From NCBI GenBank assembly GCA_964644695.1, contig CAZXWN010000005.1, positions 62,001-126,000 on the forward strand: a DNA stretch of 64,000 nucleotides, given 5' to 3'. The notes beneath the pieces are model-generated. The model saw nothing but the letters and a program-made list of their open reading frames with translations, was not told the origin of the DNA and searched no databases. The stretch's first letter is position 1. Each line of letters opens with the position of its first letter. Both the position numbers and the translations under genes were made by a program. Below are positions 1 through 64,000 of this stretch, piece after piece. The DNA comes from an uncultured bacterium. Its GTDB lineage: Bacteria; UBP4; UBA4092.

Positions 1-17
1 AATTACGGATTTATGAA

Positions 18-221
18 TTAGACTACTTTACAGACATTTTCCGCCTGCGGTCCTTTATCTGTTTCACCCACCTCATAATCAACCGTGTCACCTTCTTTCA
101 GGGTCTTATAACCATCTCCCTGAATCTTACTGTAGTGAACAAAGATATCTTTGCCCGCATCAGTAACAATAAAACCAAATCCTTTTTTGTTGTTAAACCA
201 TTTCACTTTACCTCTAGGCAT
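18..221 (-). CDS. cspA: Cold-shock domain protein
   Basis: MPRGKVKWFNNKKGFGFI...DIFVHYS (RNP1/RNP2 motifs). Start placed at ATG 221, behind SD TAAGGAGGTG, not at the longer track ORF start. Confidence 0.95.
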   Translation of the reverse strand: MPRGKVKWFNNKKGFGFIVTDAGKDIFVHYSKIQGDGYKTLKEGDTVDYEVGETDKGPQAENVCKVV

Positions 222-372
222 TACTCGTAGCACCTCCTTACGTCCCAACTTATGTAAATTATCCCTTAGGGGTTCCCAATAAAAAAACACAAGAACCGAC
301 AAAAAGCCATTCGATACCTTGCGTTAATGAAATCAATTATTGTTAGTACTCACTTTCCATAAATCTGACCAA

Positions 373-401
373 AAATTATCAAAGGTTCCTTAGATTGTCA
401 A
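373..401 (-). promoter_or_regulatory. Putative sigma70 promoter of csp gene (long 5' UTR)
   Basis: On the minus strand, TTGACA (401-396), then 17 nt, then TAATTT. This gives a ~145-nt leader, as is typical for csp genes. Confidence 0.5.
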
Positions 402-442
402 GAGATATTTGTAATTAACGATATTTTTTGTATAGAGTCCAA

Positions 443-2830
443 CTATTCTGTAGTTTGAATAGTCCATCGCCTTCCATCTGATATCAACTGGATTCCACCT
501 TGCAAATCCGTTCTAAACACCTTAATTCCATGGGTAGAAAGGCGAGATAGAGTCTCAGAATGTGGATGATGGAACAGGTTGTTTTTCCCCACTGAAATGA
601 CGGCAATATCAGGAGACACCTTATCAAGGAATTCATCGGTTGTACCCATCTTCGATCCATGATGCCCGATCTTTAATACATCTGATTTAAGATCCATATT
701 GGAAGATAGTAGTTCTGTTTCCCCATATCCTTCCAAATCACCAGTTAGCAAAACAGAGGTCTGGTTATATTTGATTTTCAAAACTAAGGATTGTTCATTA
801 TCAGTAAAAACAGAATTCTGTCCCTCGGGATTCAAGACAGTTATTTCCAAGGGTTCTAAACCACTAGCCTTATTTCCACAAATGGCCTGTTTTATTGGGA
901 TATTTTTTGACTGGCAAACAGACATAATACTTTTACAATACTCATTTGCACCATCAAGACTTCCATACCCTACCCACACCTCACGGACTGGAATCCACTT
1001 CAAAAGAGATATCAATCCTCCAACATGATCAGAGTCAAAATGCGTTATCATCAAAACATCCAGGGACCGAATCCCTAAACGCCTTAAATATGGAAGCAAT
1101 ATCATTCTCCCTGTATCTCTTGGTTTATCGGGACCCCCATCCACTAGTAACGTTTGATAGTTAGGTGTTTCAATCAAAAGACTATCGCCCTGGCCTACAT
1201 CCAGAACGGTCACTTTTAATTTCTTGCTTTCTAAAGATATTGGAATAACTAAAGCTATTGTAAAACATGTGAAGAGTACAAATGCCAATAGCCATTTTTT
1301 TCTGAGCTTAACATCAATTTCATCAATGTTTTTAGAAAATATCCATACGAAAACACCCATCAGAAAATAGTAAAAAACAGTCCATAACCAGTGCATATCA
1401 GGTATTGATATCCATGAAAAGGGGATAGACACAATAATTTCTGTCACCTTAGTCAGTAAGGATAATGCCAAATAATTACTTCCAGCTAATATCTTTGCGA
1501 GAAGAGGAAATATACCATACAGACAACCAGATATCAGACTGAGTGGTAATGATAAAGATATTATTGGAAGTGCAATCAGGTTGGTAATTAATGTAGCTAT
1601 TGACAGGTAATGAAAGGCATTAATCTGAATAGGTAATGTTCCCAGAGTTGCGGCTAAAGTCACACCGACAGTCCCCTTTAACCAAAGAGGGCCCTTTAAA
1701 TTCTCCATAATAATTGGGCCCAGACTTACAATACCTAAAACAGCCATAAAAGATAATTGGAATCCTGAATCCCACAACGCCATGGGATTTACCAAAAGAA
1801 TCACCCATCCAGCCAAACCCAGTGTTTGATAGGGATCAACATCTCTGCGTAATAAACGCCCCCCGATAAACAATAGAGTCCCCACGGTTGCTCTAGTCAC
1901 TGGGGCTGTCCATCCAACCATCCATGCATAAATCAAAATAGCAGGAACGGCCATTATCCAGGCAGTTCGTCGCTTGAAACCAATGCGTTTTATGCCAACA
2001 ATGACTAACCCGGCCAAAAGCATCAAATTGCCCCCACTGACAACCAATAAATGATAAATTCCACCATACATATAGTTATCAATGACGTTTTGAGGAATAT
2101 CAGATCGAATACCCAGGGCAACCCCATTTGCCAAATGATTATATGGTTCAGGAAGTATTTGATTATTAGAATCCATCAAATAACATCGTATTATTGATGC
2201 GACACGAATCCAATAATCCAGTGAGATAATGCTTGTTGGAATAATTACTTTCTCAAAGGTTGATCCTTTTGAGTATCCATTAACTGCAATATCATTCTGA
2301 AATAAATAGTCTTCGTATTTGAATTCACCAGGATTGCCAACACGATCAACAGGGTATACTGCTATTTTATTCTGTATCCATTCACCACAATGGTAACGAA
2401 CCACAAACGAAGGGGAAGACACAGTGATGAGTATTGAACCAAATATTTTCTGATAGCCTTGCGGTGTTTCTGCCCAAACCGGAGAAAGACGATATGTTCG
2501 TTTATTAGGTGTATCGAGAGTGTTTTCTACAATTCGACCATATACCCTATATACTTTCTTAATTCCATCAGGGTAGAACTGTTTATGTTGCGTTGTCCAT
2601 TGTTCACGGTGGAACTGATATTGAAATCCCCCTAGAGAGAATACTGTTACACCTACCAGGCATAATGCCAGGGGGCCAGTCCATTTGTTGTTTTTGAAAA
2701 AGGCTAAAGGTAATAAAATTACCAAAGAAAACGGAAACAACCATAAAAAATTCATTAAAATAGGAATTTGATGCCCCATCCAAATCCCCACCACATAAAT
2801 TAAAAACAAGGTTACCAGCGGTCGGCTCAT
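443..2830 (-). CDS. comEC: DNA internalization competence protein ComEC/Rec2
   Basis: HLLVVSGGN competence-domain motif, many TM helices, C-terminal MBL fold (DVGQGD, THFDSDHVGG, GHHGS, HPH). ATG at 2830 chosen as start. Confidence 0.93.
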   Translation of the reverse strand: MSRPLVTLFLIYVVGIWMGHQIPILMNFLWLFPFSLVILLPLAFFKNNKWTGPLALCLVGVTVFSLGGFQYQFHREQWTTQHKQFYPDGIKKVYRVYGRIVENTLDTPNKRTYRLSPVWAETPQGYQKIFGSILITVSSPSFVVRYHCGEWIQNKIAVYPVDRVGNPGEFKYEDYLFQNDIAVNGYSKGSTFEKVIIPTSIISLDYWIRVASIIRCYLMDSNNQILPEPYNHLANGVALGIRSDIPQNVIDNYMYGGIYHLLVVSGGNLMLLAGLVIVGIKRIGFKRRTAWIMAVPAILIYAWMVGWTAPVTRATVGTLLFIGGRLLRRDVDPYQTLGLAGWVILLVNPMALWDSGFQLSFMAVLGIVSLGPIIMENLKGPLWLKGTVGVTLAATLGTLPIQINAFHYLSIATLITNLIALPIISLSLPLSLISGCLYGIFPLLAKILAGSNYLALSLLTKVTEIIVSIPFSWISIPDMHWLWTVFYYFLMGVFVWIFSKNIDEIDVKLRKKWLLAFVLFTCFTIALVIPISLESKKLKVTVLDVGQGDSLLIETPNYQTLLVDGGPDKPRDTGRMILLPYLRRLGIRSLDVLMITHFDSDHVGGLISLLKWIPVREVWVGYGSLDGANEYCKSIMSVCQSKNIPIKQAICGNKASGLEPLEITVLNPEGQNSVFTDNEQSLVLKIKYNQTSVLLTGDLEGYGETELLSSNMDLKSDVLKIGHHGSKMGTTDEFLDKVSPDIAVISVGKNNLFHHPHSETLSRLSTHGIKVFRTDLQGGIQLISDGRRWTIQTTE

Positions 2831-2861
2831 GCGGTCATTATATATTACGCCGTCTAAAAAC

Positions 2862-2889
2862 AAAAAACCGGAGCATATTACACTCCGGT
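2862..2889 (-). terminator. Intrinsic terminator
   Basis: ACCGGAG/CTCCGGT stem followed by a T-run on the minus strand, downstream of 2915..3592. Confidence 0.65.
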
Positions 2890-2914
2890 CTCTTTCATAA
2901 CGGTTTAAAACTGA

Positions 2915-3592
2915 TTATCGCTTTAGTAATTTCTGACTACCAGACGCACTGGGATTTTTGGGTAATTGCTTGGCATCAATATCACTCTGGAGTTGGTAAA
3001 ACACTTCCTTAAGAGCAACCCCCAGAGTCCGGATAGAACCCTTTGCATAATTACTCATACGGGCTTGTTCCTGCTCAGCTGAAGTATTATACACAACATT
3101 CATATAATCCCGACCATATCGGTCTCGTATAATAACTCTAATAGAAGCAGACCCTTTTGCAACTTTGGGAATAAACCACCGGCGAACCGCCCCATCCTCA
3201 TCATCGGCCTTTTCCTGAACACCCCCATATAGTGAGAGAATTTCAAGAGTAATTCTGTAATCCATCGTTTCTGAGTTTGCTTGAGCCAGCGTCATCATAC
3301 CGGTCTTCTGCATTTCACGAATCAGGATTTCCCTAACCATGGAATCCATAGGACGGGAGAAATATCCATCCACAGCCTGTTCTTCCAATAATCCGCCCTT
3401 ACGTTCCACTTCAGGTCGGATATCTTTAACTTCAATGTTCAACATTAAACCACGCACATGTTGGACGGTATAATCATTGTAAGTATAGATATCTTTTTGA
3501 TTAACAAAATTATACGGGCCCCCTTCTGCCAAGGCAGAAGTTGTCATCAACATCAGGATGAGTCCAGTAAATATAATTATTCGCCAAATCAT
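2915..3592 (-). CDS. Exported hypothetical protein (possibly YajG-like)
   Basis: 225-aa ORF, Sec signal peptide ending ...SALA, SD GGGGAGGT upstream. Confidence 0.7.
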   Translation of the reverse strand: MIWRIIIFTGLILMLMTTSALAEGGPYNFVNQKDIYTYNDYTVQHVRGLMLNIEVKDIRPEVERKGGLLEEQAVDGYFSRPMDSMVREILIREMQKTGMMTLAQANSETMDYRITLEILSLYGGVQEKADDEDGAVRRWFIPKVAKGSASIRVIIRDRYGRDYMNVVYNTSAEQEQARMSNYAKGSIRTLGVALKEVFYQLQSDIDAKQLPKNPSASGSQKLLKR

Positions 3593-3761
3593 ATAAGCAT
3601 CTACCTCCCCGCTTAATTTAGCGGATTTCCTATCTTAACATAGGGTAATATCACTTCTCAGGGTCTTTTAGTTGACTTATCGTGGCAATTTGATTTTGAC
3701 GACAGGTAGGGGACAGTGTTATAAATAGACTGCAAATCCACTATAGAACGGGGAATGCACT

Positions 3762-4478
3762 GTGATAAACATAAGAGATTTATTACCCTTGCAAGAGATA
3801 GATAACTCACTACTTCGGATTCAAAAAGAACTCGATGACCTACCGAGACAGGCAACCCTTCATAAAGCTAAACTCAACCTTCTCAATGAAGAAAAAAAGA
3901 AATTAGATCTGGATATTACTCAATTCACCAAAGATAAACATGCGCGGGAACTTGAGCTAAAAACCAAAGAAGAAGAAATCAGAAAACTCCAGGGCCAGCA
4001 GTTCACCGTAAAATCTAATGAATTGTATGCGGCCATACTCGCCGATATTGCAAAACATCAAAAGAATATATCTATCCTGGAAGACCAGGTTCTCAGTTCC
4101 ATGGACACACTAGAATCCCTCCAAACGAAACTCCAACAGTTAAAAAAATCCATTCAGGATGAAGAAGTAAAATACAAAAAAGTTGAAGAACGATTAGAAC
4201 AGGAAAAATCCCGATTATCCCAGTTACTTGAGGAAACAAAGAAAGAACGGGAATCAATGAGGTCTGCATTATCTCCCGATCTGATGCGTAATTACGACCG
4301 GATTATTAAACGGTTTCCAGGACATGCTGTTGTCCCGGTTCAAGGAAATTCCTGTGGAGGTTGTTCCATTCATTTAGCGGACACTATTATTAGTAAAACC
4401 CGAAGACAAGAAAATCTCATATATTGCGAGAATTGTGGACGACTTCTATTCTATAATGAGGAAACACAGGTACTTTAA
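3762..4478 (+). CDS. Coiled-coil + C4 zinc-ribbon protein (DUF164, CT398/HP0958-like)
   Basis: Long coiled coil followed by CGGC...CENCGRLL. Confidence 0.88.
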   Translation: MINIRDLLPLQEIDNSLLRIQKELDDLPRQATLHKAKLNLLNEEKKKLDLDITQFTKDKHARELELKTKEEEIRKLQGQQFTVKSNELYAAILADIAKHQKNISILEDQVLSSMDTLESLQTKLQQLKKSIQDEEVKYKKVEERLEQEKSRLSQLLEETKKERESMRSALSPDLMRNYDRIIKRFPGHAVVPVQGNSCGGCSIHLADTIISKTRRQENLIYCENCGRLLFYNEETQVL

Positions 4479-4490
4479 TCTAATTCAGGG

Positions 4491-6056
4491 ATGAGGACAC
4501 CTATGAAATTAGGGGAAATATTAATAAAGTACAATCTTATCAATCAAGAGCAATTGGACCAGGCACTAGAACTACAAAAGTTGTCTGGAAAAAAATTAGG
4601 CACCGTACTTCTTCAGCATGGGTGGGTCACTGAAGATGATATGAATTACTCTCTCAGCCAGCAATTGGACATTCCCTATGTCCATATGACTTTCGATATG
4701 GTTGACCAGGATTTAGTCAATCTGTTTCCTTCGGGTATGCTGAGCAGTTTGGGCGTACTGCCACTTCATAAAAAGGATAACGAGTTAACGATAGCTACTT
4801 CGGACCCAACAGATACTGAAGCATTAAATCAAATCGCCAAAACAATTAATTGCACTGTTATTCCAGCTCTGGCAAAAACATCAGAAATAAGAACCATATT
4901 AGATACTTTATTTGGAATTGTTGCCGTCAGACCGCAATCTGCCAAACCTCAAAACATGGATAGTCTTTGCCGGCCTTTATTGGAATCTGCACTTCAGTCC
5001 GGTGCAACCCATATCGACATCTACAGCGTCAATGATAATCCACAAATAGCTTTCTCCTATGATGGAAATAATTGTGGCCAATCTGCAATTCCGGGCAGCA
5101 AATACCGAGACATTGTGGAAAAGCTCTCTTCGCTAAACGCCATCGTCCTAGCAAGTAAAAACAATGCCTTCCCCCATTACTTTTCGTTCCAGCATAAAGA
5201 CCTGTTCACAGTCAAGATATTCGCTATTGAAACAGGGTCAAATATACGAATTGCTCTCGACATCTATCCACCAGTAAAAACACTGGATCAGATTAAAGTG
5301 ACCAATCTATCGGATATTGTTGAGTCAGATATTCACAAACTGATTGCGCAAAAAAGTCGCGGAATAGTATTAGTTTCCGCAACAGACCCTGCTTCAAGAA
5401 TGAACATTGGGTACTATATTCTGCAATTATTTAAAAAAGCAGGCACATCTATTGGAACCATCGAGTCGGTTCAAACAGTAAAAGAGGAATCTTTCCTCCA
5501 GATCAATCTTAGTAGTTCGATTAATATCTCTGAGAATCAGGCATTCCAATATATGGCAGATATGGGGATTGAGGTTATCTTATATGACAGTTCAGAAAAA
5601 ACACCTCAATGGACAACAATCCTTCAGGCTGTCTACCGGGGAGCATTAATCATCGTACTTCTTCCATGCCGTGATGCAGAAGAAACACTGCATTGCCTTG
5701 AAATGGATGCCCTGAACAGCGAATCTGTTTATTACAATTTACGAAGTGCTATTGCCTCAGCACAGATACCTGTTTTGTGTGGACAGTGTCAGGTATTTGA
5801 TAAACATAATCATCCCATCAAGGGCCCTGGCTGTACCCAATGTAAACAGACGGGATACAAAGAATATCAGACTTTTTATGAAGTAATCACACAACGAATG
5901 ATATCCACACCAGGCATGAATTTAAAACAGACCATTCAAGATTTGAACCATATACCCAACTTTATTTCTATCCGGCAACAAACAGATTCATTACAACAAC
6001 AAGGTCTGGTCAGTTTGGATGACATTATCCGTAAACTGGGAGTTCCGCGTCGGTAA
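4491..6056 (+). CDS. PilB/GspE-like protein with N-terminal MshEN domain and degenerate ATPase domain
   Basis: KLGEIL...LDQALELQ...KKLGTVL MshEN repeats, SDP motif, CxxC..CxxC zinc motif. No recognisable Walker A/B. Confidence 0.8.
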   Translation: MRTPMKLGEILIKYNLINQEQLDQALELQKLSGKKLGTVLLQHGWVTEDDMNYSLSQQLDIPYVHMTFDMVDQDLVNLFPSGMLSSLGVLPLHKKDNELTIATSDPTDTEALNQIAKTINCTVIPALAKTSEIRTILDTLFGIVAVRPQSAKPQNMDSLCRPLLESALQSGATHIDIYSVNDNPQIAFSYDGNNCGQSAIPGSKYRDIVEKLSSLNAIVLASKNNAFPHYFSFQHKDLFTVKIFAIETGSNIRIALDIYPPVKTLDQIKVTNLSDIVESDIHKLIAQKSRGIVLVSATDPASRMNIGYYILQLFKKAGTSIGTIESVQTVKEESFLQINLSSSINISENQAFQYMADMGIEVILYDSSEKTPQWTTILQAVYRGALIIVLLPCRDAEETLHCLEMDALNSESVYYNLRSAIASAQIPVLCGQCQVFDKHNHPIKGPGCTQCKQTGYKEYQTFYEVITQRMISTPGMNLKQTIQDLNHIPNFISIRQQTDSLQQQGLVSLDDIIRKLGVPRR

Positions 6057-6096
6057 AAACCAACTCAGATTATTACTTTACTTTTGAGAGGTCAAA

Positions 6097-7155
6097 GTGG
6101 ACATTTACTCTTTACTAAAACAAGTCATTGAGACGAAAGGTTCTGATTTACATCTATCGGCGGGTTCTGTACCAATGATTCGTGTCCATGGTGATTTACA
6201 AGCGGTGTCCGATGAGATATTAACACCAGAGGCTCTGCATACGATGTTGTTCAGTATTATTAATGAAGAACAACAGCGCAAGTATAAAGAAACACTAGAG
6301 TTGGATTTATCTATTGAACCCGAAAATATTTCACGATTCCGAGTCAATATGTTTCACCAACGCCGTGGTGAAGGGGCTGTTTTCCGTGTTATCCCTACCC
6401 GAATCAAAACCATTGAAGAATTAGGGCTTCCGCCAGCACTTCGATATTTTCTCTCATTAAAACGAGGGCTTGTTTTAGTCACCGGCCCAACAGGGTCCGG
6501 CAAATCAACTTCATTAGCAGCGTTGATTGATGAACTCAACCGGACACGACATGAACATATCATCACGATTGAAGACCCTATTGAATTTGTTCATCATAAT
6601 CAATATTGCATGGTAAACCAACGTGAGGTTTCTTCCCACACCTATTCTTTTGCCAATGCACTTAAAGCCGCACTTCGTGAAGACCCGGATATCATTCTGG
6701 TCGGTGAAATGCGAGACCTTGAAACGACCCAGTTAGCAATCACTGCCGCCGAAACAGGCCACTTGGTTTTTGCCACCCTACACACCAGTTCGGCGGCAAG
6801 TACGGTTGACCGTATTATTGATATTTTCCCGCCACACCAGCAATCTCAAATCCGGACCCAGCTGGGAAATTCACTGGTCGGCGTTGTTTGTCAGGCACTG
6901 GTTCCGCGTGTAGATCAGGAAGGCCGGGTGTGTGCAATGGAAATCATGTTTGGAACACCGGCAATCAGAGCCCAGATTCGAGAGGGGAAAACCCACCAAA
7001 TCAACTCCATGATTCAAACCAGTGGAAAAATGGGAATGCAGACATTAGAACAATGTCTTAAAGCGTTGGTTATGGATGGTGTCATCAGAGGCCAAGATGC
7101 TTATGAGTTTGCCAGTAACAAGGAAGCTTTTGCCCAATATGCCCCGGCAGGATAA
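6097..7155 (+). CDS. pilT: Type IV pilus retraction ATPase PilT
   Basis: SDLHL, GPTGSGKST, TIEDPIE, LREDPDIILVGEMRD, ETGHLVFATLH, AIRAQIRE (AIRNLIRE-like). Confidence 0.96.
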   Translation: MDIYSLLKQVIETKGSDLHLSAGSVPMIRVHGDLQAVSDEILTPEALHTMLFSIINEEQQRKYKETLELDLSIEPENISRFRVNMFHQRRGEGAVFRVIPTRIKTIEELGLPPALRYFLSLKRGLVLVTGPTGSGKSTSLAALIDELNRTRHEHIITIEDPIEFVHHNQYCMVNQREVSSHTYSFANALKAALREDPDIILVGEMRDLETTQLAITAAETGHLVFATLHTSSAASTVDRIIDIFPPHQQSQIRTQLGNSLVGVVCQALVPRVDQEGRVCAMEIMFGTPAIRAQIREGKTHQINSMIQTSGKMGMQTLEQCLKALVMDGVIRGQDAYEFASNKEAFAQYAPAG

Positions 7156-7177
7156 ATAGTTCTCTGAGAAAAAAGTT

Positions 7178-7207
7178 AAGCCGTTGTTTAATAAACAACG
7201 GCTTTTT
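7178..7207. terminator. Terminator between convergent genes
   Basis: AAGCCGTTGTTTA/TAAACAACGGCTT inverted repeat followed by a T-run. Confidence 0.7.
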
Positions 7208-7622
7208 ATTTACCGGATTGGTATTCCAGTTTGACAGATTTCCAATTCTTAGGTTTACCAGAGTATTTATTCAGCTGGATTTCCATTAATAAATCATTGA
7301 GGTGTTTCGAAAATTTCTCCATATCTAAACCCTCATAATTTCCTGGATAATGGGAAAAAATATCCAGTGCCGAATTTATCAGATGGACCGCTGAATCCAT
7401 ACGATCTTCCTGAAGATGATGTAATGCACCGGCGGACTGGATAAGACCTCTAATAAACCGTTCTTTTTGCCCATAAGTCTTTTTCCAGGGAATCTCCCAC
7501 GAAAGCAGGGCATTCTTGTATTGTCCCGTATTAAACAATTCAACCCCACGGGCATAAACATCCTTGTCAATCACAGGAGTCTTCTTATGAAGCTGGTTCC
7601 AATATTGATTTAATATCCTCAT
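7206..7622 (-). CDS. DUF309 family protein
   Basis: GVELFNTGQY...WE...GLIQ..A.LHH pattern. Confidence 0.75.
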   Translation of the reverse strand: MRILNQYWNQLHKKTPVIDKDVYARGVELFNTGQYKNALLSWEIPWKKTYGQKERFIRGLIQSAGALHHLQEDRMDSAVHLINSALDIFSHYPGNYEGLDMEKFSKHLNDLLMEIQLNKYSGKPKNWKSVKLEYQSGK

Positions 7623-7739
7623 AATTTGATTCTAGACCATAAGTTAGAAGGAAACTAACTGAATGACTCTTTTGTTTTGATATGTAGAACCTTATGACAT
7701 AATTGCTTTACCGGCGTTACTTGTATAAATGGAGGATCC

Positions 7740-9236
7740 ATGAAATCTCTGGCAAAAACATTAGGTGAATTAAAAAAATCCAAATATGAAGTCATCCCCG
7801 TCAAAGAAGAAATGAGACGGAATTTGATTCAAATGGTTAAAAATGGAGACCCCCTGTTTCCAGGTATTATCGGGTATGACAAAACGGTTATCCCGGCACT
7901 ACGGAATGCCATATTATCCCGGCATGACTTTATTTTGCTGGGGCTTAGAGGACAGGCAAAATCCCGTATTCTGCGCCAATTAATCCGTTTTCTGGATGAA
8001 TATATCCCCGCAATAGAAGGATGTCCAATCCATGACAATCCCTATTCACCCTTCTGTAAGGCCTGCCGGATAAAACTTGAAAACATGGGACCGGAAACCC
8101 CCATCGTATGGATTCATCGAGACCAGAGATATCAGGAAAAACTGGCCACGCCGGATGTAACTATTTCTGATTTGATTGGAGATATTGACCCCATCAAGGC
8201 AGCCAGCCATAAACTGTCTTACTCGGATGAAGAAGTCATTCACTTCGGAATCATTCCTCGTTCAAATCGAGGAATATTTGCCATCAATGAACTCCCGGAC
8301 TTGCCCCCAAGAATCCAGGTTGGTTTGTTAAATATTATGGAAGAAAAAGATATTCAGGTTCGAGGATTTCCCATACGGATCCCATTGGATATCTGTATGG
8401 TTTACTCCGCAAATCCGGAAGATTATACCAATCGTGGGAATATCATCACTCCCCTGAAAGACCGGATTGATTCGCAAATAATGACCCATTACCCTGAGCA
8501 CCTGAAAGACGCCATGAACATTACTTCCCAGGAAGCATGGATTGACCGAAACAATAATCAAACAATGTATATGCCTCAGTGGTACAGAGAAATTATTGAA
8601 ATGGTCGCCTTCGCTGCCAGAAAATCGGAGTATGTGGATCAGAAATCAGGCGTTTCAGCCCGAGCTACGATTAATCTGTTAGAAAATGTTGTCAGTAATA
8701 TGGAATATCGGAGTTTCCTGACCGGAGATGAAATCCAGATACCCCGACTTTGTGATTTATTGACAGCGCTTACCGCCGTTACCGGAAAAATCGAACTAGT
8801 GTATGAGGGTGAACAGGAAGGCGTTGTTCTGGTTGCCCGAAAAATAATAGGTCAGGCAATTAAAAATATCTTCAAAAATTATTATCCCTCCCCTTCCGGA
8901 AAGAAGGCACGAGAAGGAATTCGTGAACCTGAACCCGATTCACCTTATCAATCCATTCTGGACTGGTTTTCAGCCGGAGGGATACTTGACCTGAATGACC
9001 AGTTGAATAATGAAGAGTACTTTAAAACTCTGGACCAGGTCACGGGCCTCCGCCAATTAGCTCAGGAGAAAACCAATACCACCACACCGGAGGAACTGGC
9101 ACTTTCCATGGAATTTATTCTCGAGGGACTGCATCAGTTTTCCATGCTCAGCAAGAGAGATACTGACAGTACGACATCTTATCAGGACATGTTGAAAGCC
9201 ATGCTGGATCAGATTCCAAACGAGTCTGGAGATTAA
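7740..9236 (+). CDS. Mg-chelatase-like AAA+ ATPase (Rv0958-like)
   Basis: GLRGQAKS Walker A, NRGIFAINELPDL, SANPEDYTNRG. Paired with the downstream VWA gene. Confidence 0.88.
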   Translation: MKSLAKTLGELKKSKYEVIPVKEEMRRNLIQMVKNGDPLFPGIIGYDKTVIPALRNAILSRHDFILLGLRGQAKSRILRQLIRFLDEYIPAIEGCPIHDNPYSPFCKACRIKLENMGPETPIVWIHRDQRYQEKLATPDVTISDLIGDIDPIKAASHKLSYSDEEVIHFGIIPRSNRGIFAINELPDLPPRIQVGLLNIMEEKDIQVRGFPIRIPLDICMVYSANPEDYTNRGNIITPLKDRIDSQIMTHYPEHLKDAMNITSQEAWIDRNNNQTMYMPQWYREIIEMVAFAARKSEYVDQKSGVSARATINLLENVVSNMEYRSFLTGDEIQIPRLCDLLTALTAVTGKIELVYEGEQEGVVLVARKIIGQAIKNIFKNYYPSPSGKKAREGIREPEPDSPYQSILDWFSAGGILDLNDQLNNEEYFKTLDQVTGLRQLAQEKTNTTTPEELALSMEFILEGLHQFSMLSKRDTDSTTSYQDMLKAMLDQIPNESGD

Positions 9237-9246
9237 GGATTATTCC

Positions 9247-10332
9247 ATGAACTGGCGTTACTCTAAATGGGATGATTCATACAAATTATTAAAAGACCTG
9301 AATTCACTAAGGTCTTTGTTTAATTATTTACTGCTTCAATCCAATGGAGATGTATTAGAAGTCATCCAATGGATGAAATATCTACAAAAACGAAACTTCA
9401 TTAATTCTGAACTGAATCTGGATAATTTTCTGGATGAACTTATTCATAAGCAACTCATCCTCCAGGAAGGTGAAGGATTCAAGCTCACAGCAAAAGGTGA
9501 ACATCAGCTTCGGCAGGATTCACTGGCACTGGTTTTTGGAAATCTTCGTAAATCCGGATTGGGGACTCACCGTGTTCCGTACGCTGGAGAAGGTGGGGAA
9601 CCTCTGACTGAAACCAGGCCTTACATCTTTGGTGATGATATAAATGACATTGACCCTATGGGGACACTCCATAACGCATTGATGAGGTCCGGCATTGAAG
9701 ATATTTCTATTTCGGAAGAAGATGTCGAAGTTTACGAAAGAGAACATCTCACTGATTGTGCAACAGTATTATTGATTGATATCAGTCATTCCATGATTAT
9801 TTATGGTGAAGACCGAATCACACCGGCTAAACAAGTAGCCCTTGCTTTAACAGAACTCATTCTGACCCGGTTTCCGAAAGATAAACTCCATATTGTTGTC
9901 TTTGGAGATGATGCCTACGAAATCACAATAAAAGACCTTCCTTACCTGACTGTCGGTCCTTACCACACAAATACAAAGGCAGGATTACAACTGGCGCAAG
10001 TCCTGCTCCGAAGACTTAAATATCTTAATAAACAGATATTTATGATTACCGATGGAAAACCTTCTGCCATCTTTGACCAGGGGAAACTCTATAAAAATCC
10101 ATACGGATTGGACCCCAAAATTGTTAATCAAACTTTAGAAGAAGCCTCTATCTGCCGTAGAAATAAAATCACAGTCACAACTTTTATGGTGACTCAAGAC
10201 CCTTATCTGGTGGAATTCGTAGATAACTTCACAAAAATCAATCATGGAAGAGCCTACTATACTTCGCCCCAGACCCTGGGTGAGTATATTTTTGTTGATT
10301 ACATGAAAAATCGAAAAAGACACCTCTCGTAA
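9247..10332 (+). CDS. VWA domain protein (partner of AAA+ ATPase)
   Basis: MIDAS motif DISHSM, TNT, MITDGKPSA. Confidence 0.88.
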   Translation: MNWRYSKWDDSYKLLKDLNSLRSLFNYLLLQSNGDVLEVIQWMKYLQKRNFINSELNLDNFLDELIHKQLILQEGEGFKLTAKGEHQLRQDSLALVFGNLRKSGLGTHRVPYAGEGGEPLTETRPYIFGDDINDIDPMGTLHNALMRSGIEDISISEEDVEVYEREHLTDCATVLLIDISHSMIIYGEDRITPAKQVALALTELILTRFPKDKLHIVVFGDDAYEITIKDLPYLTVGPYHTNTKAGLQLAQVLLRRLKYLNKQIFMITDGKPSAIFDQGKLYKNPYGLDPKIVNQTLEEASICRRNKITVTTFMVTQDPYLVEFVDNFTKINHGRAYYTSPQTLGEYIFVDYMKNRKRHLS

Positions 10333-10366
10333 TTCTATATTTCCCCCCTCAAAACCCAGCCTTTTT

Positions 10367-10412
10367 CGAATCATCCACGGACCTGCTCCGAGTAACTCCG
10401 TGGATGACTCGT
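10367..10412. repeat. REP-like imperfect palindrome, copy 1
   Basis: CGAATCATCCACGGACCTGCTCCGAGTAACTCCGTGGATGACTCGT; 41/46 identical to the reverse complement of 51629..51674. Confidence 0.8.
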
Positions 10413-10442
10413 CAGTTTGTGCAATCTCTGATAAATATGGAT

Positions 10443-10474
10443 AAAAAAAGCGGCAAGATGTTATCTTGCCGCTT
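10443..10474 (-). terminator. Intrinsic terminator
   Basis: AAGCGGCAAGAT/ATCTTGCCGCTT perfect stem with a T-run on the minus strand, downstream of 10541..10915. Confidence 0.75.
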
Positions 10475-10540
10475 ATCTGCTTATCGCTCTTGTAACATTA
10501 TTTATTTTTGGGTTATTGGTTACAATCTCAGGTTATTTTT

Positions 10541-10915
10541 TTACTCGTAAAAAGCTTCCCATCCGTCTTTTTCTTCTTCCTTACGATTTCGGGAAAACTT
10601 TTCTATGACATCGTCATGGCTATTCAGGTAGCTCACAGGCTCTTCCGCAACCGCTTCTACGACATCCTCATCAAGGCTCACCGGGACATCGTCATCCATA
10701 ATACTTCCCATTCTCTGGAATTGATCCAAACCTACACTGTGCACATACCGTGCGATCTCTTCCTCAAACGAGAATCCTACATTCACTGCACTCACAGCCA
10801 TTTTGCTCTTCTTCGCTTTTGACTTAGAGCTCAGCACCGCCTTAGCCCGAACGACTTCTTTGTTTCTTCCAACCGGACGACTCACTACTTCTTTTGCTTT
10901 TTTCTCGCGTTTCAT
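10541..10915 (-). CDS. Hypothetical protein, basic N-terminus and acidic C-terminus
   Basis: 124-aa ORF with strong SD AAAGGAGG upstream and a terminator downstream. Confidence 0.75.
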   Translation of the reverse strand: MKREKKAKEVVSRPVGRNKEVVRAKAVLSSKSKAKKSKMAVSAVNVGFSFEEEIARYVHSVGLDQFQRMGSIMDDDVPVSLDEDVVEAVAEEPVSYLNSHDDVIEKFSRNRKEEEKDGWEAFYE

Positions 10916-11390
10916 GGTGGTGCCTCCTTTGTCAACGTTATTGTCTTAACCTGTCTAACCATTTCTCTCTTGATGTTGATATTAACATAAGGTTATCACT
11001 ATTTGTTCCTGCGTCAACAATTATTTTTAAAATATTTTTTTATTATTACCTGAGGGTAATATTTACCCTCATAAACCCACCTAAAGACATTGTTATCCAT
11101 GAGCTTATTCAAATATACATCGGATCAGATTTTAAAGTTGACAGCTTATCACGAATAAAAATTTCGGGTAAATATTAATACAGAAATAGTCCTCCGTTTT
11201 TGTATCTTTTTAGTATTTATTGTCAAGATTCGCTTTTTTGCCCAATTTCACCCAGATGATATATTTTTACCCCACCTATCACCACAATATGGGGTATTTT
11301 CCACCCGTCACTTCCACACAATGTGGCATAGGGAATAAGAAAAGAACCTGATTTATCGGCCTTTAACAACTATGAAATTTTTCTCAAAGT

Positions 11391-11406
11391 TGGCACGCTA
11401 TTCGCT
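11391..11406 (+). promoter_or_regulatory. Putative sigma54 (-24/-12) promoter
   Basis: TGGCACGCTATTCGCT has GG-N10-GC spacing. It overlaps a possible TTGGCA-N16-TATAAT sigma70 promoter. Confidence 0.6.
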
Positions 11407-11416
11407 TTACATATAA

Positions 11417-11473
11417 TTACATTTCACTGAGCAGAACTGGGTTCCCCCCTTACCCGTTCTGCTCATTTCTTTT
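11417..11473 (+). ncRNA. Candidate small RNA (hairpin with C-rich loop and U-tail)
   Basis: Promoter immediately upstream. TGAGCAGAAC-T-GGGT/ACCC-GTTCTGCTCA stem, loop TCCCCCCTT, then TTTCTTTT. Confidence 0.45.
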
Positions 11474-11545
11474 ATAGGAATATATTCCCCAAGTTGTTTA
11501 TAATGATGTAAATATCTGTATATACCCCGAGAAAGGTATTGAACA

Positions 11546-12481
11546 ATGTACAATGTTGCTATTATTGGTTCCGGTCCTGCCGGATATACAGCCGCTATTT
11601 ATACCGCCCGTGCAAATCTTTCCCCCGTCTTGATTGAAGGGACTCTTCCGGGTGGACAGTTGATGATTACCACTGATATTGAAAATTTTCCAGGATTTCC
11701 AGAAGGTGTCCCGGGGCCTGAATTAATGGACTTATTCAAGAAACAAGCGGAACGATTTGGGACCCAGTATGTTTCAGGCACCATTACCAAGGTAGATTTC
11801 AGTCAACAACCCTTTAAACTCTGGGTAGATGACTCTCAATTGATTGAAGCAAAAACGGTTATCATCGCAACAGGGGCCTCCGCACAGTGGTTGAATATTC
11901 CCAGTGAGAAAGAATATATGGGATGTGGTGTTTCTGCCTGCGCCACTTGTGATGGATTCTTCTTCCGAAATAAGGATGTAGCTGTTGTGGGAGGTGGAGA
12001 TACCGCACTCGAAGAAGCAAACTTCCTGACCCGTTTTTGTAACAAAGTAACCCTGATCCATCGGCGCGACAAATTACGGGGTTCAAAAATCATGCAAGAC
12101 CGCATCTTGAATAATCCGAAAATCCAAGTTGCCTGGAACTCGGTTGTGGATGAAATCCTCGGCAAAGATGATAATGGTCGGAAATATGTAACAGGTCTTC
12201 GTCTTAAAAATACCGTCACCAGTGAATTGTCAGAAATTTCTTTAGATGGCGTTTTTATGGCCATAGGACATCTACCTAACACTGATTTTCTGAAAGGTCA
12301 GTTGGAGTTAGACGAAAAGGGCTATATTGTCCTGAAAAATAATACTTATACATCCGTTCCGGGAGTCTTTGCCTGCGGAGATGTCCAGGATTTACGGTAT
12401 CGTCAGGCAATTACCGCCGCAGGTTCCGGGTGTCAGGCTGCCCTGGATACTGAACGGTGGTTGGAAGAACATAACAAGTAA
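11546..12481 (+). CDS. trxB: Thioredoxin-disulfide reductase
   Basis: GSGPAGYTAAIY, CATCDG, GGGDTALEEA, RQAITAAGSG. Confidence 0.97.
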   Translation: MYNVAIIGSGPAGYTAAIYTARANLSPVLIEGTLPGGQLMITTDIENFPGFPEGVPGPELMDLFKKQAERFGTQYVSGTITKVDFSQQPFKLWVDDSQLIEAKTVIIATGASAQWLNIPSEKEYMGCGVSACATCDGFFFRNKDVAVVGGGDTALEEANFLTRFCNKVTLIHRRDKLRGSKIMQDRILNNPKIQVAWNSVVDEILGKDDNGRKYVTGLRLKNTVTSELSEISLDGVFMAIGHLPNTDFLKGQLELDEKGYIVLKNNTYTSVPGVFACGDVQDLRYRQAITAAGSGCQAALDTERWLEEHNK

Positions 12482-12502
12482 ATCCCCTTTTTACGCATAA
12501 AT

Positions 12503-12543
12503 AAAAAGACGGCTTTATCTGCAAAAGCCGTCTTTTCTTTTTT
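12503..12543. terminator. Bidirectional terminator
   Basis: AAAAGACGGCTTT/AAAGCCGTCTTTT stem between convergent genes. Confidence 0.75.
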
Positions 12544-12562
12544 ATTCAGATACCGGTAATTA

Positions 12563-13288
12563 TCAGCCCCATCGGTCATAATGGAGCTGCTCTTTCTGAA
12601 AGCCCATTGTTTCCAACACAACACCCAGGTCCTTAATCATCTTTGTTAAACCACAGGCATAAACATCCCATTGTGTTGGGTTAGTAATATTACCCTTAAC
12701 CAGCTCTTGAACATAACGGGTTTCACCCTGCCATTTGTCTGGACGGCTGACAGTGGGTACATAATGAAATTGAGGATACTTGTCTGCCCAATCTGATAAT
12801 TCTTTATGGTATAAGAGGTCCGTCTCATATCGAACCCCCATAAATACCCATACCTCCTGATTTTCTAATGTACCCTTGGTATCCATTTCCTTCAAGATGG
12901 AACGGATGGGAGCAATCCCAGTTCCTGTTGCACAGAAGACAAGTCCGCGAGTGGGTTTCTCTGGAACCAGAAATAATCCATGAGGTCCATCAATATGAAA
13001 TCGGGTTTCTTCCGGCTGTGCGTGCATCCAGTTTGAGACATACCCTAATTCAACTCGGTTCAGACAAATTTCGACTAATCCTGACTCCCGGGTCTCCGAT
13101 GGCGCAGATGCCAGTGAATAAGCCCTCTTAACAATTTGATCTTCTCGGGGAATGTGGGCTATTACAAATTGCCCTGCCTGATAATCCAAGGGTTCAGTTT
13201 CCACAAAATGAAGATAAAAAGACTTAGTGGAATCACAATGTGAGTCTATTTTCACAACTTCTACCAGTTTCTTCTCTTTAGGTGGCAT
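12563..13288 (-). CDS. FNR-like FAD/NAD(P)-binding oxidoreductase
   Basis: AGQF, RAYSLAS, GYVSNW, GPHG, ATGTGIAP, YACG motifs. Confidence 0.9.
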   Translation of the reverse strand: MPPKEKKLVEVVKIDSHCDSTKSFYLHFVETEPLDYQAGQFVIAHIPREDQIVKRAYSLASAPSETRESGLVEICLNRVELGYVSNWMHAQPEETRFHIDGPHGLFLVPEKPTRGLVFCATGTGIAPIRSILKEMDTKGTLENQEVWVFMGVRYETDLLYHKELSDWADKYPQFHYVPTVSRPDKWQGETRYVQELVKGNITNPTQWDVYACGLTKMIKDLGVVLETMGFQKEQLHYDRWG

Positions 13289-13425
13289 TCAAATTATCTC
13301 CTTTTCTCCCTCCTCTTTCATGGACAAGGAGGATTTTTTCCTTTAATATTTAACATATATAACAATGAAGAACGGCGAGGCGTTCCATTAAGTAATTCAA
13401 GTCAATCTACTGATTTATAGAATCC

Positions 13426-14451
13426 ATGATTACACCTGATTTAAACATAACCGAACGGCGCATCCTGGACCAGATTCAGGCAGGCTTTCCACTTGAATCC
13501 GAACCCTATAAAGTCCTGGGTAATACCTTGGGGCTAAATAGTTCAGAAATGTTGGAACACATCCGTCAGCTGAAACAGACAGGATACCTCCGCCAAATAT
13601 GTGGGATTTTTGATGGAAAAAGATTGGGATATCATTCTGCTCTGATTGCATTGGAGATTAAACCCGAGAAGATTGAAAACGCCGTAAAAATTATTAATGC
13701 CCACCCCGGTGTCAGCCACAATTATGCAAGAAATCATGTTTTCAATCTTTGGTTTACCCTGGCGGTTCCAACTCAACAACAATTACAATCTCACGCGCAG
13801 CGAATCAAAGAGCTCTCCGAATGTAAGAGAATGCTTATTCTCCCGGCAATAACCACATATAAGATTGGGGTCCGATTCTCCATGATAGATTCACAGGAGA
13901 AAAATAATAATTATCAGACTCCGAACGTTGTTATACCAAAAAAAAAGATGATGGCGGAAGATATTCCATTTATTCAGATATTACAGGAAGATTTTCCTGA
14001 AAACGAAAAACCCTACGAAGTCATGGCAAAACAGCTCGGGATTACTGAAGAAAACTTACTCCAGAAAATCCATGATTATCTGAAGTGGGGATATATTCGC
14101 AGGGTGGCTGGTTTATTGCACCACCGGAAAGCCGGTTATACAGCAAACGCCATGGTTGTCTGGCAAATCCCACCCAACGAATGTGACGCTATTGGAAAAA
14201 TCTTTGCTGCACGAAACTTTGTAACACATTGTTATCAACGGCAGGAAGTCCCAGAATTTCCTTACAGTTTATATACTATGGTCCATGCCCAAACCCAGGA
14301 AGAATGTGAAGAACGAATCCAGTGGTTACAACAAGATGCCGCTGTCTATCCCCACCAAACTATTTATAGTACGCAGGAATTTAAGAAACGGCGCGTATTG
14401 TATTATTCCCCAATCCTCACTGACTGGGAAAACCAATATGGAATCAGATAA
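13426..14451 (+). CDS. ahbAB: Siroheme decarboxylase, fused AhbA-AhbB (NirDL-like)
   Basis: Two Lrp/AsnC-like halves with VSHNYAR..NLWFT and ANAMVVW..VTHCYQR..YSLYTMVH. Confidence 0.85.
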   Translation: MITPDLNITERRILDQIQAGFPLESEPYKVLGNTLGLNSSEMLEHIRQLKQTGYLRQICGIFDGKRLGYHSALIALEIKPEKIENAVKIINAHPGVSHNYARNHVFNLWFTLAVPTQQQLQSHAQRIKELSECKRMLILPAITTYKIGVRFSMIDSQEKNNNYQTPNVVIPKKKMMAEDIPFIQILQEDFPENEKPYEVMAKQLGITEENLLQKIHDYLKWGYIRRVAGLLHHRKAGYTANAMVVWQIPPNECDAIGKIFAARNFVTHCYQRQEVPEFPYSLYTMVHAQTQEECEERIQWLQQDAAVYPHQTIYSTQEFKKRRVLYYSPILTDWENQYGIR

Positions 14452-14593
14452 AATAGATATTGACCCGACAAAACATTCATGTCCCGTCAATCCATACGAT
14501 TCCTGTCCCATATGTGGAAACACCCTGATAGAACTTCATTGTAAACAGGTCTGTTCCAATTGTGGATTCAGGGAAGATTGTACAGACCATTAA
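14438..14593 (+). CDS. Small CPxCG-type zinc-finger protein (51 aa)
   Basis: MESDK...CPICGNTLIELHCKQVCSNCGFREDCTDH. Its ATG overlaps the end of ahbAB and it fills the gap before the HAD gene. Confidence 0.65.
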   Translation: MESDKIDIDPTKHSCPVNPYDSCPICGNTLIELHCKQVCSNCGFREDCTDH

Positions 14594-14604
14594 TTGGAAT
14601 TAAT

Positions 14605-15270
14605 ATGACCCCTTCAACCTATCAACAGGTACTTTTATTTGACTTTGATGGAACTCTTTTGGATTCTCGAAAAGATTTAGCCAATGCCGTAAACCATGCT
14701 CGAAACCGGCTTGGATTAGAACCACTGCCAGTATCATTGATTGCCAGCTATATTGGAAACGGTGTTGATGTGCTCCTTAAAAAAGCACTTCATGAAGTTG
14801 ATGACGAAACACGACGGATCGCGAAGGGTTATTTTAAATCTCATTATGAAGTTCATTGTACAGATGAAACAAGATTGTATCCGGGTGTCAGAGAAGTTCT
14901 GGATACTTTCAAAAACAGAAAACTGGTATTAGTGAGTAATAAACCCCAGGAATTTTGCCATCAAATCATGGAAGCAGTTGATATCGATCACTACTTTACT
15001 CTAATCATGGGTGAGGAATCTTGCCCAACTAAAAAACCCGATCCCGGGCCGATTTTAGAAGCCTTAAGACAATTGAATTGCCCCAAAGAAGCAGCCTGCA
15101 TGATTGGAGATTGGACTACCGATGTTGAAGCTGGGAAAAAAGCCGGGGTCCATACAATTGCCTGTTTATATGGAATTGGTAAAGTAGAGGAAGTTAAAAA
15201 GGCTGGACCCGAATTTCTGGCACCGACTCCCCTGGACATTATCACTATTATTCAGAGTCTGGAACAGTAA
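14605..15270 (+). CDS. gph: HAD-family hydrolase (phosphoglycolate phosphatase-like)
   Basis: FDFDGTLLDS, VSNK, KKPDP, MIGD..TDV..G motifs. Confidence 0.85.
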   Translation: MTPSTYQQVLLFDFDGTLLDSRKDLANAVNHARNRLGLEPLPVSLIASYIGNGVDVLLKKALHEVDDETRRIAKGYFKSHYEVHCTDETRLYPGVREVLDTFKNRKLVLVSNKPQEFCHQIMEAVDIDHYFTLIMGEESCPTKKPDPGPILEALRQLNCPKEAACMIGDWTTDVEAGKKAGVHTIACLYGIGKVEEVKKAGPEFLAPTPLDIITIIQSLEQ

Positions 15271-15618
15271 CCCCATCATTCGCAAAGGTTCGATGTGAGA
15301 TTTAATCTGTTTTCCGGGATTTAATATACCGGGAACATCTACCCTATGCCATCTGCCAAATATCTCAATTATTTTACTACCCAACCAACTCACAGCACGA
15401 AAAGCACGCATTATTCGCTCAACACAGGATTGACATGCCGGGATGTGTATTACTGTATAAAGGCGAATGTGGTAAAATAGTAAGTCCTTTTGTCAGCCTT
15501 TGAGACATAATTATAGTAAACTATATAGATAGTGTGTTTCTGAATCAAAGGGCCGGATGACATTATCCGGACGTTGATTCTTTTGTATGAAAAGTTTCAT
15601 TACTTTTATTCAAAGTTT

Positions 15619-16059
15619 ATGAAAATAATTATCGATGCGGATGCATGTCCCGTCAAACACTGTGTCATTGAATTGGCCTTTCAAAAGAAAGTGCCTGTTT
15701 TAATGGTGTGTAGTGTGTCGCATCAACTACCTGAGTATCCAAATGTGGTAATAAAACAGGTTGATAATTACCCTCAGGCAGCGGATGTAGCCATTGTTAA
15801 TAAGGTTCAGCCGGGAGATATTGTAGTGACAAGTGATGGTGGCCTTGCCGCAATAGTTTTAAGCCGTCAAGCCCGTGCATTGTCATTCCACGGAAAAGAA
15901 TATCATCCTGATGAAATAGATGCTGTTTTAAATGAAAGACATCTGACATGGAAATTCCGGAGATCCGGTGGTAAAACCCGGGGACCTAAACCTTTTACAC
16001 ATAAAGATGAAGAACGATTCATAAGTACTTTAACCCGAATGATGGGATATTTGATCTAA
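15619..16059 (+). CDS. YaiI/YqxD (DUF188) family protein
   Basis: MKIIIDADACPVK, AAD..I, GDIVVT.D..LA. Lies upstream of dnaG, as yqxD does. Confidence 0.9.
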   Translation: MKIIIDADACPVKHCVIELAFQKKVPVLMVCSVSHQLPEYPNVVIKQVDNYPQAADVAIVNKVQPGDIVVTSDGGLAAIVLSRQARALSFHGKEYHPDEIDAVLNERHLTWKFRRSGGKTRGPKPFTHKDEERFISTLTRMMGYLI

Positions 16060-16063
16060 CAAC

Positions 16064-17854
16064 ATGTTGCCGTCTGATTTTATTGAAAAAGTTAAGGAAA
16101 ATACCGATATCGTTCAATTGATTGGTGAGCATGTAACACTTAAATCATCCGGGCGAAATATGAATGGATTGTGTCCTTTTCATAATGAAAAGACACCCTC
16201 CTTCATGGTTAATCCTGAACGACAGATTTTTAAATGTTTTGGCTGTGGCGAAGGTGGTAATGCTATTCACTTTGTCATGAAATTCCAAAAAATGGAGTTT
16301 ATTCCAGCCGTTGAGTATTTGGCTGAAAGAGCTGGATTGGAAGTTCCGCGGCAAGCTGGCCGAGAAAATCTCGATAAAGCAGAAAAAGATATAAAAGCAA
16401 TTCGGGAAGTCAATCAATTTGCTCGTGATTATTTTCACCAGGTATTAATGAAAAACCCGAGAGCTGAATCAGCCCGTAAATATCTCTTTGAAAAACGAAA
16501 ATTAACCCCTGAGACGGCAGTCTCCTTTCGGTTGGGATATTCCCTGCCAGATTGGGACAGTCTCCTGAAAGAAGCAGGCCGTCAGGGATTTAATACGTAT
16601 ATATTGGAAAAAGCCGGGTTAATTATTGCCCGACAGTCTGGTAGTTCTGGATATTATGACCGATTCCGCGACCAGGTTATGTTTCCTATTACAGATTCCC
16701 GCGGATTTGTGATTGGTTTCGGTGGCAGATTTCTGGATGCCCGTGAACCCAAATATCTAAACTCACCAGAGACGCCTGTGTTTACCAAGAGCCGTTGTTT
16801 GTATGCTCTTGAACAGGCACAACCAGCAATTAAAGAACTTGGAAAAGCAGTCTTAATGGAAGGATACATGGATGTCCTTTCGGCCCATCAACACGGAGTC
16901 CGAAACGCAGTCGCCACCCTGGGCACGGCCCTGACTCGCGAACACGCGAAACTGTTGCGGCGATACTGTCCTGAAGCTGTGTTGATGTATGATGCCGATA
17001 AGGCTGGGTTATCTGCGGCCCTGCGGGGCCTGGAACCCCTGTTATCATTAGGATTGGAAGTCCGGGTAGCCTCAATTCCTGAGGGTAAAGACCCTGATGA
17101 GTACCTGCAAAGCCACTCTCTGGAAGAATTCCAGAAAGTATTAGCAATGGGGCAGGACCCTGTGGAATTTGCTTTGGAATTGGTAATAGCCCAACATGGA
17201 CTATACAGTGTTACGGCCAAGACGAGAGTCATTGATGAAATGCAATCCATTCTGGAAAGAATGGGGCAGCCGGTGGAGAAAGACCTGTATATCCAGATTA
17301 TTGCCAATCGGATTGGGTTAGACAGAAACACGCTTTTGCGTCAGTTCCGTCAAAACTCAAAAAAACCTGGAACGGTTGTTCATCCAGGTGTGGATTCTCT
17401 CGAAATAAGAAGACGTGGAGAAACCCGCATTGAAAGAGAACTATTGAAGTTACTGGTATTTAATCCTGGATATATCACTGCAATCCAGGAAGTCGTTAAA
17501 GACTATGTATTTGCTACAGCAGTGGGCCGGGAGGCGATTATTCCCCTTCTGGCGTGTGATGATCCGTCAACACTGAGAAATGCGGATGACGTCCTAAATT
17601 ATCTTCAGGACATACCCGACGCGGTGAAATGGGTCACAGAAATAATGATGGAAGACCCGCTATCTAATTCAGATGATTATCTGACAGCCTTCCGTCGGAA
17701 AATCACTAAGCTTCGGTTAGATAGAGAAATTAATGAATTACAGGCCCACTTACGACAGGCAGAAAAAGCCAGAGATCTTAAGCAGGTCACTTTATTGCAA
17801 GAAAAAATTCTGGAAATCAAAAAAACTGCCCTTTCAATATCCAAGGTCAGTTAA
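16064..17854 (+). CDS. dnaG: DNA primase
   Basis: CPFH..CFGC zinc finger, KYLNSPET, EGYMDV, YDADKAG, KDPD. Confidence 0.97.
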   Translation: MLPSDFIEKVKENTDIVQLIGEHVTLKSSGRNMNGLCPFHNEKTPSFMVNPERQIFKCFGCGEGGNAIHFVMKFQKMEFIPAVEYLAERAGLEVPRQAGRENLDKAEKDIKAIREVNQFARDYFHQVLMKNPRAESARKYLFEKRKLTPETAVSFRLGYSLPDWDSLLKEAGRQGFNTYILEKAGLIIARQSGSSGYYDRFRDQVMFPITDSRGFVIGFGGRFLDAREPKYLNSPETPVFTKSRCLYALEQAQPAIKELGKAVLMEGYMDVLSAHQHGVRNAVATLGTALTREHAKLLRRYCPEAVLMYDADKAGLSAALRGLEPLLSLGLEVRVASIPEGKDPDEYLQSHSLEEFQKVLAMGQDPVEFALELVIAQHGLYSVTAKTRVIDEMQSILERMGQPVEKDLYIQIIANRIGLDRNTLLRQFRQNSKKPGTVVHPGVDSLEIRRRGETRIERELLKLLVFNPGYITAIQEVVKDYVFATAVGREAIIPLLACDDPSTLRNADDVLNYLQDIPDAVKWVTEIMMEDPLSNSDDYLTAFRRKITKLRLDREINELQAHLRQAEKARDLKQVTLLQEKILEIKKTALSISKVS

Positions 17855-17867
17855 GTAGGAGGATTCA

Positions 17868-20165
17868 ATGGCGAAATCCACTCCAAAAAAAGATTTGGAT
17901 AAAAAGAAAAAACAGACGGCATCTCCCGTAAAGGGGAAATCTTCTGTAAAACCAGCACCCAAGAAAAAAGCAGCTTCAAAACCAGTGCCTGCTCGAAAAA
18001 AGACTGCTCCGGTACCGGCAAAGTCGATTAAAAAAGCAGTATCAGAAAAACCGGCAAAGAAAAAAGCTGCAGCAAAACCTGCCGTTGGAAAACCTGTATC
18101 TAAAAAATCAGCTACAACAAAACCTGTTGTCGAAAAAAAGAAATTAGCGACTAAACCCAAAAACGAAAAACCGGTAAAAGCTGCTAAAGCCCCAGCACCT
18201 TCGAAACCAGCTAAACCTGTAGCCCAAAAGAGTGTTGAACCAAAACCCGTACCTGTTGTTAAAGAAAAAAAAGACAATCATGTCGGTGTCAAACCAGAAA
18301 AACCCTTAAAACAAACCACAGCTAAAACTAATAAAATTGCAACGATTGTCACTTCCGATGTAAATGCAGGTCTGGAAGCAGTCAAAAAGAAACTTACAGC
18401 GATTGCTCAGGAAAAAGGAAAAGTAACTTACCAGGATATTCTGGACTCCATTCCTGAAGATCTCCCCCAACAAGAAGCCTTCGATGATATGTTAGCCGAA
18501 CTGGGGGATATGGATATTGTTATAGAAGAAATCGAAGGCGCCAGTGCAGAACTACCTTCAGAGATTGAACCCAAGGAAGTTGTACCTTTAGCCATTGAAG
18601 CTATCAAAGGTGACGATCCTGTCCGTATGTATCTCCGAGAAATGGGGAGAACTCCTCTTTTAACCCGCGAAGAGGAGGTTATGTATGCCAAACAGATCGA
18701 AGCAGGGCGCGGCAAAATAATCTGCTCCATCCTTAAATCTGGCGTACTGGTTCCACAATTAAACAACTTGGTTAAACGGATTGAATCTGGTTCTGCGGTC
18801 ATTACTGAAGTATTCCGGCTCGGTCTGGAAGAAAATGACAGTGAAGATCGCGAAAAGATTTTAGCTGGACTTCGTCGGCACATTCATGATCTTGAAAAGA
18901 TGATGAACAACTTCTCCGATAAATGCCGAAACATTCCTTGCAGTGACTTGGTGATATTAGAAGAACGATATCATGAAGTAAAAGAACGATTGGCTTTAGG
19001 TAATCGCCGGAGAGATAAAGAAGCTGAAATAAAAGGTCTCCCTAAATCCTTGGCTAAAGTGTTTGATGAATATCTAAAGATGCGCGATAAATTGGAAGAC
19101 ATGCGACTAAACTTTGATGAAATTGACAAGGTCTCCAATAAAATCAAAGAACATCATCGCTATATTCATTCCCTTAAGTACTCCATAGTATCTGTGGAGG
19201 CAGTAATGGGAATGGACGCAAAGGAATTAGAGGCTCTTCTCAAGGAAAGCAAAAAGAAACTACCTAAGAAACTTCAGGACAAAGTTGATGCTACAAAACG
19301 TTCACTGGATGAGTTAGCTGAGATTCTTAGCGAAATAAAAGAAACTCAAAAGCTTATTCACGATGAAGAAAGACAATGTGGAAACAAAGCTCCTGAATTA
19401 GATGAAATGATCAGCCTGATCCATGTTGGACAAAGCGAAGCTCATAACGCCAAGATGCGGGTTGTAGAAGCCAACTTGCGACTTGTCGTTTCTATCGCCA
19501 AAAAATATACTAATCGTGGTCTTCATTTCCTGGATTTAATTCAGGAAGGAAATATTGGTTTAATGCGAGCAGTAGATAAATTTGAATATAAACGTGGATA
19601 CAAATTTTCCACCTACGCAACATGGTGGATCCGTCAGGCTGTAACACGCGCTATCGCAGATCAAGCCCGTACCATCCGAATTCCAGTACACATGATTGAA
19701 ACAATTAATAAACTCAATCGTGTTTCCCGGCTATTGGTCCAGGACTTGGGACGCGAGCCCTCTCCGGAAGAAATTGCAAAAGCCATGTCCATGTCTGTGG
19801 ATAAAGTTCGTAAAGTTTTCAAAATTGCGCAACAGCCCATTTCTTTAGAAACCCCCATTGGTGAAGATAAAGATTCCCATTTTGGCGATTTTATTGAAGA
19901 CCAGAAGGTTGAATCGCCTCTGATGGCAACCACAGATGTCCTTCGTCAAGAACAAATAGAGAAAATACTGAAAACTTTAACTGAGCGAGAAGAAAAGGTT
20001 TTACGGTTAAGATTTGGTATTGGTGATGGTTACCCCAGAACTTTGGAAGAAGTCGGCGCAATATTTAATGTAACCAGGGAGCGCGTTCGTCAGATTGAAA
20101 CAAAAGCATTACGCAAACTACGTCATCCCAGTCGGAGTAAGAAACTCCGTGAATTCCTGGAATAA
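17868..20165 (+). CDS. rpoD: Primary sigma factor RpoD with Lys/Ala/Pro-rich N-terminal extension
   Basis: [48 protein letters not shown]. Confidence 0.97.
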
Positions 20166-20248
20166 TTTGCTTGATGCAAATGCTCTTTAAATGAGATATA
20201 ATCATAAGTCCTCACTGGTTTTATTCAGTGAGGACTTCTTTATAGCTT

Positions 20249-20325
20249 GGGCCCATAGCTCAGTTGGTCAGAGCGGAGGACTCATAATCCTTTGGTCGCA
20301 GGTTCGAGTCCTGCTGGGCCCACCA
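20249..20325 (+). tRNA. tRNA with CAT anticodon, most likely tRNA-Ile2 (lysidine)
   Basis: GGGCCCA/TGGGCCC acceptor stem, D-arm AGCTCAGTTGGTCAGAGC, anticodon loop CTCATAA, GTTCGAGT T-loop, 3' ACCA. Sequence and position after rpoD resemble ileX. Confidence 0.92.
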
Positions 20326-20341
20326 CATTTTAGACTATTCG

Positions 20342-20376
20342 AAAACTCCAGGAACAATGTTCCTGGAGTTTTTTTT
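20342..20376 (+). terminator. Intrinsic terminator after tRNA
   Basis: AAAACTCCAGGAAC/GTTCCTGGAGTTTT stem with a T-run. Confidence 0.85.
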
Positions 20377-20528
20377 GTATCCTGGATGGATCTTGATCTT
20401 GGATATCAGGTCTGATTCAACTTCAACCACTCCAGTCCAATAGACAATTACCTACCTGTGATAAAATCAACAAAATTCGCTCCACATAAATCAACTTATC
20501 ATCAAATCATGTTGTCATAGGTGCAATA

Positions 20529-21584
20529 ATGGAAGTATCTGAAAGAATAACTGGGTGTCTTCTTGGTGGAGCTGTAGGAGATGCTCTGGGAGCTCCAGTC
20601 GAATTCATGTCACTGTGTGAAATACGATCCCAGTTTGGCAGTGATGGAATTGACCATTATGTTCCAGTTTTCGGTAAGGTCGGGGCGATTACAGACGATA
20701 CCCAAATGACGCTATTCACATTGGAAGGGCTATTACGAACGGATATGCGCCACTATCACAAGGGAATAGCTTCGTATATAGACTGTGTTCGTTTCGCCTA
20801 CATGAGATGGCTTGGAACACAGGGAACTATGGTCAAGAACGATAGGTTTTCTTTTATTTATAATGGTTGGCTGTGGAAACAAAATCTTCTACACTCACGT
20901 CGCGCGCCTGGAAATTCTTGTCTTTCAGCATTGGGATACTATGCATCACAGTTAGAGCAAAATCACTTATCCATAAGTGATCAACCTATCAACAATAGTA
21001 AAGGTTGTGGTGGTATTATGCGCATGGCACCAGTTGGCTTTTTTAATTTTGATTGTTTTAATGTAGGTTGCGAACTGGCAAAGCTGACACACGGGCACCC
21101 ATCAGGATATATTGCATCAGGATTTTTTGCGCAACTGATAGCTGAAATTATTGAAGGCTGCTGTTTAGAAGATGCAATAGAGCTTGCTAAAGATAAAGCC
21201 ATGCACTGGGCAGACAGTCATGAGGTTATGCGGGCAGTAAATATGGCGATTGATTTTGCCACACACAAAGAGGCTACTCCAGAAACAATTAAAAAACTGG
21301 GTGAAGGATGGGTAGCAGAGGAAGCTCTAGCTATTTCGCTTTTCTGCGCACTGAAAGCAAAAAGTTTTGAGCATGGTGTTCTGCTTGCAGTAAACCATGA
21401 TGGCGATAGTGATTCAACAGGTGCAATCACTGGGAATATTCTGGGGGCATTATGGGGTCAGAAAAAAATACCAGAGCATTTTTTATTAGATTTGGAACTC
21501 AGAGATGTTATTGAACAAATGGCGTGGGATGTAGTGAACTTCAGCTATACCGATGAATGGTGGGATAGGTACCCAGGAACATAG
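20529..21584 (+). CDS. ADP-ribosylglycohydrolase family protein (DraG/Tri1-like)
   Basis: GAVGDALG, ITDDTQMT, GCGGIMR, LTHGHP, GDSDSTGAITG. Confidence 0.93.
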   Translation: MEVSERITGCLLGGAVGDALGAPVEFMSLCEIRSQFGSDGIDHYVPVFGKVGAITDDTQMTLFTLEGLLRTDMRHYHKGIASYIDCVRFAYMRWLGTQGTMVKNDRFSFIYNGWLWKQNLLHSRRAPGNSCLSALGYYASQLEQNHLSISDQPINNSKGCGGIMRMAPVGFFNFDCFNVGCELAKLTHGHPSGYIASGFFAQLIAEIIEGCCLEDAIELAKDKAMHWADSHEVMRAVNMAIDFATHKEATPETIKKLGEGWVAEEALAISLFCALKAKSFEHGVLLAVNHDGDSDSTGAITGNILGALWGQKKIPEHFLLDLELRDVIEQMAWDVVNFSYTDEWWDRYPGT

Positions 21585-21737
21585 GGAAAACATCGTTTGT
21601 TGATTGGTCAGATTATGAATGAACAGTCACATACAGCTTATTACATATATTTCAGAAAACTATCACAAGCTCCAGAAACAATGTTCTTAGAGCTTTTTTG
21701 TATCCACATAATACACTTAGCATATTGAGATAAACAG

Positions 21738-21766
21738 TTGCGATCTAGACAACTCTTTTCTATAAT
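21738..21766 (+). promoter_or_regulatory. Putative sigma70 promoter of thi operon
   Basis: TTGCGA-N17-TATAAT just upstream of the TPP aptamer. Confidence 0.6.
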
Positions 21767-21786
21767 AGTTTTACAACTTAATCACC

Positions 21787-21879
21787 AAACACGAGGGAGC
21801 TCATATTTTTTGGGCTGAGAGTGGGCAATAAGCACCAGACCTCTAGACCTGATCGGGATAATGCCCGCGTAGGAATGTT
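21787..21879 (+). ncRNA. TPP riboswitch
   Basis: GGG..GCTGAGA..ACCTGATCGGGATAATGCCCGCGTAGGA conserved motifs, upstream of thiS. Confidence 0.93.
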
Positions 21880-21883
21880 ATCG

Positions 21884-21920
21884 AAGCACACCTAGGCGTA
21901 GGCGTGCTTTTTTGTTTTTT
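21884..21920 (+). terminator. Riboswitch expression-platform terminator
   Basis: AAGCACACCTA/TAGGCGTGCTT stem plus long T-run between the aptamer and thiS. Confidence 0.75.
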
Positions 21921-21936
21921 TACAGGAGATAACCAA

Positions 21937-22137
21937 ATGCGCATTTATGTAAATGGCATAGAGACTGTTATTGCAACCCCCATATCTGTAAATGAACTAA
22001 TAGCTCAAAAGGGATTAAATCCTGACCATGTAGTCATTGAATACAATATGGATATTTTACCCAGGGAAAAATGGAAACAATCTCATCTTCAAGATGAAGA
22101 TAGATTGGAAATAATTGCATTCGTAGGAGGAGGTTGA
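21937..22137 (+). CDS. thiS: Sulfur carrier protein ThiS
   Basis: MRIYVNG...[10 protein letters not shown] with C-terminal GG; SD AGGAG. Confidence 0.95.
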
Positions 22138-22141
22138 TGTC

Positions 22142-22933
22142 ATGGCTGATATATTGAAAATCGGAGACAAAGAACTTACAAGTCGTTTGTTTCTGGGTAC
22201 CGGTAAATATGCTAATAACAAGTTAATCAAGGATGTGGTAGTTACTTCTGGAGCCCAAGTGGTAACAGTTGCGGTCAGACGTGTAGATAACTCTTTCCCT
22301 GGAGAAAACATTTTAGAATCAATCCCCAAGGATACAATTCTAATGCCAAATACCTCAGGTGCACGAAATGCCCAAGAAGCGGTTCGTATTGCCAGACTTG
22401 CCAGAGCAGCAGGATGTGGCAACTGGGTCAAAATCGAGGTTATTTCCGATAACCGTTATTTGCTACCAGATAATTACGAAACAATCAAAGCAACAGAAAT
22501 ACTTGCATCGGAAGGTTTCATAGTACTACCTTATATAAGCCCCGATTTGATGGTAGCCCATAGTTTAGTGGAAAATGGTGCAGCTGCGGTAATGCCACTT
22601 GGTGCACCCATCGGAAGTAATCGTGGACTGAGAACCAAGGAACTCATTCAGATCATGATTGATGAAATATCTCTTCCAATCATTGTTGATGCAGGAATTG
22701 GAAGACCCTCTGAGGCAGCTGAGGCAATGGAAATGGGGGCCGCTGCCGTACTTGTGAATACGGCTGTTGCTACAGCATGCGATCCTGTTTCTATGGGGCA
22801 GGCTTTCAGTTTGGCAGTGAAAGCAGGGCGTATTTCTTATTTGTCTAGCCCAAGTGGAATTCAACAGTACGCCAGTGCATCATCACCCCTGATAGGGTTT
22901 CTGTCAGAGAATCCGTGTTGTAAGGAAAATTAA
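22142..22933 (+). CDS. thiG: Thiazole synthase
   Basis: [39 protein letters not shown]. Confidence 0.97.
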
Positions 22934-22934
22934 T

Positions 22935-24029
22935 ATGAGCTTTATGGAGGTATTGGAGCGTTATCAAAATTTTGATGCCAACACTTTTTTTACTAGTGTG
23001 ACAGAAACAGATATCAACCGAGTTCTCTCTCAAAGCAAACTGTCACCTATGGATTATCTTACACTCCTTTCTCCTCTGGCCGAAAAACACCTGGAGGAGA
23101 TGGCACAAAAAGCGCATAGACTCACAGTACAACACTTTGGAAATACGATGCAACTATTTACACCTATGTATGTTTCTAATCACTGTGTAAATCACTGCCG
23201 GTACTGTAGTTTTAATACCAATAACAATCTCCATCGAGAAAAACTCAGTTTAGATAAAGTTGCTGAAGAGGCAGAAGTTATTGCATCAACAGGGCTGAAA
23301 CATATTTTACTTCTAACAGGTGAGTCCCGTTATCACACTCCAATCTCTTACATTCGGAACTGTGTTGATATTCTTAAAAACTATTTTAGTTCCATAGGAA
23401 TTGAAATATACCCACTCAATAAAGATGAATACTGCACATTAGCAGATTCAGGTGTCGATAGTCTAACAATGTTTCAGGAAACATATGATCAAGAGGCATA
23501 TGAGTTTCTTCACCCTCAAGGACCCAAGCGAGATTACAGATATAGACTGGATGCGCCGGAAAGAGGGTGCCAGACAGGTTTTCATAATGTGAATATTGGT
23601 GCTTTGTTAGGTTTGAGCGAATGGAGACGAGAGGCCTTTATCACTGGCCTACATGCTGATTACCTGCAACATAAATACCCTTGTGTTGAAATAGCTATTT
23701 CACCTCCACGAATCAGGCCTCATATTGGTAGTTTCAATACTTTGTTTACTGTAACTGACAAGAATCTCGTACAGTATATTACTGCCTTTAGATTATTTAT
23801 GCCGAGGAGTGGGGTAACACTATCATCCCGTGAGACACCATTTTTACGAGAGAAGATGGTAAAGCTGGGGGTCACCAAAATGTCAGGAGGAGTTTCTACT
23901 TCGGTTGGCGGTCACTCAAACAGGGTAACACCGGGTCAGTTTGAGATTGCTGACGAAAGGTCTGTTGTAGAAATGGCAAAGATGCTGTATTCATCGGGAT
24001 ACCAACCTGTTTATAAAGACTGGCAATAA
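22935..24029 (+). CDS. thiH: 2-iminoacetate synthase (radical SAM)
   Basis: CVNHCRYC motif, [17 protein letters not shown]; thi operon context. Confidence 0.95.
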
Positions 24030-24034
24030 TTTCC

Positions 24035-24676
24035 ATGAATGATTTTGAGAAGTCACTAAGTCGTTATTTTAATCGAGAGCAATTAACTAAAATACGGGCA
24101 GTCAAAATTGGAATTGCTGGCGCAGGAGGATTAGGATCGAATTGTGCCAATGCTCTAGTACGAAGCGGTTTCCGTAATATCAAACTTGTTGATTTCGATA
24201 TTGTTGATTTCAGCAATCTCAATCGCCAATTTTATTTTCTTAAACAAGCAGGAGAGAATAAGGTTAATGCACTTAAAGATAATTTAAAACTCATTAACCC
24301 TTCAGTAAATATAGAGATAACCCAACAAATGCTTAATGCCGATAATATCAGAGATTTTTTCACTGAGTGTGATGTTATTGTTGAAGCCTTTGACAAAGCT
24401 GAATATAAAAAGTTAATTGTCGAAAGCTACATTAATTCAGAAAAACTTTTAGTATCAGCATCAGGAATAGCAGGTTGGGGTGATAGTGACCGAATAAGAG
24501 TGCATCGTATCAAAGACAACTTTTATCTAATCGGAGACCGTATTACAGGGATTGATTCCAACAATCCTCCTCTTGCACCCTGTGTATTAATCGCCGCCGC
24601 TAAACAAGCAGATATAGTTCTGAGTTATGTACTAGGTACGCTTCAGAAGGGTGATCACAATGAAACAGCGGGATAA
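24035..24676 (+). CDS. thiF: ThiS adenylyltransferase
   Basis: GAGGLGSN, DFDIVDFSNLNRQ, VEAFD. Confidence 0.93.
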   Translation: MNDFEKSLSRYFNREQLTKIRAVKIGIAGAGGLGSNCANALVRSGFRNIKLVDFDIVDFSNLNRQFYFLKQAGENKVNALKDNLKLINPSVNIEITQQMLNADNIRDFFTECDVIVEAFDKAEYKKLIVESYINSEKLLVSASGIAGWGDSDRIRVHRIKDNFYLIGDRITGIDSNNPPLAPCVLIAAAKQADIVLSYVLGTLQKGDHNETAG

Positions 24677-25340
24677 TTTAAAAAACTTCCTTTCAACAGA
24701 TCTATATTGCATTACTGCAGATAAATATTCGTTGGGGCGTGGGAACATTGAAACTGCAAAGCAGATGATAAACTGTAACATTAAAGTAATCCAATACCGT
24801 GAAAAAAATAAAGACATGAAAGAGATGTATGAAGAATGTCTCACCATTCGAGAGCTTACCAGGGAACGTGACGTTACCTTTATTATCAATGATTATGTTG
24901 ACTTAGCTATAAGGATTCAAGCAGATGGGGTTCATGTTGGACAAAATGATATGCCCCCGGAGAAAGTCCGTAAGCTTGTTGGGGATAAGATGGTTATCGG
25001 GGTATCCACACATTCTCCTGCACAGGCACATAAGGCTAAAATACTGGAAGGTATCATTGACTATATTGGAGTCGGTCCAATCTTTGCGACTCAAACAAAA
25101 GAGGATGTGTGTGAACCGGTTGAGCTGGAATATCTCAATTATATTGTAAAAAATATTAACATGCCCTTTGTGGCTATTGGTGGTATCAAAAGGAATAACA
25201 TTAAGCTTGTTAGAAATAAAGGCTCACGGATTATTTCTTTAGTAACAGAAATAGTTGGTGCACCTGATATTGCGGATAGAATCAATGAAATCAGAAATAT
25301 ACTATCAAGTAGTCATCCATCCAATGTAAATCCACGTTAA
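24660..25340 (+). CDS. thiE: Thiamine-phosphate synthase
   Basis: IQYREK, FIIND, DGVHVGQND, GVSTH, GPIFATQTK, VAIGGI. Confidence 0.95.
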   Translation: MKQRDNLKNFLSTDLYCITADKYSLGRGNIETAKQMINCNIKVIQYREKNKDMKEMYEECLTIRELTRERDVTFIINDYVDLAIRIQADGVHVGQNDMPPEKVRKLVGDKMVIGVSTHSPAQAHKAKILEGIIDYIGVGPIFATQTKEDVCEPVELEYLNYIVKNINMPFVAIGGIKRNNIKLVRNKGSRIISLVTEIVGAPDIADRINEIRNILSSSHPSNVNPR

Positions 25341-25521
25341 AACTATTCCAAATAAAAACAATATCGTATTCATTATTATATTCCCCTCAGTTAACCTCTC
25401 TGCTGCACTAGCATTAAGACCCACCTTATTTTGTTAAATGAAATATTTTATTCTTACAATTCTTGACTTTTAGCCTATACTCATTTATATTGAATTGTAT
25501 TCATTATTATTGAGGTTCAAT

Positions 25522-26277
25522 ATGGATAACACACCCGTTAAAGTAGTAAAAAAAGCCTTAGATGCACTGGAATACGTAATTGAAGAGTCTCTCAATAAGC
25601 CAGGGGTGACATTAAGTGAGATTGCTGAATATACCGGTGAGCAGGCAACAACGGTACGAAATATCCTGAAAACATTGGAACAATGCGGATATTTGTCACG
25701 TCCAGCAGGCCGTCTATATTCCCCAGGGCCAAAGTGTTCAGGGTTATCGCGGGTTAGTATGTGTAGGGATTTAATCAGTATCGCTGGAGTTTCTTTAAAT
25801 ACACTGGCTCAAGTCACAGGAGAATCAGTGGTTCTGGCAACATTAGTTGGGGGAACACGGCGTGTATTAGTACGAGTCGAAGGTGGAGAGCTCATTCGTG
25901 TTAACTCACAGGTTGCTGAAGATGTTTCTTTCTGGTCTCTTGTCACAAGCAGAGTTTTAACTGCATATATCCCGGCAGATGAAGTGGATCTGGTTATAGG
26001 AGAAAATGGTCTACCGGACTCTTCATGGCCTGGAGCAGAGACACGAAGTAAGCTGGATAAGCGACTTTCTGAAATCCGAACAAATGGTCTTGCGGAAGAT
26101 CATCCAAACTCTGAATCATATTCTCTTTCAATCCCATTATTACAACCAGGTGGAAATATATTAGGTTCAATTGGATTGTATATGCCGTCATTTCGATATA
26201 ACGAAAGTCGAAGAGTGGAGTTAATCACTGCTATGAATCGTACCGCAGCTGAAATAATGAATCAAATAAAAGGGTAA
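25522..26277 (+). CDS. IclR family transcriptional regulator
   Basis: N-terminal HTH (TLSEIA...TVRNILKTLEQCGYL) and C-terminal GAF-like effector domain (L.EIR..G.A..D, SLSIP, GSIGL..P.FR). Confidence 0.9.
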   Translation: MDNTPVKVVKKALDALEYVIEESLNKPGVTLSEIAEYTGEQATTVRNILKTLEQCGYLSRPAGRLYSPGPKCSGLSRVSMCRDLISIAGVSLNTLAQVTGESVVLATLVGGTRRVLVRVEGGELIRVNSQVAEDVSFWSLVTSRVLTAYIPADEVDLVIGENGLPDSSWPGAETRSKLDKRLSEIRTNGLAEDHPNSESYSLSIPLLQPGGNILGSIGLYMPSFRYNESRRVELITAMNRTAAEIMNQIKG

Positions 26278-26322
26278 TTACTCACAATTAATCTGCCCCT
26301 AGTGGCGAAAGGAATTAGTATA

Positions 26323-28731
26323 ATGTCAGATCGTGTACTGACCGAACAGGTAAGAAAATTAGTTTTAGAACAGGGAATGGATCTCGTTGGTTTTGGCCCA
26401 GTAGATCGGTGGAAGAACGCACCCTATCTCTTAAGTCCAAAAGCAATTCTTCCTGAATCAAAAACAGTCATTGTATGTGCCATTCATATTACTGACACAT
26501 GGACGGAAATGGGTGGGGAACCTGAGCCACAAGACCGAAGTGCTGGTGGCTGGATGGACCAAAACTCTCTATTAGACAGAGTTGCTTACCGTACAGTAAG
26601 GTTTTTAACTGATCAAGGATATCAGGCCATTGGTGTCGCTTCTTCAAATATATGGCGTTACCGTGAATTCCCCGGAATCCCCAGTTTGTTTGCCCCAGAC
26701 CTGTCTCATATGCATGCTGCGGCCGCGGCGGGCTTGGCCGAGATTGGCTGGTCAGGTTTGGCTATTACACCAGAATTTGGGAGTCGATGCCGTTTCATAT
26801 CTATTGTTACTGATGCAGATTTAGTACCCACACCCATGTATTCAGGACCACCGTTATGTGACCGTTGCATGGATTGCGTCAAGGCATGTCCTTCATTCGC
26901 CATGAAAAAAGACTTTAATTCTGTCACTCCTCACCGAGTTGAGATTGGTGGAAAAGTTTATGAGTATGCCAATAAAAATATCTGGCGTTGTGCATGGGCC
27001 GAACATTTCAACTTGGATTTAAACTCAGAGAATCTGAAGACATTAAAGCATGTCGGCGAAGCAGAGATTCTCCATGAACTCAAAGTGAAAGGGACTCGGA
27101 ACCATGAGCGGGGAGTGTGTCAGAAAGTATGTGTTCCACCTCACCTCCGTTCTAAAGAACCAAGTTTTGGACGCCCTGATAAAACCATCACGCAAAATCG
27201 TATTAACAAACGGTATCCAGATAATATGCCCACATTACGAAAAATGCGGGATGATATTACTGCTTATGCAACAAAGTTTGGGATTGATGTTACAAGTGTA
27301 GGTCCACTGGACCCAAACACTGAATCGGGAAAACTGGCATTATCTGATGCTCCCGGAATGACCACAGTCATCGGTCTTGCAATGCGAGTCCCTGATGAGA
27401 TAGCCAAAGCTTCTACTACAAAAACCACCATATTAGATACTTACAAATACGGCTCCGGCTTCCATATGTTAGATCCTTATAGATATGGGTATGGTTACAA
27501 AATGCACCATATCCTGCTACGAGTTGCCCGCATGATTGAAGATTATGGATATCATGCGGCATCCTACACTGGCAGTATCCCACCGCACCAAAATGAAGCC
27601 ACTGGATTTGCAGTTATGGCAGGATTAGGACAATGTGATGAAAACGGATATTTCACAATGCCAGAATTCGGACATAATGTATTCATTGGCGCAGTAGTCA
27701 CTAACGCACCTCTTGACCCAACTCCTCAAAACACCGGTGATGTCAAAGAGCATTCCTGTGTAAGAGAATCTTCTCCCCGTAAACTGAGAAGTTATCTTGA
27801 GGGAGTAGCAAAAAACAACCTGGTCAGTTTATTTGGGGTGGCCCCAGTAAACCGATTTGACACTCTGGTAGAGGATTTAAGAGCACAAGTTGATGTCAAA
27901 TTGCTTGGTGAAGCCGTTATTGATACAAATCTTGAATATCATGGCGTGTATAAACCGGAAATAGTGCGCGAAGAAAAGCAAATCCTACATCCGAAAGACT
28001 ACATGCCTGAAGCAAAATCCGTCATCGTACTTGGAATGAACTTCCCGGAAGCAATTCTTAGAAATGCCAATCTTCCGAAATCCCAGCAAATTGGTTGTTA
28101 TGCTTACCATCAATATCAGACCGCTTTTGAATTAAGATTTGCGGCATGTGACTTAGCAGCGTCCCTGGCAAAGCGGGGATATAAAACATTAATCAGTGAG
28201 AACATGCTGGGGATAGGTTCTCAAGTAGATTCTCATCGTGGTTTCCTTCCAGATGCGCGATGCAATGCCCTTGAGGCAGTAGCGGCAGGCCTGGGTCAAC
28301 TTGGAAAAAGTGGTTCATTACTAACAGATGAGTTTGGTCCTCACCAGAGACAGATCGTTATCATTACGGATGCGGAATTGCCTGCAAATGAATTATATCA
28401 GGGAGCATCTATCTGTCAGAATTGTGACACCTGTGTCAGTACCTGCCCGATGAATGCTTTGGGTGGGACAGACATCACGGTACGAATAGATGGACAGCCA
28501 ATCACGATGCCCTATGTTGCACGACATCGCTGTGACTGGTCAAAGAAATATGCACTTTGTGCAGAAGAAGGACCGGCACTCATTGGAAATAAGACAAACA
28601 TTCCAAAACCAGAAGGGCTTGTAAGTATTGAGACTATTGCAAATGCTATTTCTGGAAGAGATCCCATTATGAAGAAGAGACCTTGTATTTTGGAAACATG
28701 CTTACATAAATGCCCTGCAGGTACTCATTAG
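26323..28731 (+). CDS. Multidomain QueG/reductive dehalogenase-like 4Fe-4S protein (three tandem modules)
   Basis: Three copies of the G.D.VG..P..K.VI...G...A..AGL..G.....P.FG....V.T.A.L pattern; CDRCMDCVKACP and CQNCDTCVSTCP ferredoxin motifs. Confidence 0.8.
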   Translation: MSDRVLTEQVRKLVLEQGMDLVGFGPVDRWKNAPYLLSPKAILPESKTVIVCAIHITDTWTEMGGEPEPQDRSAGGWMDQNSLLDRVAYRTVRFLTDQGYQAIGVASSNIWRYREFPGIPSLFAPDLSHMHAAAAAGLAEIGWSGLAITPEFGSRCRFISIVTDADLVPTPMYSGPPLCDRCMDCVKACPSFAMKKDFNSVTPHRVEIGGKVYEYANKNIWRCAWAEHFNLDLNSENLKTLKHVGEAEILHELKVKGTRNHERGVCQKVCVPPHLRSKEPSFGRPDKTITQNRINKRYPDNMPTLRKMRDDITAYATKFGIDVTSVGPLDPNTESGKLALSDAPGMTTVIGLAMRVPDEIAKASTTKTTILDTYKYGSGFHMLDPYRYGYGYKMHHILLRVARMIEDYGYHAASYTGSIPPHQNEATGFAVMAGLGQCDENGYFTMPEFGHNVFIGAVVTNAPLDPTPQNTGDVKEHSCVRESSPRKLRSYLEGVAKNNLVSLFGVAPVNRFDTLVEDLRAQVDVKLLGEAVIDTNLEYHGVYKPEIVREEKQILHPKDYMPEAKSVIVLGMNFPEAILRNANLPKSQQIGCYAYHQYQTAFELRFAACDLAASLAKRGYKTLISENMLGIGSQVDSHRGFLPDARCNALEAVAAGLGQLGKSGSLLTDEFGPHQRQIVIITDAELPANELYQGASICQNCDTCVSTCPMNALGGTDITVRIDGQPITMPYVARHRCDWSKKYALCAEEGPALIGNKTNIPKPEGLVSIETIANAISGRDPIMKKRPCILETCLHKCPAGTH

Positions 28732-28768
28732 CCAACAATTCATCTTATGTCTCCATGTAATTTAATTA

Positions 28769-28812
28769 AAAGTGGTGTGATAACGAAAAATTATCCACCA
28801 CTTTCTTTTTTT
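28769..28812 (+). terminator. Putative terminator
   Basis: AAAGTGGTG...CACCACTTT stem followed by a T-run. Confidence 0.6.
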
Positions 28813-28884
28813 GTTTTCTAATAATGTATCTATAATTAAGGCTAATAGTATTTCAACAAATAAAGTCCAATAAAGGCTAAACAT

Positions 28885-30777
28885 ATGACAGAGTGGCTGG
28901 GAAGTATTGTTCTATTAATAAGTCTTTGGATTAGTTTTTATTTGATAGGAAGAGCCTTTCCTGTCACTGATTACCGAGAGTCCACAGGGTGGAGCTCCTT
29001 TATAACTAAGAATGTCTTAATCGGGTTTATTGTGAGTGCCACAGGTCTGACGGGATTAGTTTCTATTTTCGGCTTTAGTCGTATAGTCTGGGTTATTCCT
29101 GTTACAGTTCTAGTCACTTTGGGATTCATCAAAACGATTGGTGATGTATTAAATACCCGTAAAGCCCCAGGGAAATCCCCTCTTATATTATTATTCATAT
29201 CTACTTTATTCTGGATACTCATTATCGGATTCTGGTTATCATCATTACTGGGATTCTACCTTCCAGGAAGCACAGATGCCGCAGGTTGGGGAATGTTCAC
29301 TGTAACACTCTTTAAGGGACACTCCGGCATTGAACAGTTGCCCTATTATCCGGGGTTATATAGTCCCTACCCTCCCGGATTCTTTGTTTTATCAGCATGT
29401 CTCCGCGATTTAACAGGATCAGAAATCCCCCGGGTCATGGCAATACTCGCGACGGGGATGGGATTAATGGTCTTGATGTCGGGATGGGAATTGGGGCATC
29501 GATTAGGGAAACCATGGACAGGATTGTTAGTCAGTGTCCTCCTGGTTCTTGATTCCGGATTATGGAGTACATTTTTGGATTCCGGATACACAGCCATAGG
29601 TGGATTATTGGGACTGTTGGCATTTTTCATTTATTGGGATAAATCAAGAGAGTCAGAGCAATGGAGTGACATCATTCTCTCCGCAGGTGGACTGGCTGTA
29701 GTCTGCCTGATGAGTCCGGATTTACTACAAGCCATCATTTTGGGAATAGCAGGATTTATTATTGCAGGGGTTCCGCTACTGAAATCTCATAAAAAGGATT
29801 GGTTGATTTCATTATTAAAAATCTGCGGACTATCTGTATTGTTGGTCCTTCCGTGGTTAATCCAGGCCATACCCTATTTATTACATCCAGAGGTAGGTCA
29901 GGCAATTGGTCAGTATCAGCAATCATTGATGGATTGGAGACCAGGCTGGCACCAATGGGGCGTGGTTCTTTTTTATCATAGTCCACTGGTTGTCTGTCTG
30001 GCGGTGAGTGGAATCATTATAGCTTTCTGGAAGCGGCGACCCATAGATATCTTTATGGGAGTGTGGCTGATATTGATTATGGATTTAATTGGCCCCCATC
30101 TTTTACCCTCGCTGTTTGAAAAAGTTGGGGTATCTATTAGCAGAAACATCTATTATTTTATGTATGGGTGGAGGGCAACGATTATCCCTCTGGTATGGCT
30201 CTCAGCGGTCGGAATTGGATTTTTTATTGAAACCATATTAGAAAAGAAAAGGGGTCCGTTACTGGGATATATCTCATCTATTATTCTAATCTTTATAACT
30301 CTTTGGATAATCACTTCGGCCCCCGTGGGTGAGAATTTGCGTCCCCCCTTTTATGGACCAAGCACATTGTCCATACCCAAAGCCATAAAGATCCATCTTG
30401 TGAAAATCATAAAGGGCAAGATACGCCCACTGGCAACACATGATGAATATCAGGCCATGCATTGGATCCGGAATAACACTCCAGAGGATTCTTTGATTGT
30501 GAATGAGAATACTCTGGGGAGCCACTGGACACTTCCGATGACAGAACGGAAAACAGTTTATTTCCGGGAACAGCCATTTTGGACGGGAACTAAAAGATAT
30601 CAAGATTGGCAAAAGAGTCTATCTGAGTACCGTAAAAATCCTTCATTATTCAAATCGCAGGAAATTCGACATGCGTACTTGTTAACCAGCACTCCACTGG
30701 GAATAGATACTGCATCAAATTCTATACAGGAAGTATTCAGTTCCGGGGATGCCGGGGTTTACAGGATAAAAGAGTAG
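28885..30777 (+). CDS. Polytopic membrane protein, GT-C glycosyltransferase-like
   Basis: Many TM helices; D-containing first loop (GSTD), YPPGF, and a C-terminal AMHWIRNNTP..S soluble domain. Confidence 0.6.
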   Translation: MTEWLGSIVLLISLWISFYLIGRAFPVTDYRESTGWSSFITKNVLIGFIVSATGLTGLVSIFGFSRIVWVIPVTVLVTLGFIKTIGDVLNTRKAPGKSPLILLFISTLFWILIIGFWLSSLLGFYLPGSTDAAGWGMFTVTLFKGHSGIEQLPYYPGLYSPYPPGFFVLSACLRDLTGSEIPRVMAILATGMGLMVLMSGWELGHRLGKPWTGLLVSVLLVLDSGLWSTFLDSGYTAIGGLLGLLAFFIYWDKSRESEQWSDIILSAGGLAVVCLMSPDLLQAIILGIAGFIIAGVPLLKSHKKDWLISLLKICGLSVLLVLPWLIQAIPYLLHPEVGQAIGQYQQSLMDWRPGWHQWGVVLFYHSPLVVCLAVSGIIIAFWKRRPIDIFMGVWLILIMDLIGPHLLPSLFEKVGVSISRNIYYFMYGWRATIIPLVWLSAVGIGFFIETILEKKRGPLLGYISSIILIFITLWIITSAPVGENLRPPFYGPSTLSIPKAIKIHLVKIIKGKIRPLATHDEYQAMHWIRNNTPEDSLIVNENTLGSHWTLPMTERKTVYFREQPFWTGTKRYQDWQKSLSEYRKNPSLFKSQEIRHAYLLTSTPLGIDTASNSIQEVFSSGDAGVYRIKE

Positions 30778-30975
30778 AATATTATTTCTTATTTTGGGAG
30801 AACAGGACTGATAATAACTAAGCGGTAATCGTGCATCATCTTCTTGTTATTTAAGCGGTTCATAATGATATATTTACAACTAAAATCCACAGGTGATGTA
30901 ATTAGTTGGAAAATAAAGAAGATTCCGGTACAATCTAGTTAAGGGCCAAGAAAATGGTCTTAGAGGAGGGACGAT

Positions 30976-31539
30976 ATGATTGATACAGTTGCTGAAGAAA
31001 CCTTCATCACAGATACAATCGCCCGAATCAAAAGGGAGTTCCGGCATCTGGTGTCATTAAAAGCCAAATGGTTTGTTCATCGGATATTGCCTGCAGATAC
31101 ACTCCTTGTAGAATGGAAAAACAGGGGTCGTCTGGAACTGGAAATAGACTTAGCCCAATGGTTCTCCAGCCGGGACAAATTAACACAACTATTATGGTAT
31201 GAATTAGCATTTATCCGGGATGAGTTGGATCCGGCCTTTGGATATCCTATTGATTATGTCAGAGATAACTATGGACCAGGGGCGCCGCGGGAACGATTTT
31301 ATCATCTAATCCGGATGTGCTGGTGTGTAACAGTCTGTGGCAGGTTAAGCCGGAAACAGGTTCCTGTTCATCACAAAGATGTCGTTCATGGCCATTATGT
31401 TGAGTGCTATGGAACGACAGATTTTGCAGCGGAAACATTCAATAAATTGTTTAATATGGAACGACCCACCTTCACAGAAATTGAGACAATCGCTAAGCAG
31501 TTATACAAAAACAGACCCACAGTAAATGAGCCAGCATAG
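30976..31539 (+). CDS. Hypothetical protein (degenerate HExxH-like motif)
   Basis: 187-aa ORF, SD AGAGGAGG, segment LWYELAFIRDELDPAFGY. Confidence 0.7.
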   Translation: MIDTVAEETFITDTIARIKREFRHLVSLKAKWFVHRILPADTLLVEWKNRGRLELEIDLAQWFSSRDKLTQLLWYELAFIRDELDPAFGYPIDYVRDNYGPGAPRERFYHLIRMCWCVTVCGRLSRKQVPVHHKDVVHGHYVECYGTTDFAAETFNKLFNMERPTFTEIETIAKQLYKNRPTVNEPA

Positions 31540-31671
31540 GCAATAAAAGGATATAGTTAGTTATCCAACAAATACAGGTAATTTACCTATTTGTATGGGT
31601 TGTTTATATTTTGATTTAGTTATCAATAATCATCCTGACCCTCTGGCCAGTCGTGAATCTATCCTCCCATA

Positions 31672-31722
31672 GAAAACAAAATAAGGGTGTCCACCTGTTG
31701 GAAACAGGTGCGAGACACCCTT
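31672..31722 (-). terminator. Strong hairpin, putative terminator of HNH gene
   Basis: AAGGGTGTC-CACCTGTT/AACAGGTG-GACACCCTT stem with a T-rich tail on the minus strand. Confidence 0.6.
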
Positions 31723-31792
31723 GTTGTATATAATATCTTTCGGGGTATTAATTCTAATTCTTACATTAGTTCATATATTTTCTTCAACATAA

Positions 31793-32569
31793 TTAATATT
31801 TATAAGATTGTAAAAACTGTTTTCGGTGCCATGCCAGGAATTTGGCATCGGGGAGAAATCGTTCTGGAAGAGACAGTGGTTTTCCCTCATATTGCAGGAA
31901 ATTAAGATTAATGGTTTCGGTAAATAGTTCCTCTTTGATTCGAGGACTCAGTATTAGGCGATAATTCTCATCAAAACTAATAAGTCCACGGTCGAAGGCG
32001 GCATCATGAAGGGCTGATAAACAAATCCCATTATGAGGATTCAATCTTTCTTTTGGGAATTCATTCCAAGGCAAAATATGACTTGCGCGGAGAAGTTGAG
32101 GGATTGGATTACCGGTAATAGCACATTTATACTCATAATTGGCTAAGGTCATTTTTCTAAAGAATGCTTGTCCCATTCTTGTCTTAACTTGGGAGATTTT
32201 TTCCGTTTCTTCCATTTGTTTTAGTTTTGGAAAATCCGATAATTCTTCAGAAGAATCAACACCCAATTTATTGACCAATGTTTCACTTTCTAATACATAA
32301 TCATTCCAATTATTTTTAAATTCTTCAAAGAATTCTCTATCCGCTTTACTCACTCCCGAAAGACCTTTAATACCCCGCTTTTGCAATTCAGGGTCCAATG
32401 AGGCAAAATTACATAACTTCATGGAAAGACTTGCGGGAGTTCTTCCCAAGGCAGAAGCTACTTTCATGATTTCCGGATTCGTACTACTTAGTTTTCCGAA
32501 AGGTATTTTGCAATAAAGATTGTAGGCAATCAGTAATTCTTCACGCGTCCACCGTTTTCCATTTGTCAT
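31793..32569 (-). CDS. HNH endonuclease (putative restriction endonuclease, COG3440-like)
   Basis: N-terminal WTREEL..YNLYCKIPFG..GRTP..MKL.NF.SLDP domain; CAITG..ASHILPW..NGICL..HDAAFDRG HNH_2 motif. Start uncertain (32569 or 32611). Confidence 0.88.
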   Translation of the reverse strand: MTNGKRWTREELLIAYNLYCKIPFGKLSSTNPEIMKVASALGRTPASLSMKLCNFASLDPELQKRGIKGLSGVSKADREFFEEFKNNWNDYVLESETLVNKLGVDSSEELSDFPKLKQMEETEKISQVKTRMGQAFFRKMTLANYEYKCAITGNPIPQLLRASHILPWNEFPKERLNPHNGICLSALHDAAFDRGLISFDENYRLILSPRIKEELFTETINLNFLQYEGKPLSLPERFLPDAKFLAWHRKQFLQSYKY

Positions 32570-32747
32570 AATGCATTCAATATACTCAGAATCAGTAGAA
32601 ATATCAATCATTCAAAACTCATAGATAGAAAAGATAGAGGGATGGGGGATGTTTAAGTCGTATCCGAGTCGTATCTGATTCGTTTGAGGAAACGGAGTTA
32701 GCTGTTATGTCAAGAGGGGATATAAGGAGGGTGGGAAGAGGAAATAC

Positions 32748-35078
32748 TTATTTACAGCGGAACCAGAAGATAATTGAAAGAATCAAAGTCAGCAGGCTGG
32801 ACCATAATCCCAAGAAGAAGACCCAGGGATGAAAAATCATTTTCAAATTCAGGGGACCTTTCGTAACATGAACGGCCCGAAGGAATCCATCAGCCATCTT
32901 GATTTCAGATTTTTGTCCGTTCAAAGTCACTTTCCATCCGGGATAATACACTTCACTAAACACCAACCATCCAGAACTCGGAATCTCCGTAGATAAGTTA
33001 ATGGATTGAGGTTTCCAGTCCAGAGATTGAATTTGGATGGGCTCTCCCCCCTGATATTCCGAATCACCTACGACAACTTTATCCAGAGGGTTTATATTTC
33101 GAGTGGACAGGCTTGCCCAGGGAGATGTTACAGATGTTTTATTTTTGTCACTGACAAACCATACCCGGTCATGATACTGGGAATCCTGATATATTTTCCG
33201 TGTTCCATCCTCAATCAATTGGAGTGTGGAATCCTCCACCCAGTCATCCGTTGTAATATATTTGACCTGCATCAAAGACCGAAACACGGGATTGGAGAAT
33301 CCCAGTGTTTCCCACGCCTGAGCATAATGTTTCAAGGGGAAGGACTGATACCCCCACACTGACTGTAACCGATGTAAACTCCATTTATTATTGATCATAT
33401 CTCTGGACCCGGTCGGTAAAATTCGGAAGAGTCCCGGGTCAGCCTGAAGCGAATATACTCCCTGCTCCGACCGAACATATTGATAATACGATTTCATATC
33501 CATAGTCTGTAAATAGGGCCGATGGGCTGTCATTAAATCCAACACCAGTAAAACCAGTATTCCCGTACCTGCCCATACCCTACTTTTCCGAAGGGTTCCT
33601 ATTAACCAGAGAACCGCAAAACCAACGAGGATACTACTGCGGAGAATCATCATTCCATAATGGGATTCCAGGTGATATTTCATTGCGGGAATATACCCCA
33701 CGCCCATCAATACGAGAAGAACACCTATTCCAGTCAAGAGGTTTTTCCAATTCAATTTAGCCTGTTGAAGCAGACTCTTCATCCCCCACCCGGCCAGCAT
33801 AGATAATGCCAGAGAGAACAGCAGGAGAATCTCCGCCGGCACTCGAAACATCGCCAGTCCCGGTACGATTTTCAGAATGAAGGGATAGAGAGGATTAAAT
33901 TTTCCCAAAGACAGAAATCCGGAAACAAATAAAACTCCCAGATAAAAATAACGAGATTCTTTCCAGCTCTGGAACATACCCAATAGTGCCAAAAGACATA
34001 CAACAATTCCCATATATTCACTTAATGTCCGAGCACTATCAAATCGTCCGACATAGTTTTTGGAGGCCGCAGAATAAACCAGATTACCGATAAAAGATTC
34101 TTTCGTTTGAAATATAGGGTCTTGTCCACCGGCAGGATGGATATGGTCTCCGTAGGGACTGACCATGAAAGTACTGAGTAATTCTTCCGGCGGATAGGAC
34201 GCCTCGGTTGCCTTCTGATAATCCATTCCTCCGGATCGGGTACACCATCGGGAATATTCATAAAAAGGCAGCCATTGGACAGCAGTCAATCCCACAATGA
34301 TAAGTCCCGCCGCCCCGGCCAGTTTCAACCATTGATAATCTTTTTTCCGGATACCCTTCCATCCGACACCTATCAGATAGACACCTGTTAATAACCATGT
34401 GTAATAGCAGACCTGAAAATGAAGCGTCATTATCTGGAGCGAGAAAAGAATTGCGGATAAAATCACATCCCGGCCCTTCCGAGTCCGCTCCGAACGGAGG
34501 ACAGATGCCATCACCATTGGAATGAATGAGGCGGCGATATACTTCATCGTATGCCCGGGGAATATCAGCGTCACCAAGTTCCCCGCCAGCATAAAACTTA
34601 GTCCGGCAGTCAGACCGGAAAGAAATCCAGTATAGGTGACGGATTGAGATTCATCCCAGTTAATTTCCCGGTAACACCACCAGGCACCCCACCCGGCCAA
34701 CACCAGATGAAGATAATATAGCCAGGTGACCGCTGTTTCCTGCGGCATCACATAAAACAACAGGCTTCCCGGATAAAATAATGGATAAGACAAACTGGCA
34801 AAATGGGGCATTCCCCCCATAAGATAGGGATTCCACAACGGCCATTGCCCCTGCTTAATCAAATCGAGTGCGGTCTGATTCATGGGGATGAACTGCCAGA
34901 GGAAATCTTCACCAAACCAGGTCAAGCCTGTAAACAAAGCCCGCCCATACAGTATCAGACCCACAACCGCAAAAATAACAAAGGCCATCCCGTTGGGATG
35001 ACCTGATAAAAAAACCGGAACCTTCGACTGAGTTGGAGAAGACTCCACTTGAGGAATGTCCCGGTTTTGATTCGGCAT
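32748..35078 (-). CDS. YfhO family membrane protein (GT-C fold)
   Basis: PLWNPYLMGGMP, many TM helices, FSEVYYPGWKV C-terminal motif. Confidence 0.85.
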   Translation of the reverse strand: MPNQNRDIPQVESSPTQSKVPVFLSGHPNGMAFVIFAVVGLILYGRALFTGLTWFGEDFLWQFIPMNQTALDLIKQGQWPLWNPYLMGGMPHFASLSYPLFYPGSLLFYVMPQETAVTWLYYLHLVLAGWGAWWCYREINWDESQSVTYTGFLSGLTAGLSFMLAGNLVTLIFPGHTMKYIAASFIPMVMASVLRSERTRKGRDVILSAILFSLQIMTLHFQVCYYTWLLTGVYLIGVGWKGIRKKDYQWLKLAGAAGLIIVGLTAVQWLPFYEYSRWCTRSGGMDYQKATEASYPPEELLSTFMVSPYGDHIHPAGGQDPIFQTKESFIGNLVYSAASKNYVGRFDSARTLSEYMGIVVCLLALLGMFQSWKESRYFYLGVLFVSGFLSLGKFNPLYPFILKIVPGLAMFRVPAEILLLFSLALSMLAGWGMKSLLQQAKLNWKNLLTGIGVLLVLMGVGYIPAMKYHLESHYGMMILRSSILVGFAVLWLIGTLRKSRVWAGTGILVLLVLDLMTAHRPYLQTMDMKSYYQYVRSEQGVYSLQADPGLFRILPTGSRDMINNKWSLHRLQSVWGYQSFPLKHYAQAWETLGFSNPVFRSLMQVKYITTDDWVEDSTLQLIEDGTRKIYQDSQYHDRVWFVSDKNKTSVTSPWASLSTRNINPLDKVVVGDSEYQGGEPIQIQSLDWKPQSINLSTEIPSSGWLVFSEVYYPGWKVTLNGQKSEIKMADGFLRAVHVTKGPLNLKMIFHPWVFFLGLWSSLLTLILSIIFWFRCK

Positions 35079-35093
35079 TATTAAAGTCCGGAG

Positions 35094-35951
35094 TTATAGA
35101 CCTGCAGCCCGTGTTGCAGATATCAGAGTATTTTTCATTAACATGGCAATCGTCATCGGCCCAACTCCACCGGGAACAGGACTGATAGCACCGGCAACTT
35201 CAACGGCTGAGGGGAAGTCCACATCCCCTTTCAGTTTACCGTCCACCCGACTGGTCCCGACATCAATGACGACAGCACCGGGTTTAATCATATCTCCCGT
35301 TACTAATCCGGCTTTCCCGACAGCGACACACAAAACATCCGCAGTTCGGGTCACAGCCCCCAGATCGGGAGTTCGGGAATGACAAATGGTCACTGTCGCA
35401 TGACGCGCCAGTAATAATAAGGCTAAAGGTTTACCCACATTATTAGACCGACCCACCACTACCGCATGTTTTCCTTTTAATTCCACATTATAAGTATCAA
35501 GAAGATGCATTACACCGTAAGGGGTACAGGAAATAAAGCCGGGCTGATCTATCACCAGGTTACCGATAGAGGTAGGATGAAATCCATCCACATCCTTCTC
35601 GGGAGCAATGGATTCAATCACCAATTGTTCAGGAAGATGAGCAGGAAGGGGTAACTGAACTAAAATACCATGTATTTTGGGGTCCTGGTTAAGTTTTTGA
35701 ACTAAGGCAAGAAGGGTCTCTGCAGAGGTATCTGCTGGCAAATCATGGGCTTCCGAATAATATCCCAGTTCTGCACAGGCTTTTCGTTTTGACCGGACAT
35801 AGACTTCAGAGGCAGGATCCGCCCCCACCAAAACCGTTGCCAAACCGGGTTGGATTCCAGTTTTTTGGATCAGGGCATCGGTCTGGACTTTTAATTCTTC
35901 CCGAAGTTTTTGGGCAGTCAATTTACCATCAATAATATTTGCAGACATCAC
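35094..35951 (-). CDS. folD: Methylenetetrahydrofolate dehydrogenase/cyclohydrolase
   Basis: [40 protein letters not shown]. Confidence 0.97.
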
Positions 35952-36140
35952 TAATCTCCCTTCAAATTAAACCGAGATTTTTATTCACCGGATTAGATTC
36001 TTTATTATTATATTGTATCCGATAACCCCCAGCTTTATACTCTGTTGTTCCTTGTGGTATAATCGTTAATTCAACCGATTATCTAACTTGTATCGGTCTC
36101 AACTTGACTCTATATTAATGCCCATAAGGAGATACGTGCC

Positions 36141-36287
36141 ATGAAACGGACTTATCAACCCAGCCGCCGGCGTCGCAAACGGACCCACGGCTTTTTGAAA
36201 CGGATGAGCACTCCCGGTGGCCGGGAAGTTTTGAATTCCCGTCGTCGTAAAGGCCGCAAGCGGCTTACCCCGGGTGTATCCCGTTAA
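36141..36287 (+). CDS. rpmH: 50S ribosomal protein L34 (not in ORF track)
   Basis: Manual translation [57 protein letters not shown]. Confidence 0.97.
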
Positions 36288-36342
36288 GTAATTCCTTTCT
36301 TTGAACATAACTGACATTAGAAATCAATCGTTTGCGGGCGGA

Positions 36343-36720
36343 ATGCGAAACTTCCGATACCAGAAGACTCAGAGAATAACTAAGCGGACGGATTACCAGG
36401 CCTTATATAAGGATGGGAAACGAGCCAGTACTCCTCTGATTCGGGTGCATGTATTATTTAAGGAACCCGATAACAAACCCCGATTGGGGATTGCTGTTAC
36501 ACGGAAGGTAAATTCAGCCGCCGCCCGTAATCGGTTAAAACGGCGAGTGCGTGAAATATTCAGGTTGCACCAGTGGGAGATCCAACCGGGAACCTGGATG
36601 GTCGTGGTGATAAAGCCCGGCGCTGAAGCTCTCTCTTATCAAGATTTGGAATCCTCATTATTGGGGTTATGGAATCGGATCAGGGCTTTGAAGAAACCAC
36701 AAACCAGTCATGATGTCTAA
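36343..36720 (+). CDS. rnpA: Ribonuclease P protein component
   Basis: [22 protein letters not shown] (RNR motif); follows rpmH. Confidence 0.93.
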
Positions 36721-36919
36721 ACTTATCATTCTCATAATTCATTTTTATCAAACCGGGATATCCCCTTTTCTACCCCGGTCTTGTCGCTATTATCCGTCCT
36801 GTTCCCAATATTGTATTGATGCTGTCAAAAAATATGGACCCCTGCGGGGACTCTGGCGCGGCATTAAACGGATAGGGCGTTGCCACCCATTTCATCCCGG
36901 TGGATATGACCCGGCATGA
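36710..36919 (+). CDS. yidD: Membrane protein insertion efficiency factor
   Basis: [15 protein letters not shown]...[12 protein letters not shown]. Confidence 0.95.
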
Positions 36920-36984
36920 CACTATCCACTCATCTCCTTGAAAGGCATACAACGACCTTTAGGTCTTAATGGAATCATAAACTC

Positions 36985-38910
36985 ATGAAAAAAGAACAAA
37001 TCATCGGAATCATTCTTATCACCCTGGTAGTCTTTATTTATATGACTTACCTGACCCCCAAATATTATGGGGATGCCACAGCTAAAAAAGGTACAAAGAC
37101 TACCACCGCGGTCACGACGGACACTACAGCTCAGGCCCCAGCCAATACAGTTACCCCAGTAACGGGCGCACAAAGCACTGCGGCAGTGTCAACGACTGTT
37201 CCAGCTGTCAATCTGGCTGATGCGAAGGATATTGTTGTAGATACCGACCTTTATCGGGCACGATTTACCACTCTCGGCGGCCGCCTGAAAAGCATGAAAC
37301 TAAAGACCATTAATACCCTAAATTTGCCCAGTGTCCCTGAACTTGAAGAGGAATTAAAAGCCGCCAAGGATGCAAATAATTACAACAAGATTGCCTATAC
37401 AGGCTATAGACTCACTCTTGCCAAAGAGTTAGTTATTCTTAAGAAGAAGGAAGAAGAAGTCCGTAAAGCTGGAGATAAGGTTCAGGCAGATCAACTCGCT
37501 GACCAAATCAAAGAAGCACAATGGGTGGACCTGAATAATTCACCTTCTGATTTACCCATGGCATTACAGCTTGAACTTGCCGGAATGGCCAATGCTGAGT
37601 TACAGACCCTTTATACTGCATCTACGGATATATTGAAGTTGTCATCTCAACTCACCACAGCCACCTTGGTTTTGTCCGGGAAACTCCCCAATGGGTTGGA
37701 AGTACAAAAGACAATCACCTTCTTTAATAATGGGTACCATCTCCCCATGGAAATCCGTTTTAATAATCCTACGGACAAGGCCATGCGATATGCTGACGCG
37801 AGTGGATCCGGTGCCAAGTTATATGCAGGGTCAGGCCTGGGTGATATGCAGGTTTTTGCTCCTACCAGTTATGACTTGCCAGTTCAGCCATCAGCCAAAG
37901 TGAATAATAAAGTCAAACCAATAAAAATTTCCGCCAAACAAATGGAACTTCGTGAAGGTGGAAGCATTGCCTGGGCAGGCCTTGAAACTCACTACTTTTT
38001 CAAAGGATATGTACCTCAGCCCAACACAAGTTTAGTTACTACCGTGGGTGCCAAGTACAGTTCAACCCCAGGATTATATATCCCCAGCATGTGGCTGGAA
38101 ATACCATCTTTCGATTTACCCTCTAAATATGAGAGCAAACAATCGTTCGTATTTTATGCAGGACCCAAACAGGTAGAAACCCTGAATGCACTGGGAGTTC
38201 CGGTAAAACAATTGTTATTCCCCGGCTGGCTGGAATCTATCAACATCATTATTTTAATCACTTTGAAATGGTTCTACGGTCTGGTTCATAATTACGGTCT
38301 GGCGATTATTCTGATTTCCATCTTGTTAAAAATTGTAACTTTCCCGCTGACTCATATCAGTTACAAATCTATGAGAAAGATGCAGCTCATCGCCCCTGAA
38401 ATGAAAGCCCTTCAGGAAAAATTCAAAGAGGATCCTGCCCGGCAGCAAAAAGAAATCATGGGTCTTTATCAAAAGCATAAAGTCAATCCCATGTCAGGAT
38501 GTCTGCCCTTATTGATTCAAATGCCGATATTTATTGCACTCTATCAAGTGTTGGGAAAAGTCGTTGAGCTGCGAGGTGCCCCATTCTTTTGGTGGATCAC
38601 TGATTTGTCCAGACCGGATACTATTGGACATATACCAGGGCTGGGAATCGCCATCAACATTCTCCCAATCCTGATGGGTGTCACTATGTGGGTTCAGCAG
38701 AAAATGACCACCACTCCAGATCCTAAATCAGCCATGATGAGCCAGTTCATGACCATATTCTTTATCTTCATATTCTGGAACATGCCATCAGGTCTGGTAT
38801 TATACTGGTTTATAACGAATATCCTGTCCATTGCACAACAGCATTACATCAACAAGCAGGATATTCCGTTACACATACACACTATTGAAACAAAGAATTT
38901 AGCCAAGTAA
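36985..38910 (+). CDS. yidC: Membrane protein insertase YidC
   Basis: NYGLAII, SMRKMQ, NPMSGCLP.LIQMPIF, WITDLS.PD, PSGLVLYW. Confidence 0.96.
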   Translation: MKKEQIIGIILITLVVFIYMTYLTPKYYGDATAKKGTKTTTAVTTDTTAQAPANTVTPVTGAQSTAAVSTTVPAVNLADAKDIVVDTDLYRARFTTLGGRLKSMKLKTINTLNLPSVPELEEELKAAKDANNYNKIAYTGYRLTLAKELVILKKKEEEVRKAGDKVQADQLADQIKEAQWVDLNNSPSDLPMALQLELAGMANAELQTLYTASTDILKLSSQLTTATLVLSGKLPNGLEVQKTITFFNNGYHLPMEIRFNNPTDKAMRYADASGSGAKLYAGSGLGDMQVFAPTSYDLPVQPSAKVNNKVKPIKISAKQMELREGGSIAWAGLETHYFFKGYVPQPNTSLVTTVGAKYSSTPGLYIPSMWLEIPSFDLPSKYESKQSFVFYAGPKQVETLNALGVPVKQLLFPGWLESINIIILITLKWFYGLVHNYGLAIILISILLKIVTFPLTHISYKSMRKMQLIAPEMKALQEKFKEDPARQQKEIMGLYQKHKVNPMSGCLPLLIQMPIFIALYQVLGKVVELRGAPFFWWITDLSRPDTIGHIPGLGIAINILPILMGVTMWVQQKMTTTPDPKSAMMSQFMTIFFIFIFWNMPSGLVLYWFITNILSIAQQHYINKQDIPLHIHTIETKNLAK

Positions 38911-38970
38911 TTCAGGATTGATAAAAAGGACGGGATAACCGTCATTACTTGATACGAAGGAGATTCCCAA

Positions 38971-39618
38971 ATGCGTTCAACCATTGCAACAGGACGAACG
39001 GTGGATGAAGCCATCCTTAATGGTACAGCGGAACTGGGGTTGACCCCGGATTCGGTGACAGTGGAAATTATCTCTCGGGGTGATCGTACCCAGAGTGATT
39101 CAGAGGAACCTCAGGCGAAGGTCCGAGTCAGTGAAAAGATATCTACTGAGCTGGTCGAAAAAGCCCGTTCATTCCTGGCTGATTTAATCAAACAGATGAA
39201 GTTTTCTGGAGATGTTACAGGAAAATCTCAGGGGAAATGTATTTCCCTTGAAGTCTGGAATTCTGCTGAAGGCAGTATCCTGATTGGTTATCGTGGAATC
39301 ACCCTGAATGCTCTCCAACACCTGGTGGGTCAATACATGAACCGTGACTGGAAACCAGGTCAGGACAGAATAGAAATCAGAGTAGACACTCAGGATTACC
39401 GTCAACGCCGGGAACGGTTATTATCGAAAATGGCCATGGATGCAGTTAAGAAAGCCCGTATTACGGGTCAGGCAGTGAGTCTGGAAACAATGAATGATGT
39501 TGACCGTAAGTTTGTCCATCTCCTTGTGAAAGACTTGGATGACATGGAATCCAACAGTCAGGGTGATGGCGATGAACGGCATATTGTCATCTCAAAGAAG
39601 AGTTATTCCAGTTACTAA
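38971..39618 (+). CDS. jag: Jag/KhpB (EloR) RNA-binding protein
   Basis: Jag_N (G.TVDEAI), KH (LIGYRG.TLNALQ), R3H (RKFVH). Confidence 0.9.
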   Translation: MRSTIATGRTVDEAILNGTAELGLTPDSVTVEIISRGDRTQSDSEEPQAKVRVSEKISTELVEKARSFLADLIKQMKFSGDVTGKSQGKCISLEVWNSAEGSILIGYRGITLNALQHLVGQYMNRDWKPGQDRIEIRVDTQDYRQRRERLLSKMAMDAVKKARITGQAVSLETMNDVDRKFVHLLVKDLDDMESNSQGDGDERHIVISKKSYSSY

Positions 39619-39639
39619 TAATTCACAGTATAAACACAC

Positions 39640-39679
39640 AAAAGCCGAACGGATTCATCACGAACCGTTCGGCTTTTTT
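39640..39679 (+). terminator. Intrinsic terminator
   Basis: AAAAGCCGAACGG/CCGTTCGGCTTTT stem. Confidence 0.8.
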
Positions 39680-39725
39680 ATTCGGTTATAATACAAAAAG
39701 AAACTATGACCGTAAGGAATAATTT

Positions 39726-40514
39726 ATGATTCCATATACTTTAAAACAAACCCTTATTCTGATTTCAGTAAGTATCGGTTGTGTTGCTAGTGTTTTTTCT
39801 GCAAACACACAAATGTCATTCTATTCTCTGCCCAAGTCAGTTGACTCTTCTTTTCTGGAAGACTCCACTTTCAAAGATTCCTTGCTGGATGCAGTTAAAC
39901 AAGATTTAGAGAATCTGCTGGGAGTGAAGGAATCGGATTCTGGAGGTGTCCAGATTATTGTCGATACTAAACAATCCATGGTGATAGTCGTGGGTGATAA
40001 GGAGTCCATCCGGAAGGCAGATGAGTATATGGAATCTCTGCGAAAAGCCCCCATCTTTTATTCATCAGACAAGGATGACTCAACCGGGCCAGCTGAAAGT
40101 TATTCAGAAGCGAGTCCGTCCGTCAGAGCTCCCATGCTTAGCAGGATTTACACTATCCATCATGCTGACCCCCGAAATATCCGGAATATTCTCAATCAGA
40201 TTATTCAAGAGTCCCGAAGCCGTTACTCAAAACCGGCATACTCAATTCCCTCTTCAGAGTCTCCAGTTCAGAAATCCATATTCACAGGATTCGGCAAGGG
40301 AATTCAGATATACGACTTATCCATTGATGCCGTATCCATTGAGAAAAGTCCTGCAGGGACTTTACAGGCAAAACTCTACGCATATCGTCCGGGGAAAGAT
40401 TGGGAGTTTACGCTACAAGAAGGCCGATCAACCCGATTCGACCAATATCTCATCAGTGTCAACAAGATTGACGTGGACCGCAAACAAATAACAATCACCG
40501 TCAGCAAACGGTAA
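39726..40514 (+). CDS. Exported protein with secretin N-terminal (NolW-like) repeat
   Basis: Signal peptide; IIVDTKQSMVIVVG...I and RIYTIHHADP segments resemble NolW-like repeats. No secretin barrel. Confidence 0.55.
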   Translation: MIPYTLKQTLILISVSIGCVASVFSANTQMSFYSLPKSVDSSFLEDSTFKDSLLDAVKQDLENLLGVKESDSGGVQIIVDTKQSMVIVVGDKESIRKADEYMESLRKAPIFYSSDKDDSTGPAESYSEASPSVRAPMLSRIYTIHHADPRNIRNILNQIIQESRSRYSKPAYSIPSSESPVQKSIFTGFGKGIQIYDLSIDAVSIEKSPAGTLQAKLYAYRPGKDWEFTLQEGRSTRFDQYLISVNKIDVDRKQITITVSKR

Positions 40515-40562
40515 TGATTTGCCGGACAGACTCTGACTGTGATTAAATGTTAATCTGCTGTT

Positions 40563-41597
40563 ATGGAAACCATATCATTTAAAAATATGCTTGGACATCA
40601 ACTAGTCATGGACTATTTACGAAATAGTCTCATTCATGGACCGGTGGCGCATGCTTTTTTGTTCTACGGACCAGATGGCATAGGTAAAACAACTATCGCC
40701 ACCCGATTTGCTCAGGCCCTGATGTGTCCCGAAGCATCAAAAACTGGGGACGCCTGTGATATCTGTGATTCCTGCCGTCGTTTCATAAACAATGCTCATC
40801 CCAATTTTCAATTACTGGAACCTGAAGGAAAAACAGGTTATAAAATCGAGCAACTCCGTGAAATGAGAAAAGATGTTGCCATGATGGGGTCTCGTGATTC
40901 TCGGCGTGTGTATCTCATCCCCCAAGCAGATCTTATGAAACCCCAGGCCGCCAATGCCATATTAAAAACACTGGAGGAGCCCCCTCCGGGTGTTGTTTTG
41001 ATTTTAATCACATCTCAGATATTAAGGATACTTCCAACTATCGTATCCCGGTGTCAACAAGTGCGGTTCGGCCGGCTTTCTTTGGAAGAAACAGGTTCAC
41101 TCCTTCAAACAAAAACCGGGCTTGATAAACAATCGTCAGAATTACTGGCTATGTTTGGAGACAAATCCCCCGGGCAATGCTTGTATCAGGCAGACCCGGC
41201 AATTGCCAGTCTCCGTCTTTCCATTTTGAATATACTTTCTGACTTCAAACCAAAAGAATCCCGAAAAGTGTTGATGATTCCATTGGCCATTCTTGATCGC
41301 AAAAAAGTGGCAGATAAAGAAGGGCCCAAAGTTGATATAACAGTGATTTATGATTGGTTGATGTTCTGGTTTAGAGATTTGATAGTTTACCGATTAACTG
41401 AAGACCCTGACCAATTAGTCCACCGTGACGCCGCTGAACAGGTCAGCAATATTGCAAAATACTGGAGTTGGGCTTCAGCCCGGGCAGCTATCCAACAACT
41501 CGAATACATTAAGTTTCTTGCTTCAAAAAACTTAAGTGCACAAATATGTCTCGAATCAGTCCTTTATGAAGCCTTTAGAGCCAGTGGGACATCTTGA
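40563..41597 (+). CDS. holB: DNA polymerase III subunit delta'
   Basis: HAFLFYGPDGIGK, CDICDSC, ANAILKTLEEPP, LPTIVSRCQ. Confidence 0.93.
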   Translation: METISFKNMLGHQLVMDYLRNSLIHGPVAHAFLFYGPDGIGKTTIATRFAQALMCPEASKTGDACDICDSCRRFINNAHPNFQLLEPEGKTGYKIEQLREMRKDVAMMGSRDSRRVYLIPQADLMKPQAANAILKTLEEPPPGVVLILITSQILRILPTIVSRCQQVRFGRLSLEETGSLLQTKTGLDKQSSELLAMFGDKSPGQCLYQADPAIASLRLSILNILSDFKPKESRKVLMIPLAILDRKKVADKEGPKVDITVIYDWLMFWFRDLIVYRLTEDPDQLVHRDAAEQVSNIAKYWSWASARAAIQQLEYIKFLASKNLSAQICLESVLYEAFRASGTS

Positions 41598-41619
41598 GTA
41601 TGGTAGAATAAAAACCTTT

Positions 41620-42447
41620 ATGGAAGACGAAAACAAAGATATACAAAACCGGAACGCAGAGAATTTCGAACAGGAAATGCTTCGTCCGGAAACTGTGGCT
41701 GAATTTGCTGTACGTGGATGTGGTTCGCACACCTTTTGCTGTGGATGTGCGGATGATGTAACTGTTTGTAGAAATAAACATTACCTACTCCAGGTAGACA
41801 GAACTGAAGAAGTAGGACTGGCACTTTTCCCTTCCCGACCCTGTCCAAATCATTCTATTAAAATAGATCCTTCTGTTTCAGCAATTCGTCCGTTAACCGA
41901 TGAAGAAGAGGAATTACTTGTTCAGCGCAGGGTTGAAGAAGTTAAAGCAATGAAACTCATCAAGGACAAAGTTAAAGAACATCAGCTAAACATGAAGGTC
42001 AGCAACGTAGAATTTAACCATGATGAGTCGATTATCTTCTGTTATTTCACAGCTCCTGAGCGAGTTGATTTCCGTGAACTGGTGCGAGATTTAGGGCATA
42101 CTTTCCGAAAGCGGATAGAGTTAAAACAAATCGGCGCCAGAGACGAAACTCGGATGATTGGCGGCCACGGGCATTGTGGAAATCAGTTATGTTGCAGTGG
42201 CGTTTTTCGTGCAGCCATCCTTCCTTCTGTCTCAATGAAAATGGCTAAAACGCAGAAACTCTCCACCAACCCACAGAATTTATTGGGATTATGTGGGAAG
42301 TTGCGATGTTGCCTAGCCTACGAGTATAAGGAATACCATGAAAATGGTCAGCCTGATATCAGTAATCGGCCAATCAAAGAAGCATCTGTCCCGCAATATC
42401 ATGACTCTTCCGAAACAACGGAACCAAATCCCGAAGAGGCCCAATAG
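41620..42447 (+). CDS. ricT: PSP1 C-terminal domain protein (RicT/YaaT-like)
   Basis: YFTAPERVDFRELVRDL, IELKQIGARDE, CG..LCC, GLCGKLRCCL.YE; follows holB. Confidence 0.85.
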   Translation: MEDENKDIQNRNAENFEQEMLRPETVAEFAVRGCGSHTFCCGCADDVTVCRNKHYLLQVDRTEEVGLALFPSRPCPNHSIKIDPSVSAIRPLTDEEEELLVQRRVEEVKAMKLIKDKVKEHQLNMKVSNVEFNHDESIIFCYFTAPERVDFRELVRDLGHTFRKRIELKQIGARDETRMIGGHGHCGNQLCCSGVFRAAILPSVSMKMAKTQKLSTNPQNLLGLCGKLRCCLAYEYKEYHENGQPDISNRPIKEASVPQYHDSSETTEPNPEEAQ

Positions 42448-42611
42448 TTATAAATTTCAGTATATTTCGGGGTAGTTCATTGTCCTTCAACCAGCTATTA
42501 TAGAACCAGATTTGCCAGAAAACCCTGTTTCATGGTATAAATAATGATTGTGCCTGGTAACAGGTACGCTATTTAATTTGCACAAATGAGCCTTTTATAA
42601 GGCCATAAACT

Positions 42612-42713
42612 GCACGCTTTTGGATGTATCGGCAGGTGCCTGCGCTTTCCGCTTGACGGTTGGAAAGAGGATGGGTCGTCGAGCAGATGAAAAAAGCGGA
42701 AGCATACAAAACC
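42612..42713 (+). ncRNA. rpsB leader (t44/S2-binding-like cis-regulatory RNA)
   Basis: CACGCTTTT...AGGTGCC...GGGTCG...ATG..AAAAGCGGAAGCAT-AAACC resembles the conserved rpsB 5' leader; the outer stem CGCTTTT/AAAAGCG pairs. Confidence 0.65.
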
Positions 42714-42732
42714 ACAGGAGGTAATTATACCT

Positions 42733-43692
42733 ATGTCTACCGTCTCCAATCCTCCGACCTCAGCCGCAGCGGCGCAGGTCACCATCAAACAATTCCTGGA
42801 AGCTGGCGTTCATTTCGGACACCAAACCCGGCGTTGGAACCCCAAAATGGCCAAGTACATCTTCGGCGAAAGAAATGACATCTACATCATTGATCTCAAA
42901 AAGACCATGAAGATGTTTCGTGAAAGCTGCGATTATGCCAAGACCATTGGTATCAGCGGAAAAGAAATTCTTTTTGTAGGCACAAAGAAACAGGCTCAAG
43001 ATACCATCCGTGATGAAGCGACCAAAGCTGGTATGCCTTATGTGAATCATCGTTGGCTCGGCGGCATGTTGACCAACTTTGCCACAGTCAGCCGTTCTAT
43101 TAAACGCTTACAGCTTCTGGAAAAGATGGAAGCTGATGGCACATTAGCCCTTCGTTCCAAAAAAGAACAGTCCCGTCTGATGAAGGAAAAAGATAAACTC
43201 GTCAAGAATTTGGGCGGTATCAAAAACATGAAGGGTTTACCAGCTGCCATGTTCGTGGTTGACCCCAACAATGAAGACATTGCTGTCCATGAAGCCAATC
43301 GCTTAGGAATCCCAGTTATCGCCATCACTGATACTAATTGCGATCCTGATCCGATTCAGTGGATTGTTCCAGCTAATGATGATGCTATCCGTTCCGTCCA
43401 ACTCATCACCTCCAAGATTGCTGAAAGCCTTATGGAAGGCCGCATGGAATTCGACAAGCAGGTGACTGATGGTATGGTCGAAGCACAGGCTCAGGCTGAA
43501 GGTTCCGACCTGGATGCCACAGTAGTTGATCCGAATGCTCTCTTAGAAAATGAAGCACCTGTCATCAAAGACTTTGATGGTGCCACTGAAATTCCAGATT
43601 CATTAGTGATTGAAGACACAAAAGATTCCACTTCTGTGGACCTTTTTGAAGAAACCACTGTAGATGATATCGAAGAAGATTTCCAGAAATAG
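42733..43692 (+). CDS. rpsB: 30S ribosomal protein S2 (acidic C-terminal extension)
   Basis: [42 protein letters not shown]. Confidence 0.98.
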
Positions 43693-43755
43693 TTGATAAC
43701 AGCTGTTTCCAAATCAAAACTGAAATCACCCTTTTATGGAGGTATAAATAAAATC

Positions 43756-44625
43756 ATGGCTGTAACAATTGATGCAAAAACTGTTGCCAAACTCCGGGAA
43801 ATTACTGGAGCAGGCATGATGGATTGTAAAAAAGCTCTAAACGATACAGAAGGAGATTTCGATAAAGCTATTGAACTTCTCCGTACTAAAGGCATGGCCA
43901 CTGCAGAGAAAAAGGCAACCCGTGTCGCCAAAGATGGTTGTGTGGCTCTGGACATCAGTGCTGACTCAAAAACAGGAATCATCTTCGAACTGAATTGTGA
44001 AACAGACTTTGTGGCCAAAAACGAGCATTTCCAGGCCCTTCTTCAGGATTTGAAAAAACAGGCTATCGAAAAGAAATTCAAATCAAAAGAAGACTTCCCG
44101 GCTGAACAGATCAAAGAATTTATTGCCAAGCTGGGTGAAAACACTTCCGTTGGATCTTTTGCCCGTTACGAAGCTAATGCTACTGGATATATCGGTTGCT
44201 ACATGCATCCTTCCCCGAATCCGAATGTCTTTAAACTCGGCGTTATGGTGGAAGTTGAAGCGGCAAATGATCCTTCTGCAAACAAGGCTGAATTAGCCAC
44301 ATTAACCCGTGACTTGGCCATGCAGATAGCCTCTTTGATGCCTCAGTATGTTAATAGCTCTGAAATTCCTGCTGAAATCATTCAGAAAGAAAAAGAAATT
44401 TATATGGAGCAGGCTCGCCAGGAAGGTAAGAAAGAAGATTTCCTGGAGAAGATTGCTACCGGCAAACTGAATAAGTTCTACACACAAGTATGTTTGATTG
44501 ATCAGGCTTTCATTAAAGATGATAAAATCACAGTCAAACAGCATGTCGAAAATATCTCTAAACAAATCGGCAATGAAATTAAAATCGTCCGTTTTGCCCG
44601 CATCAAAGTCGGCGAACAGGCTTAA
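43756..44625 (+). CDS. tsf: Elongation factor Ts
   Basis: LREITGAGMMDCKKAL, ELNCETDFVAKN. Confidence 0.97.
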   Translation: MAVTIDAKTVAKLREITGAGMMDCKKALNDTEGDFDKAIELLRTKGMATAEKKATRVAKDGCVALDISADSKTGIIFELNCETDFVAKNEHFQALLQDLKKQAIEKKFKSKEDFPAEQIKEFIAKLGENTSVGSFARYEANATGYIGCYMHPSPNPNVFKLGVMVEVEAANDPSANKAELATLTRDLAMQIASLMPQYVNSSEIPAEIIQKEKEIYMEQARQEGKKEDFLEKIATGKLNKFYTQVCLIDQAFIKDDKITVKQHVENISKQIGNEIKIVRFARIKVGEQA

Positions 44626-44643
44626 CAAAAAAGGATAAAACCC

Positions 44644-45360
44644 GTGTCTGAAGTTAAATTTAAAAAGGTCCTTCTGAAACTCTCTGGAGAAGCTTTAATG
44701 GGCTCTCAGGGATACGGAATAGACCCAGCTATTCTGGATACCTTTGCATCTGAAATAGCTGAGGTCAAACGACTCGGGATCCAAATAGCAATTGTGATTG
44801 GTGGCGGAAACATCTTTAGGGGTGTTTCCGCTTCCGCTAAAGGGATGGACCGTGCCAGTGCCGATTATATGGGAATGCTGGCCACTGTTTTAAATTCCCT
44901 GGCACTACAGGATAGCCTGGAAAAGAAAGGGATCCAGACCCGTGTCATGTCAGCCATTGAGATGGTTGAACTTTGTGAGAAATACATCCGTCGTCGGGCC
45001 ATCCGACATATGGAGAAAGACAGGGTCGTCATCTTCGCCGCAGGAACCGGCAATCCATTCTTTACAACCGATACAGCAGCCGCTTTGCGTGCCAACGAAA
45101 TCGGTGCGGATATTATTCTGAAAGCAACCCGCGTTGATGGTGTTTATACTTCTGACCCTGAAAAAGATGCAAATGCTGTGAAATTTGATACACTATCTTT
45201 CATGGAAGTTTTGAAACAGGGATTAAAAGTAATGGATTCAACAGCAATCAGCTTGTGTAAAGACAATAATGTTCCTATTATTGTATTTAACATTAAAACT
45301 CCAGGTAACTTTAAGAAAGTTATTCTCGGAGAAACTATCGGAACTTATGTGGGAGTATGA
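44644..45360 (+). CDS. pyrH: UMP kinase
   Basis: [33 protein letters not shown]. Confidence 0.97.
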
Positions 45361-45363
45361 TTT

Positions 45364-45927
45364 ATGCCAGATCATCCAATCCTGAAAGACAGTGAAGACA
45401 AAATGATTAAAGCGGTTGACTCCGTGAAACACGAGTTTTCAACCGTCCGGACCGGAAGAGCCTCCACCGCATTACTCGACAACATCAAAGTAGAAGCTTA
45501 TGGAGCGCAAACTCCAATCAAACAGTTAGCCAACATTTCAACTCCGGAATCTCGTACTCTACAGATACAGCCTTGGGATGCCAGTCTGATGGGAGCTATC
45601 GAAAAAGCCATTCTGAAAAGTGATATAGGAATAACTCCTCAGAATGATGGAAAAACGATTCGGCTTTCAATGCCACAACTAACCCAGGACCGGCGCAAAG
45701 AACTGGTTAAGATTATCCATAAAATGGCTGAAGAAAAAGGGAAGGTCTCTATTCGGACTATCCGTCGTCATGCAGTCGATATCTTGAAAAAAGATGAAAA
45801 AGACGGCAAACTCCCTGAAGATGAATCCAAAAAGCAGGAAAAGAAAGTCCAAGACCTTCATGACAAGTTTATTGCTGATATAGATGCTGCTACCAAGAAA
45901 AAAGAAGCAGAAATCATGGAAGTCTAA
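45364..45927 (+). CDS. frr: Ribosome recycling factor
   Basis: RTGRA, PQNDG, P.LT..RRKELVK. Confidence 0.97.
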   Translation: MPDHPILKDSEDKMIKAVDSVKHEFSTVRTGRASTALLDNIKVEAYGAQTPIKQLANISTPESRTLQIQPWDASLMGAIEKAILKSDIGITPQNDGKTIRLSMPQLTQDRRKELVKIIHKMAEEKGKVSIRTIRRHAVDILKKDEKDGKLPEDESKKQEKKVQDLHDKFIADIDAATKKKEAEIMEV

Positions 45928-45998
45928 GACTTGTTGACATAAAATATGAGACAGAACTTTGAGAAGCGGGGAAACCCGCTTCTCAAGTTTACATAACC

Positions 45999-46751
45999 AT
46001 GACAAAACACTCTTCAGATACTTCAAAAGAATTATTACAGCAAATGGACCCCAGCCGGCTGCCATGCCATGTAGCTATTATCATGGATGGAAATGGAAGA
46101 TGGGCTAAACAGCGACATCTTCCCCGTGTAGAAGGCCATAGACGGGGCATTAACGGTGTCCGTGAAGTGGTAGAAGGGTGTTGTGAAGCCGGAGTCAAAT
46201 TTCTAACTCTGTATGCGTTTTCTGTCGAAAACTGGCAGCGTCCACTTAGTGAAGTATCCGTTTTAATGGGACTCCTGGTTCGCTTTTTATACGATGAAAT
46301 AGAAGAAATGAATTCCAATGGTGTTCGATTACGGGTCACAGGTCGCCGAGACCATTTGGATAACCAAATACTGAAAGCCATTCATACAGCTGAAACATCA
46401 ACGCAAAACAATACCCGCCTTGTATTAAACCTGGCGTTCAACTACGGTTCTCGTGCCGAGATAGAGGATTCCCTCCGAGCCATCGCAAAAGATGTGAAAG
46501 AAGGAAAACTCCAACCCGACACAATAACCGCAGAAACTCTCAGAGACTACCTCTATTCTCCCTGGTTACCCGACCCGGATCTTTTAATCCGTACGAGTGG
46601 AGAACTTCGCATCAGCAACTTCCTTTTATGGCAGATGGCCTACACTGAGCTGTATTTTACAGATACATTGTGGCCAGACTTTGGACGAAATGATCTTTAC
46701 AAAGCAATCCTTGATTATCAAAAACGGGAAAGGCGTTTCGGAAAAGTTTAA
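45999..46751 (+). CDS. uppS: Undecaprenyl diphosphate synthase
   Basis: HVAIIMDGNGRWA, YAFSVENW, IRTSGELRISNFLLWQ. Confidence 0.97.
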   Translation: MTKHSSDTSKELLQQMDPSRLPCHVAIIMDGNGRWAKQRHLPRVEGHRRGINGVREVVEGCCEAGVKFLTLYAFSVENWQRPLSEVSVLMGLLVRFLYDEIEEMNSNGVRLRVTGRRDHLDNQILKAIHTAETSTQNNTRLVLNLAFNYGSRAEIEDSLRAIAKDVKEGKLQPDTITAETLRDYLYSPWLPDPDLLIRTSGELRISNFLLWQMAYTELYFTDTLWPDFGRNDLYKAILDYQKRERRFGKV

Positions 46752-47611
46752 TGGCCGGCAAAGGCAAAGAGTTTGCATTCAGAGTCCTCAGCACATTTGT
46801 ATTTGTGCCGATATTTATTTGGGGTCTCTTTTACCCAGAGTACCATCTTACCGAGTTAATCGTTATTCCCGCAACGATATGGGGCATGAGTGAGTTTTAT
46901 GCCATGGCTGAAAAACTCGGAGCTAATCCCCTAAAATACTGGGGTTATTCTATTGCAGTTATTATTGGGATACTTTCCATAATCCCTGCGCAACAACCCT
47001 TCCTTTGGCTGGTACTTCTGACCTGGGGACTCATGGGCATCAGCTTCATTCAATCCATGCTGCTCAAAAAATCCAAAACAGAAATTGCCGTCAAGGATTA
47101 CAGTGCCACTTTGATGGGTATTATCTATGTCGCCTGGCCCTTCTTTTTGTTTCTCAAGATTGCTCAAATGCCTGCAGGTCCATGGCTGATTCTGTGGTTA
47201 ATGGCCGTGACCTGGGCCTGTGATATTGGTGCCTATCTGGTGGGTAATCTGATTGGCCGCCACAAATTGTGTCCCTCAGTAAGTCCGGGAAAAACGGTGG
47301 AAGGATTAATTGGTGGACTGCTCTTAAGCGGCCTTGCCGGCTGGGGACTGTTCCGCGCTTTCCCACTCGATAAAATCCCGGAAAGTATCGGGAGCTGGCC
47401 AATAGGCGGCATCGTTCTGCTGGCACTGGCAATTACCGTGGTAGGTGTTTATGGCGATTTAGCGGAATCTATTATGAAACGCCAGGCTGGTGTCAAAGAC
47501 TCAGGGAACACTTTTACTGGCCATGGTGGTATGCTGGATATTGTGGATAGTTTATTATTCACAGTCCCCGTATTTTACTTTCTGATTCAATTAGTTCAGG
47601 AATTGAAATAG
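46751..47611 (+). CDS. cdsA: Phosphatidate cytidylyltransferase
   Basis: D.GAY, SPGKTVEG, GDLAES.MKR..GVKDSG...GHGG.LD..DS. Confidence 0.95.
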   Translation: MAGKGKEFAFRVLSTFVFVPIFIWGLFYPEYHLTELIVIPATIWGMSEFYAMAEKLGANPLKYWGYSIAVIIGILSIIPAQQPFLWLVLLTWGLMGISFIQSMLLKKSKTEIAVKDYSATLMGIIYVAWPFFLFLKIAQMPAGPWLILWLMAVTWACDIGAYLVGNLIGRHKLCPSVSPGKTVEGLIGGLLLSGLAGWGLFRAFPLDKIPESIGSWPIGGIVLLALAITVVGVYGDLAESIMKRQAGVKDSGNTFTGHGGMLDIVDSLLFTVPVFYFLIQLVQELK

Positions 47612-47624
47612 ACAAGAGCCAACT

Positions 47625-48716
47625 ATGAAGATACTCGACCGCTATCTAATCCGTCTTGCTGTCACTCTCTTTTCCGTAGTATTTTTCGTTATGAGTATGA
47701 TGGTTGTCATGGTCAAGTTCATTGATGAGCTGGACTATTTCACCAAATTCCAAGCCTCAACTCCCAATATCATTGAATACCTTTTATACTATATCCCCTC
47801 CTCATTCCAACAGGTAATCCCTATTTCGGTCGTTTTAGGCGTCATGCTGATGCTGCTGGTATTGAACATAAACAATGAGCTTCTGGCTCTGCAGGCAGGA
47901 GGAATCAGCCGGCGTCGACTTGCAGCCATTATCCTTGGAGCGGCCGTTTGTATCACAGGATTCACCTGGCTGGCTAACAGCTCACTAATACCCTCAACCA
48001 TCCGAAAAATGAAAGTACAGAAAGCAAAAATCGAACATAAATCGGACCCGGGCTCTCAGGAATCCAAACAAACCTGGATGAAAGCACCTTCCGGTGACTT
48101 TTACAAAATAGGATTGATTGCAGACCAGGGACAGGAACTTCGGCTGATGGCCATTACCCACTTCAATCAGGATGCCAGTCGGTTACTCAAGGATTGGACG
48201 ATTGCTGAGGCTAAATGGGATGCTCAAAAAAAACAATGGCGTATTCCAGTATTACGAAGCCGGACCTTTGATGAAAATGGTTATTTGATTGAAGAAAAGT
48301 GGGATAAAAACATTTATCTTCCACTTGAGTTCAAACCCAGTGACTTTTCTCAGGTTGTAAGGTTACCCAAGGAAATGAGTACGCAACAACTGGAAGAACA
48401 CATCCATCTATTACAACGGGGTGGTCTGGACTCGAGAGCCGCCCGAATGAATTATCATCAACGACAAGCCTCTATATGGGCGCCACTCCTGTTGGCAATG
48501 ATTGGATTAGGATATGGGTTTTATATGACTCGCATGGAAATGGCTTCTGGAATTGCCATGGCGATAGTCTGGGTCGTTGCCTACCTGATGATGAACCAGT
48601 TTGCCTATACTCTGGGGAAATCAAACCTGCTGGACCCCGCCATACTGGCGTGGATACCCAATGTGATTGTTGGTTCATACGCACTGTGGCGCACGCGCCG
48701 CCTGTTATTCTCATAA
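47625..48716 (+). CDS. LptF/LptG family permease
   Basis: MKILDRYL, NELLAL.AGGIS, periplasmic beta region, AWIPN C-terminus. Confidence 0.88.
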   Translation: MKILDRYLIRLAVTLFSVVFFVMSMMVVMVKFIDELDYFTKFQASTPNIIEYLLYYIPSSFQQVIPISVVLGVMLMLLVLNINNELLALQAGGISRRRLAAIILGAAVCITGFTWLANSSLIPSTIRKMKVQKAKIEHKSDPGSQESKQTWMKAPSGDFYKIGLIADQGQELRLMAITHFNQDASRLLKDWTIAEAKWDAQKKQWRIPVLRSRTFDENGYLIEEKWDKNIYLPLEFKPSDFSQVVRLPKEMSTQQLEEHIHLLQRGGLDSRAARMNYHQRQASIWAPLLLAMIGLGYGFYMTRMEMASGIAMAIVWVVAYLMMNQFAYTLGKSNLLDPAILAWIPNVIVGSYALWRTRRLLFS

Positions 48717-48730
48717 CCATACAGAAAACT

Positions 48731-48768
48731 AAAACCTCCCGGATCCACAAAAATCCGGGAGGTTTTTT
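48731..48768. terminator. Bidirectional terminator
   Basis: AAAACCTCCCGGAT/ATCCGGGAGGTTTT stem between convergent genes. Confidence 0.8.
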
Positions 48769-48783
48769 ATTTATAATTATTCT

Positions 48784-49158
48784 TTATTTCGCAGATTGCA
48801 GTCGGTTTAACAGCAACTGAGCATCTTCATATCCAGGGCTTAATTCAACGGCTTTTTTCAGCAATTCAATCGCTTTATCCGTGTTTCCTTTTTCGGATTC
48901 CAGACGGCCCAATCTATAATAGGTGACAGGGCGAGGAGAAAGCTTGATAGAGTCTTCGTATTTAGCCATAGCTCCGGCGGTATCACCATCGGTTTCCAGT
49001 TTCAAACCTTCTTCATAAAGATTGACGGCCTTATCGACCTGGGTCAAATCTTTTTTCCATTTTACGGGTTGTAACCATTTATCATGCCGGCTGCATCCCA
49101 CCATCATTAAGGCTCCGGTTATGACAAAAAGCACCAAAATCAAACTAACTTTTCTCAT
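48784..49158 (-). CDS. TPR-containing lipoprotein
   Basis: Lipobox MVGC; TPR pattern YYRLG...AIELLKKAVELSP. Confidence 0.8.
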   Translation of the reverse strand: MRKVSLILVLFVITGALMMVGCSRHDKWLQPVKWKKDLTQVDKAVNLYEEGLKLETDGDTAGAMAKYEDSIKLSPRPVTYYRLGRLESEKGNTDKAIELLKKAVELSPGYEDAQLLLNRLQSAK

Positions 49159-49733
49159 TGCAACACCACCAGTCTTCCATCATTAAAAGTCACCATTTTC
49201 CATTTGGAACGGTACCAGAACATTAACTTTTGCCCCCCACCTGACAATTCAGAGACAATCACTTTATCAGGTTGCCCATGTTCCAAGACCCATTTACTTT
49301 GGTCATCGACAGGTCCGTTGAAGCAAAGAACACCCTTCTTAAATTGGAACATCTGATCCTTTTCTTCATAAATCCATTCATCAACTCGTTGTCCCCGTTT
49401 ATTTTGGAAACTCCGATAGTAGTCTGGAGGCCCTTCTAAGACTGCCAAATCAAACATATCAGGACTGTGGGCAATGGACGAACTGACTTTATCACTGGAA
49501 TTTTTCCGTAATTTAACGGATTGACCATGGTCAAAATCCTGAAGTTCCCGCTTATTGGCATAAGCCAGCCGGTCAAATACAGACTTAGGCTTTTCGGGAT
49601 CATTCACTCTTCCGGCATAAGCACCACCGGGTATTTTACCTGCCTGATTGGACTGGGTAGTGGCACATCCCGTCATCCCAGCCACGATTAAGGCGGCCAT
49701 TATCAGCATCATGAACATTCGTTTTGTAAGCAT
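49155..49733 (-). CDS. Hypothetical lipoprotein
   Basis: Lipobox MTGC; two G.PD...W.Y...F..G repeats (SmpA/BamE-like). Confidence 0.7.
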   Translation of the reverse strand: MLTKRMFMMLIMAALIVAGMTGCATTQSNQAGKIPGGAYAGRVNDPEKPKSVFDRLAYANKRELQDFDHGQSVKLRKNSSDKVSSSIAHSPDMFDLAVLEGPPDYYRSFQNKRGQRVDEWIYEEKDQMFQFKKGVLCFNGPVDDQSKWVLEHGQPDKVIVSELSGGGQKLMFWYRSKWKMVTFNDGRLVVLQ

Positions 49734-49808
49734 GATTCTTCCTGTCTGGAAATTTGTTTGATTATACCTTATTTCCCTTATTGATGTGGGAGAAGAATGG
49801 TTGACACC

Positions 49809-51551
49809 TCATCCACCCAATAATTGGATTTTCTTCTTCCTGAATTCTCGAATCGCATCTAACCCTCTGGTATTGAGTACATTTTTAGGAGTTGCCCAGG
49901 CTCTCCTGGCAACCTGAACACCCATACCCACCTGGGCCAGACTTTCCACTCGATGACTATCCGTATTGATACACAACATGGCGCCCTTTTGAATCGCAGC
50001 TCGGGCATGAATGTCTTTCAAGTCCAATCGCTGCCAGGAACTGTTGATTTCCAAAGCAGTTCCTGTTTTGACAGCTTCTGCAATCACCGCATCCATATCT
50101 ATAGGGAAAGGAGCTCTAACTCCCAATAAACCGCCGATAAGACGACCTGTAGGATGTCCAATCACATTCACATAAGGATTTCTAATCGCTGCCAGAACCC
50201 TCTGGGTATTGGATTCAATATCTGGTTTTGCTCCCACATGAAGGGAAGCAACCACAAAATCCAGTTGAGCCAGAAGTTCATCTGGATAATCCAGGGTCCC
50301 ATCAGATTTTATATCACATTCCGTACCGGCCAGTAGAGTGAAATCATTCCATCTGGTATTAAGTTTCCTGATTTCCTCAATCTGCTGGGACAGCTTTTCG
50401 GAGGGAAGACCCTGCGCCACAGCCAGCGATCGGCTATGGTCTGTAACTGCTAAATATTTATATCCCCGGGCACGGGCGGCTTCAGCCATATCTTCCATTT
50501 CATATCGACCATCACTCCAATTGGAATGGCTGTGTAAATCACCCTGAATATCTTTCAGTTCAATAAGTTTCGGTAATTTGTTTTCGAGTGCCGCATCAAC
50601 CTCACCCCAATCTTCCCGTAACTCTGGAGCAATCCAGGGAAGACCTAAAGCGGCGTAAACATCTTCTTCGGTGGCTCCGGCGATTTTCTCATCACCCCGA
50701 AACACACCATATTCATTTACCTTCAGACCTTTTTGACGGGCTAACTCGCGGATTTTAACATTATGTTCCTTGGACCCGGTAAAATACTGCAGAGCCGCCC
50801 CCAGAGAACTGGAATCCACTACTCGCAAATCAACCTGAAAATTATCATCCAACCAAATACTGGATTTTGTAGAACCAGACCCGATGACTTCTGATACATC
50901 AGGAAGCGTGTTGAAAAGTTGAATTACTTTATCTCCATCGGGGCCGGCAGCCAGAATATCCAAATCACCAATGGTTTCTTTACCCCGGCGGAAAGACCCG
51001 GCAGGAAAGAACTGATATTCCTCTCCCAGAGGTTGGAGGTGTTTCAAAATCGTCTCTACAAGTTCCAAAGCATGCCCCAAGGGTTTCCGGGACATACCCT
51101 GCCTCCAAGTTTGTATTCCGGCCTTTATTTTCTCAACCTTCTTTTCACCGAATCCGGGATGACCAACAACTTTCCCAGTATTGAGAAGGGTTTCCAATTC
51201 ATCCACACTGGTCACCTGAAAATCATTATAAAAAATAGCGGCAGTTTTCGGGCCCACACTGGGAAGTTTCATCAAGTCAAAGACCGTATCAGGGATACCC
51301 TGTTTCTCTTCATCGTATCGAGAGAGTTGACCCGACTTTAGAAAATCAAGAACTTCTTCTGTCAGTCCTTTTCCAATTCCAGGAACTTCGGATAACCGAC
51401 CCTGCTCGACAATATGTTCAATGTCTTCAGTCAGCTGGTCAATCGTTCGGGCGGCTTTTCGATAGGCATTGACCCGAAAAATATTAACTCCCTTGAATTC
51501 CAGGAGGTCAGCCATCTGATTAAATTGATCTGCTAAATCTTTGTTTTTCAT
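49809..51551 (-). CDS. polX: DNA polymerase X / PHP 3'-5' exonuclease
   Basis: [34 protein letters not shown] motifs [21 protein letters not shown]. Confidence 0.96.
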
Positions 51552-51628
51552 ATAGATTATTATACCAATCCTCTGAAAATCTCGGCTTCATCACTATACA
51601 AAAACGATTTATATCGGATAAAGATAAA

Positions 51629-51674
51629 ACGAGCCATCCACGGAGCAGCTCGGAGCAGGTCCGTGGGTGATTCG
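51629..51674. repeat. REP-like imperfect palindrome, copy 2 (inverted)
   Basis: ACGAGCCATCCACGGAGCAGCTCGGAGCAGGTCCGTGGGTGATTCG; its reverse complement matches 10367..10412. Confidence 0.8.
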
Positions 51675-51730
51675 TTAAAAGATTCACTTATCTGTGACAG
51701 ATTGATATGCTAGATTCTATTGATTAGCAT

Positions 51731-54448
51731 ATGAAAGAATCCTTATTAACCAAACTCCGGGAGATACTTCCGGAATTACCCCCCGAGGGAGATCAACTTC
51801 AACCCTGGGCTATTACGACATTAAAAACTTTCCTCGCCGAAGAAGAGGCGGATATTTTCCGTAATCACCTTCAAATCACCAGCGGATGGCATATTCTCAA
51901 ACGCCGCAGTGATTTAATAGATGCGGTCATTTACCACCTTTTTGACCGGTTATATGTTCAGTTTGAATCCCGCAACCGAAGGCCGGACACATTATCCCTG
52001 TTAGCCGGTGGTGGATATGGCCGCCGCGAGATGCACCCCTGCTCTGACATTGATGTGATTTTCGTGTACCAGACCATGAGTGCTCCCGTGGAAGAATTTG
52101 CCACGACCCTGCTGCACTGGTTTTGGGACATCGGTTTTGATTTAGGCCATGCCTTCCATTCCATCACCGAATGTCTGGCACAGGCGTCAACAGATTTAGC
52201 TTCCCAGACCTCACTGATGGAATCACGCCTGTTAGCTGGAGACCCGAAAACCTTTAACCACCTGAAATCCTCCATGAATGAAACCCTTGTAAGGAAACAA
52301 ATGGACAGTTATATCATGGGGAAGGTCAAGGAAATGGAACACCGCCATCAAAGTTTCGGGAATTCCCTTTACCATCTGGAACCCAATTTGAAAAATGGCG
52401 TTGGGGGGTTACGCGACATGCAGACAGCCCTCTGGATCGCACAGGCCCGGTTTGGTGTTCAAGGATTAATGGCACTGAAGGAAACGGGATTTCTCTCCGC
52501 CGCAGAATCGGAGGAATCCCTCCGTCATTTGGATTTCCTCTGGAAACTTCGCAACCATCTTCATTACTATACTCACCGAAAACAGGATATCCTGACATTT
52601 GCCTGTCAACCTGCCATCGCTGAAAACATGGGATTCCGTAATGACCAGTCCGGGGATGCGGTGGAACACATGATGAGGGCCTATTACCGTGCCGCCCGCC
52701 ATATCCAGGATTACTCCTGGCTTTATATTCAACGGTGTTTCCCTCCCTCGACTCGTAGAGTATCTTATCTGAATCCCATGAATGATATTGCTCCGGGGAT
52801 CGTACAGAAAGAAGGCACTATCCACATCAAGGAATTCAGTCCCGTCCCCATTGATGCATCCTTGATTATGCGGTGCTTCCTGGAATGTCAGAGACGGAAT
52901 CTCCCTCTATCTCATGCGGCCCGTACTGTAATCAGAAACAGAGTCGATGAATTGCCTCTGGACTGTTTCCGGGAACCCGCGCCATTGAAATTGTTTAACG
53001 ATATGCTTTTTGAAAGAGGTCATTTGTACCGTGCACTACGCGAGATGCACGAGTTACAGGTCCTGGAACGATTCATTCCGGAGTTTAAGGGACTCACCTG
53101 TCTGGTTCGGCATGACCTTCAACACCGATATACCGTCGATGAACATACGCTCCGTCTGGTCATGTTTTTACAGCAGTTAAAGAATCAAACTTCCCTGGAA
53201 CGGGATGAGGATACACTTCCTCCCAAAGAATTAATCAATGTCTATTACGAACTGAACCAGGACCGCGTTTTAATGTTGACTGCACTTCTTCACGACATCG
53301 GAAAAGTAGCAAAGACCAAACATGTGGTAGAAGGGATTAAAATGCTGCCGGAGATTCTCCACCGGCTGGAACTCCCACCTGAAGACCAGGACAAAATCAT
53401 CACTCTGGTCACTATCCATCACCGAATGTCGGAAGTTGCGCAACACCATGATTTGGACGACCGGAGGGTTCTGCATAATTTTGCTCAGGAAATCGGCTCT
53501 CTGGAAATACTCAAGCTGTTATATCTGATTACTTATGCCGATATGCGATCCGTCAGTAAAGAAGTATGGACTCCCTGGAAAGCCGCTTTATTATCGGAAC
53601 TGTATCATAAGGCCGCCGCGATTCTGACAGGACAACCTTTATCCATCGGCGATGACCAGCAACATTTGGATGAAGTAAAAGAAACTGTTCTTTCACTGGC
53701 TCAGGAAAAGATAACCGCAGATGAGGTGGATACTCATTTCAATGGGATGTCACCCCGCTATTTACTCAGTACGGAACCCCATTTATTACTAAGTCATTTA
53801 ATAAAAATTCAGCAGTTGAATGAATTGCAGATACAAAACCCCAAGATCAAACCCATCTTAACGGAGATTGAACACAAGTCCAAACTGGGGTACTCTGATT
53901 TTACAGTGTTCACCCTGGACCAGCCGGGATTGTTTGCCCAAATCACCGGAACTCTGGCGTCTAAATCCATCAGCATCTTCGGAGCGCAAATATTTACGCG
54001 AAAAGATGGTGTCGTTATCGATACTTTTGTTCTGGACCACCGGAGCCCGGGTTGGACTGATGAAGAAACGGCCTGGGATGATTTACAGATTGATTTAGGG
54101 AAGGTCATCAACGGAGAAAAAGATATTGCGGCTATCCTGTCCGCCCAACAGGATTTCTTGAAATCACAAACTCAAGGTGGAGATTCAAAAACTCAAATCA
54201 GTATCAGTAATCAGGTTTCTGATACGCATACCGTTGTCGATATCAGGACCCGTGACCGGATTGGTTTACTTCATATTCTCACCCGTACTCTGGCCGAACT
54301 GGGGTTATCCATTGCAACCAGCCGAATCGCCACTTATGGGCCGAGGGCTGTGGATGTATTTTATGTGACAGATTTAGAGGGCAGAAAAATCCAGGATGAA
54401 GAAAAAGTATTAATGATGAAAGATAAACTCAATAGCGCATTAGCATAA
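51731..54448 (+). CDS. glnD: [Protein-PII] uridylyltransferase/uridylyl-removing enzyme
   Basis: GGYGRREM.P.SDID, EPNLK.G.GGLRD, HRYTVDEHT, LLHDIGK, two ACT domains (DQPGLF, DRIGLL). Confidence 0.96.
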   Translation: MKESLLTKLREILPELPPEGDQLQPWAITTLKTFLAEEEADIFRNHLQITSGWHILKRRSDLIDAVIYHLFDRLYVQFESRNRRPDTLSLLAGGGYGRREMHPCSDIDVIFVYQTMSAPVEEFATTLLHWFWDIGFDLGHAFHSITECLAQASTDLASQTSLMESRLLAGDPKTFNHLKSSMNETLVRKQMDSYIMGKVKEMEHRHQSFGNSLYHLEPNLKNGVGGLRDMQTALWIAQARFGVQGLMALKETGFLSAAESEESLRHLDFLWKLRNHLHYYTHRKQDILTFACQPAIAENMGFRNDQSGDAVEHMMRAYYRAARHIQDYSWLYIQRCFPPSTRRVSYLNPMNDIAPGIVQKEGTIHIKEFSPVPIDASLIMRCFLECQRRNLPLSHAARTVIRNRVDELPLDCFREPAPLKLFNDMLFERGHLYRALREMHELQVLERFIPEFKGLTCLVRHDLQHRYTVDEHTLRLVMFLQQLKNQTSLERDEDTLPPKELINVYYELNQDRVLMLTALLHDIGKVAKTKHVVEGIKMLPEILHRLELPPEDQDKIITLVTIHHRMSEVAQHHDLDDRRVLHNFAQEIGSLEILKLLYLITYADMRSVSKEVWTPWKAALLSELYHKAAAILTGQPLSIGDDQQHLDEVKETVLSLAQEKITADEVDTHFNGMSPRYLLSTEPHLLLSHLIKIQQLNELQIQNPKIKPILTEIEHKSKLGYSDFTVFTLDQPGLFAQITGTLASKSISIFGAQIFTRKDGVVIDTFVLDHRSPGWTDEETAWDDLQIDLGKVINGEKDIAAILSAQQDFLKSQTQGGDSKTQISISNQVSDTHTVVDIRTRDRIGLLHILTRTLAELGLSIATSRIATYGPRAVDVFYVTDLEGRKIQDEEKVLMMKDKLNSALA

Positions 54449-54450
54449 AC

Positions 54451-55020
54451 TCAGGCCAGATGCATGAGGTGTTGGTAAAGTATTCGGCTGCCAATCGCAA
54501 TAAGAATCAGTCCCCCGACTATCCCCACATGACCCTTGAATAAATCACCAAATCGTTCCCCCAGAAGTACACCTAAAAATGAAATCAGGAAAGTCACTAC
54601 CCCGATTATCAATGAAGGAATTAAAATAGGAGACCCACTCATGGCAAACGCCAACCCCACTGCCATGGCATCAATACTGGTCGCCACTCCCAATATCAAC
54701 AGTAATTTAGTATCCAGAAACTCTTTTTCAGAATGACAGGCTTCGTCCGCTTTCACTGAATCCCAAATCATCTTGACACCCACACCTAACAGTAAGGCAA
54801 AGGCGACCCAATGATCAAAAGATTCTATCCAGACATGGACTCGAATCCCAGCCAGATAACCCAATAAAGGCATCACCGCCTGAAATATTCCGAAACATAA
54901 ACTGATTTTCAGGATGTGCCGAAACCGTAAGTCATGTATTGTCATACCACTACACATTGACACGGTAAAGGCATCCAGCGATAAGGCAATAGCGATAAGA
55001 AAGATGGAAAGTAATGTCAA
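54451..55020 (-). CDS. mntP: Manganese efflux pump MntP
   Basis: ALSLDAF.VS, FQAVMP, DHWVAF, ATSIDAMAVG. Confidence 0.92.
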   Translation of the reverse strand: MTLLSIFLIAIALSLDAFTVSMCSGMTIHDLRFRHILKISLCFGIFQAVMPLLGYLAGIRVHVWIESFDHWVAFALLLGVGVKMIWDSVKADEACHSEKEFLDTKLLLILGVATSIDAMAVGLAFAMSGSPILIPSLIIGVVTFLISFLGVLLGERFGDLFKGHVGIVGGLILIAIGSRILYQHLMHLA

Positions 55021-55219
55021 AAGGAATTTTCCTGTTTTTAAAGACTGTCGAAATCTATAAAAGCTGTTTTGGATATTTTATCATTATTCTGTCCGTCATC
55101 TTTGATTTGGCAAGTTCAAACCAATTATTATCAGGAAAACCCCAAATTTACCGTGCGGTTTGTTATAATTTTTTTTAAGACTATATTCTTAATTTTGACA
55201 TTCAGGCGGTGTAAACGAA

Positions 55220-56119
55220 TTGGCATCCATGTTAACTCCATCCCAACGATTGTTGGAAAAAGCCAGCACGCTGATTGAAGCGTTGCCTTACATCAAGCAA
55301 TTTTATGGTCAGACCATTGTAATTAAATACGGTGGTGCTGCCATGGTCAATGATGACCTTAAAAATGCCACGATGGAAGATATTGTAATGATGCGTTATT
55401 GCGGTATTCGTCCAGTTGTCGTTCATGGCGGTGGGCCGGATATCACCAGTATGATGAACAGGCTGGGTCTTGAACCCCGGTTTGTAAATGGCCAACGATA
55501 TACAGATGAGGCCACGATGGATGTGGTCGAGATGGTATTAACTGGGAAAATCAATTCTGAGATTGTTACCGATATCCAGAAACATGGTGGGAATGCCGTT
55601 GGTTTATCGGGAAAAGATTCCTGGATTGTTAAAGCTGAGAAATTCACCGGACATCAGTCCGATACAAAACCCGCTGACGATTTAGGTTTCGTGGGTGATA
55701 TTGAGCGTGTTAACCCAAGTTTGATTGATGCGTTGATCAATCAGGGTTTTATTCCTGTTATTTCACCCGTGGGTATGGACCAAAAAGGTCAAAGTTATAA
55801 TATCAATGCGGACTTAGTTGCCGGTGAAATTGCTGGAGCCCTGTGTGCTAAAAAACTATTACTATTAACGGATTCCCCTGGAATTTTAAGTGATCCGAAA
55901 GATCCAGGGTCTCTAATTAATACGCTTGAAATGGACCAAATCGACCAGCTTATCAGAGATGGTGTTATCAAGGGCGGCATGATTCCCAAGGTTGAAGCCT
56001 GTATGCGTGCCATTGAAGAAGGCGTTAAGAAAACCCACATTATTGATGGTCGAGTACCACATGCACTCATTCTGGAAATATTTACGGATGAAGGAATAGG
56101 CACAGAAATAATTGCCTGA
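55220..56119 (+). CDS. argB: Acetylglutamate kinase
   Basis: LIEALPYI, IKYGG, VHGGGP, YNINAD, GGMIPKV. Start may be ATG 55229. Confidence 0.96.
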   Translation: MASMLTPSQRLLEKASTLIEALPYIKQFYGQTIVIKYGGAAMVNDDLKNATMEDIVMMRYCGIRPVVVHGGGPDITSMMNRLGLEPRFVNGQRYTDEATMDVVEMVLTGKINSEIVTDIQKHGGNAVGLSGKDSWIVKAEKFTGHQSDTKPADDLGFVGDIERVNPSLIDALINQGFIPVISPVGMDQKGQSYNINADLVAGEIAGALCAKKLLLLTDSPGILSDPKDPGSLINTLEMDQIDQLIRDGVIKGGMIPKVEACMRAIEEGVKKTHIIDGRVPHALILEIFTDEGIGTEIIA

Positions 56120-56214
56120 TTTCCACGAAGTGTAATTTATTAAGTGTCCTATACTTATTTTATTGAGATAATACAATTATTGGATAACGGATACGGATTG
56201 GAAAGAGAGAGTAT

Positions 56215-57078
56215 ATGTCAACATATACCGGCAAGATATTAGTTGCTGACGACGAAAACGATATCGCACAAATTATAAAATACCTCTTGGAAAACAAGGG
56301 GAATGAAGTACAGACATGCCATGATGGGCAGGAAGTATTAGACAGGCTGGCAGAATATCGGCCCGACTTGCTGGTGTTGGATGTCATGATGCCTAAGCTG
56401 TCGGGATATGCCTTAGTCAAAGAATTAAAAAAGAATCCTGAGTGGATGGGAATCCCCATTCTTATGGTAAGTGGAATCAGCAAAGGTTCCGATAAATCTG
56501 ATGAGTTTTGGCAAAAGGGAATGGGTGTCGATGACTATATTACAAAACCCTTTGATCCAAAAGATTTAGTCAGCCGCGTCGAAGTACTTCTTCGCAAAGC
56601 TCGTGAGGGCTGGCTAGATAAAGAACGCAGTGGTGAACTTCAGCAGATGGTTTCCAGTGCCACTCCAGGAAGTGCACGGATTCGGACAAGTGCAGAAGTT
56701 CCTGGTGATTCACAAGTATCTGCGAATGTTCCAAAACAATATCCCGAAAAACCAGAAGAAGTCGTTAAACTTTTCGTTGAAGCATGGAACTCCCAATTAT
56801 TTGACTGGGAATATGATTGTTTATCCAAACGCCTTGCTTTCACCACTAAAGATGAATATATTCAACGGCGGAGATCCTATTATGCTGAATTGAATAGTCG
56901 TGCCAAACACACCCAAGAAGTACAGGAAATCACTCTATCCAAAACAGCAGGTGTTAATGCACAGGTGGATATCGTTCGAGTAGATACTGAGGGCGCATCA
57001 AAAAGAGTGACCCGAGAATCTTACATTCTGGTTGATGAAAACGGTAAATGGAAAATCAATGCTGTAAAAGCAGGTTGA
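56215..57078 (+). CDS. Response regulator receiver with unknown C-terminal domain
   Basis: ILVADD, LDVMMP, MVSG, YITKPF; linker, then an alpha/beta domain ending GKWKI (NTF2/DUF4878-like). Confidence 0.85.
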   Translation: MSTYTGKILVADDENDIAQIIKYLLENKGNEVQTCHDGQEVLDRLAEYRPDLLVLDVMMPKLSGYALVKELKKNPEWMGIPILMVSGISKGSDKSDEFWQKGMGVDDYITKPFDPKDLVSRVEVLLRKAREGWLDKERSGELQQMVSSATPGSARIRTSAEVPGDSQVSANVPKQYPEKPEEVVKLFVEAWNSQLFDWEYDCLSKRLAFTTKDEYIQRRRSYYAELNSRAKHTQEVQEITLSKTAGVNAQVDIVRVDTEGASKRVTRESYILVDENGKWKINAVKAG

Positions 57079-57102
57079 TTTTTTATTATAAATATCAAAA
57101 AG

Positions 57103-57137
57103 AAAACCGGGTCTTCCTTTTGGAAGGCCCGGTTTTT
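57103..57137. terminator. Bidirectional terminator
   Basis: AAAACCGGGTCTTCC/GGAAGGCCCGGTTTT stem between convergent genes. Confidence 0.8.
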
Positions 57138-57158
57138 AATTTCCCTATTTAAGCGATT

Positions 57159-58274
57159 CTAGCGTGAATCAACATCATATCTAGCAATGTCGTACCATTT
57201 ATCAACTTGGTCACTGTTCAAGACATCCAGGAGCTTATCGATAGCTTTGGCTTCGTTATATTGGAAGTCTATACCCAAGTCCCGAATTTTCTCTTCCTGC
57301 CGGCGAATCGCACTCCAACTGTAATCATAATCTTTCATATGATCCAGGCGACGGATTTCTCTGGTTCTGTCTTTGTAATATTCTTCCCGAATATCCTGTA
57401 ACTCGTGGAGACGATCCAGGAACTCTGTCTTTTGATACCAGCGGATATCCAGTTCATCCATCAACCATTTTTCATAATCGCTCTGGGCCCGACGATATTC
57501 TGAGCTATATCGATCCGTACCATCTAAATGGAATTGAATGATGATCGAATCACGATAGCTGTACGAGAACCAGTTATCTGGCCATGAGAATGGCGACCAA
57601 AAGAAGTAGAACCGGTTCCGTGGAGCCCAATCCCGACCATGGTGATTCCGATACAAATCGGGACCCCAATGAACTGGAGGCTGCCAACGATGCCAATCAA
57701 TCTTACTTACATCAATCGGTCTTTTAGGCATCCGACCTCCGATTGGATTTCTGTCACCCGGTTTATGCATATCAAATCTATCACCAGGCTTTCCTGGAGC
57801 ATTAAACCCAGGACCTCTATTGGTATTTCCAGGGTTGTCTTGAGGAGTCGGTTTATCTCCAGGATTAAAAACAGGTCTCTCTGGTTGTGGCACCGTTATT
57901 TTCCTGGTGTCATCTCCAATAAACAGGGGTTTATCTCCACCTTTGGGTTCAATCCGGATTTTTTGAACATTATCCTGATTGAAGATTGGTTTAGGCTGAT
58001 TAAAGGGTTTTTCCTTGTTGGTGGCACTTTCATCCCGGCGGTAATTCAAAACAGGGCGAGTATTTGCTTTAGGTTCACCTAAGGTAAACTTCTGTTTTGG
58101 CAGTTCCCTGTCCCCATTTTTCTCTTTATCTTTCTTATCATTATCTCTGGGGATAATTTGAATTTTGGGATTATCTTTGTCGATCCTGATAAGCTGAGCA
58201 TACCCCGAAACAGGTATACTTCCCACTAACAATACACCTACGGTCATTACGGGAATCCAATTTATGCGTTTCAT
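57159..58274 (-). CDS. Secreted hypothetical protein (Pro/Lys-rich linker, Trp-rich segment, helical Spy/CpxP-like C-terminus)
   Basis: Signal peptide ...GYAQ; SD AAAGGAG; C-terminal VLNSDQ resembles the LTxxQ motif. Confidence 0.7.
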   Translation of the reverse strand: MKRINWIPVMTVGVLLVGSIPVSGYAQLIRIDKDNPKIQIIPRDNDKKDKEKNGDRELPKQKFTLGEPKANTRPVLNYRRDESATNKEKPFNQPKPIFNQDNVQKIRIEPKGGDKPLFIGDDTRKITVPQPERPVFNPGDKPTPQDNPGNTNRGPGFNAPGKPGDRFDMHKPGDRNPIGGRMPKRPIDVSKIDWHRWQPPVHWGPDLYRNHHGRDWAPRNRFYFFWSPFSWPDNWFSYSYRDSIIIQFHLDGTDRYSSEYRRAQSDYEKWLMDELDIRWYQKTEFLDRLHELQDIREEYYKDRTREIRRLDHMKDYDYSWSAIRRQEEKIRDLGIDFQYNEAKAIDKLLDVLNSDQVDKWYDIARYDVDSR

Positions 58275-58316
58275 AATATTTTCTCCTTTCAGATTTTCAT
58301 TCCTGAGTATTTATAA

Positions 58317-58332
58317 AGCAAGGAGTGTGCCA
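58317..58332 (-). promoter_or_regulatory. Sigma54 (-24/-12) promoter
   Basis: Minus strand TGGCACACTCCTTGCT matches TGGCAC-N5-TTGC, 43 nt upstream of ATG 58274. Confidence 0.8.
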
Positions 58333-58481
58333 ATCCATCTTTGCCCCTAAAATCCTGTTTTATCCCCCTATTACATTGTTTTTGACAATAAATGTAGTAA
58401 ATAACCATTATCTTCTGTACGATTAGGTACACTTTTCAACCAACTCAGTACATTTAACGGCTATCTTTCACTCTAGACATG

Positions 58482-58518
58482 AAAAAGACCGGAATGTCGC
58501 AGGGGACAATCCGGTCTT
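58482..58518 (-). terminator. Terminator of hcp
   Basis: AAGACCGGA/TCCGGTCTT stem with a T-run on the minus strand. Confidence 0.65.
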
Positions 58519-58542
58519 AATACGAAAAGACTGAGTTATTTA

Positions 58543-59850
58543 TTAGACCAACATTTGTTCCAGGTCATTCACTGGATTGCCAGTCAGTTGAAGGTTATAT
58601 TTATCAACCAGGAAATTCAATATGGCATCATTAAAGAACTGAGGTGCTTTGGGTCCTACATAAATATCTCTGATACCAAGATGTAACAATGAGGACAGAA
58701 TCAAGACCGCCTTTTGTTCCATCCATGACAAGACAATTGATACAGGCAAGTCATTTACACCACACCCAAGGGCTTCAGCCAGGGCCATAGCAATCCGGAC
58801 AGCCCCATCAGAATCATTACACTGACCTAAATCCAGATACCGAGGGATTTCAGTACCGGGTATGGTGCCGAAATCAATGTCATTGAATCGGAATTTTCCA
58901 CAGCTGGAGGTCAGAATAATACAGTCTTCAGGAACAGACATAGCCAGTTCCCGATAATAATTCCCCGCAGACCCGGGAGCATCACATCCGGCTATTACAA
59001 AGAACCGACGAATTTTGCCTGCTTTTACAGCGTCCAAGATTACAGGTGCCAGTCCCAAAATGGTCTTATAATTATGCCCGGTCGTAATTATCTCGTTCTC
59101 ATCAAATCCCGTAACGGCAGGATTGGCTAATGCGGTTGCAATTACATCCGAAAAATCATCATTCTCGATTTTTCGAGCACCTTCCACACCCACCATCTTG
59201 TATGTAAACAGACGGTCTGTGTAGGTTGAATCTTTCCGTGGTGGAACAATACAATTAGTGTTCACAATAATCGCCCCGGACCATTTTTCAAACACTTTAT
59301 TCTGATCAAACCAGGACTTTCCAATATTGCCCTTCAGATGAGGATATTTCCGGAGTTCAGGATAACCATGAGCCGGCAGCATTTCCGAATGGGTATAAAT
59401 ATTGATTCCAAGACCCTCCGTGGCTTTCAGGAGTTTACCTAACATCATTAAATTATGTCCAGACACCAGAATGGCTTTACCTTCGGCTTTATTATTGGTC
59501 ACTTTAACCGGCGTAGGGATTCCAAAAGCGGCATGGTGAGCTTCACCCAGCAGATACATTGCCTTGACTCCCGCTTCTCCCATTTTTAAAACCTGATTGA
59601 TATGCTCTTCAAAGTTAAAATTGACATTCGTCAGAGTAAAATAAAGCGTGTGAGCAATCACATCATCAACTTCAATGGTATTGGCACCCAATTCACGAGC
59701 ATGTTCCCTGTATGCGGAAAGTCCCTTTAATCCAAATATCATAGTATCCTGTAACCGGGCCAAGGTATCGTCTTTTCCACAAGTTCCCAATAACTGACCT
59801 TTTGCTCCACAACCACCCGGGGCTGACATTTCACATTGATGACAAAACAT
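58543..59850 (-). CDS. hcp: Hybrid cluster protein (short form)
   Basis: MFCHQC..C..CGK N-terminus, ILVSGH, YTHSEMLPAHGYP, NCI, GCD, CGKFRF, GQCND, SWMEQKAV. Confidence 0.96.
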   Translation of the reverse strand: MFCHQCEMSAPGGCGAKGQLLGTCGKDDTLARLQDTMIFGLKGLSAYREHARELGANTIEVDDVIAHTLYFTLTNVNFNFEEHINQVLKMGEAGVKAMYLLGEAHHAAFGIPTPVKVTNNKAEGKAILVSGHNLMMLGKLLKATEGLGINIYTHSEMLPAHGYPELRKYPHLKGNIGKSWFDQNKVFEKWSGAIIVNTNCIVPPRKDSTYTDRLFTYKMVGVEGARKIENDDFSDVIATALANPAVTGFDENEIITTGHNYKTILGLAPVILDAVKAGKIRRFFVIAGCDAPGSAGNYYRELAMSVPEDCIILTSSCGKFRFNDIDFGTIPGTEIPRYLDLGQCNDSDGAVRIAMALAEALGCGVNDLPVSIVLSWMEQKAVLILSSLLHLGIRDIYVGPKAPQFFNDAILNFLVDKYNLQLTGNPVNDLEQMLV

Positions 59851-59911
59851 TCTTTATTTCCTCCTTATATAGTTTCTAATGTTAATCATAAGGGTTGGAT
59901 ACAAGAGAATG

Positions 59912-59929
59912 TCTTGATATAAATCAAGA
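59912..59929. promoter_or_regulatory. FNR/HcpR-type operator
   Basis: TCTTGATATAAATCAAGA contains the consensus TTGAT-N4-ATCAA, ~60 nt upstream of hcp. Confidence 0.85.
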
Positions 59930-59952
59930 GAAGATAAAATAGTGAGATTTAT

Positions 59953-60615
59953 TTATTCATTTTCCTGACTAAGAAAATCTCTGAGTATAGAGGGATTAAT
60001 AACCTTAATCGAGGAGGAATCTGGATCCAGCGCTCCAATATCCTTTAATTTGCGTAATACACGGGACAATGTTTCTGGTGTCAGATTCAAAAGAGCTGCA
60101 ATTTGGCGATGTTTCAGAGAAGAGAAAATATCGGGATCGTCCAGAAGGACAGAGACGATACGCGTCGAAGCATCCATTAACAAACCGCGATTAAGAATGT
60201 TTTCCAGATGTTTAATCTTTGTTGTAAGAGAGGCCAACATCCGGATAGATACATCTGGCAGGGTCAGTATTTTTTCTTTGAATAAGGGATAGTCAATCAA
60301 CAACATAATTCCCTCTGTTTCAAACACACAGGAGGCAGGAAAAGGCTTATCCGTTAAATTGGCATATTCACCCACCAAATTTATGGGTTTGAAATAATGA
60401 AGGACCACTTCTTTTCCTGTCGCATCGGACATAAATACTTTTACAGTCCCCTTGATGAGTACATACAAACTACGAGGGATATCCCCAAAATGAAAGGCAA
60501 ATTCTCCCGGCTGGTACTTACGAACATGACTGATAGACTGAAGCAATTCTATCTGCTGTGGCGTCAATTCTGAAAAAAGAGCCACCTGATTCAAATTAAA
60601 AGATTGAGAATTCAT
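59953..60615 (-). CDS. Crp/Fnr family regulator (HcpR/NssR-like)
   Basis: cNMP-binding fold (G.VKV...GKE, GE) and HTH IAALLNLTPETLSRVL; no FNR Cys cluster; adjacent to hcp. Confidence 0.9.
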   Translation of the reverse strand: MNSQSFNLNQVALFSELTPQQIELLQSISHVRKYQPGEFAFHFGDIPRSLYVLIKGTVKVFMSDATGKEVVLHYFKPINLVGEYANLTDKPFPASCVFETEGIMLLIDYPLFKEKILTLPDVSIRMLASLTTKIKHLENILNRGLLMDASTRIVSVLLDDPDIFSSLKHRQIAALLNLTPETLSRVLRKLKDIGALDPDSSSIKVINPSILRDFLSQENE

Positions 60616-60722
60616 ACGACTCCATCAGTATCATTATCTGGGAATATCTATTTCCTTATTATATTTTGATTTGCTAGACTAATCCATTAGTAGTTTTTAT
60701 TTATTGTATTGGATTAACCAAG

Positions 60723-61730
60723 ATGTCGAAGAAGCATATTCGTTCGTTAACAGGTATTTTATTCAGTGCGTTTTTCCTCTGGTTGGCACTGAGAGGAATT
60801 CAATGGCAGGATGCTGTCAATGCATTTAAACAAACACGCTATCTTTATATTATTCCGGCGTTGGTGGTTTATTTTCTTGCATTATGGGTGAGAGCTTATC
60901 GCTGGACTTTTTTGATGCCAGAGAATGTTTCCATAAAGACAAAAGAAGCCTTTCCATTATTCATCATTGGATGTTTTGCTAATAATGTCCTGCCTCTGAG
61001 ATTAGGTGATTTGTATCGTGCTTACCTGTTAGGGCGGAAAAAGAATATCAGTGTCAGTGCTTCTTTTGCCTGTATCTTTACAGATAAAGTATTTGATGCT
61101 CTTGCTGTTCTAACTTTCCTTGGAATGGCAGCACTATTATTAGCAGGGAAACTTCCTCCCTGGGAGAAGGTTCTTCTTCAAGCATCTGCTGTGGTGCTCT
61201 TGTCAGGTGTTATTGGATTGTGGTTAGTCCTTTGGTTTCGCCGTTTAACAGACAAATTAATCAACTATTTCATTCCAATCATTCCCAAAAAAATCCAACC
61301 CAGAGTCCAACATATTATTCAGAAATTCCTCGATGGATTAGAACCATTAAAAAATCATCGTTTAGTAGTAAGTGCATTTATTTTTTCTCTTATTTCCTGG
61401 TCTATTGAGGCAGTCACTTATTACATTCTGGCTCTTGCCATGGGATTGAATCCTCCCCTTTACGCCACCCCCATTATTCTGGCTGTCGTCAACTTGGCCA
61501 TGATGATTCCCACTTCGGCAGGCGGTATAGGGACATTTGAATATTTCAGTATAAAAACAACAATGGCATCTATTCCAGGAACAGCAAAGGGTCTTGCTGC
61601 CAGTTATACAATCCTTACTCATTTATCATGGTTTATTCCAATAACAGTTCTCGGTTTATACTATTATTTACATCAAAACATTTCTTTCAAAGATTTGGAA
61701 TCTTCAGCGAATCCCGAAAAAGGAAACTAA
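60723..61730 (+). CDS. Lysylphosphatidylglycerol synthase TM-domain (UPF0104) protein
   Basis: RAYRW, NNVLPLRLGD..R, DKVFD, P.SAGGIGTFE. Confidence 0.88.
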   Translation: MSKKHIRSLTGILFSAFFLWLALRGIQWQDAVNAFKQTRYLYIIPALVVYFLALWVRAYRWTFLMPENVSIKTKEAFPLFIIGCFANNVLPLRLGDLYRAYLLGRKKNISVSASFACIFTDKVFDALAVLTFLGMAALLLAGKLPPWEKVLLQASAVVLLSGVIGLWLVLWFRRLTDKLINYFIPIIPKKIQPRVQHIIQKFLDGLEPLKNHRLVVSAFIFSLISWSIEAVTYYILALAMGLNPPLYATPIILAVVNLAMMIPTSAGGIGTFEYFSIKTTMASIPGTAKGLAASYTILTHLSWFIPITVLGLYYYLHQNISFKDLESSANPEKGN

Positions 61731-61734
61731 TACC

Positions 61735-62364
61735 ATGTCTATTCGTATCATTGAACATCCCCTGCTCCAGGATAAGTTAGCCAGGATGCGGGATAAGGAA
61801 ACCCTTCCAATTATCTTCCGTGCGCTTGTTGCAGAGGTCGCCATGTTACTTGCCTATGAAGCAACCAGAGACTTAGTCACAGCTGATGCTAATGTCGTAA
61901 CCCCCACCGGGGAAACGGCTCTCTGTCATGTATTAAAGGGCAAAGGAGCTTGTATTGTACCTATTCTCCGAGCTGGTTTAGGAATGGTGGAAGGAATCGA
62001 ACAGTTAATGCCAAACGCTGTTGTAGGTCATCTGGGTATATTTCGTGATCATGACACACTAAGACCCGTAGTTTACTATCAAAAACTTCCTGTGGATATA
62101 AATGAACGTGATGTCATTATAGTGGATCCCATGTTTGCTACCGGAGGGTCATTGATTGCTGCGTGTGATATGTTGAAAAAATTAAAACCACATTCACTGA
62201 GGGCAATGTGTATATTAGCAGCGCCTGAGGGAATGAAATCCTTTGAAGAAGCGCATCCTGATGTTAATGTCTACTGTGCAGCAGTAGACCGTTGTCTGAA
62301 TGATAAGGGATATATCCTCCCAGGTCTGGGAGATGCAGGCGACCGGCTATTTGGTACTAAATAA
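61735..62364 (+). CDS. upp: Uracil phosphoribosyltransferase
   Basis: VPILRAGLGM, VDPMFATGGS, YILPGLGDAGDRLFGTK. Confidence 0.97.
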   Translation: MSIRIIEHPLLQDKLARMRDKETLPIIFRALVAEVAMLLAYEATRDLVTADANVVTPTGETALCHVLKGKGACIVPILRAGLGMVEGIEQLMPNAVVGHLGIFRDHDTLRPVVYYQKLPVDINERDVIIVDPMFATGGSLIAACDMLKKLKPHSLRAMCILAAPEGMKSFEEAHPDVNVYCAAVDRCLNDKGYILPGLGDAGDRLFGTK

Positions 62365-62382
62365 CATATACTTTACTCAGAT

Positions 62383-62416
62383 AAAAAAAAGCCCGGAACA
62401 ATGTTCCGGGCTTTTT
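62383..62416. terminator. Bidirectional terminator
   Basis: AAAAGCCCGGAAC/GTTCCGGGCTTTT stem between convergent upp and zapA. Confidence 0.85.
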
Positions 62417-62432
62417 CCTTAAAATCGTGCTT

Positions 62433-62939
62433 TTATTTTTCCTCAGGATCGTTACCTAAATCCTGCAATTCCTTATCTAACAGGGCATCTAACGCTTCGA
62501 ACTTGGAAAGATCAAATGTAGGACCGGAGAAACTATCCGGCAAAACAGGTGGCGGTTCATCTGACTTTTCCTCTTGAGACATTGCATTTTCTTCAGGTAC
62601 TGTTTCCTCAGCTGGGACATCAGGGATTTTATAAACGGGCACATCGGGTTGATACTTACGCTGATAAGTATCCACTCCCGGATTAAACAGGTTTTGTTGC
62701 CCCGCTTTAGCCTGCTCCAATTTATCGCGGGTTTCAAATAATTCATCCGTAATTAAAAGAGCAGATCGAATAGCAATCCGTAAAGTATCCGCTGAATGAC
62801 TAGCCCGGGCCACCTGGTTCATCTTCTGATCCAAATGTGCTGCAATAGCTTTGGCCCGATCGGCATGGGCCGGATCAACCCGCAGAGTGTAATCCCATCC
62901 ATAGATACGAACGGTTACATTTATCAGGTCAATGGCCAT
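62433..62939 (-). CDS. zapA: Cell division protein ZapA with acidic C-terminal extension
   Basis: VRIYG.DY.L...A..LD.KM...LRIAI..AL.I.DEL; pheT-zapB-zapA order. Confidence 0.85.
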   Translation of the reverse strand: MAIDLINVTVRIYGWDYTLRVDPAHADRAKAIAAHLDQKMNQVARASHSADTLRIAIRSALLITDELFETRDKLEQAKAGQQNLFNPGVDTYQRKYQPDVPVYKIPDVPAEETVPEENAMSQEEKSDEPPPVLPDSFSGPTFDLSKFEALDALLDKELQDLGNDPEEK

Positions 62940-62970
62940 GTCTTTCAGTCCTCCCGAGGTGTTAAAGTGT

Positions 62971-63276
62971 TTATATCAGACGGTCAGAATCGTCCGATAA
63001 TCCAATCTGATTTTCATCGCCAGCAGCGGAGAAGTCAAATGACTCCAGCCGAGTAATCAATGCGTCTATACGTTCCCGGACTTCTTCCCTCTCCATAGTT
63101 AACAGTTCATTTTCTTCCTGGAGTTTGGATAAGACCTCATCATTCTCTTTTACTTTAGATTCCAGAGACTGATTTTCTTTAGACAATCGGGTATTATCAT
63201 CTTTTAACCGTTTAGCTGCTTCAAGTACTTTACCAACTTTTTCTTCTAATAAAACAAATTTCTCTTGTGCTTCCAT
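62971..63276 (-). CDS. zapB: ZapB-like coiled-coil protein
   Basis: LEEKV..L..L..EN..L...ER.EVR.RID.L coiled coil between pheT and zapA. Confidence 0.65.
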   Translation of the reverse strand: MEAQEKFVLLEEKVGKVLEAAKRLKDDNTRLSKENQSLESKVKENDEVLSKLQEENELLTMEREEVRERIDALITRLESFDFSAAGDENQIGLSDDSDRLI

Positions 63277-63316
63277 GACAACTCCTCAATTCATACCTAT
63301 CAAGAATAAATCAGGC

Positions 63317-64000
63317 TTACGCCTTACGCAAGACAGCTTTGTAATTTTCTTCTAAATCTTTCACAATTCTCTGATGCACCGTCTCCACTTCCGAATCCTG
63401 CAAAGTTCTATCAGAATGCCGATAAGTTATACGGAAGGATACAGATCGGGTCCCTTCAGGAAGGCGATTCCCCATGTACAGGTCAAACAGCTCAACAGAT
63501 TCTGCCAATTCAGTAGCCTGTTTCCAAATAGCATCTTTAATCTGTTCAGCGGAAAGTTCAACAGGAACTAATAATGAGATATCTCTTGTCACTGCGGGGA
63601 ATTTTGGTAATCCACGATAAGCATAGGTGGTGGATGGCAAACTCGCCATTGCTTCAGACACTAACTCAAAATAAAAGACATCTTTGTCCACACCTAACTT
63701 GGCGGCCAGTTTTGGACAAACCTGACCAATAGTACCAACAATGCTACCCTTACTCATAATCTGTGCAGCAACACCCTGCTTGTAATAAAATACATCTGCG
63801 GGTTTAAACTCAGGAGCAGGAAGTTCAAATCGTTTAAAGAGATAACTCACAAGACCTTTAATGGTATAGAAATCCATCGTCAGTCCTTTTTCTTCCCAAA
63901 CAGCACCCACATTCTTACCTGATGCTATAACAGCCAAGACAGTCTCCTCACAAAAGCCATCTTTTCCAGACTTCCGCATTACCCGTCCCATCTCAAAGAA
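63317..64000 (-). CDS. pheT: Phenylalanine-tRNA ligase beta subunit, C-terminal part (truncated by window edge)
   Basis: DFYTIKG, GQV.P, KFPAVTRDIS, ELFDLY.G, RTL.D.EV (FDX-ACB domain). Confidence 0.93.
   Translation of the reverse strand, partial: FFEMGRVMRKSGKDGFCEETVLAVIASGKNVGAVWEEKGLTMDFYTIKGLVSYLFKRFELPAPEFKPADVFYYKQGVAAQIMSKGSIVGTIGQVCPKLAAKLGVDKDVFYFELVSEAMASLPSTTYAYRGLPKFPAVTRDISLLVPVELSAEQIKDAIWKQATELAESVELFDLYMGNRLPEGTRSVSFRITYRHSDRTLQDSEVETVHQRIVKDLEENYKAVLRKA

Follow-up and report, generated by a model that had tools for sequence, protein, structure and literature searches.

What kind of enzyme is encoded behind the IclR-type regulator of this locus, and do the two genes form a system of their own? 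The locus lies in a 64-kb stretch of bacterial DNA (the window) and consists of iclR (25522..26277), which codes for a 251-residue IclR-family transcription regulator from its ATG, followed by a second gene, T (26323..28731), which codes for 802 residues from ATG 26323; all features described here are on the + strand. The first listed reading frame begins slightly earlier, at a TTG (25495..26277, 260 residues), with the iclR ATG at codon 10. The T frame is open from GTG 26302 to 28731 (809 residues), with 26323 the likely start, and the database entry P0004, identical to it at 100%, has 802 residues. Residue numbers below refer to the 809-residue frame. The original prediction described T as three tandem modules resembling epoxyqueuosine reductase (QueG) and reductive dehalogenase (RdhA), and regarded the enzyme as the best protein-level candidate for a new system in the window.

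Comparison of the three segments with each other bears out the modular organization. BLASTP relates residues 1–300 to residues 491–809 (E 7e-19) and to residues 301–490 (E 3e-8), and the latter two segments to each other (E 3e-6). Module profiles built from 60 distinct full-length homologues (33–100% identity) align by hhalign with a probability of 100% for modules 1 and 3 (E 1.7e-42) and of 99.0% for both modules 1 and 2 (E 7.1e-18) and modules 2 and 3 (E 4.4e-18). The sequences on which the prediction had drawn can all be found in the translation: AAAAAGLAEIGWSGLAITPEFG, AVMAGLGQCDENGYFTMPEFG and AVAAGLGQLGKSGSLLTDEFG; IVTDADL, VVTNAPL and IITDAEL; and CDRCMDCVKACP, CQNCDTCVSTCP, RCAW...RGVCQKVC and RCDW...CILETCLHKCP. 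Taken with the PDB profile matches and the Foldseek matches of an AlphaFold2 model of the enzyme (mean pLDDT 85.8, pTM 0.91), these alignments show three tandem copies of a predicted nitroreductase-like corrinoid-binding fold.

The three copies have been retained to different degrees. The module 1 core (26323..26841, residues 8–180), a corrinoid-binding-type fold, is the most conserved part of the enzyme, with a mean column conservation of 0.75 and 49 positions at least 97% conserved among 60 sequences; its invariant residues include N116, W118, R119, Y120, R121, F130, P132, D133 and S135. Module 2 (27202..27765, residues 301–488) is a degenerate copy of the core fold lacking an Fe-S motif (mean conservation 0.43 and 4 such positions in 60 sequences; 2 invariant columns in 29 sequences), and its residues 371–389 are modeled with pLDDT below 50. 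The module 3 core (27766..28401, residues 489–700) has a mean conservation of 0.59 and 17 positions conserved at the same level, and Pfam QueG_DUF1730 matches its residues 563–603 with 26.8 bits (cut-off 25.1).

Modules 1 and 3 each continue into a ferredoxin-like domain (26842..27201, residues 181–300, and 28402..28728, residues 701–809, respectively). The alignment of 60 homologues agrees with the prediction that the second Cys set of both domains is non-canonical and that module 2 is without a ferredoxin motif, no Cys motif or clusters being present there. The class III ferredoxin-like domain has eight Cys that ligate two [4Fe-4S] clusters, in the arrangement CX2CX2CX3C ... C ... CX2CX3C (PMC5175355). 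In module 1, C186-x2-C189-x2-C192-x3-C196-P is followed by C230 and C273-x3-C277, and all seven Cys are invariant (60/60 sequences). In module 3, C705-x2-C708-x2-C711-x3-C715-P is followed by C744 and C800-x3-C804-P; C711, C715, C744, C800 and C804 occur in 60/60 sequences, and C705 and C708 in 59/60. The second motif is therefore CX3C only, giving seven conserved Cys per domain, and the 14 Cys of the two CX2CX2CX3CP...C...CX3C sets are kept in 59–60 of the 60 sequences. None of the 60 has the canonical Cys three residues ahead of C273, and the missing Cys maps to the cobalamin-proximal cluster of QueG (Cys240 in the B. subtilis enzyme; PMC5175355). At neighboring positions in both modules, His/Cys swaps follow two clades. 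The module 1 gap region contains H268 with V272 in 43 sequences, G268 with C272 in 15, and G with V in 2, and E269 is present in 59/60; the corresponding region of module 3 contains C795 with E798 in 39 sequences, T795 with H798 in 14, and neither pair in 7. The Cys patterns show that modules 1 and 3 each keep a predicted two-cluster ferredoxin-like domain.

Searches of the PDB place all three modules among the class III (RdhA/QueG-type) enzymes. The module 1 profile matches PceA (1.8e-14) and QueG (1.2e-5), as does that of module 2 (3e-6 and 9.7e-4), and the module 3 profile matches PceA (4.8e-14), QueG (1.3e-8) and NpRdhA (3e-8). Foldseek finds 46 matches to the whole AlphaFold2 model at E ≤ 1e-3, and the rows listed are NpRdhA, the PceA/RDH complex, QueG and MMACHC; NpRdhA is the best match (8.8e-13 over about 600 columns), followed by PceA (4.3e-10), QueG (5.4e-9) and MMACHC (2.3e-3). 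The module 1 model has 64 matches at this threshold, at a TMq of about 0.5, and those listed (E 4.4e-10 to 4.3e-5) are all class III enzymes or CblC, including QueG (4.4e-10, TMq 0.51), PceA (3.9e-9, 0.50), NpRdhA (1.3e-7, 0.51) and MMACHC (2.9e-5). Foldseek on the predicted models and the three module profiles thus identify a CblC-like corrinoid-binding core fold. Among NCBIfam models, RDH (TIGR02486) is the best-scoring family, with 87.8 bits in three stretches (41.3 bits in module 1, 34.9 bits in module 3 and no match in module 2), and does not reach its cut-off of 160.35; QueG (TIGR00276) scores 73.3 bits (42.2 in module 3 and 26 in module 1), short of its cut-off of 200. The best reading is that the enzyme is a member of the class III superfamily and belongs to neither named family.

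Fold homology is not proof of corrinoid binding, because in class III enzymes no sequence motif is diagnostic of cobalamin binding, according to Payne et al. (PMC4646009). The Tyr above the corrin (QueG Tyr101, PceA Tyr246) is the one residue common to QueG, PceA and NpRdhA (PMC4646009). S89 lies opposite PceA Tyr246 in the only alignment that crosses this region, a weak one of 1.1 bits; the invariant Y120 in module 1 and Y600 in module 3 (59/60) are candidates for this Tyr. Profile alignments put the invariant D133 in a loop aligned to PceA residues 269–275, just after QueG Asp134.

Several features indicate where the enzyme may act. The first 60 residues contain no twin-arginine motif, either in the window protein or in the aligned homologues (0/33), in agreement with the predicted lack of a Tat signal, and the enzyme contains no hydrophobic or transmembrane segment (maximum Kyte-Doolittle 19-residue mean 1.19). 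The lack of an RdhB-like anchor gene holds as well: the next gene 3’ of T codes for a 630-residue DUF6541 membrane protein that adjoins the enzyme gene in this window only. The N-terminus coincides with the start of the PceA core (chain residue 142) and of QueG (native residue 5). In B. subtilis QueG, residues 257–385 form a C-terminal HEAT-like tRNA-binding domain (PMC5175355). No counterpart of these residues and no Pfam match to a HEAT-type domain is found in the enzyme; the matches to QueG chains stop within the first Fe-S motif, and what comes after each ferredoxin domain is a linker of some 25 residues or the C-terminus. The suggestion that the enzyme is not directed at tRNA is consistent with these Pfam searches and PDB alignments, in which no tRNA-binding domain was found. 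As judged from the sequence, the enzyme is best read as a soluble, cytoplasmic, inducible reductase of a small molecule rather than of tRNA.

The regulator is a conserved part of the locus. Its N-terminal helix-turn-helix and C-terminal effector domains both exceed their Pfam cut-offs (HTH_IclR, 36.3 bits, cut-off 22; IclR_C, 48.1 bits, cut-off 24), which assigns it to the IclR family; among the NCBIfam equivalogs none reaches its cut-off, and PcaR/PcaU/PobR scores highest with 70.8 bits (cut-off 284.75). An IclR gene lies directly upstream on the same strand in 39/64 non-duplicate assessable copies of the enzyme gene, upholding the predicted link to a dedicated regulator, and a divergent AraC gene lies upstream in 13/64. 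Besides the regulator, the compared loci contain no other conserved neighbor and no small conserved partner ORF. The claim of a new system was overstated: the conserved part is a regulator-enzyme unit of two genes. DNA similarity to the closest genome (L001) likewise spans only 25481–28723, the unit from promoter to stop. The similarity begins within a promoter-like site upstream of iclR, TTGACT-17 nt-TATATT (25463..25491; 10/12 in a consensus scan), in a region that shows no overall enrichment over shuffles. A palindrome, TGAATTGTATTCA (25491..25503), overlaps the end of the -10 hexamer and is a candidate IclR operator. It is the only match to TGAAT-N3-ATTCA in the window, although 27/100 shuffles contain at least one; L001 carries TGAATCATATTCA at the equivalent position, and GAAT-N3-ATTC occurs no more than 70 nt upstream of iclR in L001, L010, L011, L022, L027 and L028, where the background rate is 0.0047 per 220 nt. 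A terminator-like hairpin followed by a U-run (28769..28804) closes the unit; it folds with -15.3 kcal/mol (z -4.63, 0/200 shuffles equally stable) and was missed by a simple scan because its loop is long.

The wider surroundings of the enzyme gene are mostly housekeeping. GH20-like genes adjoin it on the same strand in four loci, a CUT1-type ABC transporter in three (L052, L057, L046), and URO-D genes in two. No cobalamin riboswitch is present in the window, where Rfam gave only a tRNA and a TPP riboswitch, no cobamide genes are found among the annotated flanking genes, and no dehalogenation-pathway genes recur among the neighbor families.

Full-length relatives are widespread: 80 genome loci contain at least 77 of them, usually one per locus, and metagenome clusters number in the hundreds. 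The relatives fall into two deep clades, PVC-type and gut Bacillota, and their hosts are labeled Lentisphaerota, Kiritimatiellota, Planctomycetota and gut Bacillota MAGs. Module 1 is 63–78% identical within the PVC-type clade and 45–47% identical between the two deepest clades, which argues for one conserved substrate rather than rapid diversification. Some Lentisphaerota loci (L004, L008, L026, L033, L007, L018, L011) also contain two-gene, single-module paralogues of 283 and 378 residues, often a few kb from the three-module gene. These resemble the enzyme in having the superfamily core and ferredoxin domain and in following an IclR gene; they differ in being separate proteins, each about 29% identical to module 1, with no degenerate middle module, and are likewise uncharacterised.

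Such single-module relatives, and the many short database hits, might suggest that the three-module frame is an artefact of assembly or gene calling that joins separate genes, the outcome that would have overturned the prediction. This is excluded: the 77 full-length copies come from 80 independent genome loci, 118 of the best 120 database clusters listed cover 96–99% of the query (766–847 residues), with one further cluster covering 73% at 599 residues and one cluster 100% identical, the short hits are mostly on contigs under 4 kb and thus cut at contig ends, and the 283- and 378-residue proteins are paralogues in their own right, not halves of the enzyme gene. Were the enzyme instead a QueG isoenzyme, an epoxyqueuosine reductase of an unusual kind with tRNA, free epoxyqueuosine or epoxyqueuine as its substrate, this would fit the name 'epoxyqueuosine reductase QueG' given to several homologues by jgi, the QueG_DUF1730 match just above cut-off in module 3, the QueG structures at the top of the module 1 Foldseek matches, and the invariant Asp in a loop aligned near the QueG catalytic Asp. 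However, an enzyme with a housekeeping role in tRNA modification would not be expected to come with an IclR or AraC regulator of its own; with a TIGR00276 score below cut-off, no counterpart of the HEAT-like domain, and no trace in the alignment of the QueG D-Y-H motif as given in PMC4646009, we regard this identity as very improbable. The enzyme could also be a catabolic, non-respiratory reductive dehalogenase, like NpRdhA or BhbA but with extra duplicated modules, whose organohalide substrate would also be the inducer via IclR or AraC. Catabolic RdhAs are cytoplasmic and have their own regulator, as T does; PceA is the top PDB match for all three module profiles, NpRdhA heads the whole-model Foldseek matches, and RDH is the best-scoring family. 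That score is nevertheless well short of the family cut-off, and the Tyr/Arg or Tyr/Lys proton-donor pair was not located in the enzyme. RdhA paralogues diversify rapidly, unlike a module 1 that keeps its identity even between the deepest clades and is usually present in one full-length copy per locus. Considering also the labels of the hosts and the lack of recurring dehalogenation-pathway genes nearby, we find a dehalogenase unlikely.

A different possibility is that the fold is kept without a corrinoid, with chemistry or electron transfer taking place at the Fe-S clusters, such as a proximal, site-differentiated [4Fe-4S] cluster or a [3Fe-4S] cluster, or with another cofactor such as flavin. 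Other nitroreductase-fold proteins bind flavin, module 2 is an example of the fold persisting without clusters, no cobamide-related gene or riboswitch is nearby, and the lack of one proximal-cluster Cys from both domains in 60/60 sequences is a hallmark of a free or unusual iron site; the lack of a diagnostic B12 motif in class III enzymes (PMC4646009) is also compatible with it. Yet the pattern AGLG...G...TPE.G...R....T.A.L, common to the three modules, PceA and QueG, is the best-conserved part of the match, and no flavin-binding family was detected by Pfam or NCBIfam. Moreover, a His or Cys stands beside the missing-Cys gap in both modules, so a fully ligated cluster fits better than an open site. 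A corrinoid-free enzyme thus seems doubtful, if worth keeping in mind.

We favor the explanation that iclR and the 802-residue gene are a self-contained, inducible two-gene unit for a corrinoid-dependent reductase, with a probability of roughly 0.55 for this explanation taken as a whole. Homology suggests that the enzyme binds cobalamin and works as a reductase, and that a small molecule acts as the inducer; the seven rather than eight invariant Cys per ferredoxin domain, the uncertain place of the corrin Tyr and the scores short of both family cut-offs temper this view. Module 1 should hold the active site because it is by far the most constrained module; between modules 1 and 3, it is conservation alone that points to module 1 as catalytic. 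There, a base-off corrinoid would contact the proximal Fe-S cluster, which may be held by three Cys and a non-canonical fourth ligand that changes from His to Cys with the clade, or alternatively by the nearly invariant Glu. Electrons would pass from a low-potential donor (ferredoxin or flavodoxin) through the distal and proximal clusters to give Co(I). The target of Co(I), by attack or by reduction, would be an electrophilic carbon in a substrate that is small and polar. Protons may be supplied by the invariant F-A-P-D133-x-S-H136 loop, which aligns with the loop bearing the QueG catalytic Asp and PceA Asn272. Module 3 could be a second, more divergent active site or an electron-entry module feeding module 1, and module 2 may serve as a scaffold. 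The palindrome at the -10 box would be occupied by IclR until the regulator binds the substrate or a related metabolite and lets go of the DNA. Our best guess for the substrate is a glycan-derived small molecule, from the scattered associations with glycoside hydrolases and sugar-type ABC transporters; this link is weak, since glycoside hydrolase, esterase and CBM families make up 9/221 neighbor-family representatives (E ≤ 1e-12).

No published description of a three-module enzyme of this kind was found in print, and the relationship to known systems is partial. QueG (PDB 5D08, 5D6S; TIGR00276) has the same N-terminal start, core fold and redox-chain layout, whereas the enzyme is triplicated, has its own regulator and lacks the HEAT-like tRNA-binding domain. 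PceA/RdhA (PDB 4UQU, 8Q4H; TIGR02486) shares AGLG...TPEFG...T..L and the first CX2CX2CX3CP; unlike PceA, the enzyme has no Tat signal, RdhB gene or PceA N-terminal unit, aligning from PceA residue 142, and its second Cys motif departs from the canonical C...CX2CX3CP. MMACHC/CblC (PDB 3SOM, 5UOS), a corrinoid-binding fold without a ferredoxin domain, is the closest analogue of module 2, although PDB sequence searches detect no similarity to the enzyme. NpRdhA of Nitratireductor pacificus (PDB 4RAS, 6ZXU and related entries), the best whole-model Foldseek match, is likewise cytoplasmic and lacks both a Tat signal and an anchor; in it, too, a corrinoid-type core precedes a ferredoxin domain with two clusters. 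The two are only 13–18% identical in sequence, and the enzyme differs in having three cores and two ferredoxin domains rather than one, seven rather than eight Cys per domain, and no NAD(P)H-reductase-type domain detected by Pfam or NCBIfam. NpRdhA also has, at its N-terminus, a copy of the core fold that is without cofactor, and module 2 with its degeneration would have a precedent there. The regulator and three-module enzyme are a real, widely conserved and unstudied two-gene unit, and the enzyme probably represents a new branch of the RdhA/QueG-type enzyme class.

The IclR regulator is encoded by an ORF of 260 aa at 25495-26277, in which both HTH_IclR and IclR_C score over the Pfam cut-off, and is followed on the same strand by the enzyme ORF at 26302-28731 (809 aa, the frame used for residue numbers here). 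The likely start of iclR is ATG 25522, the coordinate given in the original prediction. The enzyme gene most likely starts at ATG 26323, which gives 802 aa and agrees with the length of the identical database protein P0004; every motif quoted in the prediction is present in its translation. A promoter-like TTGACT-17-TATATT lies upstream of iclR with the palindrome TGAATTGTATTCA, a candidate operator at 25491-25503, at its end, and a strong terminator-like hairpin (-15.3 kcal/mol, z -4.6) closes the iclR-enzyme unit. DNA similarity to the closest genome locus, L001 (bacterium UBP4_UBA6127, a candidate-phylum MAG; 77% protein identity), is limited to 25481-28723, spanning promoter, iclR and enzyme gene (69% identity, 3,267 nt), and L001 carries TGAATCATATTCA at the position matching TGAATTGTATTCA. 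In six loci the pattern GAAT-N3-ATTC occurs ≤70 nt ahead of iclR; the background rate is 0.005 per 220 nt. The scan comprised 110 rows, with several partial-hit rows per regulator, and 7 rows were positive. A 17-nt direct repeat, ATYGTATTCATTATTAT, is found at 25363-25379 and again at 25494-25510, 131 nt apart. The iclR promoter region lies between the two copies, and the right half of the candidate operator palindrome overlaps with the second. The 14-nt core of the repeat has no further exact copy in the window.

The original prediction described the enzyme as three tandem QueG/RdhA-like modules, and this architecture is borne out by BLASTP, hhalign and PDB profile matches. BLASTP between segments relates modules 1 and 3 at E 7e-19, 1 and 2 at 3e-8, and 2 and 3 at 3e-6; in hhalign comparisons of profiles built on 60 distinct full-length homologues, the probability is 100% for modules 1 and 3 (E 1.7e-42) and 99% for the other two pairs. 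Against the PDB, the module 1 profile matches the reductive dehalogenase PceA (1.8e-14) and the tRNA epoxyqueuosine reductase QueG (1.2e-5), module 2 matches PceA (3e-6) and QueG (9.7e-4), and module 3 matches PceA (4.8e-14), QueG (1.3e-8) and a further dehalogenase, NpRdhA (3e-8). The N-terminus of the protein aligns to the start of the PceA core (chain residue 142) and to the start of QueG. A full-protein AlphaFold2 model built with 33 homologues is confident (pLDDT 85.8, pTM 0.91), and its PDB neighbours in Foldseek are NpRdhA (8.8e-13, ~600 aligned columns), PceA and QueG, with the B12-processing protein MMACHC/CblC more distant. A model of module 1 only (pLDDT 78.3) recovers QueG, PceA and NpRdhA at TMq ~0.5 and MMACHC next, and the matches listed include no other kind of protein. 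At its N-terminus, NpRdhA carries a copy of the core fold that lacks a cofactor. The ~600-column alignment of the predicted structure is consistent with such a copy, which would by analogy provide a precedent for module 2.

That the fusion might be an artefact can practically be dismissed, as full-length relatives in databases and genome loci mark a real, conserved gene. A word-indexed protein search returned 367 relatives; among the 120 matches listed, 118 are 766-847 aa long with 96-99% query coverage, and the remaining two are P0007 (599 aa, 73% coverage) and P0004 (802 aa, 100% identical). When 50%-identity representatives were searched exhaustively, 1,980 proteins scored E ≤ 1e-3, of which 156 reached E ≤ 1e-30. 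Of 146 pattern matches in contigs from one genome per species, 130 encode a relative; 80 loci were kept, and a tblastn recount in these identified 77 full-length copies. The same program found zero matches in a plasmid collection. A quick IQ-TREE analysis of 60 distinct sequences separates two deep clades, each with SH-aLRT of 100%. Clade 1 (43 rows) contains the window protein and is labelled mostly Lentisphaerota, Kiritimatiellota, Planctomycetota and Verrucomicrobiota, with a few Bacillota, Spirochaetota and Armatimonadota MAGs, and clade 2 (17 rows) consists of 16 Bacillota, mostly ruminant-gut MAGs, and one 'uncultured bacterium' (L052). Conservation of the family is strong in the four phyla that dominate clade 1 and in ruminant-gut Bacillota.

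Apparent 'split' forms of the enzyme were rejected, being separate single-module paralogues; a search for shorter proteins gave 39 hits, mostly contig-end fragments, the majority on contigs <4 kb. A second IclR-linked system, at L004:6477-8483 (-), comprises two adjacent single-module proteins, ~283 aa and 352-378 aa long; both combine a core with a ferredoxin-like domain, and each shares ~29% identity with module 1. The pair is also present at loci L008, L026, L033, L007, L018 and L011, and the three-module gene is often a few kb away. At L052:3753-12059, genes for a sugar-type ABC transporter (two BPD_transp_1 permeases and a solute-binding protein) lie between two full-length paralogues, which share 35% and 54% identity with the window protein; these transporter families also precede the relative in L057, a Spirochaetia record.

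In 60 sequences with 33-100% identity to the window protein, column conservation averages 0.75 in the module 1 core and 0.69 in its ferredoxin domain, 0.43 in module 2, and 0.59 and 0.57 in the core and ferredoxin domain of module 3. Module 1 contains the invariant stretches SNIWRYR, FAPDxSH and KNxWRCAWxEHF. Its loops of lowest model confidence (72-74, 79-83 and 132-134) fall on invariant motifs, as may be expected if these loops become ordered around a bound cofactor or substrate. Also invariant is D133, in a loop that profile alignments pair with PceA 269-275, just past B. subtilis QueG Asp134; its module 3 counterpart, D651, is present in 58/60. According to Payne et al. (PMC4646009), the redox chain, a single Tyr lying above the corrin, and the position of QueG Asp130 / PceA Asn272 are common to the class III enzymes. 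Alignments gave no reliable placement of this Tyr in the window protein.

Both ferredoxin domains hold exactly seven conserved Cys: C186, C189, C192, C196, C230, C273 and C277 in module 1, and C705, C708, C711, C715, C744, C800 and C804 in module 3. The B. subtilis QueG set is C188-X2-C191-X2-C194-X3-C198...C214...C240-X2-C243-X3-C247 (PMC5175355). By comparison, the Cys absent from the window protein corresponds to QueG Cys240, a ligand of the cobalamin-proximal cluster (PMC5175355). Near this gap, module 1 has H268 with V272 in 43/60 sequences, G268 with C272 in 15/60 and neither in 2/60, and E269 is kept in 59/60; module 3 has C795 with E798 in 39/60, T795 with H798 in 14/60 and other combinations in 7/60. 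As read from the alignment, the residue pattern at the gap is not random, and we infer a putative proximal cluster whose fourth ligand would be non-canonical, His or Cys depending on the clade.

ORF clustering over the 80 loci revealed no recurring neighbour of the enzyme gene except IclR and AraC regulators. Because ORF calling misses the enzyme gene itself in several high-GC loci, in favour of longer antisense ORFs, and in L001, whose sequence contains N, regulators were counted by tblastn. Of the 68 full-length copies that have ≥900 nt of upstream sequence, 42 have IclR, 14 AraC and 12 neither. Removal of duplicates by hand (L061, on the same contig as L033; L013, near-identical to L012; L067, near-identical to L063) leaves 64 copies. 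Within 600 nt upstream, a same-strand IclR gene is found in 39/64, a divergent AraC-type gene in 13/64 and neither in 12/64; in 4 of these 12 the regulator lies one gene further, with a URO-D or GH20-like gene between. Same-strand genes within 150 nt total 69 and include 23 IclR, 8 sugar-type ABC transporter components, 4 GH20-like and 2 URO-D. The 221 neighbour-family representatives within 4 kb are mostly housekeeping or without a Pfam hit. Because glycoside hydrolase, esterase and CBM families account for 9/221 at E ≤ 1e-12 (7/118 and 2/103 in two batches), a glycan link of the enzyme is a hint and no more. In several gut Bacillota loci of Clostridia type (L063, L070 and L077), pairs of a glycyl-radical enzyme (PFL-like/Gly_radical, 734-736 aa) and a radical SAM activase (273-325 aa) lie no more than a few kb from the enzyme gene, alongside AraC regulators and GH20-like genes.

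In the window, both flanks are housekeeping. Upstream are a TPP riboswitch (21783-21893, 59.8 bits in Rfam) and a thiG-thiH-thiF-thiE cluster (22142-25340), with 155 nt between its end and the iclR ORF. Rfam identifies only a tRNA and the TPP riboswitch in the window, and no cobalamin riboswitch. In L071, a distant Oscillospiraceae MAG, the same four thi families follow the enzyme gene at a distance of 1.8 kb; an adjacency in 2 of ~77 copies is roughly at chance level. An ADP-ribosylglycohydrolase-family gene a few kb upstream, at 20529-21584 in the window and at L074:5214-7154 in a Clostridia MAG, is probably a coincidence. Downstream lie genes for two large polytopic membrane proteins, DUF6541 (28885-30777, +, 630 aa) and YfhO-like (32748-35078, -, 776 aa), with an HNH endonuclease gene (31793-32611) between them, then folD, rnpA and yidC; neither membrane protein gene is kept beside the enzyme gene in the other loci of the 80-locus set. 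Elsewhere in the window, a 341-aa siroheme decarboxylase-like protein (13426-14451), with two NirDL-like HTH and two AsnC-type ligand-binding domains, suggests that the organism uses the alternative haem biosynthesis route.

On profile evidence the enzyme is clearly homologous to both RdhA and QueG, yet it fails both curated family tests, with 87.8 vs 160.35 bits for RDH (TIGR02486) and 73.3 vs 200 bits for QueG (TIGR00276); single modules score 26-42 bits against these models, and module 2 scores nothing. It has no Tat motif, membrane segment or RdhB-like neighbour; the original prediction had noted the lack of a Tat signal and of an RdhB-like anchor gene. A genuine catabolic dehalogenase is decidedly doubtful. 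A QueG isoenzyme is very improbable. The name 'epoxyqueuosine reductase' is applied to the family in one source (jgi) alongside 'hypothetical protein', and all clusters from an ESM Atlas search are named 'hypothetical protein' or 'epoxyqueuosine reductase (fragment)' and give no new lead. QueG has a HEAT-like tRNA-binding domain (PMC5175355), and the window protein has no counterpart to it after either ferredoxin domain.

Beyond the observed homology, architecture, Cys sets, lack of export or tRNA-binding features and regulator linkage, we propose that module 1, and possibly also module 3, would hold a base-off corrinoid. Electrons would pass from a soluble low-potential donor to the distal cluster, the proximal cluster and Co(I), the D133/H136 loop would supply protons, and module 2 would be a scaffold. 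IclR would repress at the palindrome and lift this repression in response to the substrate or to a metabolite related to it. We give this mechanism as a whole a probability of about 0.55. Its main rival, which we consider unlikely, keeps the scaffold and dispenses with the corrinoid, the enzyme now acting through a site-differentiated cluster. To our knowledge, class III B12 enzymes have only two established chemistries, reductive dehalogenation and epoxyqueuosine reduction. Returning to the corrinoid-dependent mechanism, it is possible, though we lean against it, that the enzyme founds a further functional branch beside dehalogenases and QueG. Within one chain, modules 1 and 3 would then each form a complete corrinoid/Fe-S redox unit, with a vestigial copy between them. 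The enzyme would perform a regulated reductive elimination, at two sites or in two steps, on a small molecule that is conserved and probably derived from glycans, and the leaving group would be neither halide nor queuosine epoxide; the His/Cys-swapping fourth ligand would represent a new type of proximal cluster. An oxygen of ester or ether type as the leaving group is purely speculative.

Searches of openly readable full texts turned up no account of this family, a three-core RdhA/QueG-type protein or the seven-Cys pattern, and term look-up in a Kiritimatiellia synteny preprint and a cold-seep RdhA survey found neither family nor architecture. We rate the enzyme as a distinct, uncharacterised family and architecture inside the class III B12/Fe-S superfamily. 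The QueG-structure authors suggest that there may be further B12 and [4Fe-4S] families, still uncharacterised and hard to detect because no cobalamin motif marks them (PMC4646009). The present family is a concrete candidate for one, and its own sensor-regulator offers a direct path to the substrate by ligand screening and induction. Victivallis vadensis, a cultured species, is named as host in some records of relatives, and the question would therefore be experimentally tractable. Should the enzyme bind no corrinoid, the RdhA/QueG scaffold would have been reused for cluster-only chemistry, which would also be informative.
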